Source: Geosiphon pyriformis uo1 (Eukaryota; Fungi; Glomeromycota). From it: a stretch of 44,102 nt of DNA. Made by a program: the position numbers and the translations under genes. Location of the stretch: the NCBI GenBank assembly GCA_016748015.1, contig JAAOMT010000755.1, forward strand, positions 1 to 44,102. The letters are read 5' to 3'. Position 1 is the first letter of the stretch. Every line of letters begins with the position of its first letter. This document shows positions 1 through 44,102 of the stretch, piece by piece. The notes below the pieces were generated by a model. It was not told where the DNA came from. It saw only the letters and a list, made by a program, of their open reading frames with translations, and did not search any database.

Positions 1-915
1 TTTATAAAAACACTTATCATTCCTATAATGAATCACAAATAATTTTAATGACTCGACTTTATTATATCTTAATTTCGTTCCGTGTTAAATTGCAACTTTT
101 AATGTGCTAAATATGCTTAAAGACACTGATTAAGATAAATGAAAATGCTATTTTCTCAGTTAGATGTGAGAAAATATTCTTTTATAATAAATTAATGAAA
201 GAATAAAAGTGTATATTATATCATATTGAGAAATGAATATAATAAATACTCTAATTATTATGGCTAATGTTGTATGAAATATTTAAATAGGTATTATTTA
301 TTTATTTTAAATTATGAGCATATAGACAATTTTTATTAATTTCTTTGTTTTTCATGATTTGGATAAAAGACAGAGGATAAGAGATAAAATATGAATCAAT
401 TATTATGAAGAGAGTTTTTTAAAGCTTTATTTGATAGTATGTTAAGAAATTTTTTTTCCACCCAGTTTGTATTTGCATCAGCACTGGTACAGTCAATACA
501 CCAGAATAAGCAGAGCTTAATTTTTTAACAGATAAATTCCAGAAATACACATGTAAAAGTAAAGTATTATTTACTTTATGCCAGACAATTTATTTAAATA
601 AGTAGTTACAAATTTCTACTGTAAAAGAAAGTTTTTATGCATAATTTTTGTGTAAACAGGAAGGAACTGCCATTCTCATTAAGCAAAGAGTCTAGGAACC
701 AGCATATTCCTTTCTTTAAACATCTTATCACTTTTGCCAAAGAAATTCTCAATAATATAATAATACTGTACACATTACTTACTAATCAGGAATATGGAAA
801 AGTTTCATTCGCTCCAATTTTATTTTTATTAATAATATTGTAGCATTCTAAAGCTAAATATACATAGATTAAGAAATAAAGATCAAGTTACCAAATACGT
901 TATTTATAACTCAAA

Positions 916-3180
916 TTAAGCAATCCATGGGTGTTTGAGTGCTGCATCTGCTTTCAGCATCTTTTTTTTTAATTTGCTTATAAGATCCTGTCTATTATTG
1001 GAAAACACTATATTAATCCCTTCTAATAATTTGCCTAATTGATAAATGTCTGAAAGAGTTGTGTATGTATTATTTTCATCAGACATGTCATCATCTCAGT
1101 CTGTCAATAAGATGTTGAATTCTTTGTTTGCTTTACCTCCATGCTTGAATTAATAAGAACGTTTTCATACCCTTTGGTTTTATTCGAATCATAAACAATA
1201 TTTGATAAATGAATGTCATGATAAATGTAATTGTATTGATGAAGTCTCTTTAGTCCAGTAAGCAAATTGCATGTTATCATCTGTGTTGTTTGCTCGTCTT
1301 TTAGTGGACATTCAAGGCCACGTGTTTTTAGTTTAATTATATATTTCCCTAGCCAATCTGCTCCAAAGATTGGTCCTTCCAAGATCTGAATGAGTTCATA
1401 ATGACCTTTGACAAGCTCGTAAATGTGCTTTAACATATCAATATGGTCATAAAAGCCATAGAGTTTACTGTTCAAAATAACTTTCTTGACATACTCTTCA
1501 AAGAAAGTAATTGTAGAATTTCTGAGTTTAAGTGGCTTACCAAGAGAGATTACATTAGCAGAGAAGGCATTCTTTGTGATCATGGTTTTAAGGATATGAA
1601 CAATATTGATGCTTATCTTGACAGTTGTATATCAAGCATTAAGATCATTTAAGTAAAGTTCTGTGGACAGTAGAACCAACTAGTACATCTTTAACATATC
1701 CAAGAAGATCAGATCTATTTTGTATTGTCATTAGAATGCTTTTTGAGTCCCTTAGAAAACAAAGTGTAAAATTATTGTTAGAAATGGAAACAAAAACTAA
1801 TAAATACTAAAAACAGCACACAAAATGAAAACATATTTCTCAATTATATTAAGGGAAAATTCGATTCGAAAATCAAAATTACTGCAAAGTAATTCTAGGA
1901 GACATGTTGTCAATATATCTATGGACCCAACCAGCTTTATTTCGAATTCAATTTTGGTAAATCTTATCTCTGAGAGGGCAGCATTTGTCAAAATAAGATA
2001 ATATTGTTAGTTATAAATAGATTATAAACAGTTAATATAAAAATTAAGATCATACTTTTTCTAAGTCCAAGTATAAATACAAGGGAAGCTTTGCAAGAAG
2101 AGGCATTAATAAAGTCAAAAAACTGTTTATTAATTAAAAATTACAATAATACTGTATTTTTAACCACATAAGGTAACTGTTACAGAAAGCTCTTATTGAA
2201 TTAAGTGTAACCACAAGTTGATTTAGTTGAATCTTGAGAGTATGATATTAACTTAATAAGTAATAAGTAATACAATAGAAAAAAATACAAATTGAGAAAT
2301 TAAATCTGGATTTAGTTAGACCATATAATACCAACTATTATCAGTCTCTGTTTAAGAACCACACAAAACTTGATGACTTATCTTTACAAGTAGAAAGTTC
2401 ACTACTTGAGGGTAAGTGAGATCTTTCTACTTGTACTTCTGCCAACTGATCACCTGAAAGTAAACCAGTAAACAGAATTGTGTTAAAAAAGTTACTGTCT
2501 GAGGACAAGAATGATATCTTTTCTTCACACTTCCAGACATTATCTACTATCTGAGAACCACATGAACAATGTTAGTAAAACAAGAATAGAAAAAAACTTG
2601 CCACCAGTTTGCAGTCTGAGGACCACACAAAATTTGGTAGTTTACCTTTACAAATAGAAAATTCACTATCTGAGGGTAAATGAGGTCTTTCCACTTACAC
2701 TTCTGCTGACTAATTACTTGAGGGTAAACCAGTAAACAGGATTGTGTTGAAAAGGTCACTGTCTGAAGACAAGAATAACATTTCTTTTTCACACTTCCAG
2801 GCATTATTTACCATCTGAGAATCATATGGACAATGTGGATAAAAAAAGAATAAAAAAAAAAATAGCAGGTCAAATATTTCTAATCATCAAGATGGCTTAT
2901 TAAAAAGAAAAAAAATAGAATAGCTTTAGCAGAAATAGAAACTCAATATTTAAAAATATTAAGTGTTAGATTAATATTACACATAAAGAGCACCTTCACA
3001 GCAAGTTTCTCTTTAATTTTTGATGACAACTCTTTAATTGTCTCCCTAAATGCATATACTATAGAGATGTCTTGGATAAATTTACCATATAAAGAAAAAA
3101 AAGTTAAGAATTTCTTATTGTAAAGTAATATGTAGTAGGTAAAAAAACAGAACTTACAGTTAAAGTTCTTTCTTTTCATA
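916..3180 (-). pseudogene. Decayed Crinkler (CRN)-like gene with a C-terminal protein-kinase-like domain
   Basis: Minus-strand fragments include LKRLHQYNYIYHDIHLSNIVYD (kinase catalytic-loop-like), SDIYQLGKLL and ALKHPWIA* (kinase C-lobe end, stop at 916-918). The 5' fragment ETIKELSSKIKEKLA resembles the CRN ubiquitin-like header. The region has several stops and frameshifts and is CpG-poor. The 5' limit is approximate. Confidence 0.6.
2340..2865 (-). repeat. Diverged tandem duplication, two units of about 265 bp (exon+intron units in the CRN-like pseudogene)
   Basis: aagaaccacacaaaac...cacacttccagacatt (about 2352-2540) recurs as gaggaccacacaaaat...cacacttccaggcatt (about 2620-2805). On the minus strand each unit starts after TTCTCAG. 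Confidence 0.85.
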
Positions 3181-3328
3181 TAATTACTTATTGAGAGTGG
3201 CCTTCAATGACATTAAATTTATGAAAGTTTGAGGTCAGATAAGTGACAAGAGCTAAATGATTATTGAGAATTAGAAGAAATAAAATAAAATAATTTTTCA
3301 AATTGCTATTTTAAAACAAAAACACATG

Positions 3329-3417
3329 TATAAATTTTTTTTTGTAAGACTACAAATCACTGTTATCTGATGTCATGATGGCAATTTGATCAGTAGTCTT
3401 ACAAAAGAAAATTTATA
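3329..3417. repeat. Inverted repeat with 25-bp arms (24/25 match)
   Basis: Left arm tataaatttttttttgtaagactac (3329-3353), right arm gtagtcttacaaaagaaaatttata (3393-3417). Confidence 0.8.
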
Positions 3418-3678
3418 TGTTATTCAAACAAGTGTCTCATTTTTTTATTGTGCTAGCAACTTTTCATTCCACATTTTTTATACCATTAGAATACTGTATA
3501 TTCTGGAGGAATTAAACAAGCAATGGATGTGTCAAGTAGTAAGAGAGAATCGAATGGAATACCAAAATATTTTTATTTTATCTAAGCCAAAATATCTTTT
3601 ACAAAGAATGATTCATGGGGTGTGAAGTCTCTTATTCATTTATTATTAATGTCAAGAAATATTACAATTATAAACAAA

Positions 3679-3710
3679 AGCTTGCTCTAATACAGATATT
3701 AGAGCAAGCT
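3679..3710. repeat. Perfect 14-bp-stem hairpin with a 4-nt loop
   Basis: agcttgctctaata-caga-tattagagcaagct. Confidence 0.85.
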
Positions 3711-3799
3711 AACACATATCCATTTCAAAATGCCAATTCAAGTCCCACAGTTTCTTTATTAATATACTATTAATCTTTGATCTTTTATATTTTTTAACT

Positions 3800-4743
3800 A
3801 TTTTCATATCTTATTTATATTAATCCCATCCCGAAATAGATTTTACATATCTGATATAGATTTATATACTGAGAAGCAGAGTCTTAAAGCTATTTCTAGA
3901 GAAATAATGCTCTGCTTTTCACTTTGCTCGACCCTTTTTTTCATTCTAAATACGTTTTAGGATCATATAATACACAACTGTGATTGCCAACAAGATAAAA
4001 AATAGTGGTAACATAAAAATACTTACTATAATAGGAACTGCTTTTTTACTTACTACTGAAATTTGTGGATGTAATTAGTTGATCAGAAAGAGAGTATGAG
4101 TTCTCTGTTGTACAAGATACAAGGTTTCATTATTGGGCAGTAATAGATTAGACTTTATCTATATATTCTAAAATGTTACATCAGAAGAAACATTACTCTG
4201 GATTCAGTATAAAAGATTTTTGTGAAAAAATTCATTAAGATTCTTTTTAAATTTGTTAATTGTTGGAATATCATGAATTGGAGACTCTAATTTCTGTTCT
4301 TTGGAATTCATTATATTTTTTATTGTAGGCACAATGGGGTAAGTCAAGGACTCAAAGCTCTGCTTCCTCTGCTTCTTATTACCTTCTTCAATTACAGATT
4401 CCGATTTCAATAGCTTCAACTCATTGATTTTTGATGTCAATTCATCTTTTATGTATTCTAATTCAGTTATTTTTTTTGATGAGACCTTTTGGGCTGAAGA
4501 TACATCATTCTGGGCTGAAGCTAATTTATCTTTCAATGAATTTATCTTAATCTGAAGTGACTTAATCACTCACTAGATTCTGGCACCATTTTTTTCTCTC
4601 CTGATCCCACCTCTTCATCTCTCAATTAAAATTTTTTTTCGCTTCCTATACTTATTCCACAAGTTACTATTATAGCCAAATATCTCTGAAGAATCTTGGA
4701 AGATGTTATATAATTCTTTCTTAAGGTCTTTCACATTATCCAT
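3800..4743 (-). pseudogene. Decayed coiled-coil-rich hypothetical gene
   Basis: Starts MDNVKDLKKELYNIFQDSSEIFGYN... near 4743. The 4204-4569 ORF is heptad-like (IKSLQIKINSLKDKLASAQ...ELTSKINELKLL). Frames are broken by stops and I recognise no family. Confidence 0.35.
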
Positions 4744-7700
4744 AATAAATAATAATAAATATTATGGGAAATAACAGTGACATACTTATTGATATATTTA
4801 AAAAATATAAGATAAATAACAAAATTATTAATATTAGATATTATATATAATTACTTATAAATACCCAATTACAAAAAAAGAATGAAATGCATAACAGCTG
4901 AATATTATTGTGCAGGTACATCTTATTTATCTCCAGAAACATTTGAGGAAATCATACAATCCCGAAAAAGAGCTAAAAATGTGGCTATAACAATTTCCAA
5001 CTAAAATAAAAACTTAAAAAAGATAACTTTTAAAATGCTTTTTAAAGTGGTAGTGCTGGAGCCAAAAATAAAATTGTAAATTTAATAGATAAGTATTAGA
5101 TTTAAAATTTGAAATTACAATTTATTATGATTATGCATTGCATGGAGAAAAATTTTTTAGTATTATTGGTAGTTTGTTTGTAATTAGATTGGTTGCAGTG
5201 TAATAAAAAATATAATAATAATAATATTTTTAATGATTCTAATATTAAGTTTGATAAAAGTAATCAAAAAGTAATCAAAATAATTAATTGTAAAATTATA
5301 CATAATAATAATAACACATTCAAATAATTTTTTATAGTGAGAATAAAAGATAAATACTACAAAATATAAAAATTTATAATTTTGATGAAAACAATCTAAA
5401 TAAAAATAATTTTTAAAAAATAATTATACTTTGTTATAATATTTATGTGTTATATATATTTACAATTTTAAATTATTAAAAACGCAATTAATTGCAATTT
5501 ACTCTATGTTCACTTATTATATTCACATTTATATATTTAATTTTAAAGCAATATATCAATATTAAAAAAGTTGTTTTCGATTTGATTGTATTAATTTCGT
5601 AAAATTAGAGATTTATTTATATTTTGTATAAGATATCAACAAAATTTAGTCTTTTTTGTGTTTCTTTTAAATTAAGCCCAACGGGTTACTCCTAAAAACT
5701 AAGAAAAAAGAATGAATTAAAATATAAATATAAATGTTTATATGATGTCGATATGAAAGAAATGTTAATTTTGCAAATATAGTTTAAATTTGAAATAGAT
5801 GGGTTAAAAATAACTTGATGTATCATTCTTATGACAAAATACTCAATTCCAAGAACGGTGACGGTTAAGGTATAATCCTTTAGAATGTTAAAAATGAGCT
5901 AGGTTTTAATTTTAATAAAGTTAGTTCAAATATTTTCTGCTGTTTTATCCAGTAAAGATGGGTATTAAAGGTCATAGACTCATTCATTCATCGATTAATA
6001 AATTACGGTTAACAGCCATTTTCACGAGTGAGAGAGTAAATTTGGATATTCATTGTTTACCAATATTATATTATTAGTTATGTATTATTTTAGTTATTAT
6101 AAATTTGGTTGATTTTTTACTTTTTGTGGTTTTTAATTTTTTCAAGATTTGAAAAAGTTTTAATAATTGTTTTATATAAATGGGCATTCAAGATTTTAAA
6201 AGATTTTTATAAAATTAAAATATAGTGATTAATTTAATAATTAAAAACTTGGTATATTATTTTCTTAATAAATAACAGCAAACAATAACAAATATTTGAA
6301 TAATATTGATTTTAAAATAGGGTTAAAAATATAGATAAAACAAAAAAATAAATTATAATTTATATATTTAAAATAGTTTATAAATGTATAAATAATAAAA
6401 AATTTTATTAAAAATAATAGACTACAATATATTTTTAATTAATATCAAGAATTAACAACACTTGTAAGTTAAATTATGCAAGTAAACAAAAATAAAAGAT
6501 TATTTATTGTTTTCTTTTTGTCTCATAATATTTTTTAACAATATAAACAGTTCTTAATAAATTAACAACAAAAATATCTTTATAATATATATAGCATGTA
6601 TAATGAAAACTACAAACAAAACTATACAAAAAAATAAAATTAATAAATAATTTTTGATTATAAATTAAATAAAATCTATTTCTATATTTTTTTATAATCA
6701 GTTTTTTTGCTATTATAAATTATGCAAAGCAATTTGTAGAATAATTAATAAAAAATAATTTTATTATAATAAAGATTTAAAAAGTTTACAAATTTATAAA
6801 TGAAAAGTTTTTTAAAAATAAAAATAATTTGAGCTCAATATTTGAAAGCCTATTAATTATATTAACTTTTATTTATTTATTTAATTGAAAAAATTTTAAA
6901 TCCTCACTTATTACAATTTTAATAGTCTAAAGAAAAATTGTTTATATATGTAACTATAAAAAGTTAACAATTCTAATCAATAACTTAAATCAATAATAAG
7001 TTAGTATTTATCTTAAAATTAAAAGAGCCAGTTTCGATAAAAAATAAACTAATAAATACGATTTAAGATAAATAAATTACTAAATAGAAAGAACCAGATT
7101 AAAGATAAAAATTCCCACAAAGTTTCTTTAAAGACTTTACAGTTTTTTAAAATATTATATACTAAAATGATCTCATTTGCTTTTAAACCTTATATTCAAA
7201 AAATAAACTTTCAAATCTTAGAATAAAATTAATTTGGTATGCTAAATTTTATAGAGATGAATAATTTATGAAATCTTTCTTTGAGCATTATAATTCTAAA
7301 GACCCTCCTCCTAATGCGATGCTTGTTAATTAAAAGATATCCAAAAGGAGAAAAACGACAGCATAAACTTGTGTCTTTAAAAATGCTAGACTTTTTGTTA
7401 AGCAATATAAATTTAGCTTGGATATTTTTAAATGAATTTAATTCTACAATAATATGTAAAATAGTTTTTTTTCTATCGGAAAAATAATATATCCAATGAA
7501 TCTTAATCTTTTGCATTATATACCAATTATAATTAAATTCAAGACTTAATCAATATTTGAAGATAAAAAATAAGAAATAGGAATGGTATCAAATGATATT
7601 TGTAAATGTGTAAAATAATACTCTTATAGTCAAATTTGTTTATCTAATGAAATAATGAACAGTAAACTTCATTCTCTACTCGTTAAAATGCATTTTGACC

Positions 7701-8746
7701 ATAATTTATTAATCAATTAATGAGCCTGTAGCCTTTAAAAGCACCAGAAAATAACATTTCAATCCAACTGACAGTTAATCTTATAAAGAAGAATACCATA
7801 ACCATCGCTTAAAGTGGCCATTTTTATCATGATTATTAAAATTGATCATTAATATGTGGGGAGGAGCAAATTTATTGTCTTCATGCCTTACAATCTTGTA
7901 TAAGGCAAGAATTCTTGAATTGAATAAGAGTGAAAGTATTGACGTAAAGCTTATTGAGAGTTTTTAGCATAGTAAAATTAGAGAATTTGATCAAACCAAC
8001 CAATCAACCAGTTGAGAGTCATGTTGGTTTTCTAAGGATAAGAGGCATCAATAGTTGAATTTAATCATATTTGATAATTTCATTTAGCTTCTCACCCTCA
8101 GGTAAATATATATATTCTTTTAAATGGTAAATTATAAGGCCAAAATGTTGATTAATTTGATCCATAGGATCTAGCACCTCTAAATTAATGAATGAACCTG
8201 TGAAAAATTAAAACTTTAGGAATTCTTAATTTTGAAGTTTTTTTTATGTGAATTTATTAAACGAAAATTTCTACTCGCAAGGTTTCTCCATATCGTACGC
8301 TGCAAATGGTTTTCCGGCCAGTACTACATTGAAGACATCTGGTGAAAGTCGTAATATTAATAATTATTTATATGAAGTATATTTGGATAGCTTAGAGAAT
8401 ATAATAAGATTGGTGGAAAAGATCTTGTCAGAGTATCTAGATTCGAGAATTGCTTTTACTTGGTTTTCAAAGACTATAAACTTTAATCTTTATAAAATTA
8501 TTTAGCATTAGCAATCCTTTTCGCAGTGGCTTATATCTTCATTAATCCCTACCTAGAGACAGAAGTCTACACATTTGGAAGTTCCACGTATTGGTGATTT
8601 AATTCTTTATTAGAAAAAAATAAAATTTCTATATATCGAGTTCCTCGATGTAACGATGATCGCGTTAAATATCTAACATCGGGGAAAATCTTGGTATGAA
8701 AATTTCTAATGTCTTTATAATCGATACATCTTTTTGAATATTCTTT

Positions 8747-11700
8747 TCATGAATCTCTCCAACGACCTGGGACTACTGTGCAACTTTTTAATTTCTCGAT
8801 GGCCTTTTTGAATTCACCTAACGCCTCTTTATTCACTTGAGAGTCATCTTTGATTTCTTCCTCTTCGGGAAAGTCATCAGCAGCAATAATGTCGCCTTCA
8901 AGATCGACACGTTCCAAATATTTTTCACGTTTGAAAGCGTTGCTAACTGATTTAGGAATGTCAGGTATAAAATACCCCAAAGTAATTTTTATCAAAAAGA
9001 TAAAATTCTAAAATTATATTGAGGCATAGTCAGGCATTATATTTCAAGATGAATAAAACTCAATTTTTAAAAAATTTCTCAGATACCTCAAAAATCAGTA
9101 TAAACACTAATCTCGCATTCAGTAACTCTTTATCCGAGTCACCAACATACTTATGGAACAGATCATTCACATAAGTCGAATGAAAAGCAAGAATTGTGGC
9201 ATTAGTAAGGACTGATAGAAAGGAAATAAAGTTCAGAATGTTGTTCCACATTCCGATATTTTGAGCTAACAAGCCAACCGGTCGTTTTCTTGTTTGTATA
9301 TACTACAAGATGAAACAGAAAAATTCTTGGTTGCAAAAAATTTTGTGTGAATAATAAATTTCCAATATAATTGCATATGTTTCTCACTTTAAAAGCATCA
9401 CCACGAATCTCTGAAAGATTATTTATCCATGCAAAAAGTGGTGCCAAAGGAAATGCCGGAGCAAAAAGTGATATAAAGCCAAATTGAACAACTAAATTCG
9501 AAAAATTGATATTAGACTTCTCAGTTTGGAAGAGTGAATTCATTTTGAAAGTGCCTACCCATCTCTTCGTATTCAGCTCGTATTTGATCAGCATCCGCTA
9601 TGGCTAATCTATCATCATTTTCCCATTGTGGGTGCTTGGTTTCGTCTATTATCTTCTTCCCAAAATTTGAACCAAAGAATTTACTTTGTATTAGGCTAAC
9701 AAGTTAATTAATCGATAAAAATTTTAAGTGATTCATGTCGTTTATATCTTATTTGACAGAATGAAGCTCAAAGGACTCTTTCCAGAATACTTACGGTAGA
9801 GAAATTTCATAAATTTGTCCAAGAGCCTGTTTCCCAACAAAAATAATTCCAAGCTGGATTGTCAATTCCATCATGCAGCTCTGGTATTCACAACCATTTT
9901 CATTGTCTTGTTTGAGGACATTGCGCACAAACTGTAATGGCATATAGGGTATAAATTTCGGCCTTGATTTTTAAAATAATGTTTTTCAAATTTGAAATTA
10001 CCTTTTCTTTGAAAAGCAATATATAAAATAAGGCAGAATAAAAATTGACAAAATCAAATAGGTATAATTTGCCGATCAAGGAATCTGAAAATTTTTATGG
10101 AGGTCTTTAGAATGATGAGAGCTTTAAAGTTTGTTTTCTGGAATTCCTAACCTTCATAACTAGCAAGAGTTCGGTGATTCTCCACTTGGGTTAACCATTT
10201 TGCGATGTAAAAATATGCCTAAGAAATCGAATTAAATCTTCACTGACTGGATTCGAAAAATTCTTGGACAAATTAATCACTTACCACATCCATAATTAAA
10301 ACCGTGACCAAATTCACTAAACTGGCCAAAACATTATTCCACACTCCCTCATGGAACCAAAACCGGGAAAATGTTAATAGAGACCCTATTGTTAACAAGA
10401 CGATGCCCATCTAAAAACGAGGGTTGTTTAGGTTGGTATTAAATTCAGATCGAGAAGCAAAAACAAAAATTGTAGAGATACCGAGATGACAATGACACTG
10501 GACGTGAAAAAAAGTTTTTTGTATCTTTTTTGCAATGGATAATAAAGTTCTTGTTTGGATGTAATCATCGACTGACGTATCGCTATAATAGGAATTATTT
10601 AGCATTCAATATTCTGGGTCAAAAATCAAGGAAATTTTTCTCAAAGATTTGACTTTTAATCTTATCAGCTTACCAGTGCCATTAAAATCGGGGCTCAATT
10701 GTTCCTGGGTTTTTTAGAAAAAAAATTAATCTTAAGAAAATTTCCAAATAAATAATCTGCATGATAAATAACATCATAAATACAAACTTCTTCCTCAAAT
10801 TCACCCAAATCCCAATCGTGCACTAGCGCAGCATTATACCGTTTCCAAGACTCTAGGAAACAGGTTCCTATAAAAATTAGAAAAATACATTTATTTTAGG
10901 ATGGGACTCCTTTGAATTCTCTCTATCTATATCTTTATAAAAAAACCTTTATCGTACCCCAAATTGACATCACAACTGCGAAAGGAAATGTCAGTGCATT
11001 GTCCCATATCAATGAAATACCAGCAACACCATTTTTAAAATAACTTTTACTTTGTATTCAAAATTGAAACGAGAATTAGTTTGAAAAATTGATCATTTCA
11101 AATATTGATAGAAAAAAGGTACCTTGCAACAACTATTAACCCGTATAGAACGGTAATACATCCCAAGATTGTAGCAACCAAAAGCCAGGTTGTATAAAGC
11201 CCTTCAAAATTTTACAATTGGCATGAATTTTTATTTTAAATTATTCTCAAAAATATATGAAATAAGCCTCAAGATAAATACCAAGCCATGCGAAATACAT
11301 TCCATATTTTTCTCCGAAATAATCTCGAACTTCATCAAGAGGTTGGAAGTCACTGCTTTTTACCCAATTGCGGTAAAGAAAAGTTCTTTGATTTCTTGGT
11401 TCTGTATTGGAACCTTTATTCAATAGTCCATCATGTAGGGGAAAGAATCCAACGTACACTTCTTGGTTTAGTAGATTCTCAATAGAGAATTGCCTAATGC
11501 GTTGTTTTTGGTAAAAATTAGGTATGTTTAAGTCAGCACTTTGAACCTTTCGTTGAATGACGTTCGCATTGATAATTAAATGTTGGGCCTTTAAAAGTTC
11601 AAAATAGGATGAGATATCGATTGTCTTTTTCCAATAGTTACAAGATTTAACATATATCCATGAGGTAAAATTATTACCAATAAATTTCGTCGAGAACCTT

Positions 11701-12796
11701 TCCAAAAATTCAAGGCTATATGGCTCCATTCTTTTTCTAAATCTGCACCTTCGAATTCTCGTAATCTATCTTTTTTGAAGAAAGCAGACCGTTTTTGATG
11801 GTTTATGTGTCGTAAAAATGACTTGGTAAAGAATTGATGAAGGCGATTTTTTTCGACCTTTTGTTTGCAGATGATTTGATTATCCTAAAATGGGGAAAGG
11901 GGAATTGGATGAAATGATTGCGATAAAAGAATCAATATTGTAATGTCTTAACGGCTGCTCACCTTGGTAATTAAACGGACTTTTAATCTCATTTGGTCGG
12001 CAGCATCACATAATTTGTAAAATGGCACCCAAACTTTAAGATATGTGAAGTTCTTTAGAATACTATCATCTTCATGCTCGACTATTAATCCTGTTTTCAA
12101 AAGTAATAACTCAAACTGATTTCGTATGCTAGTATTTGTTGAGATATCGTCTGCGATTTCATTTTTAAACTTTAAAATGAAATCTGGAAATGGATCATTA
12201 TAAAGAATTCTTGCTAATGCGTCGGCAACTTTGTACCTATTTTCTAGGAATGTGAAATGATAATTTCAAGAATTTAGTGCTATATATCTCTCTATGAAAT
12301 CAGGTTCAAATAATCTCTCACTTGTCTGCTACATATTTTGAGAGAACTTACTAAATTTCTCTATTATATCTTCCATTGTTTTTGAATTATTTTCATCTGA
12401 TTCTTGCCATCTTCGCATTTCATTTATACCATCACAGTCGTCGTCGTCAAGCAAAATTACAAATCGATTGTTTTCGCCTTTTAGATTATATGAAGAAATT
12501 TTATTCTTTTCAAGGTCACGATTACATAGAAATAGGTCCTCGTGTGGACTTTGTCGTTTATGTTTAAGTAATCCTATATCAGTTGGGTCAACAGAACTTT
12601 CTTTTGTATGACTTCTCGGGAAAGAGCCACGAACAGTGATTTCATCATTATCAATGGTCTAAAAAGAAATTCAATCAGCGGATAGTTCCAGGGATTCTTG
12701 ATAAAATAAATGCCAAAGAAATTTATCAATACATACATTTGAAATGTTATGAATAATATCAATGGCAACTTCACCGATAGATGATGAATTATTCAT
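8747..12796 (-). CDS. Anoctamin/TMEM16 Ca2+-activated chloride channel or lipid scramblase (many short introns; 5' end uncertain, start at 12796 or about 12423)
   Basis: Spliced motifs: DFILKF...[18 protein letters not shown]...[14 protein letters not shown] (N-terminal dimerisation-like domain); FFPLHDG; [22 protein letters not shown]; [22 protein letters not shown]; [40 protein letters not shown]; AQNIGMW; [12 protein letters not shown] introns restore the frame throughout the main body. Confidence 0.95.
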
Positions 12797-14013
12797 GATT
12801 AATTTATATTTTGCTATGAGATAAGTATATGTACCTTATTAAAGAAAATATTTCAATGAGTAATTTTGAACTCAATAGTTGTGATTAATTCTTAAATAGA
12901 GAAATGAGATTTTTTACTCCCTTATTGATATGTTGTACCATGACGTATGATCGGTACAAAAGTCTTTGTGAAAGCATGAATTGGTATTAGCTTTTGAAGA
13001 GAGTTGTTGGAATTAATTTGATTGGTTAAATTTAATGAAAATATAATTATTGATAATTTTGTGTTAATATCCTAAGGCTTTTAGAATTTTTTTTATCTAA
13101 ATAATGAGAGATACAAAAACAATATTTTTTTGTAATCCCTTTATTCTTATTTTTAGAAAATTGTGCGTTGGTTTATAATTCTCTAGGGTTTTTTTTGAGC
13201 TCAAAAACTTTAAATTTTTTAAATTAGTTATTATTAAGATTGAAAAATGTGGTTGTAAAAACGAGAGAAAATATTTTTTATAGGCAAAATTAAGAAAATT
13301 TATTCATTGAATTGTGAACTTTTGAATTTTCGAACCAATTGAAAAGATCGCTCGAGTATAAGATTTTGAAAAAACCTTATCATCTAAAACCCCGTGAATT
13401 TGACCTGAAAGATATTTGATGTGGATACCTATTTTGGTAAGATCCTCTTTTGCTATGCTTGACGACCCATTTGTCGAAATTAATTTTTGACTTGTAAGGC
13501 TGAGCTACATGGATCAGGTTTGAAAAGATTTTTTGGTTAGTAGTGGTAACGTTTTTTTTGCAAAATGTTAAAATCCTTTGATCATTTCTAAACCGAGATT
13601 TTCAATGATTAATTATAAAAAAAGTTTGGTTAAAAAAACTATTGGAGAAAGGAATAACATCCAGCTAACTTAATGGAGAAGTATAAAAGGACTTTTAAAT
13701 TAAAACATCTTTTTAATTTTTTTTTGTGTTTAGTTACTCTGAAATCTCTGAAGTAAAGAAAAAAAGTAGTTTATCGAAGGGGATTCGAAAGAATAAATCT
13801 TTGAATTTTAAAAATTTAAGGGAAAATAGAGAGATGTAAAAGCAACACATGTCTTGCTACTAAATAAAATTATCAAACCAAATTCATTTTACAATAGTAC
13901 ATTTACTGAACATACAATGCATCATTGATGCAAACAATTAATCAAAGCATAAATGGTGATCAATCATATATGGAGGAGGTTAGGCTATCAGTATAAAAAT
14001 CAAATTTAGGAGG

Positions 14014-14035
14014 ATATATATATATATATATATAT
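14014..14035. repeat. (TA)n microsatellite in the divergent anoctamin/RGS intergenic region
   Basis: Visible TA run of about 11 units. Confidence 0.9.
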
Positions 14036-14701
14036 CGATATTACATGTATTATTATAACTATTTGTCAATCTGAAGCGATTCCCTCTATTCTCACAGTTG
14101 AAAAATATTTTTTATCGGTGAAAATAACGTTACCAAGCGGAATATGTGTAAGAGGGAAGAAAAATTCCCTGATGACACAGAAAACCCCTATTTTTAAAAT
14201 TTTGAATTATGTGTTGTCATTGAAAATTTAATATTTAAATCAAGTGATTGTTAAACCGGATAAGCTAATAATAAGAATAATTTTGAATGCATTCATTTCT
14301 AAAAAATTTGTTCTTAATTCATTCTATATTAGATGGCACTGGAAATATTTTTCGAATTATATAAAACCCAAGATGGTAATAAATGCAGAATTTTTTCAGT
14401 CATAAATCTATCGAAATGTGTGGGATTCTTGTCCAACAATACGAAAAATTTATTGAAATATAATAATAAACATCTATAGAAAGTTCATTGTGAGATTTAA
14501 TAAATACGAGTTAAAGAAACTTGTAAAGCTCATGATCAATTAACAGAATAAATTTCGAATTTATTCTATTAATAAACAGTTTTATAAATTGAAACAATCA
14601 ATCAGTTTTTCTTTAAACTATTTATATATGTATATTTGAGATTAATTTCAACTATTTCTATATAAGTAAAAAGCAGAAACCTTGAGGATTTATCTTTGAA
14701 C

Positions 14702-15970
14702 ATGTCTCAAGATGTCAAAATTCAAATGCGAATCGAATTCTTAAACTTTGAATTTGAAAATTCTGAAAATTTGAACCAATCATTAGAATTAAAGAATTAT
14801 GATCAATTTTCATCTCTTCAAAAGGTTGTAGTTGTTGGTGATGTCACATCATTAAAGGATATATTGAGGAATCGAAATAATGCTCCTTTTGATTTGGCCT
14901 CTTTTCGAGTTTTCACAGAGGATAGAATGTGTTCAGAATTGATTGATTTTTGGTGAGTGAAACTCTAAAATTTTAAAAGATTTCGAAATTAATCTCTTTT
15001 TCTATTTTCCCCTCTATAATATATAGGTGCTCGGTTGAAGCGTTTAGAACTATCATTGACCTGGAAACACATGAAAAACAAGCCAAATATATTTATGAAA
15101 CTTATATTTCTCAGCAAGCGCCAAAAGAAATTAACATTAGCGAACAAGTTAGAAGAACTATCCACCAAAAACTTTTCGATATCACAGAAACTCTGGTAAT
15201 TTTTATTAAATTCCTACCCATAAAAAATTTATATCAAGTCAACTTTTAAATAATCCCAATTTTCGATTCAAAAGGACACCAGCATTTTTGATGAATCACA
15301 ACAAGAAACAGAAACCCTCCTTCTCGGTAATATTTACCCAAAATTCATTAATCATGTCCATTTACGAAGAGAGCTTCTACTTTCACGAAACATAGCAATG
15401 TGGTGTTTTAACCCACCCACAATTCGAGGTTTTTTCACATTTCCAAATCCAATAAATAATGTCGAATCAAGAATTCACAACATTTGTGTAATCTTTCTCG
15501 TATCTATTTCTGTCATTCTGGCAAGATTTTACAATTTCCCATTTTTGTTTTTTTACATTTTCTATGGTTACACTGCAAGGGTTTTCACAGGACCACGATT
15601 AGATCCACAAGCCTTTTTGGTTTTATTTGTTTTTCGTCCCTTATTAGAAGATAAAATACCCCTTTTCAAATCACATTACGAATCCTCAATTCCAAAACAT
15701 TTTGCACAAATCTGTGGAATGCTTTTCTCTGGTCTAGGAACCCTATTTTGGTTTTTAAACATGAGAATCATTTCTTTGATTTTTTGGATTTTGCTTTTTA
15801 TCGCGGCTTTTTTGGCTGGTATTTTTAATTATTGTATTGCTTGTGAAATCATTTATTACGGTGCGAAGGCAGGATGGTTGCCAAAATCTTGGTATGATGA
15901 TTGTACCATGACTTATATTACTGGTGAAAATCATCGAAAATCGTTGTTCCCTAAAAATTTATCCCAATAG
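14702..15970 (+). CDS. RGS-domain protein fused to a C-terminal DUF4395-like multi-pass membrane domain (about 371 aa; exons 14702-14952, 15027-15195, 15275-15970)
   Basis: RGS motifs: SLKDIL...FRVFTEDRMCSELIDFW|CSVEAFR...AKYIYETYISQQAPKEINI...FDESQQETETLLLGNIYPKF. DUF4395-like motifs: FTFPNPINNVESR, YGYTARVFTGPRLDP, PKHFAQICGMLFS, NYCIACEI. Exon lengths 251+169+696=1116 nt, in frame, with GT-AG introns. Confidence 0.9.
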
Positions 15971-16281
15971 GAGATTGAGAAGCCAAACCAATATTTGATA
16001 TTTGCTTTTTAATAAAAATTTTATATGTCTTATTTTAATTTATCCAATTATTCTCAAATTAAATATTAAAAAATAATAATAACAATTTATTTTAATTATT
16101 CTCAATTTAAAAAAATATATTTTTATTAATTAGTTTAAAATTGATTCTTAAATAAAAAACATTATCTGATTAAATATTTCAATTGGCTTAAAATTGTCGA
16201 TCTCCTCTGATTCGCCAATATGAAACTACTAATCTATAAAATAACTTGCCAAAAAGATCCTTTCTTTTCTTGTGCTTGAAT

Positions 16282-17749
16282 ATGGGAGAAACGCTTAGCA
16301 AACTAGCTGTTGATACCGCTTCCTTCCTGCTAGGAACCCAAGTCGCTGACACGGTAACATGTGAAGTTTTGATTCGTCCCTTTCGTCAATTCCGGGGCTG
16401 ATACTTGCTTTCATCAGCTGCTTCCGATTGCTTCAATTGCGTACGGGACCCAATTCTTGGCTTTTTTGGTCGCAGCACCCCTTCATACTGAAAAGGTAAG
16501 TTGAGCTTTAGCAATAATTGTTATTTTCGATGCTTATTTAATTTTTTGAATAATTTTTTTGCAAATTAGTTTTATGATTTATGTGGCTGGTATATTGAGC
16601 TTCTTTACTTTCCGCTGCCTTTAATCCATCAAAGAAAAGTTCCTCTAATTCTGGTGATTTTTCCTCAAACCTTCGAACCCTTTAAAATTAAGCTTAACCT
16701 TTACGGCATGCGCAATAGTTTCCTTATTAAAACCATGGAAACAACCTCTTCCGGACTCTCTCTCGTCTCTTTTTGAAAACACACACCCACGTCAACTGCT
16801 TGCTACAACGCAGACAATTATATGGTCGATTCGATTGGGAACCTTTTTGTTCTGGCGAATTCTGAAAGATGGAGAAGATTCGCGGTTCAAGAAGATTAAA
16901 CATCAAGTGGCCATATTCTTCGTACTATGGATGGGCCAAGCATTATGGAATGTAGTGACTGCCATCGCAGTCTATACTGTCAATTCGTTGGTGTGTAATT
17001 TGGTTGAAATGGCTATATTTTTAAGGACTCTAATTGATTTTTCAAAAGAATTTCGATAAATTAAGTCTTCTAATTTCAATGACTTTATTTTAGCCTAAGG
17101 AGATACACCCTGATTTAGGGTTCTTAGATTACATTGGAATAGCCATTTGGGTAATAGGATTCGCTGTTGAAGTGATTGCCGATTTTCAAAAATCTTCTTT
17201 TAGGAGTAAACCTGAGAATAAGAGAAAATTTATCAATCATGGATTGTGGAGGTAAAGGTTTATTAATATTGAAAAATATATATCAACTATTTTATTTTGA
17301 TTATTTATTCAATTATTATTATTATTATTATTATTATTAAAATTTTCAAAACTTGACCGTGGATAGATTAAGCCGACATCCGAATTATTTCGGGGATGTT
17401 ACATTGGTAAAGAAATTTTCTTTGAAACCGAAATAATTATTTCCCAGTTACTAACGCCCTAAAATTTCAATCACAATTACAGTGGATAGGAACCACATTA
17501 CTTTGCACTCCAGCTCTCATAAAAGTTTCCCACTCTCACCCACACTTAATCAAGCCCTTATTCGCCTATTCTACATGTTTAGCACCCGCCTTTCTTTATT
17601 CACAACTCAGCTATGCAAGTGGTGTTACGATTCTAGAAGCTCAAGGTGAAAAGAGATGGGGTAGCTCTGCAGAGTACAAGGCGTATATTAAGAATACAAA
17701 TAGGTTTTTTCCATGGTGGCCAAGAAGCATCAAGGTCAAGGATCAATAA
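16282..17749 (+). CDS. DUF1295 family membrane protein (steroid 5-alpha-reductase C-terminal-like)
   Basis: Spliced product MGETLSK...HTEKFYDLCG...HPRQLLA...WSIRLGTFLFWRILKDGEDSRF...EVIADFQKSSF...FINHGLWRLSRHPNYFGD...SGVTILE...YKAYIKNTNRFFPW. Confidence 0.9.
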
Positions 17750-18158
17750 ATCAACTGCTTTAGTTGGATTTATATTGAAGTGGCAGAGGGTTTCGTGATA
17801 CATTTTTTGTGGCAACAGCAATCATGTGAAAATCATGATAATTTAAAATACTTGACCAAAGCCACTTACATGTTCACATGCCATATATTGCCAAGTTCAA
17901 ATTATCACAATGAAGAGCTGTAGATCTTTCCATTACCAAAATTTCAATAGTATTGTCAATATTAAGAAAGTTTTGCGCAGCGGAAGAGACCTGTTATGAT
18001 CTTACACATAGATTTTATTTTTGGATAAATCAAGAATATGATATATTTATCGCGTTCTTTAGTCGAAGAGTCCATTAATGGTTTACCTCTCTTCTTCATC
18101 CCTATTTCTAATCAGTGTTACCTGACCAATTATTTTTTCCGAAATTTTAAAGACAACG

Positions 18159-19414
18159 ATGTCTAAAGGCACTTCCGACAAAAACTCTCTTTCGACTCAT
18201 TTTATTGCCGGTGGAGGTGCAGGTTTTACCGAAGCATGTTGTTGTCACCCACTAGATACGATAAAAGTTAGAATGCAGTTGAGCCAGCGGGTAAAGAAAG
18301 CGATGATTGATTCTCGGAAGTTCGTTCATGATATTTAGTGCGGCAACAATCGTTATTATGCCTGTTTTTCTCTCCTTCAAAGTTATTCATGGAACGCCTC
18401 TCCTCGTTTCTTATTTTTCCAGACACCGAGGCCAGGTTTCGTTACGGCTGCCGTAAACATCATAACAAAAGAATCTCCTCTCGCTTTATATAAAGGATTA
18501 GGCGCTGTGGTTATGGGGATTGTACCAAAGATGGCGATAAGATTTTCTAGTTTTGAAATGTACAAGAGTTGGTTTGCGAATAAAGAAACTGGAATAGTAT
18601 CCACAACTGCTACATTTCTCGGTAAGTAATCAAATCTTTTTCAAGTAAATACCTTCTTGTCTACATTAATCGAAAACTTCTCAATGCGAACCGATCTCAA
18701 CTAACCAAAGAAATGACCCATATCGTTCTATATTACTCGCATATATCATTACCATAATCATATAGCTGGTCTCGGTGCTGGTATAACTGAAGCCGTAATG
18801 GTGGTAACGCCAATGGACGTAATTAAAATTCGATTGCAAGCGCAAAGACATTCAATGACTGATCCTTTAGATATACCCAAGTATCGTAATGCTGCTCATG
18901 CTGCTTACACGATTGTTAAAGAAGAAGGTCTTACAGCATTATATAAAGGAGTAGCATTGACCGCCCTTCGGCAAGCCACCAATCAAGCGGTTAACTTTAC
19001 CGTTTACCAGGAGATGAAAAAACGAATGAAAAAATTACAAGGTACCAAAGATGGACAGGAATTACCAACTTATCAACATCTTTTAATGGGTGGTTTCAGC
19101 GGTGCTATGGGTAGGTATACAAGTTCTCACTTGAATCGGATTTTCCATTATAATAATGGTCAATGTATTTTTTAAAAGGACCACTTGCCAATGCACCAAT
19201 TGATACTATCAAAACTCGTATTCAGCGTTCAAAAGATGCAGAGAGTGGATGGTCTAGATTTAAAACGGTCACTGTATCATTGATTAGAAATGAAGGTTAT
19301 CTAGCCTTGTATAAAGGTCTTCTTCCACGATTGATGCGTGTTGGTGTAGGACAAGCCGTAACTTTCGCTGCCTATGAACGAATCAAAATTTATATGGAGA
19401 TAATGTCAAGGTAA
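18159..19414 (+). CDS. SFC1: Mitochondrial succinate/fumarate carrier (SLC25 family); exons 18159-18290, 18423-18621, 18766-19110, 19179-19414, with a possible extra last exon to 19656
   Basis: Three carrier signatures: CHPLDTIKVRMQ, VTPMDVIKIRLQAQ, NAPIDTIKTRIQ. SFC1/ACR1-typical motifs: ALYKGLGAVVMGIVPKMAIRF, HSMTDPLDIPKYRNAAHA, TALRQATNQ. Confidence 0.93.
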
Positions 19415-20049
19415 GAGTAGAAAAATAATCATTTTTTCGATATATAAAGTATGATTGTTTACTTGTGGGAATTGACAGGAAACTATTAGTTCTTGAAAGT
19501 CCAATGCCTTTTTATAAATTAGCAATTCATTAATTGACCCTTCTTGTTTGCTTGTTTAGGGATTTAAGTCTGCCTCTGATAGAATCCACCCTCTCTCCCT
19601 CACTTTCTCGAAACAGTAGTTTGCACAAGAACCAACAAACCAATGCTCAGGATTAGACAGTTTGATATTCGCTTATAAAGTACGGGGAAGCAGGACTTCG
19701 GAATTTTCGTCGCTTCAGTGGGAATTCTTGATGAATGTTTTGTTTATATTAAAATATATCCTCAAACTAGGATCTTAGAAACGAATTAGAAATGATGGTT
19801 TTTATTTAAATAGTGAATTGTAAATTAAAAAATCGCTTCTGAAATACCGTGTGATCGATAATCATGATTATGATAGTAGATCATGAATGTATTGTGGCTA
19901 ATGATGGCTGTTTATCTTATTGGCTAACAATCGTGTGAAACTTGATTTCAAGGTAATTTGATTATAAAATTGCGTTTATGCTTTTTGTTCTTTTTTGTCC
20001 ATTTTCAATGAATAATCCTTAAATTTGTAAGAAATATAATCAATATACA

Positions 20050-21640
20050 AGAAATCTTAAGTAAAAATAAATTTAACAATTTAATTAGACAAATTGCATA
20101 GGAATTTTATAGAAATCATACAAAGTATAGAAATTAACTGAAAGTTTTATTATTTAATCAAATTTAAGATTTTCAAGAATTTGGTTTTAATTATATAATT
20201 TGTTGATGAATACAACAATATAAAAAAATATTATTTAATTATTAAAATAATAAAAATGAAATGTTAAAAACCTCAAAATTATGTTTTATAACAAGTTTTA
20301 TTTATGTGAAATTTTTATTATTATGAATTATTATTAAATTTAATTATTATATTTAATATTATATTTATATAATTTGCATTAATAATAATATTACAAATAA
20401 AAATTAAATTAGAAATTTTTTTATTATTTTTTGACTTTTCAATATAATTGCTAGAAGTTTTGAGTAATAAATTAATAATTGACAAAAAATAAATTAAATA
20501 AATAAAGAAAGTATATTAAATAATATAAATTATTTAATAAAAATAAAATTATTAATTTTAATAATAAAATAAAATAAATAAATAAATAATGTTTGTAATT
20601 TTAAATAAAATAACTAAAAAAATTAAACTTTAAATTAATAAAATATAAAAAAAATTAATTAAATTAAATAAATAAATAAATAAGATTTAATAAGTAATTA
20701 ATAATTTAATATTTTTTATAAAATTAATAAAAAATTTATTGATTAAGTTGATAGCTAAATTAAATCATAAAAACACTAAAATTTTTATTTTATTTTAAAG
20801 ATATGAAAATAAATTATAAAATACAATATATATAAATAAAAAATAAATAAATCATTTTTAAAGAAATAAAATATGTTAATATTTAAGTTTACTTAAATTA
20901 TTATTTAAAAAGTAACAAAATTTATTAAAAAACTAACTTTTATTACAACAAATTTAATCAAATTAACCATATTTTATAATTTAAATTTAACTAAATTAAA
21001 TTTAAATTTATATATTTTAAACATATATATAATATTAAATAAGTACATTTATTTATAAAAAATTTTAATACAATAACAAATTAAAAAAAAAGCTTTTAAA
21101 AACCAAAAACAGCAATTTTTTTAACTTATTTAAATATTAAGTTTTTTAATTACAGTTTTAGTAATTTTTTGCATATTTTATTTAATATACTATTATATAA
21201 ATCAAATTTATTACTTTTTAATTCTAATTTATATATATGTAGTTATTTAATTATCTGTACAAATTTTATATTTTTTTGATATAAATATTAAAATTAATAT
21301 TATAATAATAATTTCTATTAAAATCAATAATATAGTTTTTAAACATAATCATTATATTTATTATTAATAAATCTTTTTATTTATTTTTAATTTTTATTTA
21401 TTATATGTATTATATTATAATTTATGTCTATAAATTTATTAAATAAAAAATAAAATTATATACTTATATTAAATTTTTAATAAATTTAATATTAAACTAA
21501 CAATAATATAATAATAAATTATATAAATTTTAAATTAAATTTTAAATTTTAAAAACTTAATTTAATAATAAAAGTAAACATAAATTAAAAAAATTAAAAT
21601 ATAATTACCAAAAATAAATATATTATAATTTATAAATTTT
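20050..21640. other. Extremely AT-rich tract, probably hypermutated repeat DNA
   Basis: Almost no G or C, and a composition matching the decodable Gypsy fossil at 24.3-25.7 kb. I could not decode a motif here. Confidence 0.5.
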
Positions 21641-21644
21641 AAAA

Positions 21645-23927
21645 AATAACTCTTTGTCTCTCAATTTTATAACCATGATCAGAGCAAAGAGTAAAAAAGC
21701 TGCACTTGATATTTTTCCTGAGATATCTAATAAAATTTCAATCAGGAAAGCTCTCTCTGTTGTAAAAGCAACTAGGCAAAACGTTTTAAAAGTTTTTTCT
21801 TTACCCAATAATCATAAAAAGCTGTTTTTGGTAGTTATTAAAGCATCTTCCTCATTTTTGGCTGGTTTTTCACCAGTTAAGATTCTCTTAAAGAGACATA
21901 TTTGAGTTAGTTCCAGTATTGTCTCTACCCCAACTAAGAGCCTAAAAGCTTTTAATAATAGATCTGTAAACAAGTTAGTCTTCCCTTCTCTTGCTTTAAC
22001 ACCTAGTACTGCTAGCACCATTTCTTTAAAAAAATGGTCAAAAAGACCAAAAGCTCAGAAAAATAGGGACAGTTGCTTGTTTTTGCTATTGTTACACCAA
22101 AACCCTTTGTGGTTTCCAATGAAATCTTAGATAAGATCTCTATAGTATTATCCAGCACATTATTTAAGATAGGCTAAGATCAACTACTGGCTGTGTTGCC
22201 AAATATGGTGTTTTTTGACAAATCATTACTGGTTTTAAAAGCAAAACATTCATCTTCTATTAGGTCATCTGTTCTTAGAAACTGGGCTAATTAAATGAAA
22301 ACTGAATCATCTTCTTCTCTCATTTCTGGTGCTGTTGCTGGTGGTACTTGGGAAACTATTGTTAGTTGTCAAAGATTTGCTGGATGGGTGGTCTCTACTT
22401 TAGTGCCTAATGCTACTTTTAAGATCAAACTGGCTTATGTTAAGACTGTTTTTCAGTTTGTACATGGTTTCTTGGGTGCTAAGTTAGTGTTAAAAGACAA
22501 TGTAAAGCTGTTTTGTGTGGAGTTTGCTTTTCAAGTGTCTTTGGAAGTTGTATTTTTGGTTGAGCTTACAAGCTCTGTACATTTGACTACTCTCAAAATT
22601 GCCAAGTCTTTGGTGATTTCTGAGTCTGGCTCTTTTTCTGCTGCTGTTGTACTGTGTAATATGCCTTTGGGTGTGTTTGCTGCTGACATTAAGACAGTTC
22701 TCAGTGTTTTTGGTATGGTTACTTGTATTGTGCTGAAGCCTGCTGGCATTTGGCAGTATGTTGTAATCTATTTTGAGAATTTGATTGCCACCACATCTGC
22801 TCTCAATCACTGATCTGTTTTGGTGGACAAAGATAGTGTTCGGATTTTTCTCCTTGTAAATCAACAAAAAACAATTGTGTCTTGTAATAAGTTTAAGACC
22901 AAGTTGGTCAATCTTTTTTCTGGCTGCACTGTCTTTGAAATCAGTGATATGGTTTCTCAAGTTGGTAATCAGACTTGTTTTATTCCTTGGTCTCCTGATT
23001 CTGGTTATCATTTTCACTTTGCTCTGATTACATTTGGCTCTTAAGCTGATTTGGATCTTGCTGTTATTAAAACTAGTACACTAAGAAAGTACTATATTTG
23101 GTGAGAAACTCCTGGTTGTCAGTGTTGTTTTTGGTGTCAAGAGATAAGCCACTTGGTTGTGGACTATAAGGTTGCTTCACCTCCTTCTTCTAAGACTTTC
23201 AAGATGTTTAAACTATGTTTTATTAGTTTTTTGTCTTATGTAAAAACATTTGTTTCCCCTGTTCTTTCTGAGTTTTCTCTTTTAGTGGCTTTTGCTCCTC
23301 CTGTAGCTGTTAATAATTCTTTGGTGTCTTCTCAACTGACATCTCTGAAATTTGATTTGGCCAAGCTTTCTGTTTTGGTTGAATCTATTGTTAAGCCTAT
23401 TAGCTTTATGGTCAAAATTTTTGAATAATTTGTTAATAGTAATCTGATTTCTAGTGCTGCTCTTGGCCTTAAGGTTAATGAAGTTTTGGTTCACATGAGT
23501 TCTTTTAGCAAAGCTGTTAGTAAGTTGAAGTGGAAAGTAGTTGCTCTGAAATTTGAGTGTGGCTTTGAGAATGTTGACATGTCAGGTTTTCATGTGAGTT
23601 TGTCATCTTTTAATGATAATATGTTTTCTAATTTGATGTTTTTTTGAGAACATGAATCTACTGCTATAAAGATTAATGCTTTTAAAACAGCTGAATGGCT
23701 AGTTAAGATTGGTTAATAATAATGCTACATTATTTGAGATTGTTCAAAGAATGTCTTTTTTGAGTAAGTTTTCTTTTAGTGCATCAATGTAGTATAGCCT
23801 GAACTGGCTTAAGTAGCTGGTTATATGTAGTAAGCATATGAACCATATTTAGTCCTAGATCACTTAGTTTGGTCCTAATTTCTAGATAATGATTGGGCCA
23901 TACTCATTAAATTCATAATAAAAAAAA
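21645..23927 (+). mobile_element. Non-LTR (LINE-type) ORF1-only element: degenerate ORF1 at 21675-23792 (RRM-like region, CCHC knuckle, coiled coil), short 3' UTR and poly(A)
   Basis: About 700 largely collinear codons broken by TGA/TAA stops. RRM-like segments (VVLCNMPLGVFAADIKTVLSVFGMV; KLVNLFSGCT...FALITF) and a decayed knuckle CFWCQEISHLVVDY (from CxxCxxxGHxxxxC). Ends ...ctcattaaattcataatAAAAAAAA. Almost no CpG. Confidence 0.8.
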
Positions 23928-24299
23928 TAATAATTTATAAAATTTTTATATTAAAAAAAATATAAAAAATATAAAATTTAAGTTTTTAATAATAATATAT
24001 TTATAATTTAAATGACTGATTATATATTAAAAATACATAATTTATATTTATAATATTATAAATTAAAATAATATATTAATAATAACAAAATAATACAAAT
24101 ATTGTATAATAAAAAAATAATTAAAGAGAAATTTAACTTAAAAAAAGTAAATAAATTACTAAATATTTAATATATAATATAAATTTATAAATATTTCAAT
24201 TATTATTTAAAAAATAACAAAAATCTAAAAATTTAGAAATAATTTATACTATTAACAAAAATAACATAATTGTTATATGTTTTATATTAGTATTTTTTA

Positions 24300-25700
24300 G
24301 TAAATATTTTATTAATTTATTTGTTTAAAAAAATAATAAAAAAAAAGTTATATATTTCAAGTTTTTTTATTAAAAAGTAATTTTTTAAAGCATTAATATT
24401 AATATATATATAAATAATTAAAACAGTTATTAAATTAAGTAATACTTAAACTTTTATCTATTTTATATATATTGGTTTTTATTAAATATTAGTATAATAA
24501 ATTTAATAATATTAATTCCAATTTTTTGCTTATATCTTTTAAAATTTTTAAATATTCTGTTAATAAATTAATATATATATTATAAATTACAATTTTTTAA
24601 ATAAAAATTTTATTGTTTTTACAAATATTTTTTTTGCTTTTAATTTGTAATTTAATAAATACTAAATAATTTTTTAAATTTATTATTGTGATTAATTTAA
24701 AACAAAATACTTATAATTAATTTGTAAAAATTGGTTAGATGTTTTTTATTATTTAATTTTAAATTAAAATAAAATATCTGTGTTTTAATTACTTGTTTTT
24801 TTTAATATTTGATCTTATAATTATATTTATTAATTAAAAAATTCAGCAAATAATTTATTTGTGTTTTAATATTTTTTGTTATATAGTTAAACCAAAGCTT
24901 AATAATTGATATATATTATAAAATAGATACTTAAAAAATATTAATTTTAATAGTTTGTTATTTAAATTATTATTATTCTTGTTTAAAAATAATGTAATTC
25001 TGTTTAATTAAAAATATTATTTTGTTTGTATAGCAATAATATGCTTTTTGTTATTATTTAATTAAAATAGAATAATACTTAATTAATATTTTAAAATATT
25101 AATATAAAAAATAAAAGATTTTTTTAATTAAATTACTTTAAATAGATTTAAAAATTAATTTTTTTTAGAAATATCAAACATTTTTTATTAAATAGTATTT
25201 CAATAATAATTATGTCTTTCTTAAAAAGCTAATTTAAAGAATAGACAATTTTGACAAAGTTTTTTACAAATTTTTAATAAAAAAATGCTAAGTTTTATAA
25301 TTTTTAATGAAAGCAGTTTAATTTTTCTTAATAGAATTAATTTGTATTTGTTAGAATTCAATAGTTAAATTAATAATAGAAAAGAACATAACACTTTTAA
25401 ATTTATTTAATATGTTTTTAATATTTAGAAAAAAATAAAATTTTAATAAATATTGGTATTTAATTTATAATAATTAACATAAAATTATAAGATTTTTTTT
25501 AATATTATTATAATTGGAAATACTTATTCATTTTTAATTTTTTGTATAAGACCAAATTTTTTTTTTGTTTTATTTATTTTTTAATAGACTTGTTATTTTG
25601 CTAATTGAATTAATAAAACTTTTTATAAAATATTCGAATTGATTTGATTTTAATTACATGTTAAATTAAATTGTCTTTTTAGAATGTTTTTTTTAAATAA
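24300..25700 (-). mobile_element. Ty3/Gypsy LTR-retrotransposon pol fossil (RT-RNase H-integrase), heavily mutated by C>T/G>A; limits approximate
   Basis: Minus-strand reading gives LAFFY*KFVKNFVKIVYSLN*LFKKDI (about 25290-25210; RT-end LASFYRKFVKNFAKIAxPL), KSFIFYINILKY*LSIILF* (RNase H KPFILYTDAS..GLGAVL), QNYIIFKQE, YFIIYINY*ALV*LY (F.V.TDH.AL.WL), and KIGINIIKF...KNQYI (integrase IGIDI.GP...GN.YI, about 24525-24460). Domain order RT-RH-IN is Gypsy-type. Confidence 0.8.
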
Positions 25701-26579
25701 CTTTATAATTGCATATTTAAAAGTTTTTAATGTTTTTTTTTTAATTTTAATGGGCTTTTTTAACTATAAAAGATTTAGTTTTGGCACTTTTTTTTAAATA
25801 ATTTTTGCACAGTTTTAATTTTTTATTAAATAGCAGACTAATTGGTTTCTAATTTTTATAATAAATTAGACATGATTTGTATTTGTTGTTAAAAGAATAC
25901 AAAATTTGGTTGTACTAATATCTTACATAAAACCATGATATTAATAATTTTATTTAGTTTTCTCTTTAGATTGCTAATAAAACATTCTATTAAGCATGTT
26001 ACAACATGGTTAGTAGTTTTCTATTAATAATTAATTTTTTGCTGTTTATTTGTATATTATTTAAGAGCTTTTTTTGTTGTAAAAGCAATTTTTATTATTA
26101 TTATTATTATTTAAATTGTTAGAATTTTTAAAATTATTATTATTGTTGTTGTTGTTTTAAAGTTATTGTTGTAGTTTGATCATTTTAGAAAATACTGGTC
26201 AATATTAACACTTAACTATAATTGGTTCTATGCGATAAAAAATTTACATAATTTGTAATTCGTTTTTGATATTTTCATATTAGTTTTAATACAAATTTTA
26301 TTTATTTGCACAGATATAGCTTTTGTAATTTCTAGTTTTTTCTTCTTATTACATATTTATTGGTTATTAGTCTTGTCAAAGGTTTATTTATCTTTCTTTT
26401 AAAAAATACTGCTTTAAGTTATAGTACTATTATTTTTAGCAAATATTTGATTCAAATAATAGTCAAACATTTTTTTAAAGCTATTGGAAGAAGAAATAAT
26501 GAATTTCTAAGTTGTGCAATAATTAACATAAATAAAGATAAAAAAAATTGAAATTATAAAAGCTATTTCTGTTTGTATC

Positions 26580-27160
26580 AATAAAACTTTTTTCAAACCA
26601 ATATGAAAAAATTTAAAGCCAAGAAATATACAACTATTGTTGAAAATTAATGGTTTAAAAATTCAAAACTCTCTTTAATTATGAACTTTGTAAAATAATC
26701 ATCTAATTTGGAAAAAACAATTGTAATTAAATGTAAATATTGAGTTATTTTATTAGAAATTGTACAACAACACTAAAAAATGATGATAAAGAAAAATGAC
26801 CAAATTAGCTTTTACCATCTTTAACAATATCAGAAAAATGGTAAATAATGTGCAAACTGAAAAAATGGAATAAAAATAAATGGTTAATTATATTACCATA
26901 TAGTACAATGAATGTTCAATTGACAACCCAGGAAGAAAGCTAGATGAAATTATTGAAGGTATGGTCTTCTTAAATATTAATTCAATCAATCTCTTTAATT
27001 TTGCAATTATATGAATATAAAGCTTGTCAAATCTATTACATGAATTGGAACTAATTAATATCAAAAAATCTTTTGAAAACAAACCTCCTAAAATACGATC
27101 AATAATTGTTGAATGAAAAGAACCAAGTGTCGAGGAAAAAAAGAAAGACATTGAAGATTA
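26580..27160 (+). pseudogene. Possible decayed gene fragment
   Basis: Protein-like 3' part (...PGRKLDEIIE, a GT-AG-like gap, then ELELINIKKSFENKPPKIRSIIVE*KEPSVEEKKKDIED*) with stops. No family recognised. Confidence 0.25.
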
Positions 27161-27793
27161 AACAAAAAATATATATTGCCATTTATTAATATTTTTTAGA
27201 GACAAAACATTTTCAGAGTTTCAAATTTAGATTTGGATTATGACCACTATGTTTACAATATTTTCTAAGTGATCTAGGAGACCAAGTGATTTGAAGTGTT
27301 ATTTCGAAATAATTTAAACTGTAAAGATACTACTATTTCGGTCATATCAAGTCCTAAGAATTTGTTGCAAAGTTAAGAGAAAGATAATAAAAGGAGATAA
27401 ATAGCAATTATAGACTTTCAATAAAATATGTTTGAGTAAAATTAATTTTCAATTCCCTCAAATTAAGTATTACATTGTTTAACTTAATAAAGTATATCCA
27501 TAAAATTTACTAACCAAGGTTATAATAAAGCTCACAATGATAATGTTGTCATTACTTGAAGCCTGAAATTGTGGCTGATTAGAGAAGAAATTGACATATG
27601 ATATTTTTATAATAACTAAGGTTTTTTATCAAAATATCGGCATAAATTTAGATCGAATCTTTGTAAGAAGCTGGCAAATTACTAATAAAACTAATAAAAG
27701 ACCCAAGGAAAAACATCCACTAATGAAGATTGAAAATTTTGTATGCTGGGATAAAGATTAAATTTGATCAAAAGTCCATAAGAAGAGAGGTAA

Positions 27794-28110
27794 ATGGCAT
27801 TATCCAAGGTTTGTATATATCAACACCAACGTGCTCAACAAAATAATATCAATTCATTTAGAATTCGATAATTCAAAACTTTCAAATTCAAACCAAAAAA
27901 TTTCAAAATGATGAGCAACTTGCAGCTCGTATTCAAACGCGTGATCTCTTACAAAGTTTTAAGCCGGTAATTTTCCTCAATTCGGCGCAGGAAACAATTG
28001 CAACTAATGAAGCTACAAATACAAATCAATTGGAAATTGAAGCCGCAAATGCAGCTCAAACAGCCTGCAACTATGATAATGAGGCAACAGCTACTCTTCT
28101 TCTAAATTAG
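27794..28110 (+). CDS. Candidate orphan small protein, 87 aa, two exons (27794-27808, 27862-28110)
   Basis: ATG GCA TTA TCC AAG|gtttgt...tttag| joins in phase 0 to an 83-codon frame ending in TAG. The region retains CpG, as the intact genes do. It is absent from the ORF track. Confidence 0.55.
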
Positions 28111-30523
28111 CACTATAAATTTAAAAAAAACTCCTTGTAACTTTGCAAAATATTAATCGAACTTTGTTGGCTGAATTTAACTTGAAAATTTTCATTTTTT
28201 TTACTTCAATAAAATTAATCTCCATCTTTATTACAATGCTTTGAAAATTGTGAAATCAAAAAACCGAGATCTCGACCATTTGAAAGTGCGACTATTTGAA
28301 ATGGCAACAAAATAAAAATTGAATATCTTGAGTAAACCTAATTGGGATTTTTAATTAATAAATGTTTCCTGACCAAACCAAATTACATATGGTAAATGGG
28401 TTAACTAATTAACATAATTTATTATCATAAAATAGCAAAATCTTGAATGAAAAAAAGCAACAAAATTGATTGCTACACTAATATTTTTAATGGATTTGAT
28501 TTTTATATTTAAATAAGAATTTTTTTCTTTAAGGCTTAATAAAATGTGGCCCACACCACTGTCTATGTATATAAAATTTAAACATCTTATAATAGATGCA
28601 GCTTATGCTTTTTTTTTCACATGTTAACAGTCATCTGAGCCAGTTAAAACAACACCACACATGATTTAAATATTTTATGAGCACATAAATAGAATTTCAG
28701 TTTGTTAATACAACCAAAATAACTTAAATGATCTATCATAAGCATAATTTTATTTTTCAAATCAGATTACAATCAATTATTCCAAATTTCTTTTCTTAGA
28801 TCACACTATGTTTCTTATATTTTATCCTTATCTTAGTTGTTGAAAATCACACACTTTTTCGATGTGTAGTTACAAAAAATCATACAAGTTTCTATAATCT
28901 TCTTGGCTGTCAATTTAGCAAGTGTAAAAACTTTCAAGACTTTATTATACCAGTTTTTGAACATAAAACTCTTTGCTAAAATTACATAAGTCTACTGTAT
29001 GAAAACTCAATTAACACTTTTAAATAAGAATTCTAATTTTTTAAGATCTTTAAAAACTCTAAAAACACTAATTACAAAACTGAATTATGTAAATTATATA
29101 TCCTTATACTTATAAATAACATTTAATCTAATATTTACATTAAAAACATAAATAAATACATAATCTGATAACTTGACTTTTTTATATTTAATGGATAAAA
29201 TATTTGAATATTTGTTATTTTATACTTTTTTTTAAATTACAAATGGTAGTCTACGATGTAACACTTTATTATATAAATACATAAATCTACTATTGTTGTA
29301 TTAATAGTACTAGTTCTTATGTATAAATTAGAATATTACACTAAAATTATTTTGTATCAGTTTATATTATTAACCAAATTTCTGGCCAAATATTTTTTTG
29401 AATATTTTATTTCTTATCAAACATAATTAACAGTATTATAAATATGGCAGATAAATTAACAAGCATTACCAAAAATAAGTATGTTATTTTAATTTTTAAG
29501 AAAACTTTTTGAGATTTTGTGTGACAACATACATTCAAAGAATAAAACTATACTGGTCATTTAGTCTGCTTATTTATTGTTTAAAACTCATGAATGGTTT
29601 TTTATTTTAATTCCAAAATTGTTTTAGTAATTTTGCATTTTTCTATTTAATAATTATTTTAAAAGTCTGGTTTGTTAAAATTTGCCTTTAATCTGCAAAT
29701 ATGTATGGCTGCTTGAATATTTGTATAAATATACGTTCTTTCTTCCAAAAAACATACTTCAATGTTAGTACTATGGCAGTAAATTTAGTTAATGGTAATA
29801 ATATTGGTCTGTAAATCTTAACTCTAATTTTAGTAATATTTTTTTGCAAATTCATATTAATTTATTTATTTAATTTTATATTTTAATAATACAATATTCA
29901 TATTATAACAGAACATTATTAATAAATATAAATTCAAAAATAATATTTTTAAATAATAAAAAAGTAATTTCAAAAAAAAGATATTTAACTTATTAATTAT
30001 AAAAAAATAATAATTAAAATAGAAAATAATTTTTACAAAAAAACAAGATTATTATTTTTCATAAAATATGATCACATATATTTAATTAAAAATATTATTT
30101 AATATTATGAAAAAACTGTTAGCTTTATAATATTTCATAGCTTTTCCTGAATTGTCACATCTTTTTTGTTATCCTTTGAAAGAAATTAAAAAAGTGAGCC
30201 GCAAGTTTTGATGAAAACTTTTTTAAACCAATTACTTAATAAGTTCACAAATTTCGGGTTTTTATTTGCTAGTATGTTTCACTTTTATTCACTATGTGTT
30301 TGACTTAAAAGATGTGCGGGTATCTCTTCTGATAAGAGTAAGTATTTGATCCAAAAAATTTGGATGTGATCAACAATAAAAAAAGAATTCATAATCTTGG
30401 GCAGATCTGCAATTTTTTGATTATCATAATAATTATCAATATTATAACTGAATCATTTATTTAAACTATCAACGTGACAAAAAAACTTCTAATCAATTTC
30501 CACCTCATTAAGAAAAATACAAG

Positions 30524-32005
30524 ATGTCAAAATTAATTTTAAAAAATCATGTTTTCCAGATTTCATTAATTGTATTTTGTAATTTTTGGTTAATTGTTCA
30601 AAGTAACTCAGTTCTAATTTTTAGAAATGAAGAAATTGAAGATAACTCTTTAACTAATCTGGTGTTTTCGGTCAATAATAATGGTGGCGTGCTCTTAGAT
30701 GAGTTAACATTACCATATCAGAATGCACCAAGTGATTTAAATGAACTTCCATTAAAAATTTTAGAGCCAATGGAATTCGAAACGAATAGAGTAAATGAAC
30801 AGACACTGTCAAATATTGATGATTTAACCAATGAAAGAACTTTTTTAGCACCAGAAAAACAATTTGATGAAACCGCATTTTCAATAAACTCATTACCATA
30901 CGAAATGGACTCGATCACGGGTACTAGTGTTTCCCAACTCATAAGCCTACAAAATCTTTTGAATCCAAACATATTAGCCGAATTTTTTGATGCCGACTCC
31001 AACAATATCTTTGCCTCGAATTACGATAGGAATACAAATTCTCAACTACAAAAAATAGCAGCAAGTCAAGAAGAAAAAAAAGCATTTAGCTATTTTGCTG
31101 GGTTAGCACAGACCACCTATTGTCTACGCAAAAAATTAAACACAACGAGTGGGCAATATTTAGGTAATTTTTTGTAAAAAAAATTTTAATTATTAAAATT
31201 TCTAAAAATTTTAAATTCTATCAAAAGCCTATGGATTACCGAGCAAAACTGGATACTTGATCTCATTCGCTGGCGATGAAGATGAATTACAAAAAAACAT
31301 TGAAGGAGATGGAATATCATTAATAAATTATCCAGACCAACCTGGGGCAAAAATTCATAAAATTTTATATGAAAATTATATTTCATTTAAAGATACTCTT
31401 CTTTCGAAAGTTGCTAAGGGTGTTGATTTACAACCACAAAAATTTCGAGTTCTACTTCTTGGGTATGGTTTGGGTGGTGGTAAGTCTAACTTTCGATAGA
31501 ATTTTTTAAATTTCGAATTTTTTTAAACTAAATTTTATATGTCAAGTGTATGCCCAATTTGCTGCACTTGACATTTCCAAAATGCTCAAGACAAACCATT
31601 CCCTAATAGCTATGACATATGGTCAACCACGATTCGGGAACAAAGAACTTGCGATCGAAATTGACAAAGTCGCCCAAGTTTTAAGGTTTACTAATAAAGA
31701 GGATAATATCCCACGATTACCAATAAAGCACAAGGAAGTGAGATTTGTGCATAGCGGCACAGAAATTTGGTCTTTTTCGAAAGATGAGGCGGTATGGTGT
31801 AAGCGTGGTAACGATGATGCTGGTGAAAGTCAGGTAGTGACCTGTAGTGTCATATAATGATAGATCATTTCTGATTTTAATTTTTTTCTCAATTTTTGAA
31901 TTTTTATAGGCTTGTATTAACAGCGGATTATTACAAAACCCTGAAGACCATGCTGGACCTTATTTTAGTGTATTAATGACCGATTGTAACAACATATTAA
32001 AATAA
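30524..32005 (+). CDS. Secreted class-3 lipase-like protein, probably inactive (exons 30524-31163, 31228-31479, 31547-31833, 31910-32005)
   Basis: Hydrophobic N-terminal signal and a long acidic pro-region, then YFAGLAQTTYC, AKIHK, LLGYGLGGVYA (nucleophile elbow), MTYGQPRFGN, RFTNKEDNIPRLP, FVHSGTEIW, EDHAGPYF. Confidence 0.9.
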
Positions 32006-35000
32006 TGTCTTTCAAACACATTACTTATTTTTGACCTTGGGTCTGTTACTATACTTTTTTTCAAAAAAAATCTTGATAATCGAAATACTGAATAATAATA
32101 AAGTTTTTTGCATTCTTTTAGTACTTTGACTAAAGATGACAACTGCAATAACAAATGTGTAACTCCTACTCTCTTTGTCAGTAGTTACAGCCTAAAGTTT
32201 TAACTTATGCAGGGATGCAATTTTAGTATTGGTTGGAAATGTTGCCATTGATTATTAGAGATTTTCGGTTTAAATAAATAAATTGTGTGTTGCTTTCAAA
32301 ATCTTGCAAAATGCATGCTTACAAATTTCTTTAGTGTAATAAAAATATTGACACATAATTTTGAGTTATTGGTTAGATCTTTTAAAAGACAATTATTTTA
32401 ATAAGATATTTTCTTTTAATTTTTGGATAAAAGTCGCAGGTCAAGAATAAATTATTCTTGAAAATATTAAACCAAGGTTTAATATAAATTACAATAGTAT
32501 GGGCTACAATCTAATTTCAGTGTAACAGGCTCCAAATGCAATTCATTAAAAGAGGAAATTTTATAGATTTAATTCATTTTTTATTTCTGATTTCTTTATA
32601 GCAAAAGATTTTTAACCAATCAAAATTTTTAAAAACAATCATTGTAAATTTAAACAATATAATCGGGCATTAATAATCAATGAAATAATTGTACCTGTGA
32701 ACAATTGAATTTTTATATAAGAACAATTAATAGGTGTTTTTTTTTCTTTTTTGACGTTTCATTTCTTTGATAATCACTACTATGGTCCAATTGTTAAAAA
32801 TGAAAAAAATATATTCCGTATATTTTTTCTGGTTACTTTTCTAAATATATTGAAAATCTTTCAGTAAGCTATCTCTGTGTCAACGCTATTGGAGAACGTG
32901 TTAGTTAGATTAAAATATTTGGCAATGACTATTCAATAATTCCAAAATAAGTAACATATATTAAAACTAAATCATCTCTTTTCTCAATCTCATTACACAT
33001 GATTGAAATATTTTTTAGCTTTTTTTTCTCTTTATTAGTTGGTACAAGCCTTTTAAAGGAAAATTTTTTGACACCAGAATATACAAGAAATGACCGAATA
33101 TAGACAGTTTCCCTTGATTAATAAACAATAAGAACAACGTGTAAAAACATTTTCTTTTCTGTCGCTATTAATTTAGTTTTGATAATTTTATTGGTTTTAA
33201 AGAATAAAATAGTTTATGAAAATAGACACTGATGAAATGAGACATAATTTGGCAAAGTTTTTTTTTTTTTCAAAAGGATCTATAAAGTTTGGGAAAGTCT
33301 TCACAAAGTTCCTAGCTTAAGAATTTGGTTGAAAATTATGAAGAATCCAGACTCATCCACCAGTATTGTACAAAAAAAATATACAGTTAAAATAATGAAA
33401 ATATCAAAATAAAATCTTGCATTTTTGTTTGAAACAGCTGGAGAATGATCACTTTAGTACATGTGAAAAAGATGACATAATGCACTTGGTTTTTAAAACT
33501 CAAAGCTGTGACATGACATAATTTTTATTATTTATTTATTTTTTAAAAAAAAGCCAAAAAAGAGGTGAGCAATTGATCCAAATAACTCACATTAAACTTT
33601 CAAGATTTCTCCGGAAGAAATTGTAACCTTTTAAAAGACAGAGACAATTGAAAAGTGCTAGAGTTATTGAAGGTTATTTTAGGCTTTTTTGTCTACATCG
33701 AGAAATCAACTTATTCGACATCACAACTTTGTAAATTTTGATTTTTTCGGAAACAAAAATATGGTTCGAGAAACCTTTTTTTTAAAGTAGAATGATTAAA
33801 AATACACATGAAAACGATGATTTTTTATCTAAGCAAAGTTTCATTTTCAATGTATCCATTTGATATTGTTACATAATCTAAAATAAAAATGATTTAAGGA
33901 TACTGTTTTGAAATTAATGAATGAACTTTCTCAACCTAATCTCAGGTGTGTTACATAATTTTTTATTGGAGGGAACTGCATGTTAGAAAATGCAAAAGAA
34001 ATCCATCAAGCCTTTTCTCTTGCCATTTTTGTTCATTATCCATACCACCATTTGAACCTTATTTCCCATTAAAACTCACTGCATTATAAAATGAAATTTT
34101 TTTAAAGTATAATTTAAATTAAAATTATCATTAAAAACATGTGTTCAAATTTCAGACAAATGTGTTTTTTGATTTTATTAGACTTAAATTAAACAAATGA
34201 GCGATAGTAAATCGAATAAAAACTTGGTTTGAAATGTTCTGCTACTGAAAATTATATCAAATTATGCCTTTTTATTTAATTAGAAAGGAATATTTTTGGC
34301 AAAAAGTATTTTTCCCAATAAAAAGCTTTACAAATTATTTAAATTGAAAATATTTTTATATATATTAAAAAATCTTTAACATATATCCTATTAACATTAT
34401 TAAAATTTATACTATCAAATACTCCCTAACTTTTGCACATGCTATTGAAATGTATTCTGTTTAACTTTAAATGTCATTTCAGGTTTTAACCATCTTTTTT
34501 GTTCCTATAATTATTAATTTTATTTTTTCTTTATTTAATTCAAAGAAAGGCTAAATCGTCCGGATAAAAGCACTATTAAAGAATTGTGAATCATCATATG
34601 CTCTCTTTTAAAGTATTGAAAATCTCCTCCTGCCAAATGCAAAAGGGATGCATTAACATTTTGTCATTACCATTTTTGTTCATAATCTGCAAATATAGGA
34701 AACTAATATATTTATGATTACCAGCCTAAGTCTGATAAGAAATCGGGGGAAGAATACTATGCTCTTGATGCAACAAAGTTTGTGATCAATCTCTCAGATC
34801 TGACTTTAGGCACCTGAATTTTTTTTTGTAATCGTTACACTAAATGACAGCTGAGACACATGTCATGCTCGATGAACTTGTAGTCTTGATGGAATCAATG
34901 TGGGCGCTGCATTATCCTTGTTCCTTTTACGATGAAAATCTTTCCAAACTTTCAATTAATTTCATATTTCTCTTAAACAACTTTTTGAAGATCATTAATA

Positions 35001-35656
35001 CTCATATTTAATAAAGAGTTTGATAAAGTAAAAAGTAAAAGTGAGAGAGAAACCAAATTTTCAGAGCTCAAGAATTTGTTAAACAATACTTGCATTATTT
35101 TTCCGCTTCTGAAAAAATCCCCGATAGTTTGATGTAAATTCCGTCTAAAATACAGAAATTAAATGCAAAGCAACAATTCAAAAACTAACTGGTTATCATA
35201 TTGGGTAACCTTTTAAAAGTACCCTTGATAATTTACCCATTTATAGAATCTCGCTGAATATGTCTTGAAGATTGTTTTTATATAGGATGAGTTTTGTTTG
35301 TTTAAACAAACCTTAATAAATTTAGTAAAATATAATGAAAATCTGAAAAAAGGGCTAGATTCTTTGAATTTTTTAATGAAACTCATTGTTATGTTAATAA
35401 AAGTGTTATTGTTAGTGATGTGTACTCCCAATGAAATTAGAATAAAGTTTTAACTTCATCTAAATCCAATGTTTAATGAAAATCTTTAAAAGCCATTCAT
35501 TAAGATTAATTCCTTTGATTCCCTGCGGAGAGACGCGTTGATGCATCTGAACCTCCTGAACCTTGGAAATACATCGACTATCACAGTTTAGCAGCTAATG
35601 ACTTTGAACCTGATAATACTATAAACTCCGAAAAACTTATTACCATTTGTATAATC

Positions 35657-35708
35657 GTCATCATCATCATCATCATCATCATCATTATTATTATTATTAT
35701 TATTATTT
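35657..35708. repeat. Compound (TCA)n(TTA)n microsatellite
   Basis: Visible trinucleotide runs upstream of the GPCR. Confidence 0.9.
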
Positions 35709-36211
35709 CCATGTAACCACCAATACCTCGACTCTAGAATCTCTTGCATAGGAACAATCATGCATTCTTCTTTCGAAAAGCTTGGAATTTCTAGCCACCA
35801 CCTCCTTCCTCCGAAAGTGGAGTACAAGAAAGTTTTATTATGCAAAAAAATGATTAGCTTTCTTTCCTCCAGTAAAGTTCTAAAGTCCCGGTACCTTCAT
35901 TCACTACTATTGCTGCCAAAGTAAAAAAAGGTTTGAGACTAAAAATAGGCTAGCAAAAAAAAAATTACAGCGTTATTTGTTTACATACAAATATGTCGAG
36001 TTTTCTGGTTGTTCCTTACTTTTGACCCCAATTATCCTTTTCACCAATATTTTCGCTATACTATAATTTTAATAAACAATCCTTCCGTCGTCCCTAGGAC
36101 CCCTTTCTTTCTTTTATTCTTTTGATTCTTTACATTTTTACCTTCCTTATCTCATGAAAACTTCCACATTGTTATCCCGACTTCATCTTTCTTTACAATT
36201 ATTCGGCAAAA

Positions 36212-38348
36212 ATGACCATCACAGAAATTGTTGATCACCCATTGGTAATGGGAGGAATCACTCAAGAACAAACAAACTTAATACAAATTTTCGGGTTATC
36301 ATTAACGTCATTATCCATTATAATGTCATTTACGGCTATTGTGGTGTTCCTTCAAATACTACATTATCGTCCGGACCTAGCAGATCGCGTTTCGTTTCGA
36401 TTGAGTGTTGCAACGAATATCAGTGACCTTTTTTTTTCACTGTTTCATCTTACTATCATTTTGTATAAAACTCCGGGACCTCTTTGTTCTATTGTGGTAT
36501 GCCTCATTAATCATTTTAAATTCTGATCTGTGAATTCAGTATTTTCAATCAATCCCTACGCTTTTTATTTTAGGGATGGGGATGGGCATTCTTTTCTTTG
36601 ACATCTGTTTTCTACACAGTTTGCATTGCTATAGTAAGCATATTATTTCCTCTAATCAATTAATTAATTAATTAATCAATCGCATTATTTTCATTACTAA
36701 TACTATCGATGTGGTAAAAAATTCAATTTCAATTTCAAATCAAATTTATTTTCAATCAGAATCTGCAGTTGATCTTCATTTACGAGTACAAAGGTCGACA
36801 CAATTTGGAAAAATATTATTTTTTGTGCCCAATCTTGTTGGCTCTTTTTTTTTCATTGCTCCCATTGACCCAAAATATGTGGGGCTATAGTGTAACAGAA
36901 GGGTATGTGAAAAAATATCCTTTCTAGATTTCTTACGTTTGCTGATATTTCTATAAAATTTTAAGGATATGTTGGTACCGTAATTCGGATGATATCTCTA
37001 CCATTCTCTGGCAATGGTTCACTTTATTTGCCTGGATTACTCTTTCTGTAATTTATTGTTTCTTGGTAGTTATCGCCGTAGTATTAAAGTTGCGCCACAC
37101 AACAATTGATTTCACTGAAATTCTGAACTCATTACCCCTCGCTAGTTCTGCAAAACGTGAATTAATGCTTACCTTCAAACAAAGAAAACTTATATCAACT
37201 ATCGTTCGAAAAGTTATATGGTATCCCATTGTCCCTTTGATCTCTCAAATGTCCAATTATATAGTAAAGACTCATATATATGCAACGAAAACTATCTGTT
37301 TCGAGCTATATTTGTTGGCTTATATTACATGTTCACTTCAAGGTATGTATTAAGAAATTTTCGTGATCCAAGATCATCGATCGATCATTCAATCGATTTA
37401 CTCCATCACATGGTTATTTTCTTTCCAGGAACTTTGAATGCCTTAGTTTTCTCACAAGATATTGCGGTCAGCCGTGCAAGTCAAAGTCTTCGACGTTATT
37501 GGTGGAAAATTTATGTCAACCCTTTTGAAAATCGCTACCCGAATCTTTCAAGAAATAAAAGCTTTCCTTCACAAAAAGGAACCAGCACCGATGATCAGTA
37601 TTGCGCTCTTAATTATTCGTCAGCGATTGAAATAGATTCAGCTGATGACATTGCGATCAAACTGGATGTAATAACATCACATATCAATTCATTTTCTACG
37701 GCTAATTATCATCCAGACACGAGTAAAGTTTTCCCTTATCCGCCATATTGGGAACGATTCAGATATCTTCTTCTTGTCAGTTTGTTGAATAGACCCTCGG
37801 TTCAAGATGAGGTTGCATTGGAACAAGTAGAATCGAGATCGAGGTTAAGTTTATATAGCACAAATGTTGAAAGACGACAATGCCATGTATCATCGACTAA
37901 ATTGGCAAGTCTAAGTACATTAAATCAAGTAAATTCCTCTGAACTCTCAGAATCTAATTCCATATCTTCCGAAGATCGACTAAAAACCATTCTGGCTAAA
38001 GTGAATGCGGCAAAATTGGCAAGAAGTCATAGTGTCTTGATTCCTGATAATTTAAATTGGGAATCAAATAATGGAAATGTTTCCAAACTTGATAGCAACA
38101 TCCTGGCCATTCCTGATCCCGTAATAGAAAATTCAAATAGTGCTCATCTAGCTATTGTAGAATTAGTCAATTTGCCATCTATCAATCAAGCGGAATCTTT
38201 AATATTAGAGAGCGCAACGCCCACTCTTGAAAACAATAATGACAACAATAATCATGATATAATTCCGGGTTTTGAACAATCATTAAATGTCTCATTTCAT
38301 TCCAATTTATCGGATAACGAATATCAGGATACTCTTAGAAAACTGTAA
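36212..38348 (+). CDS. 7TM G-protein-coupled receptor, cAMP-receptor/Git3-like, with a long Ser/Asn-rich C-tail (exons 36212-36496, 36574-36633, 36760-36902, 36966-37342, 37429-38348)
   Basis: Seven hydrophobic segments and motifs DRVSFRL, SDLFF, GPLCSIVGWG, SVFYTVCIAINL, YYFLCP, WGY...CWY, WYPIVPLI, SLQGTLNALVF. All introns are GT-AG and in frame. Confidence 0.9.
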
Positions 38349-39397
38349 ATATTTCTTAATTTTCTCGTCCGATAAATATATTTTCTTTTTATAAACGCAC
38401 GTAACCCGAAAACTTTAAAACGATTTCCTTTTTAAATGATAAGCGTCCCTCTGGTTTTTTTTTAAATCACTTATCCCTTGATCAAGAACATTATTTTCGA
38501 AAATTTTAACTGACCCATATCGGCGAATTTTTCGTGATTCACGTTAGAACATCTCGTACCTCCTTTTTGAATCTTTTCCCATATTAACGGCAAAACAGCC
38601 GGTCGTTAATATTCAGAAAAACGGTAGTAGAAATTTGGAACAAATTTTTAAATCCCAAGATTATTAAGATTCCCATTTTATGACCCCATTTTTAATTAGA
38701 ATGTCAATTTTATTGATTTAGTTATATTATTCAAAGATTATGAATTTATCCTAAGCTGGCTTCAATAGTTTTTTTTAAGAATGTACAAATTAAATCTGGT
38801 GAAATTTTATTTTTGTCGTTTTTTATTTCACATAGTAATGATTTGTCAAAAACAAGTTATGCATAGTTTTTTGTTGTAAATTTAAATAGTGAAGATTTTG
38901 CTGTTGAATTATTTACTGTTATACAAAGCTTTAAAAGGCTTTGAAATATGATAAGTTAAAAATTGATGGATTTTTTTACAAAAAAGTCTTTGATCAAGTT
39001 TTTATGGTTTTATTTTTTTAACCTTTATCATGATTTACTTGCCAAGTCAGATATTATGTCCTTTTCATTTGATTTTTTGTTTACAGTTGCAAATTCAAGT
39101 ATTGGAATTTTAAAATTTCATAATTTATACAATTTTTGATTATAACCAAGTATTCAAAAAACTCAATTTTTATCAATAATCAATGTTACGTGTTAGAATA
39201 ACAAGCTATAAATGACAAGGAATAAGGATTGAACCAAATTAAATTAAATTAATAAAAGTTTTTGAAAATGAAAGAAAATAGGTTGCAAAAAATTTACATT
39301 ATTTTATATTTCAATCAGTGAATCTTGGAGTATGATTGCTTGAAAGACTTTTTAAAATGAGACATTAATACATAAAAGATAAAATACTATATATATA

Positions 39398-41885
39398 TAG
39401 TCAGACCTCTATAAAAGAACACAGTTGGGACATATAAATTATGTTCCATTTTAGAGGTGTTCTATTATAGAGTTTTATAATTATTATCAAATAACCTATA
39501 TTTATTTATTAGATCAATCAATTATTATTATTATTATTATTAAAATATTGATTAATTGTTACCTGTTTTTTAGAATCTTCCTTCATTTTTTCGTATTCAT
39601 ATAATTTTTTTCCAAGTAAATTTTGGTTTTCTCTACTAAAATTTTCTTCTGCTAATTGCTCTTCAAATCTAATTACCTTTTTTAATACTTCATATGCTTC
39701 TGTAATTGTAATTATAGCAGGTGGAGATTCTTCTAATTTTTCTTCCGAGTCATTAATTGTATTGGTTTCAATTTGAGCATCGGCTAAAATCATATCTACA
39801 ATTTCATTATCATCAAGAATATTTTCAGTTGCCAAATATTCATCAACTGCTACAGTATAATCTTCGAGATTTTTGACCAATTGTTGTGCATTTGATGGTA
39901 AATTGTTGAATATATCCATAGCAATTGATGTTTCGGATTCTTGAATTTCTAATTCTTGATTATAGAAAAGAATATCCGTTTTTTGCCAACAGTTTTGAAT
40001 TGTAACAGGTGTTACTTGAAACCATGATTGAACAAAATAATCAATTGCTTGTTTTATGTTTAATTTATTTCTAAAAAATAAATTAATATTAGATAAAATT
40101 ATATAATATATAATGATAATAATACTGTATATATTATAGTACTTAACTGTTCAATATTAATTTTTTGTTCAAATTGATGTAAAATATGTTGACAATATAA
40201 ATGCTTATATTTGCCTTTGAAAGATTTGATAATGCCAGCATTCATTGGTTGAAGATGTGATGTTGTATTTGGAGGAAAATAGTGAAAGTAATATTGGTCA
40301 ATTGGAATGAATCTTCCCCGATTTGAGTATGATAAGAAGTTGCATTATCAACCAAAAGTAATATATGCCGATTTTGAATTCGAAAGCCTTCATTTATATA
40401 TTTGAGCCATGCTTTCCATATATCTGAGCGCATCCATGCATTGGAATTGAATTTGTAAATTACAGATAGGTTGGAAGTATTAATTCCTTTAAAGCATTTT
40501 GGATTTTTTGCATGTCCAATTACTAAAGGTTGCAATTTGTGAGATCCAGTTGAATTTGTAGCAAGAATTGTAATCCGAGATTTATCCTATAAAANNNNNN
40601 NNNNNNNNNNNNNNAGAATATCTGTTTTTTGCCAACAGTTTTGAATTGTAACAGGTGTTACTTGAAACCATGATTGAACAACATAATTAATTGCTTGTTT
40701 TATGTTTAATTTATTTCTAAAAAATAAATTAATATTAGATAAAATTATATAATATATAATGATAATAATACTGTATATATTATATTACTTAACTGTTCAA
40801 TATTAATTTTTTGTTCAAATTGATGTAAAATATGTTGACAATATAAGTGCTTATATTTGCCTTTGAAAGATTTGACAATGTCAGCATCCATTGGTCCCAT
40901 ACGAAAAAATAATCCTGTTTCATCAGCATTATATATGTTAGCAGGATCAAATTCGGATATAATGGTTTTTAATTTTCTTCGTTCTTCTGGTAAACTTTCA
41001 GTTAATACACTTCCTGCTTTACCATGATATCGATAAACACATAACTGGTTTCTTTTTTTGAATTTTTGAACCCATCTATTTGAGAATTGCATTTCATTTT
41101 CATGGATACTAAGAAGTTTGGCAAATTCTTTTCCTTTTTCTTTAATTAGTTGATCATTGAATTCGATAGTGGCTGCAGTTACTTGTTCTACCCAATAACT
41201 TAAAGCTTGGTCTAATAATGGAAATTTAACGCTTTTATGTCGAATAAATCTTTCTGAGATTTCATCAATTTCAATATTCAACTACTTTGCATGCTCTTTG
41301 ATTATCTTGAAGACAGTTGGATGAGAACTATGAAGTTCTGGATATTTATGATTGAAGTAAGCTACAATATCATCATGTTTCGTGTCATAGTGATTTTTGG
41401 AATATTGACAAATTTTTTTACGAAGAGCATCATTAACTGCTGCTCATTTTTGTTTTTTGAATAAAGGTTCCGACATTGTGATAATTTAGCAAGTCTGTTA
41501 GAAAATGTGCCTATAACGATAATATTAGATTTGGTTTTAGCAAGCCTGAATTGAAATACAATAGGGGCTAAGTGGCTGTACGTGAAAACAGACAAGATCA
41601 AAAAGAGTAAGTCCAATGTAAATCGATTTAAAAGAAAGTTGGGATGAAATCAATTCAATACATTCTAACTCTTTTCCCAATTACCAATTAACATCCAGCA
41701 CGTGATATTTGTTCTTATATGTAGGTAAATTTCGAATAAACGTTTGATAAAATTATGTTCTTGTTCCTTTATAGATTGTTCTTATATAAAGGGAAAATTG
41801 TTAATTAATAAATTGGTTCTATAAAAAAATGTTCTTTGTAAGAGGTTGTTCTTTTATCGAGGGTTCTTTTATGGAGGTCTGACTG
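39398..41885 (-). mobile_element. pogo/Tigger-type Tc1-mariner DNA transposon with 23-bp TIRs and TA target site
   Basis: Left TIR tAGTCAGACCTCTATAAAAGAAC (39398-39420) and right TIR GTTCTTTTATGGAGGTCTGACTG (41863-41885) match at 21/23, and both are flanked by TA. The element encloses a CENP-B/DDE_1-like transposase and contains the N gap at 40595-40614. Confidence 0.92.
39518..41476 (-). pseudogene. pogo transposase (CENP-B-type HTH + DDE_1), inactivated, containing an intron
   Basis: Start MSEPLFKKQK* at 41476. Motifs FSNRWVQKFKKRN, YNADETGLF, PLVIGHAKNP, NSNAWM, LLLVDNA, PPNTTSHLQPM, TIQNCWQK. Premature stops and a frameshift. Confidence 0.9.
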
Positions 41886-41923
41886 TATATATAATATTAA
41901 ATAAAAAAAGTATGACAATAATG

Positions 41924-41960
41924 TATAATTTTACACCAAAATAATTGGTGTAAAATTATA
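41924..41960. repeat. Perfect 16-bp-stem hairpin with a 5-nt loop
   Basis: tataattttacaccaa-aataa-ttggtgtaaaattata. Confidence 0.85.
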
Positions 41961-42775
41961 TGATATTGTTAAAATTATTTGTAAAAATTTTATTTTAAAA
42001 TAGTTCTTAACAGATTATGTAATTAATTATTTTTATTATTTAGAATTGAACTGTATTATTAGAATAAAAAAAATTGTTTCCATAAATAAATTTTAAATAA
42101 GCTAATTTAATAATAAATTTAACAATAAAAAATTTAAATAAGCAATTATAATAAGACTATTTTATTGGATTTAATATTTTAAACTTAAAAATCAAATGTA
42201 AATATGATAAAAAAATAGGTTAATTTATTATTTAAATATTGATTCAATTTAAAAAAAAAAAATTGAAAATTTAATATCTTGTTTTAAAACATAAAACATA
42301 ATATAAAAATTTATTTAAAATCTTTTTAATACATAAATGTTTAACAATTAAATTAATAATTAAGCTACCAAATAAATTAATAAATTTAAATATCAATATG
42401 TAACAAAAAAAATATTTAATATAACTAAATAAAATTAAAATTTAAGATAATTATATTATGTTTTTTTTTTTAAAAAATATTTTAAAAATTTAAAAATACT
42501 TTATTGTTTATAAATTGTAAAATCATTTTTACAATTATTTTTGATGTTATAAAAATATTTTGTAAAATAATCAATTTTTTTACTTTTAAGACAATTTTTA
42601 TAAATACAAATCAAGAAATAATGAATAATAAATTGATTTAAAAGTAAATTGTTATTTAATTTAAAAATTATAAATTTTTTTATATTTTAAATACTTTTCT
42701 ACAGCTTTGAAGAATTTTATTAAAATAATTTGGTAAAAATTTTATTTTAAAAATAAAATAATTAATATATATTTG

Positions 42776-42824
<49 letters not shown>
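42776..42824. repeat. (AAT)n microsatellite
   Basis: About 16 consecutive AAT units in an AT-rich tract. Confidence 0.95.
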
Positions 42825-42825
<1 letters not shown>

Positions 42826-44102
42826 TATCATAAAAATTAAATATAAGAATATTTACTAAAAAAGCAAATAATTAAATTAATGACTAAGTAAAACATTTGA
42901 ATAATAAAATTAATTTAATAACCAAATTAGTGACAAGATGTGAATAATTCAATAATTAATTTAATTCAATAATGAATTTTAAAAATTAAAAAATTTATAT
43001 ATAATTAAGATAATATAAATATTTAAACTTAATACCATAATATAATTTTATTTATTATAATTTATTTATTTAGGCCAATTAATAATTTTTTTTAAAACGT
43101 TAATACATAAATAATTACTTTAAAGAACAACAGAGAAATTATTATGTAAAATATTAAACATACACAAAAATAGCGAAAGACAAAACATAACAATAAATTT
43201 ATTTAAATACAAAATTAAAAAACAAAGTCATGTTACAACAAACAAATAAAAAATTTTGATCCAAAATAAAATCAACTTCTAAGGTTGTGAACTAACTTGA
43301 GTTTTTTTTTCACCTCAAATTATGGATGAGTATTAATTATAATCCGCGCATATTTACCAATCAACATATTAACAGAAAATAAACTTCAAAATTCTGAACC
43401 ACTTCATGTAAGCTTTTCAAAGATTTTTTAGATAATGTATGCATTGGTTGATATTTGAATATGTTAGATAAAACCTACTTGTAAAATTTAATCTTGCTAT
43501 GAGATGACGTATTTCTGAAATATAGTCAATTTAAAATCTAGTATAAAATTTATTTATCAAAACTACTTTATAATTCGCATGGACTAAAAACTACTTTTTT
43601 TGAGAAAATAATATTTTCAAGTAATATAACTATTATCTATCAATTCAACGAGATTGAAAAGATTCTTAAACAGCGTATATCTCTAAAGTTATAATTCTGT
43701 CATAGGGTTAGAGTTTATGAATATGAAAATTAACCTATTTAAGTAGATTGTATCAATAACCCATTCAAAAATGTAAACACAAGTTTTTATATAAGGATTT
43801 AAAACTTATAAAATAGCAATTACTAATCAAGTAAGAAAAGATGTTAACGGAGTGGGGCTTTAATATTTATTCATATTATAAGAATTTTCATATTAATTTC
43901 CAACTAATAATAAAATCTTGATATTGTATGCTGTATATCACCAGCTATTGGGAATCTTTTTCTTAATTTATAGCTTTTAGATCCTTGATTACTTGTGAAT
44001 TGCTTAAAAAAATACCTAATGAGATTCTAACAACAACAATAAAGTAACATGCTTTGCTGATATTTTCCTTATTTTTATGTGAAATATCTGCTACTAAAAA
44101 TG

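Follow-up and report, generated by a model that had tools for sequence, protein, structure and literature searches.

The Locus and Its Gene Structure

The window analysed here is the whole of a 44,102-nucleotide stretch of the genome of Geosiphon pyriformis (contig JAAOMT010000755.1), and the gene of interest occupies positions 14702-15970 of its forward strand. The coding sequence is divided among three exons with a combined length of 1116 nt (371 codons and a stop), separated by two GT-AG introns, and the original prediction of a 371-aa, three-exon gene was thus correct. The parts of the gene are as follows:

14702-14952, forward strand: exon 1, with the start codon, a disordered N-terminus of about 45 aa, the first RGS helices as far as E-L-I-D-F, and two bases of a Trp codon
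14953-15026, forward strand: intron 1, 74 nt, GT..AG, phase 2
15027-15195, forward strand: exon 2, which encodes the central helices of the RGS box and, with them, the Asn of K-E-I-N-I
15196-15274, forward strand: intron 2, 79 nt, GT..AG, phase 0
15275-15970, forward strand: exon 3, one uninterrupted open frame that runs from the last RGS helix through the linker helix, the DUF4395 domain, and the C-terminal tail to the stop codon (15968-15970)

The orthologue from Ambispora has the same start motif, M-S-Q. The junction at intron 1 is backed by collinearity with the homologues and by the deposited protein (GenBank KAG9285122.1, or P0006), which has the same splice junctions as the predicted gene. 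The product of exon 1 corresponds to residues 1-83 of this protein, at 100% identity, and across residues 1-364 the agreement with exons 1 and 3 is likewise 100%, with both junctions visible. The deposited model passes over the stop codon, and merges the RGS-DUF4395 gene with a downstream DUF1295 gene. The profiles and whole-protein folds described below were built on P0006:1-364, which omits the last seven residues before the stop, and Pfam was also run exon by exon. In three sequence runs of one sample, none of which is on record as RNA, the matches were the source contig itself and a contig of 208 nt that lies within exon 3, and none of them contained a splice joint.

Given that RGS helix 9 and DUF4395 are found inside one open frame in exon 3, the fusion is independent of any splice call, and the claim that it is not an artefact of the gene model holds.

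The RGS Box

14891-15352, forward strand: RGS box (Pfam PF00615), residues 64-166, spread over three exons

The RGS box is complete, as had been proposed. The P0006:1-364 sequence matches PF00615 with 66.1 bits (E 4.8e-18, profile positions 11-110 of 117), against a curated cut-off of 23.9 bits, and exon 2 matches the profile even on its own (28.6 bits, E 2e-6). Sequence matches were also obtained with solved R4-type RGS proteins (E 1e-13), and the box is 27-32% identical to the R4-subfamily members RGS2, RGS4, and RGS16, with which it shares the same nine-helix fold. In Foldseek, the comparison with these three proteins returned a probability of 1.00 over 113-118 columns, with TM scores by target of 0.87-0.88 (RGS16, RGS4) and an rmsd of 1.9-2.0 Å, which is the all-helical RGS fold. 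The start of exon 3 is the last RGS helix, and aligns to helix 9 of RGS2 and RGS16.

Asn120, in the K-E-I-N-I segment, aligns with the K-E-I-N of RGS2, a Geosiphon counterpart of the Asn in the K-E-(I/V)-N of the R4 subfamily, and is kept in 53 of the 54 family members. This position is presumably that of RGS4 Asn128, a GAP-critical residue of the helix 5-6 loop which contacts the switch regions of G-alpha. The Glu aligned with RGS4 Glu87 is present in 47 of the 54 members, and the conservation of these two residues speaks for selection on the binding of G-alpha. At position 80, which aligns with RGS4 Asn88, Geosiphon has Leu, and only 23 of the 54 members have Asn. Two further positions of RGS2, a Cys and an Asn, are also present in Geosiphon, and are taken here to be C106 and N184, which contribute to Gq selectivity. 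At least three G-alpha loci are found in the Geosiphon genome, on contigs C656, C554, and C654. The R4 proteins reach the membrane by amphipathic helices or palmitate, whereas the Geosiphon protein is membrane-integral.

The DUF4395 Domain

The features of the C-terminal half of the protein are as follows:

15290-15397, forward strand: continuous predicted helix (AF2), residues 146-181, from RGS helix 9 to the membrane domain
15452-15856, forward strand: DUF4395 domain (PF14340), residues 200-334, from Pfam, the genome scan, AF2, and hydropathy
15458-15532, forward strand: TM1 of the DUF4395 domain
15542-15589, forward strand: TM2 of the DUF4395 domain
15605-15655, forward strand: interfacial or re-entrant helix of the DUF4395 domain
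15686-15754, forward strand: TM3 of the DUF4395 domain
15764-15823, forward strand: TM4 of the DUF4395 domain
15833-15844, forward strand: first CxxC, C327-I-A-C330, at the predicted cytosolic end of TM4
15893-15904, forward strand: degenerate second CxxC, Y347-D-D-C350, with the first Cys of the pair replaced by Tyr

The match to PF14340 has an E-value of 5.1e-19 in exon 3 alone (residues 60-194 of its product) and 1.5e-18 in P0006:1-364, with 67.8-69.3 bits over profile positions 1-126 of 130 in both cases, against a curated cut-off of 24.5 bits. The expected combination of PF00615 and DUF4395 was thus recovered in a single protein. A scan of the whole Geosiphon genome gave 70.7 bits at 15452-15856, the sole DUF4395 match in this genome.

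All of the motifs on which the original assignment was based are present, including C-I-A-C, but the second CxxC of the family is Y-D-D-C in Geosiphon. The columns of the first CxxC are Cys in 104 and 105 of the 106 aligned sequences. The second pair, some 17 residues downstream, is Cys in 51 and 50 of the 52 short (bacterial-type) sequences, while its first column is Cys in 24 of 34 RGS-fused eukaryotic sequences, and the pair is missing in about 30% of the RGS-fused members. Geosiphon, left with three of the four conserved cysteines, is alone among the aligned sequences in having Tyr at this column. As the second CxxC lies just outside the Pfam model, the membership of the Geosiphon domain in the family stands.

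The bacterial relatives are stand-alone proteins of approximately 165-195 aa, found in the Actinomycetota and also in Thermus, Corynebacterium, and Lactococcus. They share F-P-x-P-x-N...R, G-P, P-K-R-F-A-Q, the first CxxC, and the second CxxC (degenerate in Geosiphon), and the predicted fold is the same, with TM scores of 0.77/0.79 and an rmsd of 2.2 Å over 162 residues of the model of an actinobacterial cluster. Near-invariant motifs are thus maintained at an identity of approximately 26-32% between the Geosiphon membrane domain and the bacterial sequences, which points to a constraint beyond the needs of a passive anchor. The bacterial proteins differ in the absence of the RGS box and of the juxtamembrane helix, in an invariant Glu in TM4, and in having S-P-L-G-Q where the eukaryotes have D-P-Q-A-F, and they form a separate clade (SH-aLRT 100).

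The neighborhoods of three single bacterial loci had no common theme. In a tally of 120 flanking ORFs from 62 actinobacterial loci, found with bacterial sequences only, the most frequent families were CBS-citrate synthase (10-11) and zinc alcohol dehydrogenase (9), and rhodanese and metallo-beta-lactamase occurred four times each. The citrate synthase neighbors are 74-89% identical to one another, which probably reflects synteny among related species.

None of the solved structures compared with the membrane domain was similar, and this comparison revealed no likeness of DUF4395 to an enzyme or transporter fold. The weak match of the DUF4395 profile to a FYVE zinc finger, in the Cys-rich tail (E 0.053), was the only one among the PDB sequences. 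The membrane thiol oxidoreductases of the VKOR/DsbB type, with four TM helices and an extracytoplasmic CxxC, were considered as relatives, and no shared fold was found in the structure comparison. The YgaP-like TM domain (PF11127) gave sub-threshold matches in 5 of 20 bacterial DUF4395 proteins (best E 0.094), and hhalign assigned a probability of 0.1% to the pairing of DUF4395 with E. coli YgaP, taken as a single sequence. A search of the ESM Atlas with the DUF4395 clusters excluded returned no usable match.

Predicted Fold and Topology

The AF2 model of the RGS-DUF4395 protein has a pLDDT of 87.4 and a pTM of 0.79, and that of the DUF4395 domain alone a pLDDT of 94.1. The juxtamembrane segment, with the pattern L-x-x-x-A-x-W, is specific to eukaryotes, being conserved in both the RGS-fused and the other eukaryotic DUF4395 members, and absent in bacteria.

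The topology, derived from the predicted model and from charge counts, would be N-in/C-in, with outer loops of 2-3 residues. The inner segments have 1.5-3.5 Lys and Arg residues each, and the outer loops approximately 0.1, while the beta-bridge between the pre-TM1 and pre-TM3 segments of the AF2 model would place both of these segments on the same side of the membrane. This arrangement would put the RGS box in the cytosol, as expected, and with it, on the cytosolic face, all of the conserved motifs and both Cys pairs. The receptor-like picture in the original prediction does not sit well with this topology, and an extracellular receptor role is not likely on the predicted model.

Distribution of the Fusion

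In an exhaustive profile search, an RGS box followed by DUF4395, in one collinear match, was found in 60 of the best 150 cluster representatives. At least 60 clusters, defined at 50% identity, therefore carry this architecture, across the Opisthokonta and SAR, and the fusion is conserved, rather than a single occurrence. The carriers include early-diverging fungi (the Glomeromycota, chytrids, and Rozella), an ichthyosporean, ochrophyte algae (brown and yellow-green), and chlorarachniophytes, and some of the sequences are ORFs derived from the transcriptomes of Tribonema gayanum and Lotharella globosa. The Ambispora orthologue has the same architecture and is 59% identical to the Geosiphon protein, and the order and spacing of the domains are fixed across the family. 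Other eukaryotic DUF4395 proteins bear different, long N-terminal regions, such as that of a 989-aa Paulinella protein, and a Pfam search of the long N-terminal regions of 34 other DUF4395 proteins gave no match.

The belief that the architecture had not been described stands in part. The literature search recovered no paper describing RGS-DUF4395, and found DUF4395 named only in passing, in two bacterial papers; the papers covered take in neither the survey of Anantharaman et al. 2011 nor the supplements of de Mendoza et al. 2014. The databases, on the other hand, already label the family automatically, as “RGS domain-containing protein” in UniRef and as “DUF4395/Regulator of G protein signaling” in an ESM Atlas cluster. 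RGS-DUF4395 is thus an old, widespread, and apparently unstudied eukaryotic family, and its absence from every standard model organism probably explains the lack of attention.

Comparison with Other Membrane RGS Proteins

In plants and many protists, self-activating G-alpha subunits are kept in check by membrane-bound RGS proteins. The 7TM-RGS proteins (plant AtRGS1, the fungal class VI GprK and MoRgs7/8, and the Naegleria 7TM-RGS) resemble the Geosiphon protein in having a cytosolic RGS box on an integral-membrane protein, and in a GAP activity beside G-alpha, that is, a membrane-resident off-switch, which the Geosiphon protein may share. In the 7TM-RGS proteins, however, a GPCR-like domain of seven TM helices with extracellular loops is N-terminal to the RGS box, whereas the four-TM DUF4395 bundle of Geosiphon, with its outer loops of 2-3 residues and its bacterial homologues, is C-terminal. 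All four TM helices follow the RGS box and none precedes it, so that the protein is not a 7TM-RGS, as had been argued.

The gross layout of the fungal Rax1/RgsB/MoRgs3 proteins is the same as that of the Geosiphon protein, with an N-terminal RGS followed by C-terminal TM helices, and Rax1 has been described as an RGS plus three TM motifs (PMC3248559). The Rax1 family has three TM helices and lacks both a conserved Cys motif and a match to DUF4395, in contrast with the four TM helices, re-entrant helix, and Cys motifs of RGS-DUF4395, and hhalign gave a probability of 0.4% over 25 columns for the two TM profiles. Geosiphon also has a Rax1 orthologue of its own (P0283, 442 aa, contig C392), which groups with proteins from several fungi that are annotated as Rax1 or as “Bud site selection protein, Revert to axial protein 1”. 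Rax1 is present in the Dikarya and the crown Glomeromycotina, where no named member of RGS-DUF4395 was found.

Functional Interpretation

The locus is probably best explained as the gene of a 371-aa integral-membrane RGS protein of an old eukaryotic family, a membrane-tethered GAP for G-alpha in which DUF4395 is the anchor and contributes a site on the cytosolic face. In this arrangement, an R4-like cytosolic RGS box would continue through one uninterrupted helix into a C-terminal four-TM bundle with almost no extracellular surface. Its most likely function would be to switch off one or more G-alpha subunits at the membrane in which the protein itself resides, with DUF4395 providing permanent residence there. 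The site on the cytosolic face is strongly conserved and combines basic residues with turns of Pro/Gly and with the Cys pairs; its probable ligand, beside the RGS box, is a cofactor, a metal, or an anionic lipid.

The original prediction went further, suggesting that the CxxC allows DUF4395 to sense redox state, metal, or a small ligand, and so to control the GAP. In the form considered here, the gating would be allosteric, through the rigid linker helix, and would be an input independent of GPCRs. Such a sensing role is possible, if unlikely as the main explanation. It is consistent with the near-invariance of the first CxxC and the conservation of the second pair in most members, with the faint resemblance of the Cys-rich tail to a FYVE zinc finger, with the continuous helix that couples the two domains in a relative orientation predicted with confidence, with their fixed order and spacing, and with a conservation of the membrane domain that goes far past the needs of anchoring. 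The loss of a cysteine in Geosiphon, and of the second pair in part of the RGS-fused members, nevertheless counts against it, as do the failure to find a VKOR- or DsbB-like fold in the structure comparison, and the scarcity of operon links to redox or metal genes, with no more than four rhodanese or metallo-beta-lactamase neighbors among 120. The shortness of the outer loops also leaves no extracellular ligand site, so that any signal would have to be cytosolic or arise within the bilayer. A broader proposal, which is fairly doubtful, is that the family is a third ancient class of membrane-integral RGS, found in the Opisthokonta and SAR and lost in the Dikarya, animals, and plants, in which a four-TM module of prokaryotic type, with its Cys/metal site in the cytosol, would respond at the inner leaflet to redox state, to a metal, or to a lipid, and would control the GAP via the rigid helix.

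The logic may also be reversed, with an enzymatic or transport-active DUF4395 at the cytosolic leaflet, to which the RGS box recruits activated G-alpha, which would make the protein a G-alpha effector, rather than chiefly a GAP. RGS-homology domains serve as G-alpha-binding inputs of this kind in the RGS-RhoGEFs and in GRKs such as GRK2. The conserved cluster of polar, Pro/Gly, and Cys residues resembles an active or binding site, and is common to the stand-alone bacterial proteins, while the varied long N-terminal regions of the other eukaryotic members suggest that the membrane module is the constant working part. This reading is improbable, given that the RGS box belongs to the R4 GAP type, rather than the RH type, with its catalytic-site Asn almost always retained, and that DUF4395 is not similar to the enzyme or transporter folds; to our knowledge, no activity has been attributed to this domain.

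A gene-model artefact (the joining of two separate genes) or a contaminant (bacterial DUF4395 sequence within a contig of the fungus) is very improbable. The merging of the next gene in the deposited model does show that the annotation is fallible here, but one exon and one uninterrupted frame hold both the last RGS helix and DUF4395, spliceosomal introns are present, the gene is AT-rich like the sequence around it, orthologues such as that of Ambispora have the same architecture, and the eukaryotic domains are separated from the bacterial ones by a fully supported long branch in the tree. The identification of the protein as a Rax1 orthologue has a negligible probability, in view of the separate Rax1 gene of Geosiphon, the unrelated TM regions, and the location of the sole DUF4395 match outside that gene.

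For the annotation of Geosiphon, these findings show that two genes have been run together in the GenBank model KAG9285122.1. The locus is a member of a third, well-conserved architecture of membrane RGS proteins, beside the 7TM-RGS and the Rax1 type, and through it a large bacterial DUF becomes connected with a defined eukaryotic pathway. DUF4395 thus becomes approachable from two sides, through bacterial genetics and biochemistry, and through the read-outs of G-protein signaling. If the reading of the family as a third class with a sensing module were true, it would represent a GPCR-independent input into heterotrimeric G-protein signaling, and would offer a first way into the function of the large DUF4395 family of bacteria.

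Gene Structure and the Deposited Model

The RGS box and the DUF4395 membrane domain are encoded by a single gene of three exons (1116 nt, 371 codons plus the stop), separated by introns of 74 and 79 nt, both of which are canonical GT-AG introns. The gene and its downstream neighbor are arranged as follows:

14702-15970, forward strand: RGS-DUF4395 gene, three exons
14702-14952, forward strand: exon 1
15027-15195, forward strand: exon 2, matching RGS (PF00615, E 2e-6) in the exon-by-exon Pfam search
15275-15970, forward strand: exon 3, matching DUF4395 (PF14340, E 5.1e-19) in the same search
16282 to ~17749, forward strand: DUF1295 membrane-protein gene, about seven exons, with its own ATG

Exon 3 is an uninterrupted frame. 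The last RGS helix stands at its start and aligns with helix 9 of RGS2 and RGS16, and the membrane domain follows. The fusion, which was originally predicted from this shared exon and frame, is thus borne out independently of the splice prediction, and all the motifs quoted with it were found. The exhaustive protein search recovered P0006 (KAG9285122.1), the 690-aa deposited protein of the same locus in Geosiphon pyriformis (Glomeromycota, Archaeosporales), of which residues 1-364 match exons 1 and 3 with 100% identity and show both splice junctions. These residues were used for the whole-protein analyses, omitting the final seven before the stop, and matched both of the expected Pfam families, RGS at residues 64-166 (E 4.8e-18) and DUF4395 at residues 200-334 (E 1.5e-18). 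The three sequencing runs that contain this DNA, which come from a single sample and are not recorded as RNA, showed no splice joints. The support for the splicing is only comparative, through collinearity with the homologues and an RGS profile match that runs unbroken over both junctions.

The deposited model (G9A89_008469; 14702-17749, forward strand) splices from ~15946 to 16257, skipping the stop codon at 15968-15970, and passes into the downstream gene, with its residues 365-690 matching DUF1295 (E 2.4e-48, Pfam). DUF1295 was absent from all four RGS-DUF4395 homologues scanned whole, two of them ~700 aa in length, and the homologues P0001-P0004 end a few to ~50 residues past the Cys motifs. 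Given these homologues, and the ATG of the DUF1295 gene itself, KAG9285122.1 is a merger of two genes, and the 371-codon model is the better one. The DUF1295 neighbor is steroid-reductase/ICMT-like and begins with M-G-E-T-L-S, a possible N-myristoylation start. Three other portions of the window (20001-22000, 24001-26000, and 42001-44000) are extremely AT-rich, with a GC content of 11-16%, compared with 23-36% elsewhere.

Distribution of the Architecture

A search of 1.84 billion cluster representatives with the family profile gave 6331 matches at E <= 0.001, and the best 150 of these were re-scored with separate RGS and DUF4395 profiles. RGS followed by DUF4395 was found in 60 of these 150 representatives, and the order was never reversed. 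The named members belong to the Glomeromycota (Ambispora gerdemannii and Geosiphon), Chytridiomycota (Quaeritorhiza, two species of Gaertneriomyces, and Powellomyces), Rozellida (Rozella allomycis), Ichthyosporea (Abeoforma whisleri), Ochrophyta (Ectocarpus, Cladosiphon, two species of Tribonema, Phaeothamnion, and Chrysoparadoxa), and Chlorarachniophyta (Amorphochlora and Lotharella). They include transcriptome ORFs from Tribonema gayanum (Trinity) and Lotharella (MMETSP), so the two domains are co-transcribed, at least in these organisms.

The architecture is catalogued in the databases, where UniRef labels these proteins "RGS domain-containing protein" and an ESM Atlas cluster bears the name "DUF4395/Regulator of G protein signaling", yet it is apparently undescribed. 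A full-text literature search returned no description of RGS-DUF4395, and mentions of DUF4395 solely in passing, in two bacterial papers. De Mendoza et al. (2014; PMC3971589) remark on no more than that most lineages have RGS fused to at least one TM domain. Eukaryotic DUF4395 also occurs at the C-terminus of long proteins (P0054, P0056 from Paulinella micropora, with 989 aa, P0057, P0073, P0074, P0098, and others), in which no Pfam family matched the N-terminal 300-550 residues. These proteins retain the same juxtamembrane helix, and seem to form a second set of architectures, as yet unexplained.

Comparison with Rax1

An identity with Rax1, a membrane RGS protein, can be rejected. Another Geosiphon RGS locus (L093, at G000:C392:157500-163500) has TM segments after the RGS, and encodes P0283, a protein of 442 aa with RGS and three TM helices. 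Relatives of this protein go by the name Rax1 or "Bud site selection protein, Revert to axial protein 1" in Basidiobolus, Tieghemiomyces, Haplosporangium, and Pseudozyma, which identifies P0283 as the Geosiphon Rax1 orthologue. Members of this family possess three TM helices, lack a conserved Cys, and gave no match to DUF4395, with which their TM profile could not be aligned (hhalign 0.4%). Given this separate gene and the non-aligning profile, the RGS-DUF4395 gene is not a Rax1 orthologue, in agreement with the original prediction. Contig C549 carries a second Geosiphon gene in which TM segments follow the RGS (L095).

In the protein database, the RGS-DUF4395 proteins of the Glomeromycota were found in the Archaeosporales only (Geosiphon and Ambispora), and members of the Rax1 family occur in Rhizophagus, Funneliformis, Glomus, Diversispora, and Paraglomus. 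The RGS-DUF4395 gene may have undergone a lineage-specific loss in the crown Glomeromycotina.

Relationship to the Bacterial Family

The stand-alone bacterial DUF4395 proteins have ~165-195 aa, were mostly from the Actinomycetota in the sample, and show an identity of ~26-32% with the Geosiphon domain. The nearly invariant residues held in common are F-P-x-P, an Arg before TM1, G-P after TM2, P-K-R-F-A-Q before TM3, and CxxC. The eukaryotic members share a juxtamembrane helix (L-x-x-x-A-x-W) that the bacterial proteins lack. A Glu inside TM4 (L-E-A) is invariant in the sampled bacterial sequences (loci L010-L089); in the eukaryotic sequences inspected (Geosiphon and Quaeritorhiza), its place is taken by Ala or Gly.

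In an unrooted maximum-likelihood tree of 106 DUF4395 domains, in which the bacteria were represented by their most similar sequences only, the 49 bacterial domains are divided from all the eukaryotic ones by a long branch (SH-aLRT 100, length 1.31). The eukaryotic side contains a clade of ochrophytes (96), and the fungi, except Quaeritorhiza, group weakly there with some unnamed sequences. This pattern fits a single old eukaryotic subfamily, rather than a recent transfer into Geosiphon.

No neighboring gene was common to the three bacterial DUF4395 loci compared. CBS-citrate synthase and zinc alcohol dehydrogenase were the families met most often in a set of 120 flanking ORFs from 62 actinobacterial species. 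Rhodanese and metallo-beta-lactamase were each represented by four ORFs, with a neighbor from one of these two families at four loci. The citrate-synthase neighbors are 74-89% identical among themselves, so this neighborhood probably reflects synteny among related species. A likeness of DUF4395 to the TM domain of YgaP was sub-threshold, and gained no support from a further comparison.

Predicted Fold, Topology, and Cysteine Motifs

The AlphaFold2 model of residues 1-364 (86-row alignment; pLDDT 87.4, pTM 0.79) has a disordered segment (1-41) followed by the RGS bundle, which superposes on RGS16 and RGS4 (TM-score 0.87-0.88, rmsd about 2 Å), and a continuous helix (146-181) that links RGS helix 9 to the membrane domain. 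Folded alone, this domain (pLDDT 94.1) is predicted to contain TM1, a short TM2, an interfacial or re-entrant helix, TM3, TM4, and two short tail helices, and a beta-bridge places the segments before TM1 and TM3 on the same side. Over the 106 sequences, the TM1-TM2 and TM3-TM4 loops have means of 2.2 and 3.4 residues, with ~0.1 K+R, compared with 1.5-3.5 K+R in the remaining three segments, which points to an N-in/C-in topology with almost nothing outside the cell. The conserved motifs and both Cys pairs are thus predicted to lie on the cytosolic face, adjoining the RGS box, which had been expected to be cytosolic.

The two Cys of the first CxxC are present in 104/106 and 105/106 sequences. 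Those of the second are kept in 51/52 and 50/52 of the short (bacterial-type) sequences, and in 24/34 and 23/34 of the RGS-fused eukaryotes. Geosiphon has Y-D-D-C as its second motif, and no other sequence has Tyr in place of the third Cys. A cytosolic four-Cys site would fit a metal site better than a disulfide relay; the one outside hint of metal for DUF4395 was a FYVE zinc-finger match (E 0.053).

RGS Box and Probable Function

The Asn of K-E-I-N-I, which we take to be the counterpart of RGS4 Asn128, is conserved in 53/54 family members, and the Glu corresponding to RGS4 Glu87 in 47/54. At the position of RGS4 Asn88, only 23/54 members have Asn, and Geosiphon has Leu. In the Geosiphon assembly (128 Mb, 792 contigs), DUF4395 occurs at a single locus, G-alpha at three or more, and RGS at eight or more.

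The original observation of the fusion is confirmed, and the interpretation placed on it, of a CxxC sensor controlling GAP activity on G-alpha, stands in part. A gating or sensing role for DUF4395 is possible but unlikely; any signal sensed could only be cytosolic or intramembrane, and the Cys site of Geosiphon itself is incomplete. What stands is a genuine, conserved, and apparently undescribed membrane-RGS architecture, distinct from both 7TM-RGS and Rax1, the product of which most likely acts as a membrane-tethered GAP for G-alpha.
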